Shown one piece after another: positions 1 to 45,685 of a stretch of 45,685 nucleotides of DNA; position 1 is the first letter of the stretch, and every line of letters begins with the position of its first letter. The notes below the pieces were generated by a model, which was not told the DNA's origin, made no database searches, and saw only the letters and a program-made list of their open reading frames with translations. The DNA comes from Candidatus Omnitrophota bacterium (lineage in GTDB: Bacteria > Omnitrophota > Gorgyraeia > Gygaellales > Profunditerraquicolaceae): assembly GCA_028687205.1 (NCBI GenBank), contig JAQUAP010000002.1, positions 1-45,685 of the forward strand. The letters are read 5' to 3'. A program made the translations under genes and the position numbers.

Positions 1-639
1 CTCATTGCCGGTTAATTTAATCGTAGAAGATGGGATCATGGTAACCTCGGCATCCTGGGTTTTAATGCCTTTGGCCTCGAGGGCCTGTTTTACCTTTTCA
101 AAATTCTGCGGCGCGCAAAATACTTCATAATTTTTTTCATCCGCTTTCATATCTTCAGCTCCGGCATCCAAAACAATATTCATCAATTCGTCTTCTTTGG
201 CCTGAGATTTCTCTATAAGAAAATATCCTTTCATCGTGAACATCCAGCTTACTGAACCGGCGCCGGCAAAACTCCCGCCTTTTTTAGACATAATATTGCG
301 GATTTCCGCGCTGGTGCGGTTTTTATTATCCGTGAGCACTTCAATCATCAGCGCTACCCCGCCGGGGCCGTACGCTTCATACACGCATGTCTCATAAACT
401 ACGCCCGGCAATTCGCCTGTGCCGCGCTTAATCGCCATCTTCACGTTATCCGAAGGCATATTCGCTTCTTTTGCCTTCAGCATAACCGCCCTCAGGCGCG
501 GGTTGGTATCCGGGTTACCGCCGCCCTCACGGGCGATAACCGTAATTTCCTTGATTATCTTAGTGTAGGTTGCTCCTTTTTTAGCGTCCGCCGCCATTTT
601 TTTGCCTTTATTCGTCTTCCATTTAGAATGACCAGACAT
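1..639 (-). CDS. yebC: YebC/PmpR (TACO1) family transcriptional regulator; C-terminus runs off the window edge
   Basis: Absent from the ORF track because it is open at the window edge. My translation from ATG 639..637 reads MSGHSKWKTNKGKKMAADAKKGATYTKIIKEITVIAREGGGNPDTNPRLRAVMLKAKEANMPSDNVKMAIKRGTGEL..., the hallmark N-terminus of this family. AGGAGGAA lies 7 nt upstream (647..654). Confidence 0.9.
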   Translation of the reverse strand, partial: MSGHSKWKTNKGKKMAADAKKGATYTKIIKEITVIAREGGGNPDTNPRLRAVMLKAKEANMPSDNVKMAIKRGTGELPGVVYETCVYEAYGPGGVALMIEVLTDNKNRTSAEIRNIMSKKGGSFAGAGSVSWMFTMKGYFLIEKSQAKEDELMNIVLDAGAEDMKADEKNYEVFCAPQNFEKVKQALEAKGIKTQDAEVTMIPSSTIKLTGNE

Positions 640-670
640 TGTTTATTTCCTCCTTAGGTTTAATTTAAAA

Positions 671-1081
671 AGGGCAGGTAAAATAAGCCGGGTTCTGTCT
701 TGATACGAGTATACGCATCGAAAAGTGGCCATTCCTCTAAGACCCTGATGTTGACACCAGGACTCAAGCAGCTTATTACCCGAGATTAATAGCGCGCCGG
801 ATAAGCGCGCGCCCTTTTTCAAGGGCTCATCTCCTATTCGCCTTGCTCCACGCAGAGATTGCCGCGTTTCATCTCGCAGTCGAAGGCTGCGAGATGATCC
901 TGAGCCGCTATAGGCGGCGAAGGATCTTACTCATCGCAATCTTTGACTGCTACTCGTCTCTGTGGCTCTTATCCTCGGCAGGCGATTAACCTGCCGGGTA
1001 GGCATTACCCTACTGCGTTATCCTCCGGAGCCCGGACTTTCCTCCCCGCCAAAGGCGGGGCGGCCACATTCTACCTGCCCT
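671..1081 (-). ncRNA. rnpB: RNase P RNA, bacterial type A
   Basis: The minus-strand read contains GGAGGAAAGTCCGGGCTCC (CR-I), GGATAAGAGCC, GGAGCAAGGCGAATAGG and ACAGAACCCGGCTTAT (CR-V). The P1 helix is formed by 5' AGGGCAGGTA (1081..1072) and 3' TACCTGCCCT (680..671). Length is about 411 nt. Confidence 0.93.
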
Positions 1082-1086
1082 ATTTT

Positions 1087-1506
1087 TTAAAGAACCTTTC
1101 TCTTTAATTCTTTCTTGATCGCCTGCGTTGCTAATTTATCCGCGCCGGCGTTTTCTGCGCGCGGAATATTTTTTACCGAGACCTCTTTAAACGCCGCAAG
1201 CAAATTCAGCGCCTGATTATAAAGCCCGACTAGATTCGCGTGTTTGACTTTATAAACCTTATTTAACTGGCGCGCCAGGAGCTGGCTATCTGTCTTTATC
1301 CTGACGGCCTCTGCCTTTAAGATCAGCGCTTCCTGGAGGCCGTAAATCAAAGCTGTGTATTCGGCAATATTATTTGTAGCATTGCCGATATAAGTAGAGA
1401 TATTCTTTATTGTTTCCTTATCCCGGCAGATAACCACCCCGATGCCGCTGGGGCCCGGGTTGCCTTTTGACGCCCCGTCAATGTAAATTTCAAGTTCCTT
1501 CATCAA
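1087..1506 (-). CDS. rnhA: Ribonuclease HI family protein
   Basis: 139 aa. Contains IYIDGASKGNPGPSGIGVV...NNIAEYTALIYGL...TDSQLLARQL...ENAGADKLA, matching the RNase H DEDD-type layout. Confidence 0.85.
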   Translation of the reverse strand: MMKELEIYIDGASKGNPGPSGIGVVICRDKETIKNISTYIGNATNNIAEYTALIYGLQEALILKAEAVRIKTDSQLLARQLNKVYKVKHANLVGLYNQALNLLAAFKEVSVKNIPRAENAGADKLATQAIKKELKRKVL

Positions 1507-2215
1507 TATATAATATCCGGTTACACATCTCGCAGGTGATTATATGTTCATACATTTTAATCAAATTTATGACTTGCGGAGGGACAAACATATTGCAACC
1601 GCCGCAGGAGTTCCCTTTGACGATAACGATGGCCAGGCCGTCACGGCTGCCCAATATCCTTTCGTACTGGTTCAGGATCTTAGGGTCTATTTCCGGGGTC
1701 GCCTGTTTCCTCTGGGCCTCAAGCTGGCTCAGGCGGTCGTCTATCTCTTTGACCCGGTCCTCGATCTTTTTCTTCTCGGCTAAAAATACTTTTTCTTCCT
1801 CTTTAAGCCTCGCTTTTTCTTTTTCTACTTCCCCTTTTGCCGCATCCGCTTTATCAAATAATTCCAGGACCTTATCTTCGATAAGCGAGGTATCGGCTTT
1901 GGCGTCCTGTATCTGTTGCAGCATCGTCTGGTATTCCTTATTGGTTTTAAGCCCGTAAAGCTGGCTCTGCAATTTCTTAGCAGCTTCTTCTTTAGAGCCT
2001 AATTCCAGTTCCTTATCTTTCCTCTGCTTCTGCAGTTCCAGTAATGTTTTTTCTAATTCCGCTAAATGCGCCTTCTTAGCCTCAAAAGAAGCCTCAATTG
2101 CCTTAATCTCATCAGGCTTGGCGGATTTCTCGGAACGCAAAGCGTATATCTCGCTGTCTAACGTCTGTAATTTTATTAAGCTGCTCAACTGCGATTTTAG
2201 GTTCAGCGTTGACAA
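1490..2215 (-). CDS. C4-type zinc-ribbon coiled-coil protein (COG1579/DUF164 family)
   Basis: Long coiled coil followed by C-terminal CGGC...N22...CEMC. The track ORF extends to 2269 but would overlap tRNA-Val. TTG at 2215 is preceded by GAGGGAG with a 5 nt spacer, so I place the start there. Confidence 0.75.
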   Translation of the reverse strand: MSTLNLKSQLSSLIKLQTLDSEIYALRSEKSAKPDEIKAIEASFEAKKAHLAELEKTLLELQKQRKDKELELGSKEEAAKKLQSQLYGLKTNKEYQTMLQQIQDAKADTSLIEDKVLELFDKADAAKGEVEKEKARLKEEEKVFLAEKKKIEDRVKEIDDRLSQLEAQRKQATPEIDPKILNQYERILGSRDGLAIVIVKGNSCGGCNMFVPPQVINLIKMYEHIITCEMCNRILYIDEGT

Positions 2216-2232
2216 TTCTACTCCCTCTTTAA

Positions 2233-2309
2233 TGGTGGGCGATAGAGGATTCGGACCTCTGACCTCCACAATGTGAATGTGGCGCTCTAACCAACTGAGC
2301 CAATCGCCC
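2233..2309 (-). tRNA. tRNA-Val (anticodon CAC), CCA encoded
   Basis: Minus strand reads GGGCGATTGGCTCAGTTGGTTAGAGCGCCACATTCACATTGTGGAGGTCAGAGGTCCGAATCCTCTATCGCCCACCA. The cloverleaf folds by hand: acceptor GGGCGAT/ATCGCCC, D GCTC/GAGC, anticodon stem CCACA/TGTGG, loop TTCACAT. The T-loop is the atypical TCCGAAT. Confidence 0.9.
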
Positions 2310-2310
2310 T

Positions 2311-2360
2311 ATGCCTGGGTCCGGATCGGTTCTCGCCAACTCCAGCCCACTATTCCCAAA
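2311..2360 (-). repeat. Diverged third copy of the ~40 nt trailer element (S) that follows each tRNA(CAU)-type 3' end
   Basis: Minus strand reads TTTGGGAATAGTGGGCTGGAGTTGGCGAGAACCGATCCGGACC. The two identical copies at 2498..2537 and 2696..2735 read TTTGAAAATAGTGGGCAGGGATCGGCGAGAACCGACGACC. Confidence 0.7.
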
Positions 2361-2537
2361 TGGGCCCAGAAGGATTCGAACCTCCGACCAGTCGCTTACG
2401 CTCCCCATAGGGGCTCTGCCCCTCTGGCGCTCCCCGCCTGCGGCGGTTCGCTGTCACCCCAAAAACGCGGGGAAAATCTTTCCCCGCACCCCTTTTTGGT
2501 CGTCGGTTCTCGCCGATCCCTGCCCACTATTTTCAAA
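2361..2537 (-). repeat. tRNA-derived tandem repeat unit A (177 bp): GC-rich structured segment plus intact tRNA(CAU) variable-loop/T-arm/acceptor 3' strand
   Basis: On the minus strand the 3' end reads TGGTCGGAGGTTCGAATCCTTCTGGGCCCA. This matches the 3' 30 nt of the real tRNA at 2736..2807 with 1 mismatch. The rest aligns to unit B with 4 substitutions and 1 single-nt indel. Confidence 0.85.
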
Positions 2538-2735
2538 TGGGCCCAGAAGGGTTCCTGCCTGCCGGCAGGCAGGCGAACCTCGCGACCAGTCGCTTGCGCT
2601 CCCCATAGGGGCTTTGCCCCTCTGGCGCTCTCCGCCTGCGGCGGTTCGCTGTCACCCCAAAAACGCGGGGAAAATCTTTCCCCGCACCCCTTTTTGGTCG
2701 TCGGTTCTCGCCGATCCCTGCCCACTATTTTCAAA
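2538..2735 (-). repeat. tRNA-derived tandem repeat unit B (198 bp): same as unit A, with a 20 nt perfect palindrome inserted in the T-loop
   Basis: Direct alignment to unit A. The extra CCTGCCTGCCGGCAGGCAGG at 2554..2573 splits the TTCG/AAC T-loop. Confidence 0.85.
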
Positions 2736-2807
2736 TGGGCCCAGAAGGGTTCGAACCTCCGACCAAGTGATTATGAGTCACCTGCTCTACCACTGAGCTA
2801 TGGGCCC
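2736..2807 (-). tRNA. tRNA with CAT anticodon, either elongator Met or more likely lysidine-type Ile2; CCA not encoded
   Basis: Minus strand reads GGGCCCATAGCTCAGTGGTAGAGCAGGTGACTCATAATCACTTGGTCGGAGGTTCGAACCCTTCTGGGCCCA, a clean cloverleaf. It is not an initiator: pair 1:72 is intact and the anticodon stem lacks the GGG/CCC run. As I recall them, the C4-G69/C5-G68 pairs and the anticodon arm resemble E. coli ileX more than metT. Confidence 0.9.
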
Positions 2808-2823
2808 GAAAAGTTAATACTAT

Positions 2824-2852
2824 ATGATACTATTTTTAGCCCTGTTTTGCAA
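2824..2852 (-). promoter_or_regulatory. Putative sigma-70 promoter for the tRNA cluster
   Basis: Minus strand has TTGCAA (2852..2847), a 17 nt spacer, then TATCAT (2829..2824). This is about 16 nt upstream of tRNA position 1. Confidence 0.5.
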
Positions 2853-2854
2853 GT

Positions 2855-2875
2855 TAAAAAATCGGTTTTTCCGAT
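2855..2875 (-). terminator. Weak hairpin plus T-run downstream of the TPR gene
   Basis: Minus strand reads ATCGG-AAAAA-CCGAT followed by TTTTTT. The stem is only 5 bp. Confidence 0.3.
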
Positions 2876-2953
2876 ATAGATTTACTGTTTTTTCAGGCAA
2901 GATGCGTTACCAGGAGATAAAGAAACGCCACCGGCAGGGATACCGGCTTTTAG

Positions 2954-4279
2954 CTATTTTCTTTTAATAAAAGGCCTCAGCCCGTTCAAATCACGGATAG
3001 CTTCATCTATAAAAAGTTGCTCCCTGCCGGACAATGTTTTGGCTTTCTCCAGCGCTATCAATGCTTCCCCGGTATTGCCCAAATTTTTTTGTATGTCCGC
3101 TAAAGTCAAATACGCCTTGCGGTATGCAGGATTAATAGCCAATGCCTTATCTATAAACTCTTTTGCTTTAGCGTATTCTCCGGTCCCATTGTAAGCATAG
3201 GCAAGATTATTGAGCACAAGAGAGTTATTGGGGTTAAGCGAAAGCTTATGCCGGCAAAGAGCTATCTCCTTGCGGTATTCATCAAGCGCTTCCCGGGCGC
3301 GCCCCTGTTGCTTGTAAATATCTCCCAGGTCATTATGCACGTTGCTGTAACCGGACTCGGCGCTGATTACCTTCTCATATTCTAAGACAGCCTCGCCTAG
3401 CCTACCCTGGTCCCTGTATACGCTGGCCAGGGCATAACGGAAATTTACTTTACCGGGTTCTAAATTCAAGGCCTTTCTCAAAAATGACACTGCCTCGTCA
3501 TACTTTTCAAGGTTCATGTAAGCCAACCCCAGGTTATTTAAAAGCGCCGCATCATTTTTATTTATTGCTAAGGCCATCCTGTATTCATCGACAGCATTCT
3601 CAAAAAATCCTTTTGCAAAATAAACATCCCCGAGCAGTTTATGGATAAGAAAAAGATTATTATCCAGGCGCCTGGCTGCGTTTAACGCAGTTATGGCCTG
3701 GTCATATTGCTGGTCGGCATAATAAAAATACCCGAGTATATAATGAGAAAAGATAAAATCCGGATTGATTTTTAACGCCGTCTCCAATAATCCGTACGCC
3801 TTTACTTTATCACCCGCTATAAACGCATCTACGCCGGTCCCCAAAAGATAGGCGGTATACTCGAAAGAGACATAATCCATCAGATCTTTGATCTCCCGGT
3901 CAGACGGAAAAGCGGCCTTCGCCTTCTTTAGCGTATTCACTGCCTCCTGATATAATTTTTGCCGGATATAGGCGTCAGCTAAATCTGTATAAGCCGGGAC
4001 AAAATTTGCATCAAGCTGGATTGCCTTCTTATATTCCTCTACCGCTTTATCTTTTAGCCCCTCTTGAAAGTAAGCGTCCCCCAGTCCGTAATGGGCTACT
4101 GCGACCGAAGGATTGATCTTGAGCGATTTATTAAAAGAATCTATCGCCTCTTTATACAAATGCCTTTCATAATAGCCGCCTGCGCGGTTATAATAAAATG
4201 CCGCCAGCTTATTTTTACCCATAAATAAAATAAGTGCGAATAAAATTAAAATAGCCAACAGGTATAATTTATCTCTCAT
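2954..4279 (-). CDS. Tetratricopeptide (TPR) repeat protein with N-terminal membrane anchor
   Basis: 441 aa. Hydrophobic N-terminus (LYLLAILILFALILF), then about 10 TPR-like 34-residue units with recurring A..Y..A/L...P patterns. Confidence 0.85.
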   Translation of the reverse strand: MRDKLYLLAILILFALILFMGKNKLAAFYYNRAGGYYERHLYKEAIDSFNKSLKINPSVAVAHYGLGDAYFQEGLKDKAVEEYKKAIQLDANFVPAYTDLADAYIRQKLYQEAVNTLKKAKAAFPSDREIKDLMDYVSFEYTAYLLGTGVDAFIAGDKVKAYGLLETALKINPDFIFSHYILGYFYYADQQYDQAITALNAARRLDNNLFLIHKLLGDVYFAKGFFENAVDEYRMALAINKNDAALLNNLGLAYMNLEKYDEAVSFLRKALNLEPGKVNFRYALASVYRDQGRLGEAVLEYEKVISAESGYSNVHNDLGDIYKQQGRAREALDEYRKEIALCRHKLSLNPNNSLVLNNLAYAYNGTGEYAKAKEFIDKALAINPAYRKAYLTLADIQKNLGNTGEALIALEKAKTLSGREQLFIDEAIRDLNGLRPFIKRK

Positions 4280-4308
4280 GGGTCAGGTTTGCGTCTTCAC
4301 CGCATACG

Positions 4309-4341
4309 TAAAAACGGCAGGAAGTTGACTTTTCCTGCCGT
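4309..4341 (-). terminator. Rho-independent terminator after the small membrane protein gene
   Basis: Minus strand reads ACGGCAGGAA-AAGTCAAC-TTCCTGCCGT (10 bp stem) followed by TTTTTA. Confidence 0.6.
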
Positions 4342-4382
4342 AAACTACGGATTCCCCAAAAATATCACTCAAGGGTCTTTAA

Positions 4383-4688
4383 TTATTTTGTTAAATCCTG
4401 CTGTTTAGCGCCTAAAACCTCAACTTTTTTAGTTAAATTAGCCAAATTATCCTTAGTCGCATTTAGGTCATCCCTAAGTTCAACCAGGTCTTTTTGCGCC
4501 TGCAAGACTTTAGGGATAAGCTGTTTAATCGCATCGCCTTGTTGCTGGATAACCTTAGTCAATCCGATCCTTGTCGTATCATCTACTTTTTGACAAACAA
4601 TATTATTTATTGAAAAAGCAAAAAAAGCAAAAATAACCGTCACTACGATTATAATCACTAACAGGGTTTTACTGATTTTCAAGTTCAT
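4383..4688 (-). CDS. Hypothetical membrane-anchored coiled-coil protein
   Basis: 101 aa. One N-terminal TM helix (LLVIIIVVTVIFAFFAF). AGGAGGAGGGG Shine-Dalgarno upstream. No family recognised. Confidence 0.6.
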   Translation of the reverse strand: MNLKISKTLLVIIIVVTVIFAFFAFSINNIVCQKVDDTTRIGLTKVIQQQGDAIKQLIPKVLQAQKDLVELRDDLNATKDNLANLTKKVEVLGAKQQDLTK

Positions 4689-4745
4689 CTTTCCCCTCCT
4701 CCTTTTTACTAATTATAACACTCTTTTGCTGAAATGGTAGCAATT

Positions 4746-7334
4746 TTATTTTTTCGCTTGCAGTATTTTTAAAAACAGGCCTACAATTTTGGGGTCGAAG
4801 TGCCTGCCGCTGCCCTCCTGCATTATTTTCATCGCCTTTTGTTTTGAATAGGCCTTGCGGTAGGGACGGTCGCTGGTTAAAGCCTGGTAGGCATCGGCAA
4901 TAGCGATAATCCTGGCGCCGATAGGGATCTCCTCCCCGTTTATGCCGCTGGGATAGCCCGAGCCATCCCATTTTTCATGATGGTACAAGACAAGCGGTAT
5001 CAGGTTGCGTAAAAACTGTATCGGCCGCAATATATCCGCGCCGATCTGCGGGTGCTTTTTTATTTCGTCAAATTCGCGCTTAGTCAGCCTGGCTTTTTTC
5101 AAGAGGATTTTTTCGCTGATGCCAATCTTGCCTAAATCATGCAAAACCGCTCCCTGTTTAATCAGCTCTATCTCATCCTTAGGTAATGCCAGCTTATTAC
5201 AAATCTCGGTCACATAGCGCACAGTATCCTCAGCGTGCTCTCCGGTATAATGGTCCTTTAACTCAATAGCCTTGGCAAAAGCGAAGATTGCTTCAACCAG
5301 GCTCTGGTTAGATTTCTTGGTAAGCTTATCAATCCTGCCCTGAAGAAGCTTGACATCAAGGGGCTTATTCTTTTCCTTTGAAGCCGGGCGCCTTCCTTTG
5401 CCGATATCCAAAGACGAGTAGACTCTATTACCGCCGGATTCTTTCACCTTACTTAATATCTGGTCTGCCAGGTTAACCAGGCCCATGCCCCGATTAACCT
5501 TATTTTCAGGGTAAGAGACTGTTGCCAAGCTTAATTTAAGCGTAACCGTGTGTTTCTTATCTCCGAACCTGTATAAGTGAACCGCATTAAATATCCTCTG
5601 GCTCACGCTTAAGGCCTTAGCTATGTCTATCCCCGGAGAAATAATAATAAACTCTTCTCCGCCGGAACGAATGATGATATCGTACCGGCGCATCATCATC
5701 TTTAACTGCCTGGCAAACTGCTTTAATACCAGGTCCCCAAACTGATGGCCATAGACATCATTTATGGATTTAAAATAATCTATGTCCAGCATTATGACTG
5801 CCAGGGGATGGTCATAACGCTTGGCGCGGTGGAATTCTGCCTCAATAACATCCTGCAGGTAACGGTGGTTATAAAGGCCGGTGTGGGAATCAGTGAGCGC
5901 AAGCTGCCGCAGGCGTTTATTAGACCTTAAGAGCTCTTCGTTTAAAACCCCTACCCGCTCCTGGGCCGCTTTCTTATCCGTAATATCCCGCACATATTCA
6001 ATCGCTCCTAACAACTCTTTATTTTCCTGGTCGAACAAGGGAAAGCTGTAAAGCTCAAGCCAGCCGATGATCTCTCCGTTTTCCCCTCTCTTAGGGACGA
6101 TTTCTGCGGCTAATTGCTGCGTATTCAAGCTTGTCCTGACAGGGCAATTCTTACAGGGCTGCTTGCTGCATTGATAGGTCTCATAACATTTCTTGCCTAT
6201 AAAGGGGACTTTATCCGCATACAACTTTTCCATAAACGGGTTCACCAGGAGTATATTCATATCCTTATCTAAGACGCTTATCCCATCCTGGATACTGTTA
6301 AAGACATTGGAAAGAAAATTTTTATTCTGCCTAAAAGCCTCGTTCAGCTTCTTGCGTTCCTCTATTTCCTTTCTTAATTCTTCATTCGTCCGGCTAAGCT
6401 CTGCGGTCCTCACCTTAACCCTGATGGCCAACTCTGCGCGCGCCTCGCGCAGCCTCTCCTCGTATTTCTTGCGTTCGGTAATATCTTCCATAATACCGTC
6501 AAAATATACACTGCCTTGCGCGTCTTTCTTAGCTACCGCGTTAAGCAGTACCCAGATCTTATTACCCTTAAAAGTTACCAATTGCAACTCTTCATTTTTT
6601 ACCGCACCCTGTTCCAATATTTTTTCACTCATTACCTCTCTTTCGGCAGGATTCTGGTAAAGCTCGCTTACCTTATGCTTAAGGAGTTCTTCTTTTGATT
6701 GCGCTTCAAACATTTTCACGATTGCCGGATTAGCTTCTAAAAAATACCCCTCCGGTCCCGGGGTATTGCGATAGATACCTACCGGCAGGTCATTTACCAG
6801 GGTCGCGTATCTTTCATCGCATCGCGAAAGCTCATCGGATGCTTTTTTCAACTCGGTGATATCGCGGCCCTCAGGAATCAGGAAGATAACTTTGCCGGTT
6901 CCGTCCTTTACGGGCTTAATCGAAAAATCCACATAATGCACATTTGCGTCTTTATCAAGATGGGTGGCTTCAAAACGGACAAATTCTCCGTTTGCCGCTT
7001 TTTTTATGGACTGGCGCAGTTTTTCCTGCATTGAGGGGGAATGTGTCCACCAGGGAGTCTCCCAGAACGGCTTATTCAAGACGCTCTCGGCCGTAATACC
7101 GCTAAATTCCAAAGCTGTCCGGTTGGCTTCAATAAGGGTTCCGTCGGGAGTCATCAGGCCGATGAACTGGAAAGTCTGGTCAAAAAGAGCGCGCAGTTTT
7201 TGCTCATTTTCCCACTCGGATAACTTATGGCGGGATTCAGCCTTTTCCAGTTCCGTAATGCGGATTTGCAAGAACTTGATTTCGTCGCTTAGCTTTTCTT
7301 CGGCTTTATGGTTAAAATGCGTGCTCTCGTCCAT
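4746..7334 (-). CDS. Multi-PAS sensor with GGDEF diguanylate cyclase and HD-GYP phosphodiesterase domains
   Basis: Three PAS-like modules, one carrying CYETYQCSKQPCKNCP. Then RYD-x5-GGEEF (I-site plus active-site motif), then HD...HHEKWDGSGYP (HD-GYP). The track ORF starts at TTG 7388, overlapping rpoD. I prefer ATG 7334, but the start is uncertain. Confidence 0.88.
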   Translation of the reverse strand: MDESTHFNHKAEEKLSDEIKFLQIRITELEKAESRHKLSEWENEQKLRALFDQTFQFIGLMTPDGTLIEANRTALEFSGITAESVLNKPFWETPWWTHSPSMQEKLRQSIKKAANGEFVRFEATHLDKDANVHYVDFSIKPVKDGTGKVIFLIPEGRDITELKKASDELSRCDERYATLVNDLPVGIYRNTPGPEGYFLEANPAIVKMFEAQSKEELLKHKVSELYQNPAEREVMSEKILEQGAVKNEELQLVTFKGNKIWVLLNAVAKKDAQGSVYFDGIMEDITERKKYEERLREARAELAIRVKVRTAELSRTNEELRKEIEERKKLNEAFRQNKNFLSNVFNSIQDGISVLDKDMNILLVNPFMEKLYADKVPFIGKKCYETYQCSKQPCKNCPVRTSLNTQQLAAEIVPKRGENGEIIGWLELYSFPLFDQENKELLGAIEYVRDITDKKAAQERVGVLNEELLRSNKRLRQLALTDSHTGLYNHRYLQDVIEAEFHRAKRYDHPLAVIMLDIDYFKSINDVYGHQFGDLVLKQFARQLKMMMRRYDIIIRSGGEEFIIISPGIDIAKALSVSQRIFNAVHLYRFGDKKHTVTLKLSLATVSYPENKVNRGMGLVNLADQILSKVKESGGNRVYSSLDIGKGRRPASKEKNKPLDVKLLQGRIDKLTKKSNQSLVEAIFAFAKAIELKDHYTGEHAEDTVRYVTEICNKLALPKDEIELIKQGAVLHDLGKIGISEKILLKKARLTKREFDEIKKHPQIGADILRPIQFLRNLIPLVLYHHEKWDGSGYPSGINGEEIPIGARIIAIADAYQALTSDRPYRKAYSKQKAMKIMQEGSGRHFDPKIVGLFLKILQAKK

Positions 7335-7365
7335 AAAAATAAAAAGTAGCGCGCCCCTTGCCTGG

Positions 7366-8895
7366 TTAATACTCTCTTTGATGCGCAAGCGTCATATCCA
7401 GAAAAGTACGTAACCTTCTTGAGCGCGTTGGATGGCGTAATTTTTTCAAGGCCTTGGCTTCTATCTGCCTTACTCTTTCACGGGTGACTCTAAAGATATT
7501 GCCCACCTCCTCCAGCGTGCGGCTGGAACCATCATGCATCCCAAAGCGCAGGACCAATATCTTTTTTTCTCTCTCCGTAAGAGTGCCTAAGGCAGAGTTC
7601 ATTTCTTCCTTGAGCATGGAACGGACAGTCTCGTTTGCCGGAGAAACCGCTTTTTTATCCTGGATAAAGTCTCCGAAATGCGTATCCCCCTCGTCGCCGA
7701 TAGGCATCTGTAAAGATATCGGTTCCTGGGCTATCTTTAAGATTGCCTTTACCTTCTCCTGGGGCAGGCGCATTTTATAAGCTATCTCTTCGGGCAAAGG
7801 CTCGCGGCCGTTCTCCTGGACAAAGACCCGCGAATAACGGATAATTTTATTAATCGTTTCGGTCATATGCACGGGGATCCTTATAGTACGCGCCTGGTCG
7901 GCTATGGAACGGGTAATCGCCTGCCTTATCCACCAGGTAGCATAGGTAGAGAATTTATACCCTCTTTTATATTCAAATTTTTCTACCGCGCGCATCAATC
8001 CGATATTCCCTTCCTGGATCAAATCCAGGAAAGAAAGGCCCCTATTGGTATATTTTTTGGCAATACTCACCACCAGCCTTAAGTTTGCCTCAACCAGTTT
8101 TTTCTTGGCGCGGTTAAACTTAAGGTGCGCGGATTTAATCGCCTGCATCTGCTCTTTAATCTTAGCCTGTGGCTCGCTGAGTTGTTTTAAGATTGCCTGT
8201 TTTCTGGCGCGGTTACGCCTGCCCTGGCGGTTAATATGGTCCAACTCTTTTAATAAACTGTTGAGCTTGCGTACAGCCGCCTCGATTACGGAAGTCACAA
8301 AGTTAAGTTCCAGGAGCAGGTTTATCGTCAGGTTATCGCTGCGCGTGCTTTTAAGCTTTTTAAGGATCCTTTTTATTTTAGCCGCGACATTGCCCTTTTT
8401 AATCTTAAGGTCCTCCTTAACCAGCTCTTCCAGGTTCAGTCTCTCTTCCAGGATAGCGTTGGCTACAGCTATTGTCTCATGCCGCGCAAATTTCGTGCTT
8501 AAGGCAGCGCGTTTAAATTTCTCTTCGGCGTCCTCTATTCTCTTGGCCAACTCCAATTCATGTTCTCTGGACAAGAGCGAGATCGACCCCATCTGCTTAA
8601 GGTACATTTTGACCGGGTCGTCTAACGGAAGGAAGCGCTCCTCTGACTTGAGCTGTTCGCTCAAATTATCCTCCTTAATGACCGGGCTCTCCTTATCGAC
8701 AATCCTATCGTCCTCGCGCTCGACTACCTGTATATCCTCATTCCCCAGCAGTTCAAACAAATGGTCCATCTCGTCGGAGGAAGAGAGCTCTTCGGGGAGA
8801 AGGTCGTTTACCTCATCGTAAGTGAGGAAGCCTTTTTGCTTACCTAACGCGATAATCTTTTCCAGATCTTTAGCAACATACGCTTTCTTTTTCAT
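7366..8895 (-). CDS. rpoD: RNA polymerase primary sigma factor (sigma-70)
   Basis: 509 aa. Region 2 reads [73 protein letters not shown]. Region 4 reads [29 protein letters not shown]. Confidence 0.97.
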
Positions 8896-8897
8896 AG

Positions 8898-10670
8898 CTA
8901 ACCTGCCTTCTTTTTAATTAGACAATGGAATTCTTCCGTCAGGCGGCTGAGCAGTTCCTCATCGCCGACATGCTGGGCAGCCTTGATCTGCTCATGCAGC
9001 CTTTGCCTTTCTAATTTTAACCGTTCATTCTTCATGCGCTGTATGCAATCGGAGACCACCTTTTCCCTGTGGGCTTCTGATGCCGGCGCGTTTTGCGTTA
9101 AAAACACCGACTCCGAGACCAGCTCTGAGATATCATCTCCCAGGTGATTCATTAAAATTTGCGGCTCAACCTGTTTACCCTGGTCTACCAGGTTAAACAT
9201 GATTGAAACAATCCGGGATATGCGTTCATCCTGAAAATCCTCAAGGTCAAGGCTCTCCCTTATGCGGCTGACCAGGCCGTTTTCTTCCAACATAAGCGAC
9301 ATAAGCAGCTTTTCCGTAGCGTTAGTATGATAAGTTTTCCGCTCAAGCTTTGTTTGAGGATACGCGTAAGCCTTTTCTGTTTTTACCTTCCTGATCTCCT
9401 CCAGCAACGCCTCTTCTTTAAGGTTTAACTCCTGGGCTAATTTTTTCAGGTATTCGGATTTTAAAATCGCGTTTTTAAACCTGGCGATGGTTTCAAGCAT
9501 CAACCCCGAAACCTTGGCGCGGCCCTCTATCTCTTTTGCGTTATAACGGGATTTTAAAACCTTAAGCTTATAATCAAATAAATTCTCGGCGCTGGCTATT
9601 TTTTCCTTAAAGGCAGCTATCCCTTCCTTGCGCACAAATAAATCCGGGTCAAGCCCTGCGGGCAGAGAGACGACCCTGACATTCATCTCCTCCTCGATGA
9701 ATATGTCGAGGCTGCGTAAGGTAGCCAGTTCTCCGGCGGTATCCGCGTCATAAACCATCACCACATTATGGGTGTATCTTTTCAAGAACCTTGCCTGTTC
9801 TACGGTTAGGGCTGTGCCAAGAGAAGCTGTGACGCTCTTTAAGCCCTCCTGGAAGGGAAGGATAAAATCCAGATACCCTTCAACGATGGCCACAAAATCA
9901 TTTTCCCTGATACCATCCTTAGCCAGATTAAACCCGTATAAATTTTTTCCTTTTGTATAAACCGCGGTCTCCGGGGAATTGAGGTACTTGGGCAGACTAT
10001 TATCCAATACCCTGGCGCCAAAGCCTAAAACCCGGCCCTTTATGTCAAAGATGGGGAAAATTATCCTGTTTCTAAACCTGTCATAAAAACCGCCGCCTTC
10101 CTTACCGATGGCCAGGCCGGCTTTTTCTAAAATCCCGAGGCTTACGCCTTTTGAACGTAAATAATTAATCAGGCTATCCCAATTATCAGGAGCGAATCCT
10201 AATTTCAAAGCGGAAATGGTTTCCTGTCTTATTCCGCGTTGCAATAAATATTCTTTTGCCTTTAAACCCGCAGGCGCGTTCAGGTTAGCGCTGTAAAAAC
10301 TTGCCGCCAACTCATTTATTTTATATAGCTGCGTAGTTATGCCTGAGGATGGCTGCCCCGGAAAATTTTCAGTCCTTGGTAAAACTACCCCCGCCCTAGA
10401 CGCCAGGGCCTCTACCGCTTCCGGAAAATCCAGGCGCTCATAGCGCATAAGAAATTTAAAGGCATTTCCTGACTCGCCGCAGCCAAAACAATGGTAGATC
10501 TGGCGGTCAGGCGAGACCATAAAAGAAGGCGTTTTCTCGTGATGAAAAGGGCAACAGGCCTTAAAATTACGGCCCGCCTTTTTAAGCGGCAGAAACCCGG
10601 AGATCACCTCAACGATATCCACTCTGGCCAAAATATCATCCAATATATTTTCCGGAATACGTCCCTGCAT
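8898..10670 (-). CDS. dnaG: DNA primase
   Basis: 590 aa. Zinc finger [30 protein letters not shown], then a TOPRIM segment (VEGYLDFI...[10 protein letters not shown]). Classic dnaG-rpoD adjacency. Confidence 0.96.
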
Positions 10671-10672
10671 AT

Positions 10673-11545
10673 TTAGTTTCTGCTTATCCTTTTAAAACCC
10701 GAACAACCGATAACCTGTAATTTTTCTTCTTTTTCAATCCTATCCAGGAGCAGGTTTAACCCCAGGCAGTCGCTTGAGATATGTCCGGCGATAACTACGT
10801 TCAGCTTGGCATCTTTGACTTTTTTCAGGTGCTCTTCGCTTAAATGCATGGATACCAGCGTCCTTACCCCGGTTTGATAAAGCCTGCCAAAGATATCTTT
10901 TGAGCCTTCGGTGCCTCCGGTCATCTCAAAAAATATCTTACCCGCCTCTCTTTTCGGGGAACCCAAAAGGATACGCGGGCCAGCCATATTCTTTTTAGCC
11001 TCCCGATATTCGGGTATTTCGGATAAAATATCCACTATATCCTGAACTGTTTTGGGCCTGCGTGCCTGCATTAATTTCTTAAGAAAAGCATAAACATGGT
11101 TATCCGCAGGCGTGTGCATGCACATAAAAGGCATGTTGAGCAGCCTGGCAGCATCTATCGGCCGCGTATGGTTCTGGGGGAGTATTTTTCTCTCCACCTC
11201 ATTTCTTCTTTCGTTAAGGAACTTCTGGGCAACGCTTTTTTCAATCCCGGCCTGCTTCAACAGGTCAACCTGCAATTGCATTACTTCATGCAATAACGCA
11301 TAGGCCCTGCCTTCGGGGTGATGGGATACCGCTAAATCCAGCCCTTGAGACTCCCGGATCCGGTCGGCGAGGAGCAACTCCCCTACTTCCATATCAATAC
11401 CGACGAGGATCTTTTTTACCTGCGTATCGGGCCGGCCGTAAAGTATAGCGGTATCTGAATACGCTCTTATCGCAGACTTATTTTTTCGGGGATCGCGCTC
11501 AGCGCCGAATTTCACGGCCAGATTATAGAAACGGGATAATTTCAC
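10673..11545 (-). CDS. NIF3-like (DUF34) dinuclear-metal-centre family protein, tentative
   Basis: 290 aa. Has DLAVSHHP and C-terminal AGHISSD motifs reminiscent of NIF3. It sits in the dnaG/rpoD neighbourhood, as yqfO does in Firmicutes. Confidence 0.45.
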   Translation of the reverse strand: MKLSRFYNLAVKFGAERDPRKNKSAIRAYSDTAILYGRPDTQVKKILVGIDMEVGELLLADRIRESQGLDLAVSHHPEGRAYALLHEVMQLQVDLLKQAGIEKSVAQKFLNERRNEVERKILPQNHTRPIDAARLLNMPFMCMHTPADNHVYAFLKKLMQARRPKTVQDIVDILSEIPEYREAKKNMAGPRILLGSPKREAGKIFFEMTGGTEGSKDIFGRLYQTGVRTLVSMHLSEEHLKKVKDAKLNVVIAGHISSDCLGLNLLLDRIEKEEKLQVIGCSGFKRISRN

Positions 11546-12129
11546 TTGTTCCTTGAGACCTCTTCTTTGATTGACGGGATAACCGCATTATATTTTTCGG
11601 CTACGCTGAATTTAGATATAACGCTGTTCCAAATCCAGGCGTAGGTATCCGGGGCAAGCGAAAATAAATATTGTCCTGAATAAGACTCTTTGACGCTCTT
11701 ACCGAAATATCCTATGCTTGAGATAACCAGCATAAACATAATCAGGCTGGCTAAAAGAGCTGCCCTGGCTATACCCAGTAGCAGGCTTCCCCATTTGTTT
11801 AAAGCAGAAACCGCCTCCATCTTAAGGAACCTGGAGAAAATGTTACGCAATAATATGAAGAGATAATAAGCGCCTGCCGCCAAAGCGAAAAATATCAGGA
11901 ATTCCAGGAATTTTAAAGGCATTTTCCCGCCGAAAGAAAGCCAGCCTTTTAGGTACTCCGCTAAATCCAGGTAATAATGCAGCGCCAGATAAACCGCGGT
12001 AAGCGTGCCTGCGAGCTTGAACAGCTCAACAGGAAAGCCGTTTTTAACAGCGATGGAACATACTCGCAGAGTAAGGATTAAGACAAAAATGTCTACCCAG
12101 TTGATTTGTTTTAAAATATTTAATAACAT
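11542..12129 (-). CDS. cvpA: CvpA-family integral membrane protein
   Basis: 195 aa. N-terminal NWVDIFVLILTL...NGF pattern and 4 predicted TM helices, typical of CvpA. Confidence 0.55.
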   Translation of the reverse strand: MLLNILKQINWVDIFVLILTLRVCSIAVKNGFPVELFKLAGTLTAVYLALHYYLDLAEYLKGWLSFGGKMPLKFLEFLIFFALAAGAYYLFILLRNIFSRFLKMEAVSALNKWGSLLLGIARAALLASLIMFMLVISSIGYFGKSVKESYSGQYLFSLAPDTYAWIWNSVISKFSVAEKYNAVIPSIKEEVSRNK

Positions 12130-12216
12130 AGGGTTAGGCCTTTCTTTTTAAGCCAGGATTAAAGATGTAAAAGTATAACATATAAACCTGCCCATTGTCA
12201 AGGAAAGCGCTTTCTT

Positions 12217-13146
12217 TTAAGGCTTAAACCAGGGAATGGTTTTCTTAAGGCCTTCGGTAAGGGAAACGCGGGGTTGCCATTTTAAGGCTTTTCTTGCTTT
12301 TGATATATCTGGCCTGCGCTGGCGCGGGTCGTCCTGCGGCAGGGCTTTAAAAACAATCTTGCTCCTTGAGCCGGTTAGTTGCAAAACTAATCGCGCTAAT
12401 TGCAAGATAGTAAATTCCCTGGGATTGCCTAAATTAACCGGCTCGTTTATAGGAGAAAGCATCAACCGGTAGAGCCCTTCTACCAAATCGTCAATGTAAC
12501 AAAAACTCCTGGTCTGCTCTCCTTTGCCATAAACAGTCAGGGGCCTACCGTGTAAGGCCTGGTTAATAAAATTAGGGATCGCCCTGCCGTCATTACTCCT
12601 CATCTTTGGCCCATAGGTATTGAATATCCTGGCGATTTTGGTATCGATCTTATGCACGCGATGATACGCCATGGTCAGCGCTTCGGCAAAACGCTTGGAT
12701 TCATCATAACAGCCGCGTACGCCGACAGGATTGACATTACCCCAATAGTTTTCTTTTTGCGGATGGACCAGGGGATCGCCGTATATTTCAGAGGTGGAAA
12801 AAAGCATAAAGGCCGCTTTCTTCTCTTTAGCCAGGCCCAGAGAATTATGCGTGCCTAAAGACCCGGCTTTAAGTGTTTGGATCGGAAAGCGCAGATAATC
12901 TTCGGGCGAAGCCAGCGAGGCGCAGTGTAAAACATAGTCAATTTTTCCGGCGAGTTTAATATATTGGGAAACATTATGGTTTATAAATATAAATTTTTTA
13001 TTCTTGATTAAATCCCGTAGATTATCTTTGCTCCCGGTAATAAGGTTATCCATGCAGATTACCTTATATCCGGACCCAAGCAGCCTCTGGCAGAGGTGCG
13101 CGCCGATAAATCCTGCGCCTCCGGTGACCACCGCTGTTTTATTCAT
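12217..13146 (-). CDS. UDP-glucuronate decarboxylase / UDP-xylose synthase-like SDR (NAD-dependent epimerase/dehydratase family)
   Basis: 309 aa. Contains [43 protein letters not shown] and YDESKR (catalytic YxxxK). Confidence 0.85.
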
Positions 13147-13168
13147 TAGAACTCCGGTTGTCTTTTGT

Positions 13169-14443
13169 TCACAGCGCTACCACCTTATCCCCGCCTCTTC
13201 CTTTGTATACATTACGGGCATCAAAAATCAGCTTTGCGTTATTCAACAGGTAGCGATAATCTATCGCCGAATGGTCAGTAGCGATAACTACACAATCAAA
13301 TTTTATTAAGGCGCTTCTTTTTAAAACAATGGATTTTAAATTTATAGCGTTAACTTTAAGGTACGGGATAAGCGGGTCAAAATAAGCCGCCCTTGCCCCT
13401 TTCTTCTCTAAACATCTAAGTATATCGATGCCGGGAGACTGGCGTAAATCTTTCACATCTTTTTTATAGGCGGCTCCGACGACCAGAACCTTCGCTCCCC
13501 TTATCTTTAAATTTCTTAGCCGGAGCGCCTCTTCAACCCGCATGACCACGTATTCGGGCATATAACTAATCACATCTGAAGCAAGCTTAATAAAACGCGA
13601 GCGAAAACCGAATTTTCTGGCTTTCCAATATAAATAGAGAGGGTCCTTAGGGATGCAATGGCCTCCTACGCCGGGCCCGGGATAAAAAGGCATAAAACCA
13701 AAAGGCTTGGTCGAGGCTGCCCTGACTACTTCCCAGATATCAATCTTCATCTTATGGCACATCATCGCCAGCTCGTTAATTAAGCCGATATTAATCAGGC
13801 GAAAGGTATTCTCCAGTAACTTGACTGTCTCGGCTGCCCGCGGGCTGGATACCGGTACTACCTTATCAATAATAATCTTGTAGAGAGAGACTGCCCTGCG
13901 CGTGGCCTCGGCGCTAACGCCGCCGACGACTTTGGGAATTTTATTGACCGGAAATTTTTTATTCCCCGGGTCTATCCTCTCAGGTGAAAAACAAAGGTAA
14001 AAATCCCGGCCATGCCTTAAATTATGCTTTTTGAAAATCGGCAATATCTCTTCCTCGGTTGTGCCGGGGTAGGTAGTGCTTTCTAAGACAACCAAAGCCC
14101 CTTTCTTGATATGCCTGGCAACGGAATTTAAGGAATCTTTGATATAGGATATGTCCGGAAGGTTTTTTCTTTTTAAGGGCGTGGGCACACAGACTAATAC
14201 CGCGGCGCAATCTTTTAATTTAGTAAAATCCGGGGTTGCGCTGAATAGCCCGGCGGCTAACATTTTTTTTAAATCCCTGTCCGGCACATCGCTGATGTAT
14301 GACTCCCGGCGCTTAATCGCCTTAAGCCTGCCCCGGTCTATTTCTATACCGGTTACCGCGACGCCTTTTTTAGCGAATTCCATGGCTAAAGGAAATCCGA
14401 CGTAGCCCAGTCCGACAACGCAGATTTTAAGCTTATTTTTCAT
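13169..14443 (-). CDS. Nucleotide-sugar dehydrogenase (UDP-N-acetyl-hexosamine 6-dehydrogenase-like, WecC/WbpA/Cap5O type)
   Basis: 424 aa. Contains [18 protein letters not shown] and [14 protein letters not shown]. Confidence 0.85.
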
Positions 14444-15738
14444 GCCCTCTTTCTTCCTATGCCGATATAAGCAAACCCTAACTTGCGTAAAACTTGCGGG
14501 TCATAGAGGTTACGCCCGTCAATAATCAGCGGCCGCTTAAGTAATTTCTTGATTTTAACAAAATCCAATTCCTTGAACTCATCCCATTCCGTAGCGATAA
14601 AAAGGCAATCTGCTGCCCGGCATACTGAATAAGCATCAGGGCAAACAGTAACCTTAGCTAATACCTTTTTAGCTTTATTGACTGCCTGCGGGTCATATAC
14701 CTTGATCCTGGCCCCTTCCTCTTGCAGCATCCTGATTAACCCTAAGGCCGGGGCATTGCGTAGATCATCGGTATTGGGCTTAAAAGCCAGGCCAAGGATA
14801 CCGATGGTCTTATCTTTGATGATCCAGAGCGCATCTTTTATTTTCTTGAGCGCGGAATGCAATTGCTCCTCATTGGCCCTGGCTACCGCTTTAAGTATTT
14901 TAAAATCATAACCTATCTTTTCAGAAATATGCACAAACGCATCCAGGTCTTTCGGAAAACATGAACCGCCATAGCCTATGCCCGCCTTCAAAAAGCTGGG
15001 GCCGATTCTTTTATCCAGCCCCATACCCTTGGCAACCTCTTCAACATCCGCGCCTACCTTATCGCAGATCTGGGAAACGGCATTGATAAAAGAAATCTTG
15101 GTGGCTAAAAAGGCGTTGGAGGCATGTTTGATTAACTCCGCGGATTTGATATTCGTAATTACCAGCGGCACCTTGAAAGGCCGGTATAATTCGACCAGTA
15201 AATCCCTGGCTTTCTTTGACTCTACCCCGATAACAATCCTGTCCGGATGCATAAAATCATCTATCGCCGAACCCTCCCTTAAGAACTCGGGGTTGGAAGC
15301 CACGTCAAATTTAGCCTTATCTTTAATATAATGCGCTATCGTATGCCTTACCCAATCCCCTGTCTCTACCGGCACCGTGGATTTCTCAACGATAAGCCGG
15401 TAGCCATGCATATTCACCGCGATACTGCGCGCGACATTCTCTATCCCCGTAAGGTCTGCTTCTCCGTTTTCTAAAGGAGGGGTGCCCACAGCGATAAAAA
15501 TTATTTCGGAAGACCTCACCGCCTCTTTAATGCTGGAAGTAAAAATAAGCCGTTTATTCTTAACATTGCGCGCGATTAATTCTTCCAATCCCGGCTCATA
15601 AATCGGGATTATCCCTTGTTTAAGCTTATTAATCTTCTTGATATCATTATCCGCGCAGATAACCTTATTGCCTAACTCGGAAAAACAGGCTCCGGTAACC
15701 AGTCCTACGTAACCGGAACCGATGATTGAGATTTTCAT
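14440..15738 (-). CDS. ugd: UDP-glucose 6-dehydrogenase
   Basis: 432 aa. Contains IIGSGYVGLVTGACF, IAVGTP and GIGYGGSCFPKDL. Confidence 0.92.
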   Translation of the reverse strand: MKISIIGSGYVGLVTGACFSELGNKVICADNDIKKINKLKQGIIPIYEPGLEELIARNVKNKRLIFTSSIKEAVRSSEIIFIAVGTPPLENGEADLTGIENVARSIAVNMHGYRLIVEKSTVPVETGDWVRHTIAHYIKDKAKFDVASNPEFLREGSAIDDFMHPDRIVIGVESKKARDLLVELYRPFKVPLVITNIKSAELIKHASNAFLATKISFINAVSQICDKVGADVEEVAKGMGLDKRIGPSFLKAGIGYGGSCFPKDLDAFVHISEKIGYDFKILKAVARANEEQLHSALKKIKDALWIIKDKTIGILGLAFKPNTDDLRNAPALGLIRMLQEEGARIKVYDPQAVNKAKKVLAKVTVCPDAYSVCRAADCLFIATEWDEFKELDFVKIKKLLKRPLIIDGRNLYDPQVLRKLGFAYIGIGRKRA

Positions 15739-15775
15739 AACGACCTCTTGATTTTTAAGGTTTTAATGACTACTC

Positions 15776-18049
15776 TTAACTTGTATTAGGCTTATTATAG
15801 CTCTGATTAATGTTAAACTCATTCTCCGGGAAGGCCTTCAGCCTAAAAACGAAATAGATGGTGTTGCCATGATGCTTCCTGATATCATACGTAAACTCCA
15901 TGTCCCAGCAATGCAGGTTCCTGGCAATCGTAAACTGCTGCTCAAGCGAACCCTGGTCTGTGAAAACATTTGGATAAACCGATGTATCCGTAAAACCTTT
16001 CAAATTATACCTTTGGTATATGGAAAATTTCCATTTCGGGTTAATGCGCCATTTAAAGCTCGCGGTTACCTGGCTTTGGCCTTTTCTTTGATAGCGTTGG
16101 CCTATCCCGAATGAACGCTCCGGAGCAAAATCAAAGTTAACATCATAATTGACATTGGTAAAATGATGGTAATTAGCATAGTCGCTGTCAGTAGGCGCTC
16201 CGGAAAGTTTATAGGTGGCATTTCCTTCCATCCTGAGCCAGGCATAGGGAAGAATTTTCCATTTTAAAAACACGTCTGAAAAGTCGGCTCCGGTTTTAAA
16301 CTTACTGGAGCTATCGGTCTGATTAACACCAATATTATTTATGTAGATAAGGTTCGTCGCATAAGTAATCCGGGGGGCAAAGGTATAAGCAGTGTTTATG
16401 TTAAGCTCTGCCAGGTCGATACTTGTCTCTTTGCCGCTTGCGTCTTTACGCTTAGTCTGCAGTTTGTTTGTCAGCCCTAAAGAAACGGCATTGCTGGAAG
16501 TAAGCCGATCTACGCTATCTATCTGTTTTAATTTATAAACGGAGACCGTTGGTTCAGGGTTGTAGGAATAGTCGATAGTAGGAGTAATTACGTGCCTTAG
16601 ACGGTCCAAATTCAAGCCCAGGAAATCCGTTTTCACGTCAAAGACACGGTAAAACTTAGTGCTTACACTGGCTCCGAAATAAAATGTCGTCCTGCCCGGC
16701 AGGTTAGAATCCGTCGCGCTCTTATCATAAATAGTCTCCCTGACTTTGACAAAAGGACTGACGCTAAGAAATGCTACCTTCAGGGGGAGAGAAATTTTAT
16801 TCGTACTATCCAGCCGGCTAACGGTCAGGTCATCAGGCGTTTGCGGAGCGGTGACGTCTTTTTTATTAAAAGTGGTAAAGGTGCTATCACTGTCAAAATA
16901 AAAGGGCGAATCTCCCAATTGAAGCTCGGGCATAACATATTTTATCTCAGGCATTTTATCCAGCTGGTCAAACCAGTGATTAGTGCGCTTCTGCAGCAGG
17001 ACATCAATGCTGGAATACGAAAAACTATGGTGAAACAAACCGTAGGTTGACGGATTAGAGTCTTTTTCGTATTCCCTGTAGAAAAAATCCTTAAGGATGT
17101 TAGTATTGGGGTCGGCAAATTTCGTTATTTCATCCCTGATTTTATATACTTCAGCGACAAAATTTGTCTTACTGTCAATATCCCATTTATGGCGTAAACG
17201 GAAAAAATACCTTTGATACGAACCGCGCTTATCCGTGTATTTACCGTCGGGAGGCTTTTCGTCGGTAAAATAAAATTTAAAATCTCCGCTGCCCACCGGC
17301 GTCTTGGCATAGTTAAGCCCGAACCCTTCGGACCAGCCTAACCTGGTGCGAAAGTCTAAATAACCCCGGCCATCGATATTTTCAGCCAGGTTCATTGTCC
17401 ATTCGCTAAGCAGGTAATAACCCCAGTCTTTGCGTTTTCCGGGAAGGACGCTCACGTGCATAAGCGGTTTCTCAAAGAACTGGTTAAAACGCGCTAAATA
17501 CATAAGCGGCACCGGGCCGAGGTACAGGTAATCATCCCTGGTCTGAATCTTCTCTTTAGGGATAATATTGATCTGCTTGGAGCTAACGCGGTAATGCGGC
17601 CGGTCAAAACTGCAGGTAGAGGCATACCCATAGTGGGCGATGATTTCCTTGCCGCCTTCTTTGTCAACCGTCCTGGCTTTTCCGAAAAAAGGACTGGACC
17701 TGAATTGCGCATCGACGATAGTGCCGACCTTGGTCTGAAAATTATAAATTAACTTCTCGCCCTCAACGATACCTTTTTTATCTTCCAGCCTGGCATGGCC
17801 GGAGGCTATGCCTTCTTTAGTCTGGGTATTCACGGTCAGCTTCTGGCAGGTAAGCCTGGTATCTCCCGAGATAATCTCTACGTTCCCCGAAGCGGTTACC
17901 TCCTGGGCATCGGCGGAATATTCCACGCTATCGCCGTTAATGATCAATGGCTGGGATTTTGCGCCGGCTTTGACGAGCTCCTCGGCGTAGGAGACAGAGG
18001 CGCAAGACAATACTAAAATAAAACCTAAGCAGGATAATCTTTTCAGCAT
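15776..18049 (-). CDS. lptD: LPS-assembly outer-membrane protein LptD (OstA family)
   Basis: 757 aa. Signal peptide, an OstA-like N-domain (INGDSVEYSADAQEVTASGNVEIISGDTRLTCQKLTVN), then a long aromatic-rich beta-barrel region. Confidence 0.8.
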   Translation of the reverse strand: MLKRLSCLGFILVLSCASVSYAEELVKAGAKSQPLIINGDSVEYSADAQEVTASGNVEIISGDTRLTCQKLTVNTQTKEGIASGHARLEDKKGIVEGEKLIYNFQTKVGTIVDAQFRSSPFFGKARTVDKEGGKEIIAHYGYASTCSFDRPHYRVSSKQINIIPKEKIQTRDDYLYLGPVPLMYLARFNQFFEKPLMHVSVLPGKRKDWGYYLLSEWTMNLAENIDGRGYLDFRTRLGWSEGFGLNYAKTPVGSGDFKFYFTDEKPPDGKYTDKRGSYQRYFFRLRHKWDIDSKTNFVAEVYKIRDEITKFADPNTNILKDFFYREYEKDSNPSTYGLFHHSFSYSSIDVLLQKRTNHWFDQLDKMPEIKYVMPELQLGDSPFYFDSDSTFTTFNKKDVTAPQTPDDLTVSRLDSTNKISLPLKVAFLSVSPFVKVRETIYDKSATDSNLPGRTTFYFGASVSTKFYRVFDVKTDFLGLNLDRLRHVITPTIDYSYNPEPTVSVYKLKQIDSVDRLTSSNAVSLGLTNKLQTKRKDASGKETSIDLAELNINTAYTFAPRITYATNLIYINNIGVNQTDSSSKFKTGADFSDVFLKWKILPYAWLRMEGNATYKLSGAPTDSDYANYHHFTNVNYDVNFDFAPERSFGIGQRYQRKGQSQVTASFKWRINPKWKFSIYQRYNLKGFTDTSVYPNVFTDQGSLEQQFTIARNLHCWDMEFTYDIRKHHGNTIYFVFRLKAFPENEFNINQSYNKPNTS

Positions 18050-18694
18050 CTATTTCGGTATCTTTTTATAGTCCTCGATAAACCTCTGTATCCCTATATC
18101 CGTAAGCGGATGTTTTATTAATTGCTCAATTACCTTAAAAGGGATGGTGGCTATATCAGCTCCGATAAGCGCGGCTTCCAGCACATGCACGGGATTACGC
18201 ACCGACGCTACGATAATCTCGGTCTTAAAAGCATAATTATTATAGATGGTTTTAATCTGCCGGATTAAATCCATGCCTGGCTGGCTGATATCGTCTAACC
18301 TGCCGATAAAAGGAGAAACATAATCTGCTCCGGCCTTGGCTACCAGTAGCGCCTGGTTGGCTGAAAAACAGAGGGTAACATTTGTCTTTACGCCTTCCTT
18401 CGCTAAAACCCTGACTGCCCTTATCCCCTCTTTAGTCAGCGGTATCTTGACCACGATGTTTTTGGCAATGCGGCTCAAGTCCCGCGCTTCCTTAACCATG
18501 CCGTCCGCGTCAAGGCTGATTGCTTCCGCGCTTACGGGCCCGGAGACGACGGAACAAATCTCCCGCAATAATTCGTTGGCCGGCCGGCTTTCCCTCGCTA
18601 CTAAAGAGGGATTGGTGGTTACCCCGTCTATTACTCCGAGGCTGACCGCCTCCTTTATCTCTTTAATGTTCGCGGTATCAATAAATATCTTCAT
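18050..18694 (-). CDS. tal: Transaldolase type 3B / fructose-6-phosphate aldolase
   Basis: 214 aa. Contains [16 protein letters not shown]...GVTTNPSL and VKIPLT (Schiff-base Lys context). Confidence 0.93.
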
Positions 18695-19615
18695 TTATAA
18701 ACCTTCCTTTACCATTATCGCAGCGCCGATTAAACCTGCTTCATTTCCCAGTTTTGCCTTGAATATCTTTACATGCCCGGCCTGCACGCTCATAGCCTGG
18801 TCTTTAAGGGCCTGCTTTATACTCTCAAATAATACATTACCCGCTCCGGCAACCCCTCCTCCGATAACGATAGCATCCAGGTTCAACAGGTTTACCACTC
18901 CTGCCAGCGCGAAGCCCAAATGGCCGCCTGTTTTACGCCAGACAGCTATTGCCAGCCTGTTGCGCTTTATGGCCAGCCAGCTTAATTCTTCAAGCGTAAT
19001 ACTGCGCTTAAAAGTTTTCCTTGCCTCCTTAATGATCCTCTGGTTGCCGACATAGGCCTCTAAACATCCCAGGGCCCCGCAATTGCAGGGCGCGCCTTTC
19101 TCGTTTATCGGCAGGTGCCCTATTTCGCCGGCGGCGTTATTAAAACCCCGGTAGAGTTTATTGTTAATAATAATCCCCCCGCCTATCCCGGTGCCTAATG
19201 TCATACACAAAACATTACGGTAGCCTTTTGCCGCCCCCAGCTTATGCTCGGCCAGGGTCATTAGCTTGGCGTCATTATCCAGGTAGACCGCCAGGCTGAG
19301 TTTTTTTCTTAAAATATCCCTTAAAGCCACTTCTTTCCATCCGGGGATATTGGGGAAAAAATGGACTATTCCCCTCTTGGCGTCTATCGGCCCGGGCAGG
19401 CCCAGCCCCACGCCCAGGATCTGCGCTTTACTCAAGGCATTATATTTAATAAACCTGTTGACAGAATGCACAATCCCCTGGATGAGGTCATCCTTTTCCA
19501 TAAAAGAGCGCGTGCTTAAAATTTCCCTATCTTTTATTTTGTAATTTAGGTCCAGGAGGGCGACTTTCAGGTTGGTGCCGCCTAAGTCAATACAAATAAT
19601 AAATTTCTTGGCCAT
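18695..19615 (-). CDS. glk: ROK-family glucokinase
   Basis: 306 aa. Contains IDLGGTNLK, LDNDA and the zinc motif GHL...CNCGALGCLEAY. Confidence 0.88.
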   Translation of the reverse strand: MAKKFIICIDLGGTNLKVALLDLNYKIKDREILSTRSFMEKDDLIQGIVHSVNRFIKYNALSKAQILGVGLGLPGPIDAKRGIVHFFPNIPGWKEVALRDILRKKLSLAVYLDNDAKLMTLAEHKLGAAKGYRNVLCMTLGTGIGGGIIINNKLYRGFNNAAGEIGHLPINEKGAPCNCGALGCLEAYVGNQRIIKEARKTFKRSITLEELSWLAIKRNRLAIAVWRKTGGHLGFALAGVVNLLNLDAIVIGGGVAGAGNVLFESIKQALKDQAMSVQAGHVKIFKAKLGNEAGLIGAAIMVKEGL

Positions 19616-19727
19616 ATTGAAGAGTATTTTATATCAAAAATTATAGAATAACAAGCCCTTACGCCAAATATTCAGTTAGGTTAGCATAAAAATCTAAAAG
19701 CTACAAGGGATATTCTTAAAAGATTGG

Positions 19728-20723
19728 CTATTTTGCCGTATACGCGCAGACTTTATTCCTGCCTGTCTGCTTGGCTGTGTATAAGGCTTTATCCGCGGAT
19801 TCAATAAGCTTTTCTATTGTTTCGCCGTCACCGGGGAAAGTAGCTATGCCTATGCTGATGGTGACTTTTAATTCTTCGTCATATACCCTGATATTTTTTG
19901 TTTCTACGGCCTGCCTGAGGCGCTCGGCGGCAAAACGCGCCTGTTCCTTATCCGTTTCAACCAGGATAATGGATAATTCCTCCCCCCCATACCTGCCTAC
20001 AAAATCAATCTGCCGGATAGTCTCTTTGATGGTCCTGGAGACCTCCCGCAATATGGCATCGCCTACTAAATGCCCGTATTTATCGTTAAATTCCTTGAAT
20101 TTGTCTATATCAACCATAAGAAAAGAAAACCTGTATTTAAATTTTTTAGAACGGTTTAGTTCTTCCCTGAACCGGTCAAGAAAATGCCTGCGGCTGAATA
20201 ATTGCGTCAGGCTGTCGGTAATCGCTAATTCCTGCATTTTTTTATAGAGGAGCACTCTCTTGAGCCCGATTAAAAACTGCTGGGCGAGTATCTGAAACCT
20301 ATCCTTATCCTCGGCGTTGATTTCACTGGCGATTAAATAACCGATGGTATCCTGCTGGATAACTAAAGGAAAGACAGTGCTCTCCTTATATGGAGACAAA
20401 TCGATATCCTTATCCAGGAACCGGCAGTCCCCTATTTTTAGATAGTCGTTTATGCGCTCCCGAAAGATAGCGAATATCTTTTTTTCATCCAGCGTCTTAC
20501 AGATATCCTTGGTTATGTTATAAAGCGCTATGGTTTCATTAACTGTCCCCTCGATAGCCAGGTTATCTTTTTTAAGCCCGGATTTTTCTTCCAGCAGTAT
20601 CGCGTATTCGGATTCCAGGTTTTTCAAGTTGCCCTCTTTTTTAAGCAAGGACTCCCCCAGCGCCTTTTTTAAAGCCAGGGCGGCTAAAATAGTCAAGAGG
20701 ATAAGCGCCCCTAGGTACAACAT
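19728..20723 (-). CDS. Membrane-anchored diguanylate cyclase (GGDEF domain; motif GGEEL with RQID I-site)
   Basis: 331 aa. N-terminal TM helix, a coiled coil, a GAF-like middle region, then DSLTQLFSRRHF...RQIDFVGRYGGEELSIIL. Confidence 0.85.
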   Translation of the reverse strand: MLYLGALILLTILAALALKKALGESLLKKEGNLKNLESEYAILLEEKSGLKKDNLAIEGTVNETIALYNITKDICKTLDEKKIFAIFRERINDYLKIGDCRFLDKDIDLSPYKESTVFPLVIQQDTIGYLIASEINAEDKDRFQILAQQFLIGLKRVLLYKKMQELAITDSLTQLFSRRHFLDRFREELNRSKKFKYRFSFLMVDIDKFKEFNDKYGHLVGDAILREVSRTIKETIRQIDFVGRYGGEELSIILVETDKEQARFAAERLRQAVETKNIRVYDEELKVTISIGIATFPGDGETIEKLIESADKALYTAKQTGRNKVCAYTAK

Positions 20724-22012
20724 ACCCGGTTCCTTCCTTTTTGCTTGGCCTTATACATCGCCTTATCTGCCCGCTGGATTAATTCATCTTCCTCGGCAGC
20801 GTCAGCCGGCAAGTTAGCTACGCCTATGGATACAGTGATATGGCTTTCCTCGCGGCGCAAGATTATCTCTTCTTCCTCTATCCTGTGGCGCAGGGCCTCC
20901 GCGACGCTGACTGCGCTGTTCTTATCCATACCGGTGATAATAACGCAGAATTCCTCTCCTCCAAAACGGCTGATGATGGGATTAAAATTACTTAAGGAGT
21001 TGGTGATAATCTGGCTTACCTTTTTTAGCACGATGTCGCCGGCGGTATGCCCGAATTTATCGTTATAATTTTTGAATAAATCGATATCCAGCATCAACAG
21101 GGATAGGGGCATCTTCTGCCGGATAGCCCGCTTGCATTCCTCTTTCAGGCGTTCGCTAAAGTAACCCTTGGTATAAAGCGTAGTCAACGCGTCATGTATG
21201 GCCAGGTCCTGCGTCCTTTTAAAAAGCTCGCTATTCTCTAAAGCCACCGCCCCTAAATCAGCGACGGAAACCAGGAACCTTAAATCATCCTGGGAGTAAA
21301 AATACCTGGCTGTATTATCCAGCCGGATAACGCCTAAAAATTTATTTTCGCTGGTAAATGGCGCGGCGATAAGCGAGGAAACAGGCCGGGCGTCCTGAAG
21401 CCTTAATTTTTCGGAGTCAAAACGAAAATCATTATTAATATCTTCGACTAACAAAGGGCTGGTATGCCTTAATACCCATAAATCAAAGATATTGCCTTCT
21501 TTAGCTTTTATCACCAGTTGCGGGTCCTCTCTCTTAGCCTTAAAGAGCAAGAGCTTCTGGGTCTGGTTATCCACCAGGTATAAAACACAGACCCCCCGGT
21601 TATTGGCGATAAGCGAAAACGCTTCCGAGGCAAACGTATCCGCCACTACATCCAGATCCAGGCTTTGGTTTATCCCTTCAAGTATCCTCTTTAAACTGTT
21701 GTAGCGCCTGTACTTTTCTTTCAGGGCAAGATTATTTTTGTGTTCTTTGGAATATTCTACGCTTAAGAGATTAAATTTTTCCCGGAGTTCCTGGGCGCGC
21801 GAATCAAAAGCATAGTTTGCGGCGGAATTTTTTCTCAAAATACAAATGACCGTAACGCTGTTAAGCAGGTAGAATAAAAAAAGATACTTCAGGTTATGCG
21901 GGCTGATGAACCTGGCAAGATTTAAGGGAAGGATAAAATAAAGGAGCAGGATTAAAAAAACGCCGGCAGTTACCTTTAAGGGAAAACTTCTCCCTAAGGA
22001 AGGATTGGCCAT
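20711..22012 (-). CDS. Membrane GAF-GGDEF diguanylate cyclase (GGEEF, no RxxD I-site)
   Basis: 433 aa. Two TM helices, a GAF-like region, then HDALTTLYTKGYF...ISRFGGEEFCVII. Overlaps the downstream GGDEF gene by 13 nt. Confidence 0.87.
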   Translation of the reverse strand: MANPSLGRSFPLKVTAGVFLILLLYFILPLNLARFISPHNLKYLFLFYLLNSVTVICILRKNSAANYAFDSRAQELREKFNLLSVEYSKEHKNNLALKEKYRRYNSLKRILEGINQSLDLDVVADTFASEAFSLIANNRGVCVLYLVDNQTQKLLLFKAKREDPQLVIKAKEGNIFDLWVLRHTSPLLVEDINNDFRFDSEKLRLQDARPVSSLIAAPFTSENKFLGVIRLDNTARYFYSQDDLRFLVSVADLGAVALENSELFKRTQDLAIHDALTTLYTKGYFSERLKEECKRAIRQKMPLSLLMLDIDLFKNYNDKFGHTAGDIVLKKVSQIITNSLSNFNPIISRFGGEEFCVIITGMDKNSAVSVAEALRHRIEEEEIILRREESHITVSIGVANLPADAAEEDELIQRADKAMYKAKQKGRNRVCCT

Positions 22013-22027
22013 AGTAATATTTTTCCG

Positions 22028-23131
22028 CTAGACAATCGTATCTTCGCTGTCTTTATCAAAAAAATGGACCTTGCTCATATTAAAGACAAGTTCCATATCC
22101 TGATTGATCTTGGGGCGGTCATGCGCGCCTACGCGGGCGATAAAAGTGTGCTTTCCGGTGTTCAGGTAAAGGTAGACCTCCGAGCCCATCGGCTCATAAA
22201 CCTCGCAGTTAACCTTGACGATATTCTCCGGCGGCGCCTCGGAAACAAAAAGTTTATCATAGATGTCTTCGGAACGTATGCCAAAGATTACCTCTTTATC
22301 AACATAGGCGTTCATCTTCTGGCGCATATCGTCGACGAGCTTGACCTGGATCTTGCCTTCCTCAAAATAGAGCCGGCCGTCTTTCTTGATAATCTTACCT
22401 TTCATAAAATTCATCGGCGGAGAGCCGATAAAGCCGGCCACGAATTTATTCTTAGGATGGTCGTAGACGGTGATCGGGTCGGCAACCTGGTGCAGTATGC
22501 CGTCCTTCATTACCGCGATCCGGTCGCCCATCGTCATAGCCTCCACCTGGTCATGGGTAACATAGATTATGGTAGTCTGGAGCCTGATATGTAACTTGTG
22601 GATTTCGGTGCGCATCTGGACGCGCATCTTGGCATCCAGGTTGCTCAAGGGCTCATCGAATAAAAAGACCAGCGGTTTTCTCACAATCGCCCTGCCCACG
22701 GCTACGCGCTGGCGCTCGCCGCCGGAAAGCTCCCTGGGCCGGCGCTGCAATAATTTCTTTATGCCTAATACATCCGCGGCTTCATTCACCCTTTGGATGA
22801 TTTCGGATTTCGGTATGCGCCGCAGGCGCAGGCCAAAAGACATATTCTCAAACACGGTCATATGCGGATAAAGGGCGTAATTCTGGAAGACCATGGCAAT
22901 ATCCCTGTCTTTTGCCGGGACGTCATTAACCCGCTTATTGCCTATATAAATATCGCCTGAAGTTATCTCTTCCAGGCCCGCAACCATCCTTAGGGTTGTG
23001 GATTTTCCGCAGCCGGAAGGGCCGACCAGGACCATAAACTCCTTATTTTCAATCCCTATGTTTACATTATCTACTGCTTTAATATTACCCGGAAAAACCT
23101 TAGAGACATTGTTTAAACTGACCTGCGCCAT
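22028..23131 (-). CDS. Sugar-type ABC transporter ATP-binding protein (MalK/UgpC/MsmX family)
   Basis: 367 aa. Walker A GPSGCGKST, signature LSGGERQRVAVGRA, Walker B LFDEPLSNLD, and a C-terminal MalK-like regulatory domain. Confidence 0.93.
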   Translation of the reverse strand: MAQVSLNNVSKVFPGNIKAVDNVNIGIENKEFMVLVGPSGCGKSTTLRMVAGLEEITSGDIYIGNKRVNDVPAKDRDIAMVFQNYALYPHMTVFENMSFGLRLRRIPKSEIIQRVNEAADVLGIKKLLQRRPRELSGGERQRVAVGRAIVRKPLVFLFDEPLSNLDAKMRVQMRTEIHKLHIRLQTTIIYVTHDQVEAMTMGDRIAVMKDGILHQVADPITVYDHPKNKFVAGFIGSPPMNFMKGKIIKKDGRLYFEEGKIQVKLVDDMRQKMNAYVDKEVIFGIRSEDIYDKLFVSEAPPENIVKVNCEVYEPMGSEVYLYLNTGKHTFIARVGAHDRPKINQDMELVFNMSKVHFFDKDSEDTIV

Positions 23132-23183
23132 CTTTCTCCTTGTTGTGTCTGGCTAAGAACAACTTAGTATAATTATATTAAAT

Positions 23184-24023
23184 TTAACGCAGATAATCAA
23201 GTAATTGGCTTAAAGTGGCCTTTAGGGCCTTACGCTGCACAATCATATCGATAAGCCCATGCTCAAGTAAAAATTCTGAACGCTGGAATCCTGCAGGCAG
23301 TTTTTGCCTTATCGTCTGCTCGATGACCCTGGGGCCGGCGAATCCGATTAAAGCGCGGGGTTCGGCAATAATAATATCGCCCACTCCGGCAAAAGATGCC
23401 ATCACTCCGCCCATCGTAGGGTTAGTGAGCACGGAAATATATGGTAAGCCGGACCGATGGTGGCGGCTTAAAGCCGCGCAGGTCTTGGACATCTGCATAA
23501 GGCTGAGCATCCCCTCATACATCCTCGCCCCGCCCCCTGAGCCGGAAATAATAATGACGGGGAGTTTATTTTTAGTCCCGGCTTCAATAGCGCGGGTAAT
23601 CTTTTCTCCTACCACCGAACCCATCGAGCCCATAATGAAGCGCGAATCCGTAACCGCGATAATAGTCTTCTTGGCGTCCAGCGACCCTTCGCCTGATACC
23701 ACCGCGTCTCTCAGGCCTGTTGCCTGCTGGTCCTGGGAAAGCTTATCCTTATAAGTCTTGGGGCCTTTAAAATCCAAAGGGTCCGCGGAGAGCATATCCG
23801 CGTCATATTCCCGGAAGGTATCTTTATCCAGGAGCATATTTATCCTCTCGTAGGCGCCCAGAGAAAAATGATACCCGCACTTAGGGCAAACCTTAAAATT
23901 CTCTTCAATGGTTTTATTGTAGAGGACTTCCGCGCACTCCTCGCATTTGGTCCAGAGGCCGTCGGGTATCTCTCTTTTCTTTACCCTGACAATCGTATAT
24001 TTTGGCTTACCGAAGAGCGCCAT
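23184..24023 (-). CDS. accD: Acetyl-CoA carboxylase carboxyltransferase beta subunit
   Basis: 279 aa. Zinc ribbon WTKCEECAEVLY...CPKCGYH, then the GGARM carboxyltransferase region. Confidence 0.95.
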   Translation of the reverse strand: MALFGKPKYTIVRVKKREIPDGLWTKCEECAEVLYNKTIEENFKVCPKCGYHFSLGAYERINMLLDKDTFREYDADMLSADPLDFKGPKTYKDKLSQDQQATGLRDAVVSGEGSLDAKKTIIAVTDSRFIMGSMGSVVGEKITRAIEAGTKNKLPVIIISGSGGGARMYEGMLSLMQMSKTCAALSRHHRSGLPYISVLTNPTMGGVMASFAGVGDIIIAEPRALIGFAGPRVIEQTIRQKLPAGFQRSEFLLEHGLIDMIVQRKALKATLSQLLDYLR

Positions 24024-25316
24024 TTACCTTACCCCCTCATCATGCTTGTTAATCACCAGGCCGGAGAGGACCTTGGGATAAAAATAGGTGGATTTTGCCG
24101 GCATTTTATTTCCGCTCAGGGCTACCGCCATAATCTGCTCAATTTTGACCGGGTTCAGGAAAAAGGCGATACTTAAACGGTCCTGATCCACCGCGGCGAT
24201 GAATTCTTCTGCGTTGGGGCTGTAGCTCAAATTATTTTTCTCTACCGAATCGTACCCCAGTATATCCTTAAAAATAATCTGGTTTAAAATAGCTACATCC
24301 AACGCGCGGTATTCTTTGGGCTTATCGCTGAGCAGCTTATCCAGGATTTTAATATTTTTTAGCCGTAAGAGCCAATATTTTTTATCCTTATACATCCCCA
24401 GGACATGTTCTGCGCGGCCGCCTTTCTCCATCAGGAAGAAAAAACGGGTTTTATCCTTAACCTCTTCAACATCAAAATAATTTTTTAACGCCGGGGTAAT
24501 CTGCTCCAAATTTACCGCCCGCTCTAATCTTAAGAGGCGGTGCAGGGGCAAGATGGAGAGCCCGCGCTGGTCGGTATTGGTAAAATAAGCCAGTGTATAA
24601 TTAAAACTTGCCTCCTCGGGAAATTCATCCCCGAGCTTTTGCTTCATCTCATCCCGGTAGGCGCAGGAAACCTCGTAGCGATGGTGGCCATCCGCGATAA
24701 AAGCCTCTTCCTTCTGCAGTCCTGACTGCAGCATATTTAATGCCTCGGGGGCATCTATCCTCCATACCCTATGGAGCGTCCCTGCGTTATCTTTCAGCTC
24801 TATAAAAGCCGGCTTATCTTTGGCGTATTGTTCGTATAAACGCTGGATAACCCGCTGGTTATCTTTAGTAATGATGAATACCGGGCTTAAATTAGCATTA
24901 ACCCTGCGCATAAGGTTTAAGCGGTCTTCTTTTGCCTCTATCCGCGTATGTTCGTGGCCGAATACCGGAGAGCCCCTGTCGCCAAGCCCCAAAAGCGCGA
25001 TCACCCCTAAACGGGTTTTCTTTTCTCCCTTGATATTGTAATGCTGGCTGTAAAAATATACCGCGCTCCTTGTATCCCGGATGAGTATTTTATTTTTAAG
25101 CCAATTCTCAAAAAGCAGGCCGGCCCGGGCGTATTTATCCTCGCCGGGAATATCTTTGCCTAAAAGTATATGGATATAATTATACGGGTTAAGATTATGG
25201 TAATAATCCTGCTGTAGAGGGGAAATCACATCATACGGGGGGCAGACTAAGGCAGACAGGTCTTTTAACTTCTGCTGATTATAAAAAACCGCCTTGAAGG
25301 GCTTAATCTTTATCAT
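24024..25316 (-). CDS. DUF1015 family protein
   Basis: 430 aa. N-terminus MIKIKPFKAVFYN and internal ADGHHRYE are characteristic of DUF1015. Confidence 0.8.
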   Translation of the reverse strand: MIKIKPFKAVFYNQQKLKDLSALVCPPYDVISPLQQDYYHNLNPYNYIHILLGKDIPGEDKYARAGLLFENWLKNKILIRDTRSAVYFYSQHYNIKGEKKTRLGVIALLGLGDRGSPVFGHEHTRIEAKEDRLNLMRRVNANLSPVFIITKDNQRVIQRLYEQYAKDKPAFIELKDNAGTLHRVWRIDAPEALNMLQSGLQKEEAFIADGHHRYEVSCAYRDEMKQKLGDEFPEEASFNYTLAYFTNTDQRGLSILPLHRLLRLERAVNLEQITPALKNYFDVEEVKDKTRFFFLMEKGGRAEHVLGMYKDKKYWLLRLKNIKILDKLLSDKPKEYRALDVAILNQIIFKDILGYDSVEKNNLSYSPNAEEFIAAVDQDRLSIAFFLNPVKIEQIMAVALSGNKMPAKSTYFYPKVLSGLVINKHDEGVR

Positions 25317-25322
25317 TGTTTA

Positions 25323-25592
25323 TCAGCGGGCATGCGGACAATTGCTGCAACCTGTATTTTTAGCAGGACACGCAGCGGGCTTCTCTTTAGAAGGGGCATT
25401 CTTGGTTGAAGGCTTGCGGTAATCAGTAGCATAGAACCCTGAACCTTTAAAGATTATACCCGAGCCGCCTCCGATAAGCCTGTCTATTTTCTTATGGCAT
25501 TTGGGGCATTTTTCAATAGGCTTATCGGTGATCTTTTGAAATATATCAAAAACCTTGTTGCAATTCTTGCATTCGTATTCATAGGTGGGCAT
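25323..25592 (-). CDS. FmdB-family zinc-ribbon protein
   Basis: 89 aa. MPTYEYECKNCNKVFDIFQKITD...CPKC. The C-terminal tail carries additional Cys (CPAKNTGCSNCPH). Confidence 0.85.
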   Translation of the reverse strand: MPTYEYECKNCNKVFDIFQKITDKPIEKCPKCHKKIDRLIGGGSGIIFKGSGFYATDYRKPSTKNAPSKEKPAACPAKNTGCSNCPHAR

Positions 25593-25595
25593 CTA

Positions 25596-26708
25596 TTACT
25601 CCTTATTAAGGCGCGCGAACTCTTCCATCAGCCTGCGCTGTTCTGAAGTAAGCCGTTTAGGGATCTCTACGCCTATCCTGACTAATTCATCCCCTATATC
25701 CCGGCCATGTAAATCCGGTATCCCTTTAGCTTTAAGCCTGAAAATGCTTCCGGGTTGGGTACCCGCGGGTATTTTCATATCCACCCTGCCGCTTAGCGTA
25801 GGGACAATAATCTCTCCGCCTAATACAGCCTTACCCAAGTTTACATTTATCTCGATAAATATATCATTACCGTGCCTCTGAAAAACAGAGTGCGGCATTA
25901 TCTCTATAATGACATATAAATCCCCTTTTGAGGCTGCCCCTGTTTCGCCTTCACCGCGCACCCTTAAGTTAGAACCGGTATCTACCCCCGCCGGAATCTT
26001 AACTTTTATCTTACGCGTTATCTTGCTTCTCCCTTCGCCGCGGCATTCAGGGCAGGGAGATTGTATTACCGCGCCTCCTCCGGAACAGCGCGGACAGGTC
26101 TGTTGTATATAGAAACCTCTTGAACCGGCTACCGTATGCCCTGAGCCTTTACATTGAGGGCAGGTAGTTTTCCTGGTCCCGGGCCTGGCGCCTGTCCCTG
26201 AGCAAACAGGACAGGTTTCGTAGCGCGGCACAGTGATGGTTTTTTCCGTGCCTGTAGCTGCCTCTTCTAAAGTTATACTAACGGAAATCTGCAGGTCTCT
26301 TCCCCTGCGCCGGCTGCCGGAAGCCCGGCCTGACCTGCCGCCAAAAAAATCATAGCCTAAATCGCTGAATATCTCATCAAAGAGCCCTCCGCCCAGCCCA
26401 AAGTCACCCAGGTCCTGAAAGACGCTGCTAAAATCCGCTCCTTTAAAGATATCTTCCTGGGCGTATTTCTGGTCTATGCCGGCGTGGCCGTACTGGTCAT
26501 ATAAAGCGCGTTTATTGGTATCCGAAAGAACGGCGTAAGCTTCGGAGATATCCTTGAATTTCTCTTCCGCTTCTTTTTTCTGCTCATGCGGCACGCGGTC
26601 AGGGTGGAATTTTAAAGCCAGTTCCCGGTAAGCTTTTTTTATCTCATCCAGGCTGGCATTTTTATGCACACCCAGTATTTCATAATAATCACGCTTAGCA
26701 GCCGCCAT
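25596..26708 (-). CDS. dnaJ: Molecular chaperone DnaJ
   Basis: 370 aa. J-domain with HPD, a G/F-rich linker, and four CxxCxGxG zinc-finger repeats. Confidence 0.97.
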
Positions 26709-28594
26709 TATTTTTTATCGCCATCCTCTTCTTTAAAGTCGGCGTCGATAATATCTTCTTTTTTACCCTCTTTAGGCTCTTCGGAAGCCTGGCCCTGGCC
26801 GGCATCCGCGCCGCCTTGCGCCTGCTGCGACTGCTGCTTGCTGGAAGCCTGTTTATAAATCTCTTCTGCGAGTTTATGTGACGCGCGGCTCAAGTCTTCC
26901 ATTCCTTTTTTAATCCTTTCCACGTTCTTATCCTTGATCGCGGCTTTTAAATCATTGGCCTTGGCTTCAATATCGGCGCGCTCAGCCTGGCTTACTTTAT
27001 CGCCGTAGTCCTTAAGGGATTTTTCAGTGGCGTAAACCAGGTTATCCGCCTGATTGATAGTCTCTACTTCTTCTCTCTTTTTGCTGTCTTCGGCGGCAAA
27101 CTTTTCCGCGTCCCTGACCATCTTATCGATTTCTTCCTGGGAAAGTTTTTTAGGAGCGGTGATGCGGATAGACTGCTCCTTGCCCGTACCTAAATCTTTG
27201 GCGGAAACATGCACAATGCCGTTAGCATCAATGTCAAAGCTGACTTCCACCTGCGGGACGCCGCGGGGCGCGGCGGGGATCCCCACTAAATCAAACCTGC
27301 CCAGCTCTACATTGCCATCCGCCATCTGCCGCTCGCCCTGTAATACGCGTATGGTTACCGCGGTCTGGTTATCCGCGGCCGTCGAGAAAATCTGGCTCTT
27401 CCTGGTCGGGATAGTCGTATTCCTCTCGATGAGCTTGGTATTGACTCCGCCTAAAGTCTCGATACCGAGGGATAAGGGCGTGACGTCAAGGAGCAGTACA
27501 TCTTTCATGTCGCCCTTGATGATTGCCGCCTGGATTGCCGCGCCTAAAGCCACGCACTCCATCGGGTCAACGCCGCGCTCAATCTTCTTTCCCACATAGT
27601 CTTCGACAAATTTCTGGACGATCGGCATACGCGTCGGGCCGCCCACCATGATAATACGGTCAATATCTTTGGCGGTTAATTTCGCGTCGCCGATTGCCTG
27701 CTCCATAGGATGTTTGCACCGGTCAATTATAGGGGAAACAAGGTCTTCTAATTTTGCGCGGGTAATGGACATCGTCAAATGCTTGGGGCCTTGAGCATCC
27801 GCGGTAATAAACGGCAGGTTGATGTCCGTGCTTACCGTCGAGGACAATTCAATCTTGGCTTTTTCCGCTGCTTCGCGCACTCTCTGCACCGCCATCTTGT
27901 CATTCATCAGGTCTATCCCGGTCTCGCGCTTAAATTGCCCGGCGATATACTCAAGCAAAACCTTGTCCATATCCGTGCCGCCTAATTGCGTATCGCCTGA
28001 AGTAGATTTTACTTCAAAGACACCCTGGGCCATCTCCATAATCGTAACATCAAGCGTGCCGCCGCCTAAATCAAAGACCATAATCTTTTGCTCTTTCCCG
28101 GCCTTCTCCAAGCCATAAGCCAGGCAGGCAGCCGTAGGTTCATTAATGATACGCAGGACTTTTAACCCGGCAATCTCTCCGGCATCCTTGGTTGCCTGGC
28201 GCTGGTTATCATCAAAATACGCGGGGCAGGTAATCACTACCTCTTCAACCTTATCTCCCAGGTAGCTTTCAGCATCCTGTTTAATCTTCTGCAAGATAAA
28301 TGCCGATATCTGCTGCGGCGTATATTCCTTGCCTAAGACTTTAAATTTAAAATCTGTCCCCATCTTACGCTTGGCTGCCTGGATCGTGCCTTCGGCATTG
28401 ATCGCTGCCTGGCGCCTTGCCGGCTCACCGACCAGACGCTGGCCGTCCTTGGTAAAAGCAACGTAAGAAGGGAAGGCCTTGCCGGAAGCAACGCCCGCGC
28501 CTTCAGCCGAGGGGATGATCACCGGCCTTCCGCCTTCCATAACTGCTGCCGCTGAGTTTGATGTCCCTAAGTCAATACCGATAACTTTAGCCAT
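26708..28594 (-). CDS. dnaK: Molecular chaperone DnaK (Hsp70)
   Basis: 628 aa. Contains [19 protein letters not shown] and VGGPTRMP. Confidence 0.98.
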
Positions 28595-29120
28595 GGCTAA
28601 CCTCCTGTTTTTTAGAAACTTTAACTTTCGCCGTCCTGATTACCCTGTCATTCAACAAATAACCCTTTTGTAATTCCTCTACTACCGTATGTTCAGGCAA
28701 GTCTTTATCTTCAACTTGCAATAATGCTTCATGATAGTGGGGGTCAAATAACTTTCCCGCTGCCTCAATAGGCCTGACTCCGTATTCTTTAAGCATCTCG
28801 TAAAGGTGGGCCAAAATCATCTCCACTCCTTTGAGAAACCCGCTTAAATCCTGCTCCTTGGTTTCGGCCAGGCTTACACTGCGCTCTAAATCATCCAGGA
28901 CATTCAATAATTCTAAGATAATTCCTTCGTTGGCGAATTTTACAAAATCCTGTTTTTCCCTTTCCAGGCGCTTACGCGTATTTTCAAAGTCCGCCTGTAA
29001 ACGTAAGACCTGACCTGAAAGCTCCTTTACTTTAGCCGCTTCTTCTTTTAATTTCAGGTACTCGCCTTCCTTCAGAGAGACTGTCTTCTCTTCTTTATTA
29101 TCCTGCTTATGTTCATTCAT
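28587..29120 (-). CDS. grpE: Nucleotide exchange factor GrpE
   Basis: 177 aa. Contains [13 protein letters not shown]...FDPHYHEA...[14 protein letters not shown]. Confidence 0.95.
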
Positions 29121-29860
29121 TGCTCGATATTCTCCAAAGCCTGGCTTAACACCTCTGAAATATACCCCAGCGCCGGTATAATGTGGCTATATTCCATGCG
29201 CACCGGGCCTAAGACTGCCAGGCGTCCCTGCGGTTTATTTTTACGGCGATAGCTTGAAACAACCAAAGAGCAATTCTCCATTTCCGGCCTGCCTGACTCA
29301 TGGCCTATATAGACCTTGACCGGATCATTAAAATCACGGTTGATAATCGCTAAAAGGCCCTGCTTATCCTCGATAAGTTCAATCAGCAGCTTGATCTTAC
29401 GGGTATCCTTAAATTCCGGCTGGTCTAAGATGCGGCTTAACCCCTTATAAAACATTTTATCCTGCCATCCTAAAAAGGAGACGATGCCGGCATAATGCGT
29501 AATCTGGGAGATTAATTCAGACGTCTCTTCCAGCGCGTCCTCCAGGCGCCTGATCTCCTTTTTGAATTCGCCGATAATATTGTTCTTTTCTTCTTCCAGG
29601 AGGCTCATCTGCGCAACGAGGAAATCAACGTAATAACGGTAGCCTTTATCTGTGGGGATCCTTCCTCCGGAAGTATGTGGATGGGTAAGATAGCCCGTAT
29701 CCTCAAGCTCCGCGAAGATATTCCTGATCGTGGCCGGGCTTAAATCAAAATACTCTGCGATATCTTCGGAAGCAACAGGATTGGCTTGCCGGATATGCTT
29801 ATCAATTGTCGCGCTTAAGACCGCTCTCCTTCTTGAATCATGGTCAACATTCTTTACCAT
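29117..29860 (-). CDS. hrcA: Heat-inducible transcription repressor HrcA, short form (247 aa)
   Basis: Contains SATIRNIFAELEDTGYLTHPHTSGGRIPTDKGYRYYVD, QPEF, MENCSLV and GPVRMEY landmarks. It sits at the head of grpE-dnaK-dnaJ with a CIRCE element upstream. Confidence 0.9.
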   Translation of the reverse strand: MVKNVDHDSRRRAVLSATIDKHIRQANPVASEDIAEYFDLSPATIRNIFAELEDTGYLTHPHTSGGRIPTDKGYRYYVDFLVAQMSLLEEEKNNIIGEFKKEIRRLEDALEETSELISQITHYAGIVSFLGWQDKMFYKGLSRILDQPEFKDTRKIKLLIELIEDKQGLLAIINRDFNDPVKVYIGHESGRPEMENCSLVVSSYRRKNKPQGRLAVLGPVRMEYSHIIPALGYISEVLSQALENIEQ

Positions 29861-29908
29861 CTAAATCGCTTCTCCCAGCGTCTTAAAGTTAGTTGATGCC
29901 AAAACATA

Positions 29909-29936
29909 ATTTTAACATAATTTGCCCCTTTGTAAA
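29909..29936 (-). promoter_or_regulatory. Putative sigma-70 promoter for hrcA-grpE-dnaK-dnaJ
   Basis: Minus strand has TTTACA (29936..29931), a 16 nt spacer, then TAAAAT (29914..29909). Confidence 0.5.
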
Positions 29937-29946
29937 GATGAAACTT

Positions 29947-29973
29947 TTAGCGCTTGGACCTGAAGAGTGCTAA
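29947..29973 (-). promoter_or_regulatory. CIRCE operator (HrcA binding site)
   Basis: Minus strand reads TTAGCACTC-TTCAGGTCC-AAGCGCTAA against the consensus TTAGCACTC-N9-GAGTGCTAA. The left arm matches 9/9 and the right arm 7/9. Confidence 0.85.
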
Positions 29974-29989
29974 TTAAAAGGTAAAAAAA

Positions 29990-30250
29990 TTATTCCTCTT
30001 CTTTGGCGATGATTATTTTGATACCGTGGATGTTTACGTGTTTATCTTCCATCAGATAATGTACGTATTCAAGCCTCCTTATATCCTTAAGCGAATAAAG
30101 CCTGCTTTTTTTACCGATTCTTTTGGGGCGCACGATACCTGCCTTATCCAGCTGGCGCAGGGTCCAGACAGGTAAACTCACTAACCTACTCACCACACTG
30201 ATAACATAAACCGGCTCATCCTGGCTGATTTGGATATCAAATAGAGGCAT
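29990..30250 (-). CDS. Small MerR-family HTH regulator, HspR-like
   Basis: 86 aa. YVISVVSRLVSLPVWTLRQLDKAGIVRPKR...RLYSLKDIRRLEYVHYLMEDKHVNIHGIKIII parallels the HspR pattern (Y.IS..A......TLR.YD..GL..P.R.....R.YS..DI..L..I..L.......N..GIK.I). Confidence 0.75.
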   Translation of the reverse strand: MPLFDIQISQDEPVYVISVVSRLVSLPVWTLRQLDKAGIVRPKRIGKKSRLYSLKDIRRLEYVHYLMEDKHVNIHGIKIIIAKEEE

Positions 30251-30303
30251 GCCTCCTCCTTAGCCTGCCTGGTTTTATACGGGCTATCTTCATTTATAGT
30301 TAA

Positions 30304-30332
30304 TATATAACATATAATGACTATTTTGTCAA
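30304..30332 (-). promoter_or_regulatory. Putative sigma-70 promoter upstream of the MerR/HspR-like gene
   Basis: Minus strand has TTGACA (30332..30327), a 17 nt spacer, then TATATA (30309..30304). Confidence 0.5.
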
Positions 30333-30334
30333 GT

Positions 30335-30359
30335 ATATTTAATAATTTTTATTAAATAT
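30335..30359. promoter_or_regulatory. Perfect AT-rich inverted repeat (11 bp arms, 3 bp spacer) abutting the -35 box
   Basis: Reads ATATTTAATAA-TTT-TTATTAAATAT. Lies between the hflX stop (30370) and the TTGACA box. Confidence 0.4.
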
Positions 30360-30369
30360 TCTAATAGAT

Positions 30370-31620
30370 TTACCCTATTTCTTTATTTTGTAATAAGTTA
30401 TGATAAAGTATTTTTGGTAAATTAACCTTTACTTTTACGCCTTCTTGTAGATATTTTATACTCTCAACCTTCCCTTGCCGGTAGAATAAATCTATGATAT
30501 CCATCCGGCTATGCGGGATTAAAACTTCCACCTGGAGCATCCTTCCGGAAAAATTCTCCTGTATTTCCGTAAGTAAAATATCCAGGTTTATTCTAAACTT
30601 AGCCGATAGCGTTACCGGCCTGGGGAAATCCCGCTTTAATTTTTCCAGCCACATTTTATCATCTAACAGGTCTATTTTATTTAAAGCCGTAATCATAGGC
30701 TTATCTTCTATCCCCAGCTCTTCTAATAACGCGCATACCGCTTTATTATGCTCATAGACATAAGGATGGCTGGCGTCTAAAACATGGATTAAAAGATCCG
30801 CCTGCACCACCTCTTCTAGGGTAGCCTTGAACGCTTCAATAAGCTGATGCGGCAGATCGCGCAGGAATCCTACGGTGTCGGAGATAACCACATTTTCGCC
30901 ATTGGGTAACTGGGTATTTTTAGACAAAGGGTCAAGCGTAGTAAAAGGGCTGGCTGATACAGTTTGCCCCGCATTAGTAAGGGCGTTTAGCAGCGTGGAT
31001 TTTCCGCTGCTCGTATAACCGACAAGCGCTATCGCAGGAAGGGCATTCTCTTTTCTTTTTTTACGCATAACCGTACGGTGCAGCATCAATCCCTTCAAAT
31101 CAACTTTTAAACTGTCTATTCTTTTCCTGATCCGCCTCCTGTCTACCTCCAGTTTTTGTTCCCCCGGGCCGCGCGTGCCGATGCCGCCGCCTAAACGCGA
31201 AAGGAGAATACCTTTACCCACGAGCCTGGGCATAAGGTATTGCAGCTGGGCAAGCTCAACCTGGAGTTTACCTTCGGGGCTCTTGGCGCGCCGGGCGAAT
31301 ATATCCAGGATAAGCTGGGTGCGGTCAATGGTCTTTTTACCGATAAGCTCTTCTAAGTTACGTTGCTGGGTGCCGGAAAGGTCATGGCTGAAGATAATCG
31401 TATCCGCGTTTTCTTCCTGGGCAATTAAACTTAATTCTTCGGCCTTGCCTTTTCCGATGAGAAAATTGGGCGTGGGCTTATCGCAAGAACAGCTAATATT
31501 ATCCACCGCCTCTACGCTGCAGGCAGAGACCAGCTCCTCTAACTCAGCCGCGGAATCTTCCATCCGCCACTTTTCCTTATCCTGTTTAAATTCTATAGTA
31601 ACTAATAAAGCCCTTTCCAT
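30370..31620 (-). CDS. hflX: GTPase HflX
   Basis: 416 aa. HflX N-domain, then G1 [14 protein letters not shown] and NKID. Confidence 0.93.
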
Positions 31621-32522
31621 AATCTCCCTGCTATTTTAGCCGGCGTATCTTTAGCTTGAATATTAATCCATTGCACGCGCTTATCTTTCCTGAACCAGGT
31701 CAGCTGCCTCTTGGCGTAATGGCGCGTGTTGCGTTTCATCAGGCGCCTGGCCTCTGCTAAGTCATACCTGCCTGCGAGATAACCGCTCACTTCGCTTATA
31801 CCAATAGCATAACGGCTGGTCTTGCTTAATTTTTTCTTAAGCAGCCTCTTGACTTCTTTGAGCAGTCCGGCCTTAAACATTTTATCTACCCGCGCATCGA
31901 TTCTCTTATAAAGAGCGCTCCTCTCCATATTCAAACAGAAAATTCTTACGTCATAATATTTACTTAAACCCTCCCTCTCTTTCTGCAGCCCTGAGATAGG
32001 TTTCCCGGTAGCTTCAAAAACTTCCAGGGCGCGAATAATGCGCCTGGTATCATGAGGATGGATCTTCCCGGCTGCCTGGCGGTCAAGGCGTTTAAGCTTT
32101 TTATATAAATAATCCCTGCCGTATTTTGCAAGCTGCCGGTAAAGCTTTTTGCGCAGGCCGGGGTTTTGCGCCTTAGCCTTAAAAATACCGTCAATCAGTA
32201 TGGATATATACAGCCCTGTCCCGCCGCAAAAAAGCGGGGTCTTGCCTTCTTTGAGGATTTCTTTTATTTTCTTAAGGGCTTCCTGGCGGTATTTAGAAAC
32301 ATTATATTCTTTTTCGGGACGCACCATGCCGATAAGATGGTGCTTAATCTTTTTTCTTAAAAAGGCGGGCGGCTTGGAGGTAATGATATCCATGCCTTTA
32401 TAGATTTGCATGGAATCGCAGGAGATGATTTCCGCGTTGATTTTCCGGGCAAGCGCAACAGCAACCCTGGTTTTGCCTGTCGCGGTTGGCCCGGCTAAAA
32501 AGATTACTTTATTTAAGGGCAT
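31602..32522 (-). CDS. miaA: tRNA dimethylallyltransferase
   Basis: 306 aa. Contains [33 protein letters not shown] and [10 protein letters not shown]. Confidence 0.95.
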
Positions 32523-33283
32523 ATTTTGGTGGGATAACCTTCCTGCTTAAGCTTTCTGTTCAGCTCTTCTGCTTCCTGGCGGGAATTCAATCTTCCTACC
32601 TTTACCCGGTAGGTTTTTGAGCCGGACGCGCCCGGAGATTCTTCAGTATACGCGGGATACCCGCTGTTTAATAATTTCCGGGTCAGATTAGCCGCATTTG
32701 TGGAATTGGAAAACGAACCTACCTGAACAGCATAATAAGAATCAGCATTAACTTTTTGAGCCGGAAAAATATCCCGCTTCTGTTTAACTTCCGGATTTAA
32801 AGGGTAGCTCTCCTTTAATTTCGCTAAATAATCCCTGCCCTGTTTTGCATCCCCCTTTTTAAAACCAATTTCGCTTAGGCGGTAAAAAACCTGGGCTTTC
32901 AACCTGGTATCCGGATTACTTTTGAGCAATCCAAGATAAGACTCTTCGGCCTTAGCCAAGTCATCCCTTAACAGATAGGTATCGCCTAAACCCAGCCGGG
33001 CTTCTTCCTGGAACCTTGAGCCGCTGGATTCTTTAATAATGGCTTCGAAGTTAACTAAGGCGCGCGGGTAATTTCCGTCTTTTAAATAACAAAGCCCTAA
33101 AAGATAATCCAGCTCATCCGAATGCTCTCCCTGGGCAATAAGTTCCTCTCCCTCGCTTATGGCTGCCTTGTAATCTGCGCCAAGCATCTTGGTCTTCATG
33201 GAATTGAGCTCTAAGCAATAAACTTCCCGGGTAATTAAAACCAGGGATAGCGTCAATACCAGTTTAATCAGGTTTCTTGGCAT
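32513..33283 (-). CDS. TPR-repeat protein with C-terminal SPOR (peptidoglycan-binding) domain
   Basis: 256 aa. Signal/anchor sequence, TPR-like repeats, then YAVQVGSFSNSTNAANL...YRVKVGRLNSRQEAEELNRKLKQEGY, typical of SPOR. Confidence 0.8.
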   Translation of the reverse strand: MPRNLIKLVLTLSLVLITREVYCLELNSMKTKMLGADYKAAISEGEELIAQGEHSDELDYLLGLCYLKDGNYPRALVNFEAIIKESSGSRFQEEARLGLGDTYLLRDDLAKAEESYLGLLKSNPDTRLKAQVFYRLSEIGFKKGDAKQGRDYLAKLKESYPLNPEVKQKRDIFPAQKVNADSYYAVQVGSFSNSTNAANLTRKLLNSGYPAYTEESPGASGSKTYRVKVGRLNSRQEAEELNRKLKQEGYPTKICP

Positions 33284-34439
33284 TCTTCTTTGAAATTCCT
33301 TTTTGTAAATCCAATATTAGCTTATGCCTCTCCTCTTTATCTTCTTTTGCTACGGTATCAGCCATCTTGAAAGCTTCGGTATGCGGCCGCGAAGAATACT
33401 TGAATATATAGGCAGCGCTAAACCGGACAGCCTTGACTAAATCATAGGTGCCCTTAAAATCTTCCTCGGTTTCCGTGGGAAAGCCTACGATTATATCGCT
33501 AGTCAATGCCCCGTCTTTTACAATTTTACGATAATTATCCGCCAAAGCCAAATAAAATTTCCTTGAGTAACCGCGGTTCATCAGTTTTAAAATCCCGTCT
33601 GAACCGGATTGCACCGGAAGGTGGAGGTATTTTTTCAGCTTCCCCAGATCATTCATCGCCTTAAATAAATCAATAGAGGTATCCCTGGGGTGCGAAGTAA
33701 TAAAACTAAATTCTTTTAATCCCTTTATCGCATCAACCCGCCCTAAAAGCTTAATGAAATCCACCTTATCATATTTATAAGCATTTACGTTCTGGCCAAG
33801 GAGAGTAAAGCGGGTTATCCCTTTTTTTAGGGCTGCCTGTATCTCTTTCAGGATATCTTTATGATTACGGTTATGTAATCCGCCCCGGACATAGGGCACC
33901 ACGCAATAAGAACAGAAATTAGAGCACCCTTCGGAAATAACTACATAGGCGTGGTTCTTATCCTGGTAAAAACCGGTATGATAAATTTCTTCGGGCCGGC
34001 ATTCCCCCTCTGTTTCAAATATTTTTCTTTCAAAAATAGCTTTATCTTTGCTGAGCCTGGCGATAATGCCCGGAATTTTTTCAATATCCGCCGGCCCGAC
34101 CACAAAACTGACATTGGGCGAGCGCTCAAAAACCCCCTGCCCGTAATTCTGGGCCATGCAGCCTATCACACCGATAAGCTTGCCGTTTTTAAAGCGGCCG
34201 ATTTCGCTCCAGACCTTATCTTCGGCATGCTGGCGCACTGAACAGGTGTTAAGGATAATAATATCCGCTTTAGCCGGATCATGGCAAATCTTATGCCCTG
34301 ATTTCTGAAGCAACCCGGATACTACTTCCGAATCGCGGGTATTCATCTGACAGCCGAAAGTACGGAGAAAAACTCTTTTGCTATACAAATTTGATCTTTC
34401 TGGCGGCGAGGAACAACATCCGCAGGAGTAACCAGCCAT
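33264..34439 (-). CDS. miaB: MiaB-type radical-SAM methylthiotransferase lacking a C-terminal TRAM domain
   Basis: 391 aa. Contains TFGCQMN (MTTase N-domain) and CSNFCSYCVVPYVRG (radical-SAM CxxxCxxC). ATG 34439 has GGAGG 7 nt upstream, although it overlaps the upstream gene by 59 nt. TTG 34388 is an alternative start. Confidence 0.88.
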   Translation of the reverse strand: MAGYSCGCCSSPPERSNLYSKRVFLRTFGCQMNTRDSEVVSGLLQKSGHKICHDPAKADIIILNTCSVRQHAEDKVWSEIGRFKNGKLIGVIGCMAQNYGQGVFERSPNVSFVVGPADIEKIPGIIARLSKDKAIFERKIFETEGECRPEEIYHTGFYQDKNHAYVVISEGCSNFCSYCVVPYVRGGLHNRNHKDILKEIQAALKKGITRFTLLGQNVNAYKYDKVDFIKLLGRVDAIKGLKEFSFITSHPRDTSIDLFKAMNDLGKLKKYLHLPVQSGSDGILKLMNRGYSRKFYLALADNYRKIVKDGALTSDIIVGFPTETEEDFKGTYDLVKAVRFSAAYIFKYSSRPHTEAFKMADTVAKEDKEERHKLILDLQKGISKKNAKKPD

Positions 34440-35829
34440 GCTGCCACCTCCGGATGTTCGTCCTGCCGTATTTACGTTCCTGGTAGCGCACCGGCATATC
34501 TGCTATTTTAAGATTTAAATATGCCGCGCCAAGAATAAGGTCAAAATCTGCGAACGGGTCTAAATCTCCGAAATATCCGCAGTTTTCTGAAATCTTAAGA
34601 TAGTCTTTGCGCCAGAGCGCCTTTGTCCCGCAAAGGGTATCTTTAATATGCTGGCCGATGAGCCACGAAAAAACAATACTGAAAAATTTATTAGCCAATA
34701 AATTTAAAAAACGCATCGCCTTCTGCTGCCGCGGGTAGAGCAGGCGCACGCCGTTGACAAAATCAGCCTTGCCGTTACATAAACACTCATAGAACCTCGG
34801 TAAATCTTCCGGAGAGACGCTCAGGTCGCTATCTAAAATCACCAGTATATCTGCGCTGGCGTTGGCAAAACCAAGGCGCACCGCATCGCCCTTGCCTGTT
34901 CCTTCTTGCCTATATACTTTACATTTTAAAGCGGGGTAATCCGCGATACATTTACGTATAACCTCAAAGCTATCATCCTTGGAATGCCCCTCGACAAAAA
35001 TAAGCTCTGTCTCCTTGCCTAGGCTCGGCATCCGCTCAAATATTTGCGCAATATTACCGGCTTCGTTACGCACGGGGATAATCACCGAAACTGACGGCGG
35101 GCTAACGGCAATCCGGACTTTAGGTGCCGGCCGCGCTACCATAAAATTAGTCAAAGCCATCATATTAAACGGCCAAAACTTTACCAGAAAAGAGTTGGCG
35201 AACTCCTTAAGCAGGGGCACCGGCAAAGGGCATAAAATCTCAGTCCAGGAACGCATAACTTCAAAATCGGTAAGATATAATAAATTCGCCAAATCCTGCC
35301 TGGTCACCCAGTTTTGAGGAAGTAAAGGCTGCGCAACCCCAAAATTTTGGGCAAGCCGCAATAGCGGCATCCAAACATTGCTGTAAAAATTAAAAATAAT
35401 CCGCGTGTGCGGGGCTAAGACTAAGCTTAATCTCTTTAAAACACCCTGGATATCCCATAAATCATTTACCAGGTCAGAAAGGATAACCACGTCAAACTGC
35501 GCGTCAACGCTGAAAGCCTGGGCATCCGCCTGTATAAATTGAAGCTCGGGATGGCGCTCTTTTGCCTGCCGGAGCATTTCTGCGGAAAAATCCACTCCCA
35601 CGCCAACGCCTGGTTTTAACGCGCTTAATAAATCGCCGCAGCCACAGCCAATCTCAAGGACACGCTGGCCTGGCTTAACGATAGACCTGTAAATATCTCT
35701 CAAGCGACGGTGATAATACCCGCCCCACCTCCTTTGCTTATCCAAATTACGGGCAAGCCTGTCCCAGTGGGCAATGCGCGCCTGCTTAAAATCAGCGTAT
35801 AAAAAATTATCTAGCAGCTGGCCCTCCAT
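34381..35829 (-). CDS. Bifunctional class I SAM-dependent methyltransferase / family 2 glycosyltransferase fusion
   Basis: 482 aa. N-terminal half has VLEIGCGCGDLL (SAM motif I). C-terminal half has SVIIPVRNEAGNI...VILDSDLS (GT2 DxD context), of the polyprenol-phosphate sugar synthase-like type. Confidence 0.85.
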   Translation of the reverse strand: MEGQLLDNFLYADFKQARIAHWDRLARNLDKQRRWGGYYHRRLRDIYRSIVKPGQRVLEIGCGCGDLLSALKPGVGVGVDFSAEMLRQAKERHPELQFIQADAQAFSVDAQFDVVILSDLVNDLWDIQGVLKRLSLVLAPHTRIIFNFYSNVWMPLLRLAQNFGVAQPLLPQNWVTRQDLANLLYLTDFEVMRSWTEILCPLPVPLLKEFANSFLVKFWPFNMMALTNFMVARPAPKVRIAVSPPSVSVIIPVRNEAGNIAQIFERMPSLGKETELIFVEGHSKDDSFEVIRKCIADYPALKCKVYRQEGTGKGDAVRLGFANASADILVILDSDLSVSPEDLPRFYECLCNGKADFVNGVRLLYPRQQKAMRFLNLLANKFFSIVFSWLIGQHIKDTLCGTKALWRKDYLKISENCGYFGDLDPFADFDLILGAAYLNLKIADMPVRYQERKYGRTNIRRWQHGWLLLRMLFLAARKIKFV

Positions 35830-37184
35830 TTATCTCCCGCTTGCAAACAGATAAAAAATAAGACGAGTGTTACCAGGTGTAAAGGAAGCCTGTCCACGGA
35901 GTTAAAAATTTGTAATTCTAAATCCGCTAGGCTCATCGGCCATACAATATAAACAGTAAAATAAAACCCTACCTGCAAAATAATGATCAATAAGAAAAAC
36001 CAGGCCAGCTTTTCCCGGGGCCTGATCAAAAACCATACCAGTGCGATAATAAAACCTACCCAGAAAATATTCCATTTTCCTATATCCAGCCCATGTCTAA
36101 CCCAGATGTCTAAAGCCAGGGGCAACCGTTGTTTTATCAGCTCCAATAAGTTCCCGGCCGGCCCCTGGAAATAGGTGACCCTGATCCCAAAGTAATACTT
36201 GAATAACAACCAGGGCAAATAAATCAATGCCGGTATAAATGCAACTATGGAGAGGAACTTTTTTTTATTGCTATCTAACTTAAACAGCAGGCAGATTACC
36301 AGGCAACTCAAAAGCAAGGCTGCCCAAAAACCAAACCCTTCATTTTTTACCCACATCCCCAGCCCTATAAAAAAAGCGCCAAACATAAGAAAAAAATTAT
36401 CCTGCTCTTTTAAATACCTCCAGGTATACAGGATGCCTGCGGTTATATAAAAGGCAAGCGGCACATCCATATAAGCGGTGGAAGCCATATTGACCAAACT
36501 GGGAATGGTAGCTAAAACCAGGCAGCCTCCTAAGGCGAACTCAACCTTGAATAGCCTTCTAAGCTGATAGTAAAACAAGGCGATAGTGGCCGCGTAGAAA
36601 AATGAGCAAAAAAGTTTTATCAATGGTTCATGTACTTGACCCAGGAAAAAATAAATATACGTTTCCACAAACGGCATGAGTACCGGATAGTCGGGATGGG
36701 CAAAACCGGGAAAGCCGACGCAGGAGTACACGGAAAAAGTCCTCTCATGAAAAAATATCTTGGCCTTAAATCCCCAGCTGGCCCAGGCATCCCAGGCATT
36801 AAAGGGAAGGCTGGATGACTTTAAAAACACATAAGCTATTTCCCAGATAATGATGGCAAGTAAAAATATTGCCAGGGGCGAGAAAGAGAGCCTTTGCCTA
36901 TGCCAGGATGTAGCGCGATAACAGAAAAAGTTTTCTTTCAGCTTTAAGGCCGCAAAAGCAAGGAAAGCGATTTGAAAAGACAAAAGGTAACCTAAGCTAA
37001 GCGGATATTTAAGCAGCGCTAATAAAAAAGCCTCCAGGCCCACGAACCCTACGCCCATCCCGAAAGCCAGGCACAAGATTTCTCCTATCGGCAGTTCTTT
37101 TTTAGGGCCGGGGAATAACCTTAATACGGCGTATCCCGTAATGATTATGCTAAAAACAGCTAATGTAAATTTAAAGAAAACCAT
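35811..37184 (-). CDS. Polytopic membrane protein, possible GT-C fold (ArnT/PMT-like) glycosyltransferase
   Basis: 457 aa with 11 or more hydrophobic segments. Its position immediately upstream of, and overlapping, the GT2 fusion gene suggests the call. No diagnostic motif was recognised with certainty. Confidence 0.45.
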   Translation of the reverse strand: MVFFKFTLAVFSIIITGYAVLRLFPGPKKELPIGEILCLAFGMGVGFVGLEAFLLALLKYPLSLGYLLSFQIAFLAFAALKLKENFFCYRATSWHRQRLSFSPLAIFLLAIIIWEIAYVFLKSSSLPFNAWDAWASWGFKAKIFFHERTFSVYSCVGFPGFAHPDYPVLMPFVETYIYFFLGQVHEPLIKLFCSFFYAATIALFYYQLRRLFKVEFALGGCLVLATIPSLVNMASTAYMDVPLAFYITAGILYTWRYLKEQDNFFLMFGAFFIGLGMWVKNEGFGFWAALLLSCLVICLLFKLDSNKKKFLSIVAFIPALIYLPWLLFKYYFGIRVTYFQGPAGNLLELIKQRLPLALDIWVRHGLDIGKWNIFWVGFIIALVWFLIRPREKLAWFFLLIIILQVGFYFTVYIVWPMSLADLELQIFNSVDRLPLHLVTLVLFFICLQAGDKWRASC

Positions 37185-37194
37185 TTCCGGATAG

Positions 37195-37596
37195 CTAACG
37201 GTCAGTAAGTTTTAAAGCCTTGGCATCAGTATCAAATATGATAATATATTTGGGCTCCGCGGTTATGCCCTGCCCCCGCAATATCTTCCGCGGGTAAAGA
37301 AGGTAGGAAAGTTTACCGACGAAATATTCTTTAAGAAACCAGTTTGGCGTCCTGAAATCAGGCTCTCTGGGAAGAGACTTAAATACGATATTCTCCCTCT
37401 CTCCTACTCCCGCCGCGCATTGCTTGACAAAATTATAAAAATTGCCATCGACAAGCTTATGTTTCTGCTCGAGGCTTAAAGGATATATAGGAAGCAGGAG
37501 ATTAAATGTCTGCCGCGCCTGGACAAGCACCAGCTCAAATGCCAGGATGCACCAGATGCAAAAAATCATTACCACTAATTTCTTCTCTATAACCAT
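37195..37596 (-). CDS. Hypothetical membrane-anchored protein
   Basis: 133 aa. One N-terminal TM helix. Lies 10 nt upstream of the polytopic membrane protein gene. No family recognised. Confidence 0.55.
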   Translation of the reverse strand: MVIEKKLVVMIFCIWCILAFELVLVQARQTFNLLLPIYPLSLEQKHKLVDGNFYNFVKQCAAGVGERENIVFKSLPREPDFRTPNWFLKEYFVGKLSYLLYPRKILRGQGITAEPKYIIIFDTDAKALKLTDR

Positions 37597-37647
37597 AACT
37601 TAAAAACGATTATATACCAGCTAAAACTCCGCGGCAAGCATAATTCT

Positions 37648-39750
37648 CTACCCTAGCTTCAAATTACGCAATCTAAGAGAGTTTCCTATTACCGAAACCG
37701 AGCTAAAGCTCATCGCCGCTGCGGCAAACATCGGGTTTAAGAGCAGCCCGAAAAAAGGATAGAGCGCGCCGGCCGCGACAGGGACGCCAAGGGTATTATA
37801 GAGAAAGGCAAAGAAAAGATTCTGCCGGATATTACGCATAACGCTTCGGCTCAGGCGCAGGGCCTTGACAATTCCGTTTAAGTCACCCTTAACCAGAGTA
37901 ATCCCCGCGCTCTCAATCGCTACATCCGTTCCCGTACCCATAGCCACGCCGACGTCGGCTTCGGCTAATGCCGGAGCGTCATTAATCCCATCCCCGGCTA
38001 CCATTACTTTTGCCCCTGCGGCCTTTAACTTTTTTACTATTTCCACTTTAGCCTTTGGCGTAAGTTCTGCATGAACTTCATTGATGCCTAATTCTTGCGC
38101 GATAGCTTGCGCTGTCTTCTTATTGTCGCCCGTCAACATAATTACTTTTAAGCCCATTTTATGCAATGCGCGGATTGCTCCAGGCGTTGTCTGCTTGATG
38201 GAGTCGGCAATCCCAAGGATCCCCGCTACCTGCCGGTCAACGGCTATCCAGGTAACTGTCCTGGCCATGCCCTGAAGCTCAACGGATTTTTTCTCCAGCT
38301 CTTCAGGTAATTTTATACCGGCATCCTGAATAAATTTTTGCTTTCCCAGTAAAACCTCTTTTCCGCCTGCTTTAGCGCTCAGGCCTGCTCCGGTTAGCGA
38401 TTGGAAATCTTCCACCGGAACGATCTTGCCTCCCTGCTCTTTTACATAATTAACCACTGCGCGGCTTAAAGGATGTTCGCTATTCTGCCCGACAGAAGCG
38501 GCTATATCCAATAACGCCTGCTTATCCCAATTCTGCGCTGTTATAGCGGCGGTTACTTGCGGCGAGCCAACGGTCAGGGTCCCTGTTTTATCTATAAGGA
38601 GATGCGTGATTTTTTCGGCTTTTTCAATTGCCTCTGCGTTTTTGATTAAGATACCCGACTGCGCGCCCCTGCCGACGCCGACCATTACTGACATGGGCGT
38701 TGCCAGGCCTAAGACGCAGGGACAGGCAATAATTAAAACCGATATGGCGCTGACTAAGGCATAGGCTAAAGCCGGCGCTGGCCCGAATAAGGCCCAGGTA
38801 ATAAAAGCAACTGCCGCGCACCCTAACACGGCAGGGATAAAATAAGCGGAGACCTTATCGGCGAGTTTTTGAATGGGCGCCCGGCTGCGTTCGGCATCCG
38901 TCACCATTTGCACAATCTGGGCAAGGATAGTTTCCGGGCCTACCTTTTCCACCCGCAGGATAAAAGTACCGGTCTGATTAACGGTTGCGCCGATGACCCG
39001 CTCTCCTTCTTTTTTATTTACGGGAAACGCTTCCCCGGAAAGCATTGATTCATCGAGTGCGCTATTACCTTCAATGATTATGCCGTCCAAGGGGACTTTT
39101 TCTCCCGGCCGTACACGCAATAAATCCCCTTTCCTAATCTCCTCAATGGCAATATCTTCTTCCCGCCCATCCCGGATACGGTGCGCCTCCCTGGCAGCCA
39201 GGCCGATTAATGCCTTGATTGCCTGGCCTGTCCTGTTGCGGGCCCTTGCTTCAAGGAGCTGGCCGAGGAGCACCAGGACCGTGATAACCGCGGCTGCTTC
39301 AAAATAGAGGCCCAGCTCACCGTTTTTTTTCAAGGCATCAGGGAAGATGCCCGGAAAGAGGATGGCTAAAGCGCTAAAACCATAGGCCGCAGCCACACCT
39401 ATAGCAATCAGGGTAAACATATTAAGGCTTTGATTTACTATGGACTTCCACGCTTTTACAAAGAAGATGTCCCCCGTCCATAAGACTACGGGGGTTGCCA
39501 GGAAAAACTGCAGCCAGCGGGAACCCGGAACCATTTCAATAATGGTCAATAGAAAAACAGGGATGGTTAAAGCTAATCCTATCCAGAATTTACGCGCCAA
39601 AAGCCGCATTTCCTTATCTTCCTCTTCCGGCCCGGAGAGCCGGGCAGTCCCGGGCTCAAGACGCATGCCGCACTTTGGGCAATCACCCGGCTTATCCTGT
39701 GCAACTTCAGGATGCATCGGGCAAATATAGGTATAACCTTGTTTATCCAA
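37648..39750 (-). CDS. copA: Copper-translocating P1B-type ATPase
   Basis: Contains the TM CPC motif ([13 protein letters not shown]), [21 protein letters not shown] and an N-terminal YICPMHPEV...CPKCGM metal-binding module. The track ORF begins at GTG 39780, inside a terminator hairpin. TTG 39750 has GGAGG 5 nt upstream. Confidence 0.92.
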
Positions 39751-39766
39751 AAATTCCTCCGCTAAT

Positions 39767-39800
39767 AAAAAACCCCGCACTTTTAATTAAAAGTGCGGGG
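39767..39800 (-). terminator. Rho-independent terminator (28 nt perfect palindrome plus T6)
   Basis: CCCCGCACTTTTAATTAAAAGTGCGGGG (39773..39800) is followed on the minus strand by TTTTTT. It lies downstream of the 39831..40508 gene. Confidence 0.7.
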
Positions 39801-39830
39801 TTTGTTTATCTACCGCTGTAAAACATCTAC

Positions 39831-40508
39831 CTATTTCTTCTTCAACTTATCAAGAAAATCATCCAAAAATTTACCCGCGATATCCTTGCAGCCTAAGCCA
39901 AAAGCTAAGGCTAAACCTAAGCCTATGCTGGCCAGGGCTATGCCCAAGGTTAACTCGGTGATGCGGATGCCGATATTAAGCTGCTCTAAACCTACGAATA
40001 CAGCAAAAATAACAATAACCACTTCTACGATCTTAGCTAAGATTTTTCCCTGGCTAAGCCCGGCATTATTAGCTGCTGTAACGACAATATTCCTTAATAT
40101 AGTAGCGGCAAACATACCTAATATCAGGATAAATATAGCGGCGATGACGTTAGGTATATAAAGCACTACTTTATTCAGTAAATCTGCGGCTATCGTCAGG
40201 CCTATGGCATTAATGGCGACCATAAAAGTGACTAAAAGCGCCAACCAATAGCAGATTATCCCGATTAACTCTGAAAGGGAAAACCCTATGCCGCCCTTTT
40301 CCAACAAAGCTTCCAATCCAATACGGTCAGAAAGCTCATCGATCTTGACCATCCTTAAACCCTTGGTCACTATTGTCCGGATGATCTTAGAGATGACCCA
40401 ACCGACAATGAGGATAATAAGCACTAACAGAACGTTCGTTACGAACTGGCCTATTTGAGCAAGGACGCTCCTGGCTGGTTCTAGCAAAACTACTTGCCAA
40501 CTACTCAT
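39831..40508 (-). CDS. Membrane protein with conserved TM-helix repeats (mechanosensitive-channel-associated type), tentative
   Basis: 225 aa. Several long hydrophobic helices with a repeated I..IL.A..I pattern. AAGGAGGTGGAGG Shine-Dalgarno upstream. Confidence 0.5.
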   Translation of the reverse strand: MSSWQVVLLEPARSVLAQIGQFVTNVLLVLIILIVGWVISKIIRTIVTKGLRMVKIDELSDRIGLEALLEKGGIGFSLSELIGIICYWLALLVTFMVAINAIGLTIAADLLNKVVLYIPNVIAAIFILILGMFAATILRNIVVTAANNAGLSQGKILAKIVEVVIVIFAVFVGLEQLNIGIRITELTLGIALASIGLGLALAFGLGCKDIAGKFLDDFLDKLKKK

Positions 40509-40547
40509 CCTCCACCTCCTTTGGTTAGTGTTGCCTGATTTCCTTTA

Positions 40548-40576
40548 ACTGTATCATAAGCATACATTTATGTCAA
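40548..40576 (-). promoter_or_regulatory. Putative sigma-70 promoter
   Basis: Minus strand has TTGACA (40576..40571), a 17 nt spacer, then TACAGT (40553..40548). Confidence 0.5.
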
Positions 40577-40608
40577 GAAAAAGTTTTATTTGCCGCAAGA
40601 GGATAATC

Positions 40609-41364
40609 TTATAAATTCAGGCTCATCCCGTCATAAGCCGCTTCTACCGGAATTCCCAGCCGCTTAGTAAGTGAAGCTGCCTGAATATGCGGCTTAGCCC
40701 TGAGCATGGACATACCGAAATGTGTCAGGATTGCTCTCTTGGGCTTACAGGCGCGGATAATCTCCTCTACGTCATCCAGGCAGAGGTGGTCGATGCCCGG
40801 CCGCGGCTCAAAAAGGACTACGGAGACGATTAATATGTCGGTTTGGTAAAAATCTTCCAGCTCTTTAAAAAATCTTGTATCTGTCAGCAGGCCTACAGCC
40901 GTATCCCCTAAAGTAAACTTCAGGCCAAAAGTCTCAACAGGATGGATATGGCGCATGGAGGTCCTAAATGCAAAATTGCCTACCGCATAATCCTTATTCG
41001 CTTCCAATATCTCTATCCTCTCGGGAAAATTAACGGCGTGCTTGAGGATGATGGAATCCGCGTTGAGCGCGTCAGCCGGGCAAAAGACAACGCCCCGCTT
41101 TTTAAAACCTCCCTCAGTCATCGCCTCAATCATCACATTTACATCGTTAGTATGGTCCAGATGGCGATGCGTAAGGATTATACCGTCCAGTTTAGTGGGA
41201 TTTAACCTGGGCCTGCTCGCGGCGCAACGCACGATACTCCCCGGCCCGGGGTCGATTAACACATTGGTCTCTTTTTGGCAAATCCAGATACCGCCTGATG
41301 ACCGGAGCTGTTCAATCATCACAAAACGCGCGCCTGCCGTGCCTAAAAATTTTAGGAAAGCCAT
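40609..41364 (-). CDS. MBL-fold metallo-hydrolase
   Basis: 251 aa. Contains the THRHLDH (HxHxDH) motif and a downstream H...D...H pattern. Confidence 0.85.
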   Translation of the reverse strand: MAFLKFLGTAGARFVMIEQLRSSGGIWICQKETNVLIDPGPGSIVRCAASRPRLNPTKLDGIILTHRHLDHTNDVNVMIEAMTEGGFKKRGVVFCPADALNADSIILKHAVNFPERIEILEANKDYAVGNFAFRTSMRHIHPVETFGLKFTLGDTAVGLLTDTRFFKELEDFYQTDILIVSVVLFEPRPGIDHLCLDDVEEIIRACKPKRAILTHFGMSMLRAKPHIQAASLTKRLGIPVEAAYDGMSLNL

Positions 41365-41834
41365 AACTTCCTGAGCTCCTCATTTATCTTATGCATCTGG
41401 GTATGGCTGATCTCTGCCTCGGAGACTAGGTTCTTTCTTGGCGTTTTCCTCTCTTGCGCCCCGAGAAAATCTTCCACGCCCATTGATTTTACGCCGCAGG
41501 AACGGACAAAAAACCTGATTTCTTTGTCGTCCGAGACAACAATAATATTTTTAGGGGCGCCTGCCGATTCTACCAGCCTTTTAATGCGTTCATCGGCGCT
41601 CAAGCGCCGGGAAAAAGCAACTTCTATGTTGCCTGATTCAAGATTATCCAAGGGAATATCCGCATAACCGTCAAAAATAACCAGACATCTATTATTAGGG
41701 CTGGCGCACAGCCTGCTCATTTTGAGAAATTGAATAAGGGCAAGGCGCAAATCAGAATATTGCTTAGGGATTAGCTTGATGAATTTGGGGTGGTTGGTGA
41801 TGTTGTACCCGTCGATGATGTACTGTAAGGACAT
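41352..41834 (-). CDS. YacP-like NYN-domain ribonuclease (Rae1 family)
   Basis: 160 aa. Contains YIIDGYN, VIFDG, VAFS..LSADERI and IVVSDDKEI. AGGAGG lies 8 nt upstream of the ATG. Confidence 0.8.
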   Translation of the reverse strand: MSLQYIIDGYNITNHPKFIKLIPKQYSDLRLALIQFLKMSRLCASPNNRCLVIFDGYADIPLDNLESGNIEVAFSRRLSADERIKRLVESAGAPKNIIVVSDDKEIRFFVRSCGVKSMGVEDFLGAQERKTPRKNLVSEAEISHTQMHKINEELRKLWLS

Positions 41835-42765
41835 AGATCAGGCCTCCTACTGCTCCGTAGATCACGACAAAAGAGAATGATAGCAGCGACATGGCTACCG
41901 CCAATTGCTTGACTACTCCCGCCTTGGCGAAATAGACGACAAAGAGGTTTTCTCGCAAGCCCAGGCCGCCTATGGCAATAGGGAGTAAGGTAATCGCCCC
42001 GATGATCGGCAGGAAAATCAAGAAATAAAGCAGCTTGATTTTTATCCCTAAAGATAGCGCGATAAAGTAAACGCTTACCGGCATGACCATCTGGATAAAA
42101 AAAGATAAAATCAGGTTATAAATAATCAACTTCTTGTGCCGGCGAAAAATATGGATCTCGCTATGTAAGTCGCTGATTGCCTCCCTTATCTTTCCGGCGC
42201 CCGGCGCAGTCAGGAACCGCGTAATCTTGGAATAGATAAACCGGTTAAACAAAACCAGGAGAATAAAAATTAATAGCACTACAATGACGATAACCGATGA
42301 GATAACAACCTTGTCCCGCGCCAGTCCTCTGTCCAGCAAAAGAACAGGCAGGATCACAAGCACAAGGCCGATATATCCGCTCAACCTGTCCAATAGGACC
42401 GTGGCGATGACCTCTTTAGTCTTACGGGTATGCCCGGCAAGGTCAGCCGTCTTGACAATGTCTCCTCCGATTGTAGAAGGCAGGAAAATACTGAAGAAAA
42501 CGCCTCCGGAAAATGAAACCAGCAGCCTCTTTAAGGTTGCCTGGATACCCGCTGCCTTAAGCAGCATATGCCAGCGCCAAAATCCAAGAAGATAAACAGA
42601 AAAGAAAATGATAAAACCTGCTGCCAAAAGCGTCTTATCCGCGCCTTTTATATCATTAATTAAATCAAGGAGATTGATTTTGTTAAATTTAAACAAAAGG
42701 ACCAATAAGATAATACTTATAATAATCCTTAATGACACAGACAATATTTTTTTAAAAGTTACCAT
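41764..42765 (-). CDS. Flippase-like / lysylphosphatidylglycerol-synthase TM-region (UPF0104) family membrane protein
   Basis: 333 aa with about 8 TM helices. The N-terminal LLVLLFKFNKINLLDLINDIKGADKTLLAAGFIIF pattern is typical of the family. The 3' 71 nt overlap the NYN gene. Confidence 0.6.
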   Translation of the reverse strand: MVTFKKILSVSLRIIISIILLVLLFKFNKINLLDLINDIKGADKTLLAAGFIIFFSVYLLGFWRWHMLLKAAGIQATLKRLLVSFSGGVFFSIFLPSTIGGDIVKTADLAGHTRKTKEVIATVLLDRLSGYIGLVLVILPVLLLDRGLARDKVVISSVIVIVVLLIFILLVLFNRFIYSKITRFLTAPGAGKIREAISDLHSEIHIFRRHKKLIIYNLILSFFIQMVMPVSVYFIALSLGIKIKLLYFLIFLPIIGAITLLPIAIGGLGLRENLFVVYFAKAGVVKQLAVAMSLLSFSFVVIYGAVGGLIYVLTVHHRRVQHHQPPQIHQANP

Positions 42766-42767
42766 TT

Positions 42768-43661
42768 TTATTTAAGTTCTTTTCCTGTTAATTTACGGTA
42801 CGCCTCCAGGTATTTCTGGGTAGTCTTGAAAATAATGTCACTCGGCAGCATGGGCGCCGGAGGGGTCTTATTCCAGCTCAATGTCTCAAGATAGTCGCGC
42901 ACGAACTGTTTGTCAAAACTTAGGGCGGCCTTGCCCGGGGCATATTCATCGCGCGGCCAAAAACGCGACGAATCCGGGGTAAGCACTTCGTCAATCAGGA
43001 TGACTTTGTTATTATGCAAACCAAACTCAAATTTTGTATCGGCAATGATTATGCCCCGTTTATAAGCATAGTCGCTGGCCTTTTTATAAATAGCCAGGCT
43101 TAGCCGGACGATGCCATCCGCAGCCTCCTTACCGATCAATCTCTCCACGTATTCCTGGCTGATATTCTGGTCATGGCCTGCTTCTGCTTTGGTGGAAGGC
43201 GTAAAAATAATCTTAGGGAGCCTGGCGGATTCCTTTAGCCCGGCAGGAAGTTTTATCCCGCAGATAGACTGCTGCTTTTGGTATTCTTTCCATCCTGAAC
43301 CCGAGAGGTAACCTCTTACAATGCACTCTACGGGAATAGGCCTTGTCTTTACTACCAGCATGGAACGGCCGGATAATACGTCTGCATATTTTTTTAGCTC
43401 CGGCGGGTACCTATCTACGTCAGCGCTGATAAAATGGCTGGGGATGATATTTTTCAGGAAATCAAACCAGAAACAGGATAGCGCGGTTAAAATTTTTCCT
43501 TTATAAGGTATGCCGCAAGGCAGGACCACGTCAAAACAGGATATCCTGTCCGTTGAAACAATAAGCAGCTGATCGCCTAAATCATAGACATCCCTTACTT
43601 TACCCTTACGGAATAATTTTAACTCTTTAAAATCCGTATTTAATAATACTTCTTTATTCAT
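42768..43661 (-). CDS. purC: Phosphoribosylaminoimidazole-succinocarboxamide (SAICAR) synthase
   Basis: 297 aa. Contains [26 protein letters not shown] and [14 protein letters not shown]. Confidence 0.95.
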
Positions 43662-45447
43662 GGGATTTAAGGCGTTCCTGGAGGGTTTTATACTCCTGCC
43701 AGAGTTCGGGAGGCAGGGAGCGCTTAAACTGATTGAAAAATTTTTTAATACCTTTTAACTCCTCCAGCCAGTCAGCGTTGCGCACCTCAAGTAATTTTTC
43801 CAGCGCCCCTGCGTCTAAATTAAGCCCGGTCATATCAATGTCCGCCGGATAAGGCACGTAACCTATCGCGGTCTTCAACGCCCCGACCCTGGCGTTGCAG
43901 CGGTCCAGAATCCATTCTAAAATTCTTAAGTTTTCCCTGAACCCCGGCCATAAAAATTCCCCCTTCTCATCGGTCCTGAACCAGTTGACGTGGAATATCT
44001 TTGGAGGCCTGGCCATGCGTTTGCCCATATTCAACCAATGCCTGAAATAATCCGCCATATTATAGCCGCAAAAAGGCAGCATGGCCATGGGGTCCCGGCG
44101 CACCTGGCCTAACTCGCCGACCTGGGCTGCCGTGCGTTCGGAAGCCATCGTCGCACCGGCAAAGACTCCGTGCTGCCAGTTAAAGGTCTCATAAACAAGC
44201 GGCGCTAAATGTTGCCTGCGGCCGCCAAAAATAATTGCGGATATGGGGACTCCGTGAGGCTGTTCCATCCTGAATGACGCTGAAGGGCAATTCACAATCG
44301 GCGCAGTAAAACGGCTGTTCGGATGCGCCCCTAAAATCGGCTTGCCATTAGCATCTTTTGCTCCCGGCTTCCAGGCCCTACTTTGCCAGTCAATGCCATC
44401 AGCCGGAATTTCGCCGTCCGCGCCTTCCCACCAGACTGTCTTGTCGGCTTTAAGCAGTACATTAGTAAAAATTGTATTTTTTTTGATTGTTTCAACCATA
44501 TTGGGGTTAGTCCCGGAATTTGTCCCCGGAGCGACCCCAAAAAATCCTGTTTCAGGATTGACTGCCCAAAGCATTCCGTCGGAATCTACGCGCATCCAGG
44601 CAATATCGTCACCCACTGTCCAGATACGATAGCCCTTTACCTTAAGCCCCTCAGGGGGGACAAGCATAGCCAGGTTTGTCTTACCGCAGGCGCTGGGGAA
44701 AGCCGCGGCAATATATTCAATATGGCCGTTCGGCTCTTCAATGCCCATAATCAACATATGCTCGGCCAGCCAATGCTCACGCAGCCCTAAGTAACTGGCG
44801 ATGCGTAAAGATAAACATTTTTTTCCTAATAGCACATTGCCGCCATAGCCTGAACCTACGCTCCAGATAGTATTGTCTTCCGGGAAATGCAGGATCAGCC
44901 TTTTATTGATATCCAACTGAGCCCTGGAATGCAGACACTTAGTAAAATTGTCTTCTTTTTCCAACTGCCGCAGGACCGCTTCGCCTGCGCGGGTCATAAT
45001 CAGCATATTCAAAACCACATAGCGCGAATCTGTCAGTTCAACTCCGATCTTACTGAATCTTGAACCGACCGGGCCCATAGAGAAAGGAATAACGTACATC
45101 GTGCGTCCGCGCATTGCGCCTTTAAATATAGCCTTAGCTTTTCTATATGCGGTACGCGGGGCCATCCAGTTATTCGTCGGGCCGGCAGTATGTTTTTTCC
45201 GGGTGCAGATAAAGGTGAGGTGTTCGGTGCGGGCAACATCGTCAACGGCGGTGCGGTGTAAAAAACAACCCGGCAATTTTTCCGGGTTTAATTGGATTAA
45301 TTCGCTGCGCGTAAGTGCATCTTGCTCTAAAGCCGCCTTCTGCGCGTCTGTGCCGTCTATCCAGACAATATCATCCGGCTGGCAGAGCTTGGCCATCCGG
45401 TTTACCCAGTCTTTTAATTTTTTATTATGCGTGGGGAATCTCGTCAT
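43654..45447 (-). CDS. pckG: Phosphoenolpyruvate carboxykinase (GTP)
   Basis: 597 aa. Contains FPSACGKTN (kinase-1a), GDDIAWM and NWFR, typical of GTP-dependent PEPCK. Confidence 0.95.
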
Positions 45448-45685
45448 AATTTTAAGAGATATTTATGGGCGGAATCAACGGCAACCGCTCCCTCGCCGCA
45501 GGCATTGACTACCTGATATAAGCTTTTCCTTACGCAATCCCCGCAGGCAAATATCCCTTCCCTAGAGGCGCGCATTGCTTGGTCAGTAATTATAAACCCA
45601 AACTCGTCTGTTTCCGATACATTTTTTACAAAATCCGTATTCGGGGTTATGCCGACAAATATAAAAACCCCCTGGCAGCTTATCT
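45444..45685 (-). CDS. trxB: Thioredoxin-disulfide reductase, C-terminal ~80 aa only (5' end outside the window)
   Basis: My minus-strand translation reads ...[75 protein letters not shown]. The stop TGA overlaps the pckG ATG (ATGA). Confidence 0.8.
   Translation of the reverse strand, partial: ISCQGVFIFVGITPNTDFVKNVSETDEFGFIITDQAMRASREGIFACGDCVRKSLYQVVNACGEGAVAVDSAHKYLLKL

Follow-up and report, generated by a model that had tools for sequence, protein, structure and literature searches.

A structured RNA element with a tRNA-derived tail, apparently uncatalogued, between tRNA-Met and tRNA-Val of an Omnitrophota bacterium

The DNA that separates the genes for tRNA-Met(CAU) and tRNA-Val(CAC) in an Omnitrophota contig (JAQUAP010000002.1, of which 45,685 nt were analysed here as the window) is best read as a lineage-specific insertion, at 2316-2735, of a structured RNA element without ORFs, present in two complete copies and one that appears to have lost its core. 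Our preferred explanation, to which we assign a probability of about two in three, is that this element is co-transcribed and spreads by recombination via its tRNA-derived tail. Read on the tRNA strand, one copy of the element consists of a spacer, a 5' arm, a core of ~118 nt and a tail that runs from the T-loop to the discriminator base; the tails in the window start earlier, in the variable loop. The core folds into five helices (P1-P5) around the conserved joining strands GGGGUGACAG, CCAGAGGGGCAGAGCCCCUAUGGGGAG and CGAC, and the 5' arm is antisense to the T-loop, the 3' strand of the T-stem and the 3' strand of the acceptor of the tRNA.

The initial annotation of this stretch had noticed two tandem units that end like the adjacent tRNA, and had weighed att-type scars of an integrating element, degenerate tRNA duplicates and a co-transcribed family of tRNA-like small RNAs. 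The last of these comes closest to what we find, being borne out by a large family, by compensatory changes and by the strand.

Organization of the insertion

Unit A starts 0 nt past the end of tRNA-Met (Table 1). Both units do end in copies of the 3' third of this tRNA, as had been recognized: the tails have the form TGGTCG(C)GAGGTTCG..AA(C/T)CCTTCTGGGCCCA and copy tRNA-Met positions 43-73, with one T-loop substitution in unit B. Pairwise alignment reproduces the annotated lengths of 198 and 177 nt and the annotated differences (four substitutions, one 1-nt indel and one 20-nt insertion), and Tandem Repeats Finder gives a period of 198 nt, 1.9 copies and 97% matches. All six differences fall in loops, junctions or the optional hairpin, and the change in the P5 loop, from GCAA to GUAA, exchanges one GNRA sequence for another. 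The 20-nt insertion in unit A is present as described and is also a regular optional helix of the family at the T-loop junction; ~70% of the family has a variable hairpin at the position of this palindrome, and the palindrome itself occurs at other positions in other units. The units are more GC-rich than the window (63% vs 46%), and the hairpin GCGGGGAAAGAUUUUCCCCGC singled out earlier is real, being the conserved helix P2. Core 24-mers, with up to three mismatches allowed, occur twice against 0.00 expected.

Table 1. Features of the tRNA-Met/tRNA-Val region, listed in the direction of the tRNA strand.
Feature	Position	Strand	Basis or remark
Promoter-like site TTGCAA-17-TATCAT	2824..2852	(-)	17 nt upstream of tRNA-Met; sole such site in region
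tRNA-Met(CAU), intact; host tRNA with 3' third copied in units	2736..2807	(-)	ARAGORN, Rfam, 73.3 bits
Unit A, 198 nt: spacer 2724-2735; 5' arm GGGCAGGGAUCGGCGAGAACCGA 2701-2723; core 2583-2700; tRNA-derived tail 2538-2588	2538..2735	(-)	core 97.6 bits, E 7e-25
Unit A core, five-helix junction: P1 CGACCA/UGGUCG; P2 2664-2687; J2/3 GGGGUGACAG 2649-2658; then P3, P4 (CCAGAGGGGCAAAGCCCCUAUGG), P5 (GC-GCAA-GC), CGAC	2583..2700	(-)	folding and covariance model
Perfect palindrome of 20 nt, CCUGCCUGCCGGCAGGCAGG, between GGUUCG and AACCC of unit A tail	2554..2573	(-)	optional hairpin of the family, P0/P1 junction
Unit B, 177 nt: spacer 2526-2537; 5' arm 2503-2525; core 2385-2502; tail 2361-2390	2361..2537	(-)	core 99.4 bits, E 2e-25
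S3, 45 nt: third spacer, 5' arm and GAGAACCGA, fused directly to UCCGGACCCA; putative core-deleted unit	2316..2360	(-)	alignment to predicted core-deleted unit
ggcata, original tRNA-Met/tRNA-Val spacer, 6 nt (relatives: gattta or ggttta)	2310..2315	(-)	comparison with relatives
tRNA-Val(CAC), intact	2233..2309	(-)	ARAGORN, Rfam

The 40-nt segment S, which the initial annotation had called a trailer, is not a passive one but the 5' arm, antisense to the tail. Its arrangement stands as annotated, with identical copies behind tRNA-Met and behind unit A and a diverged one behind unit B (2316-2360), except that the gap before tRNA-Val measures 6 nt (ggcata) and not 7. The diverged stretch, S3, forms a stem-loop by itself in MFE folding, and its sequence suggests a third unit whose core was deleted across the base of its closing helix.

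The promoter-like site in Table 1 is the presumed start of a tRNA-Met ... tRNA-Val transcript, and the same promoter-like sequence is found in relatives without the insertion; tRNA-Met is identical to the tRNA of the empty-site relatives. Because tRNA-Val lies 6 nt past tRNA-Met in relatives, it must here be transcribed through the insertion. The P2 helix of Omnitrophota copies resembles a bidirectional intrinsic terminator which, if efficient, would cut off tRNA-Val.

We considered whether the units might be degenerate tandem duplicates of tRNA(CAU) or an assembly artefact. The tail is indeed a tRNA 3' third, and a MAFFT alignment reveals a weak echo of the tRNA 5' half. However, the units reach 17 bits at best against the tRNA model RF00005, which has a threshold of 29 bits, and the only tRNAs called in the region by Rfam and ARAGORN are the two flanking ones. 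The same core stands behind at least 22 kinds of tRNA in ~140 contigs, with tails matching each. Nor can units A and B be an assembly duplicate of a single copy, because they differ from one another and because other assemblies obtained independently, a single-cell genome among them, also contain tandem arrays of the element (L007, L078, L073, L142). We give duplication and artefact next to no weight, as both are refuted by the recurrence of the core, the linkage to tRNAs and the covariation described below.

A covarying RNA family in Omnitrophota and Planctomycetota

Units A and B belong to a large family in Omnitrophota and Planctomycetota that displays compensatory changes. The core 22-mer is found exactly in 46 GTDB species-representative contigs, comprising 27 from Omnitrophota, 14 from Planctomycetota, 1 from Thermodesulfovibrionia, 3 unclassified and 1 that matches by chance (the Xanthomonas contig L017, where only 24 nt align to the model), and in 95 metagenome contigs; as the family was gathered via this exact 22-mer, the conservation of that stretch is a product of selection by the search. 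The covariance model brings together 106 + 49 = 155 copies. Both units of the window match the family model R1 over its full length (1-119), neither of them having been in the seed alignment, unit A lies directly behind the same-strand tRNA-Met whose positions 43-73 both tails copy, and the units have a GAGAACC arm complementary to the tail. The GAGAACC motif is near-universal in the arms of the family and pairs with the T-loop sequence GGUUC(GA).

Several lines of evidence indicate that the conserved object is an RNA. In an alignment that was fitted to the model, and is to that extent biased towards structure, 87% of cells are paired, compared with 74% in shuffles and 34-54% in slid controls, and 403 cells are changed on both sides, compared with 121 +/- 9 in shuffles, none of 500 of which reaches 403. 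In one diverged copy P4 has exchanged its two strands. G.U outnumbers A.C by 330 to 30 over the family, an 11:1 excess that identifies the tRNA strand as the RNA sense, as the initial annotation had proposed. The covariation is of the RNA type, and structural selection on the core is strong across phyla. Its joining strands do not vary, and it contains several GNRA loops and tandem G.A motifs. Since the variable hairpins are misaligned in a plain MAFFT alignment, RNAalifold returned no helices beyond P2 and P4 from it, and a hand-annotated seed with a covariance model took its place. A protein-coding core was considered and rejected, since the lengths of P3 and P5 vary by non-multiples of three.

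A tRNA on the same strand lies directly upstream of 77 of 133 units and represents 22 anticodon classes, and at least three of the units scored as having no tRNA sit behind intron-containing tRNAs. Group I introns turned up solely within tRNA genes that neighbour the element at other loci. When neighbouring ORFs were clustered across all loci, the outcome was housekeeping synteny only (ispE, glmU, prs, and spoVG near tRNA-Gln), together with spurious ORFs that run through the element. Two observations sit badly with the preferred explanation: some copies are entirely without a tRNA tail, and in others the core adjoins the 5' end of a complete tRNA.

Other features of the distribution would suit a host-beneficial ncRNA gene, that is, an ancient leader or trailer of tRNA operons, inherited vertically and often lost, whose tail would be a local partial tRNA duplication kept for closing the fold and for providing a 3' end of tRNA type. 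The core is strongly conserved in sequence and structure over at least two phyla, and subtypes cluster by host phylum, Pirellulales copies having UCGAACC and GGGUGUGGGAAAAG features and Omnitrophota copies having GAGAACC. At six loci the CGAC end of the core is immediately followed by a complete tRNA, starting at its mature 5' end, in the manner of a processed leader, and at one locus with no tRNA tail (L040) the core lies in the spoVG 5' UTR.

Site polymorphism and the predicted arm-tail helix

The insertion is polymorphic at the tRNA-Met/tRNA-Val site. In five relatives whose flanking protein is 89-92% identical, the two tRNA genes are 6 nt apart and the covariance model finds no match; at this site one unit is present in two others, L013 and L025, with 89-90% identity. 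L142 has units behind tRNA-Met and also behind tRNA-Val, and L045 behind tRNA-Val only. Absence from relatives, which the initial annotation had counted as a sign against a novel RNA, does hold for the nearest ones, but is too narrow as a test, given how widespread the family is.

The tail travels with the element. A unit behind tRNA-Ala in L014 bears the tRNA-Asp tail that is found in L047, a locus of the same MAG, and in one MAG two different tRNA-Val genes are followed by copies with 100% identity from the T-arm on. Identical copies at different tRNAs of one genome and a foreign tail argue against a vertically inherited host gene, as do the patchy occupancy among genomes with flanking proteins this similar, the occupation of different spacers of the same operon in different genomes (Met/Val, and Thr/Tyr/Gly in L028 vs L029), the tandem arrays, and the excess of contig breaks inside the element (13 vs 5.8 expected). 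We regard the host-gene explanation as quite unlikely.

The idea that the units are att-type duplications of a tRNA 3' end describes in part what happens at the level of DNA. That the insertion is absent in the nearest relatives, that the site is polymorphic among equally related genomes and that the tail moves with the element all speak for it; what fails is the notion of a decayed scar, as the ~118-nt core is structurally constrained across phyla. A developed form of this idea is a CIME-like satellite, in which the tail would be an att site, the units would be moved and stacked by tyrosine integrases of larger elements elsewhere in the genome, and the core would be cargo or accessory. The repeat starts in the T-loop and reaches the tRNA 3' end, as expected for an integrase crossover, for which the T-loop is reportedly (Williams 2002, NAR) the classic sublocation, and flanking repeats with the 3' end of the target tRNA are present. 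CIMEs are defined by the way they accrete in tandem at a tRNA 3' end (PMC5704250), and integrations are commonly marked by partial tRNA fragments (PMC9897764).

Other observations run counter to integrase-mediated movement. Pfam annotation of 41 window ORFs revealed no mobility genes, the window included no integrase, and neighbour-ORF clustering showed no recurrent integrase, transposase or reverse transcriptase near 147 loci. Phage and plasmid collections contain no BLASTN match to either unit, two pattern scans of viral contigs found none, and a larger, integrase-bearing version, from which a CIME would have decayed, appeared neither among the loci nor in those collections. In ~70% of copies the hairpin sits exactly in the presumed downstream overlap region, so that an att site there should be inactivated. 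A decayed element would not be expected to keep a covarying, G.U-rich RNA core across phyla, and tails that match at least 22 anticodon classes would require many integrase specificities. Taken together, these results make the satellite explanation unlikely.

In the window, a base-by-base reading of arm and tail gives an imperfect duplex of 29 nt, in which 6 bp are followed by tandem G.A, then by 5 bp, an internal loop and a final 4 bp that close with the G1-C72 pair, and MFE folds close each unit with this arm-tail helix. Free scoring of arm-tail pairing by RNAduplex or longest run was too noisy, because T-loops are common to all tRNAs, and was replaced by a fixed-register test on tRNA-specific positions. 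Out of 6 such positions a unit's own partners pair at 3.91 on average, compared with 2.93 of 6 for the partners of other units, and 1 of 10000 permutations reaches the observed mean. Arm and tail are complementary, and the statistical support for the helix is modest. In many tRNA-Gln copies the arm covers 5-9 nt only and stops before the acceptor end; a convincing case for mimicry of an RNase P substrate can thus be made for the window type only. In the MFE fold of the whole transcript, the arm of unit A pairs with the 3' third of the real tRNA-Met, from which we suggest that the element could interfere with the tRNA and may not be neutral.

The repeated tRNA segment starts in the T-loop (tRNA position 55-57), or between the variable loop and T-stem (40-50) if the tail has GGUUC, and it ends at the tRNA 3' end, with a length that varies from 11 to 71 nt. 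The core-tail junction lies directly after CGAC(N), and corresponds to tRNA position 43, to ~51/52, or to position 1 of a full tRNA. On the right, the repeat extends from 0 to +40 nt beyond the tRNA, and some loci have trailing partial copies; a simple insertion model predicts neither.

We suggest that the preferred explanation, a co-transcribed element that spreads through its tail, could work as follows. The block would be transcribed from the tRNA-Met promoter as part of a tRNA-Met ... tRNA-Val precursor. Each unit would form a closed domain whose outer arm-tail helix ends like a tRNA acceptor, in the window with a G1-C72 pair and an unpaired A73; owing to this acceptor-like end, the tRNA-end machinery may release and stabilise an RNA of 165-190 nt through RNase P, 3' trimming and CCA addition. 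At the level of DNA, the tail would provide homology to tRNA genes for Campbell-type or gene-conversion insertion next to tRNAs whose 3' ends match; unequal crossing-over would amplify the units in tandem, and recombination between the repeats would remove them.

A bolder proposal, to which we give little credence, is an autonomous RNA-level mobile element with no protein of its own, the antisense arm serving as its guide to a T-arm, in a tRNA or in a tRNA gene, and a ribozyme core, or a recruited universal host enzyme, joining it to the tRNA. Very improbable, in our judgement, is a self-inserting RNA, ribozyme or RNA-guided, whose arm would likewise be a guide to the T-arm, whose core would join the CGAC 3' end to the T-loop or 5' end of the tRNA by catalysis or through a recruited host enzyme, and which reverse transcription and recombination would bring back into DNA. 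In its favour, the arm with its GAGAACC runs antisense to tRNA positions ~52-67 without interruption and changes along with tRNA identity, the junction always follows CGAC(N), the invariant joining strands, GNRA loops and tandem G.A are of the kind seen in catalytic RNAs, and no protein is encoded in cis. Against it, Rfam gives no ribozyme or intron match and no reverse transcriptase lies nearby. The CCA that copying from mature tRNA would leave behind the tail is not a consistent signal (2 cases vs 3 opposite), and the repeats beyond the tRNA end point to recombination at the level of DNA.

Relation to known RNAs and elements

With both gathering and permissive thresholds, only the flanking tRNAs and rnpB pass in Rfam 15, for the window as for a standard family member. 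Sub-threshold matches to Clostridiales-2, YrlA and Plastid-ycf2 were set aside as due to the P2 hairpin or to real tRNAs. Clostridiales-2 RNA (RF02937) scores 24.7-25.7 vs 58.6 bits and covers an A-tract and the GC hairpin P2 only; YrlA, or bacterial Y RNA (RF02553), scores 14.6 vs 69 bits, mostly over tRNA-Val. Group I and II introns and other Rfam ribozymes give nothing with E <= 10 over the units, and ARAGORN finds no tmRNA in the window; the variable helices, with lengths that are not multiples of three, leave no conserved reading frame. Full-text literature searches found no description of the family. Lacking a match in Rfam, phages, plasmids, literature or neighbouring mobility genes, the element is apparently uncatalogued.

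The closest parallels each share some of its properties. By definition (PMC5704250), CIMEs carry no genes, are flanked by repeated sequence from the 3' part of a tRNA, stand in tandem at the tRNA, and are present or absent among relatives. The element is like them in being gene-less DNA with tRNA 3' repeat bounds, tandem stacking and presence/absence in relatives. CIMEs, however, are kilobase-sized remnants of decayed ICEs or IMEs and have no conserved RNA structure, whereas the element measures 150-200 nt and has a core that covaries across phyla; no parental element with an integrase turned up, and a hairpin often interrupts the presumed crossover site. YrlA mimics tRNA (PMC4201824), and in tmRNA, YrlA, viral TLS and mascRNA, as in the element, paired ends show a tRNA-type 3' terminus while a foreign domain replaces the rest. 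In contrast to these RNAs, the element mostly has no T-arm hairpin, D-arm or elbow, and its tail reproduces the neighbouring tRNA exactly instead of imitating tRNAs in general. GOLLD and ROOL are structured RNAs often found beside tRNA genes and possibly co-transcribed with them (PMC5737381), properties that the element shares. However, they are 500-800 nt long, frequently prophage-borne and without a tRNA tail or antisense arm, whereas the element is absent from viral collections and does not match their Rfam models.

Small RNAs cut from tRNA precursors, e.g. the E. coli 3'ETS-leuZ, are functional RNAs of tRNA-operon spacers and trailers with ends made by tRNA processing enzymes; they are short, poorly structured, species-specific sponges. 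The element differs from them in being mobile, phylum-spanning and structured, with tRNA-derived ends. REP/BIME, Correia, BOX and RUP sequences are short, ORF-less and multi-copy, with inverted-repeat ends, occurrence in host RNAs and insertion polymorphism, and MITE-type repeats have transposase-type terminal repeats, fixed 2-bp target duplications and wide insertion. The element, by contrast, is confined to tRNA operons, and its apparent inverted repeat is sense and antisense tRNA sequence of variable length (11-71 nt for the repeat) with no transposase repeats, so that it does not qualify as a MITE. In group II introns (EBS/IBS) and in the bridge RNA of IS110, element RNA pairs with the insertion target and changes with it. 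The likeness to the arm is an analogy only, as the element lacks an intron or bridge architecture, an accompanying reverse transcriptase or recombinase, and any Rfam match.

Should the family be real, as the comparative evidence says, a widespread, strongly conserved structured RNA is gained for Omnitrophota and Planctomycetota, both of which are poorly studied. Its architecture is seemingly new, a multi-helix core closed by a helix of sense and antisense copies of the neighbouring tRNA 3' end. In practical terms, metagenome assemblies of the two phyla acquire partial tRNA copies, spurious ORFs and contig breaks through the element. The autonomous-mobile reading, if true, would make it a bacterial RNA-guided 'tRNA hitch-hiker' with no protein of its own.

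The tRNA-Met/tRNA-Val spacer

The window comes from the chromosome of a Candidatus Omnitrophota bacterium; along it, dnaG, rpoD, genes for PAS-GGDEF-HD and TPR proteins, the tRNAs, genes for a CT398-like zinc-ribbon protein and RNase H, and rnpB follow one another toward low coordinates. The RNase P RNA is of class A, and an RNA-based RNase P is therefore available in this organism for processing tRNA-like ends. Between tRNA-Met and tRNA-Val lie two tandem units, A and B, and a partial copy, S3, which we read as a core-deleted unit. The initial annotation had described tandem units carrying the 3' third of the adjacent tRNA, and repeat, alignment and tRNA searches confirm this: Tandem Repeats Finder reports a 198-nt period with 97% matches, positions 43-73 of tRNA-Met are copied at the end of both units, and ARAGORN and Rfam call no tRNA in either unit (17 bits, threshold 29). 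Global alignment agrees exactly with the differences it listed between A and B, namely four substitutions, one 1-nt indel and one 20-nt insertion. GC content is 63% in the units vs 46% in the window.

Gene order is the same in contigs encoding the closest homologues of the zinc-ribbon protein. In five of these (L001, L003-L006) the tRNA-Met to tRNA-Val gap is only 6 nt (gattta or ggttta) and the family covariance model finds no match; the block in the window is therefore additional sequence. Two further genomes, L013 and L025, have a single unit at precisely this site. The flanking protein is 92% identical to that of the window in L001 and 90% in L003 and L006, all empty, and 90% in L013 and 89% in L025, both filled; thus, occupancy is polymorphic inside a narrow clade. 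We hold with very little reservation that the block is an insertion. A host RNA gene that is frequently lost is one rival reading of the element.

Coordinates of features in the window and in loci fetched from other genomes and metagenomes
Feature	Sequence	Position	Strand	Remark
Promoter-like site	window	2852-2824	minus	
tRNA-Met(CAU)	window	2807-2736	minus	ARAGORN/Rfam
Inserted block	window	2316-2735		
Unit A	window	2735-2538	minus	198 nt
Unit B	window	2537-2361	minus	177 nt
S3	window	2360-2316	minus	45-nt diverged copy of the unit's first part
Hexamer ggcata	window		minus	between S3 and tRNA-Val
tRNA-Val(CAC)	window	2309-2233	minus	ARAGORN/Rfam
RNase P RNA	window	668-1080	minus	bacterial class A, 156 bits; ~1.2 kb downstream of tRNA pair, same strand
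Terminator-like P2	window	2664-2687, 2466-2489		one per unit
ORFs crossing units	window	2277-2879, 2311-2796	plus	
ORF crossing units	window	2396-2734	minus	
CCUGCCUGC...GCAGGCAGG palindrome	window	2554-2573		
Same palindrome	L049	683-701		
Same palindrome	L024	2415-2435		
Same palindrome	L035	2003-2016		
Group I intron (RF00028)	L127	3251-3462		splits tRNA gene
Group I intron (RF00028)	L018	2192-2498		splits tRNA gene
Group I intron (RF00028)	L030	2564-2757		splits tRNA gene
Group I intron	L051	6161-6430		about 5.5 kb from unit
Anticodon-loop insert	L050	about 5995-6250		~250 nt, below Rfam threshold
Shared contig end	L009, L045	1-200		one MAG
tRNA-Ala unit, tRNA-Asp-type tail	L014	1780-1960		same MAG as L047
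tRNA-Asp copy	L047	850-1100		
Tail-less core, spoVG	L040	3650-4700	minus	
FMN riboswitch	L054	5300-5504	minus	unrelated to element

Family, anatomy and RNA structure

The 22-mer GAGGGGCARAGCCCCTATGGGG, taken from the unit and used as an exact query, is found in 46 contigs of GTDB species representatives (27 Omnitrophota, 14 Planctomycetota, 1 Thermodesulfovibrionia, 3 unclassified and 1 chance match in Xanthomonas) and in 95 metagenome contigs; its planctomycetotal carriers belong to Pirellulales, Planctomycetales and Sedimentisphaerales, and it does not occur in viral contigs, phages or plasmids. A covariance model seeded with 12 members, the window units being left out, recovers 155 copies in 147 fetched loci plus the window, several without the exact 22-mer, and gives the window units 99.4 and 97.6 bits. 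Their membership of a large family can hardly be doubted.

The element is a conserved, ORF-less, structured RNA with a tail derived from tRNA and an antisense arm that matches it. Standard copies all share one order of parts on the tRNA strand: a spacer; a 5' arm whose last bases are GAGAACC (UCGAACC in Pirellulales); the P1 5' strand GAACCN, whose partner NGGUUC lies at the opposite end; a joiner rich in A; the long GC hairpin P2, with G.U pairs lengthening its base; GGGGUGACAG; the variable hairpin P3, in which tandem G.A pairs are often present; P4 (CCA-G-AGGGGC-AGA-GCCCCU-A-UGG); GAG; the variable hairpin P5, which has loops of the GNRA type; CGAC and the P1 3' strand; frequently a further variable hairpin; and a tail that repeats the neighbouring tRNA without change, beginning in the T-loop (position 55-57) and finishing at the discriminator. 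In window-type copies (window, L012, L013, L025, L084) the tail already begins in the variable loop, P1 consists of CGACCA/UGGUCG, and the pairing of GAGAACC to GGUUC is shifted outward by one step, across tandem G.A pairs. Unit A has its 20-nt palindrome exactly where about 70% of the family has the extra hairpin.

The CCUGCCUGC...GCAGGCAGG palindrome was seen four times in or next to units (0.41 expected), at the T-loop junction, in J2/3 (the strand joining P2 and P3) or in P5, and may be a small portable hairpin module. P2 of each window unit, GCGGGGAAAGAUUUUCCCCGC followed by a U-tract and preceded by an A-tract, scores as an intrinsic terminator on both strands, between two tRNAs that are co-transcribed in relatives; Omnitrophota copies have this bidirectional look, whereas Planctomycetota copies, without the U-tract, do not. 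ORFs of 112-200 aa cross the window units on both strands. Those spanning the element in other loci cluster together solely because all translate the conserved element, and gene callers may list such ORFs as hypothetical proteins.

In a model-based alignment of 96 distinct copies, which is fitted to the model and in which the 22-mer is invariant through selection of members, standard pairs occupy 87% of cells vs 74% after shuffling, and 36 of 39 pairs change on both sides; P1, P2 and the variable helices are untouched by that selection. Compensatory cells number 403, as against 121 +/- 9 in shuffles (reached by 0 of 500), and pairing falls to 34-54% when partners are slid by 1-3 columns. For P1 the tally is GC 54, CG 14, AU 5 and UA 4, and one diverged copy has the P4 strands swapped (CCCCGC...GCGGGG). 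G.U pairs exceed A.C by 330 to 30; an excess in this direction is expected of RNA (or a single strand) in the tRNA sense, and it would be unpairable on the opposite strand. Wherever A and B differ, the change lies in a loop, an internal loop or the optional hairpin; examples are the P5 tetraloop (GCAA to GUAA) and the P4 loop (A to G, polymorphic across the family). We consider it very probable that the family core is structured as RNA in the sense of the tRNA strand.

The 5' arm is antisense to the tail. Read base by base, the window helix starts with 6 bp, a tandem G.A and another 5 bp, and beyond an internal loop more pairs follow up to G1-C72, with A73 unpaired beside it; it also appears in MFE folds of the window units, and in the whole-transcript MFE the unit A arm can compete with folding of tRNA-Met. 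The arm varies with the tRNA: GCAAGGAU accompanies AUCCUUGC (tRNA-Gln), GGUAGGGCUC accompanies GAGUCCUACU (tRNA-Asn) and CCAGUGAGAUUC accompanies GAAUCUCGCUGG (tRNA-Ala). At six tRNA-specific positions in fixed register, arms match their own tails at 3.91/6 and others' tails at 2.93/6, and the observed mean was reached in 1 of 10000 permutations. A self-inserting guide-plus-ribozyme RNA is another rival reading of the element.

Association with tRNA genes and signs of movement

A same-strand tRNA lies directly upstream of 77 of 133 distinct copies, representing 22 anticodon classes; another 20 copies are at contig ends, and at least three of the remainder follow tRNAs overlooked by ARAGORN because of group I introns. 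Such introns split the tRNA genes that immediately precede units in L127, L018 and L030, L050 has a similar insert, L051 has a more distant intron, and intron-bearing tRNAs seem common in these phyla.

Within one operon the occupied spacer differs by genome: the 3' side of tRNA-Met in the window, tRNA-Val in L045 and both in L142; a unit stands behind tRNA-Thr in L028 and in front of tRNA-Gly in L029. The element is inserted, polymorphic and tandemly amplified at the window site, and tandem arrays are common elsewhere (L007, L073, L078, L028, L034). The right end of the repeat lies 0 to +40 nt beyond the tRNA, and trailing partial copies occur in three loci in addition to the window. Contigs end inside the element 13 times vs 5.8 expected; L009 and L045 stop at the same position in identical copies behind different tRNA-Val genes, suggestive of an assembly that broke at a repeat.

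In a Sedimentisphaerales MAG, the copy behind tRNA-Ala has the tRNA-Asp tail of the tRNA-Asp copy (GAGCCCCUUCGGCCUCG); thus, copy and tail moved together to a non-cognate tRNA. In an Omnitrophota MAG, the copies at tRNA-Val(GAC) and tRNA-Val(CAC) are 100% identical from the T-arm on, and their upstream sequences are unrelated. Together these cases show that the tail comes with the element itself and is not copied from the local target. Integrase, transposase and reverse transcriptase are absent from the window, and none recurs near the element. A CIME-like (cis-mobilisable element) satellite of integrases is a further rival reading.

In six loci the core, with an AT-rich P5 insert, lies flush against the 5' end of a full tRNA. 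Its end (...GCGAACGAC) meets the first base of the complete tRNA in L029, L039, L044, L085 and L120, where P5 usually holds 70-90 nt of AT-rich inserted sequence. A GGUUCG-hairpin-GAGAACC segment ahead of the unit in L039, L050 and L085 apparently links it to the preceding unit's 3' end. L040 has a tail-less core in the spoVG 5' UTR; there, and in L088 and L053, the core lies directly upstream of the ribosome-binding site. The tRNA-Gln downstream of the spoVG-type core is split, its 5' half and last 15 nt lying ~250 nt apart around a second, intact tRNA-Gln. An FMN riboswitch is present in L054.

A model for the element and its relation to known systems

The element is probably co-transcribed with the tRNA operon, because the sole promoter-like site is found ahead of tRNA-Met and at least nine genomes have tRNA-Val on the downstream side of the insertion. 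Each unit would fold into a closed domain whose outer helix, P0 (arm and tail), ends like a tRNA acceptor end, and, more tentatively, tRNA processing enzymes might release it. The element could spread when its tail recombines with tRNA genes whose 3' ends match, a route to which we give roughly even odds; arrays would then form by unequal crossing-over, and the S3 stub by deletion across the closing helix. For this account as a whole, observed and conjectural parts combined, we estimate a probability of about 0.65.

No Rfam 15 family matches the element, and full-text literature searches returned no description of the family, although a publication may still have escaped them. Several systems come near it in one aspect: CIMEs and the tRNA-gene remnants that mark integrating elements (PMC5704250, PMC9897764), tmRNA, YrlA and other RNAs whose ends resemble tRNA (PMC4201824), the GOLLD and ROOL RNAs that adjoin tRNAs (PMC5737381), sRNAs from tRNA precursors, and MITE-like structured repeats. 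In contrast to the element, none of these has a phylum-spanning covarying core together with a closing helix made of sense and antisense copies of the adjacent tRNA 3' end. Since none of them combines the two, we rate the element, with some reserve as to its function and its presumed mechanism of mobility, as a new class.
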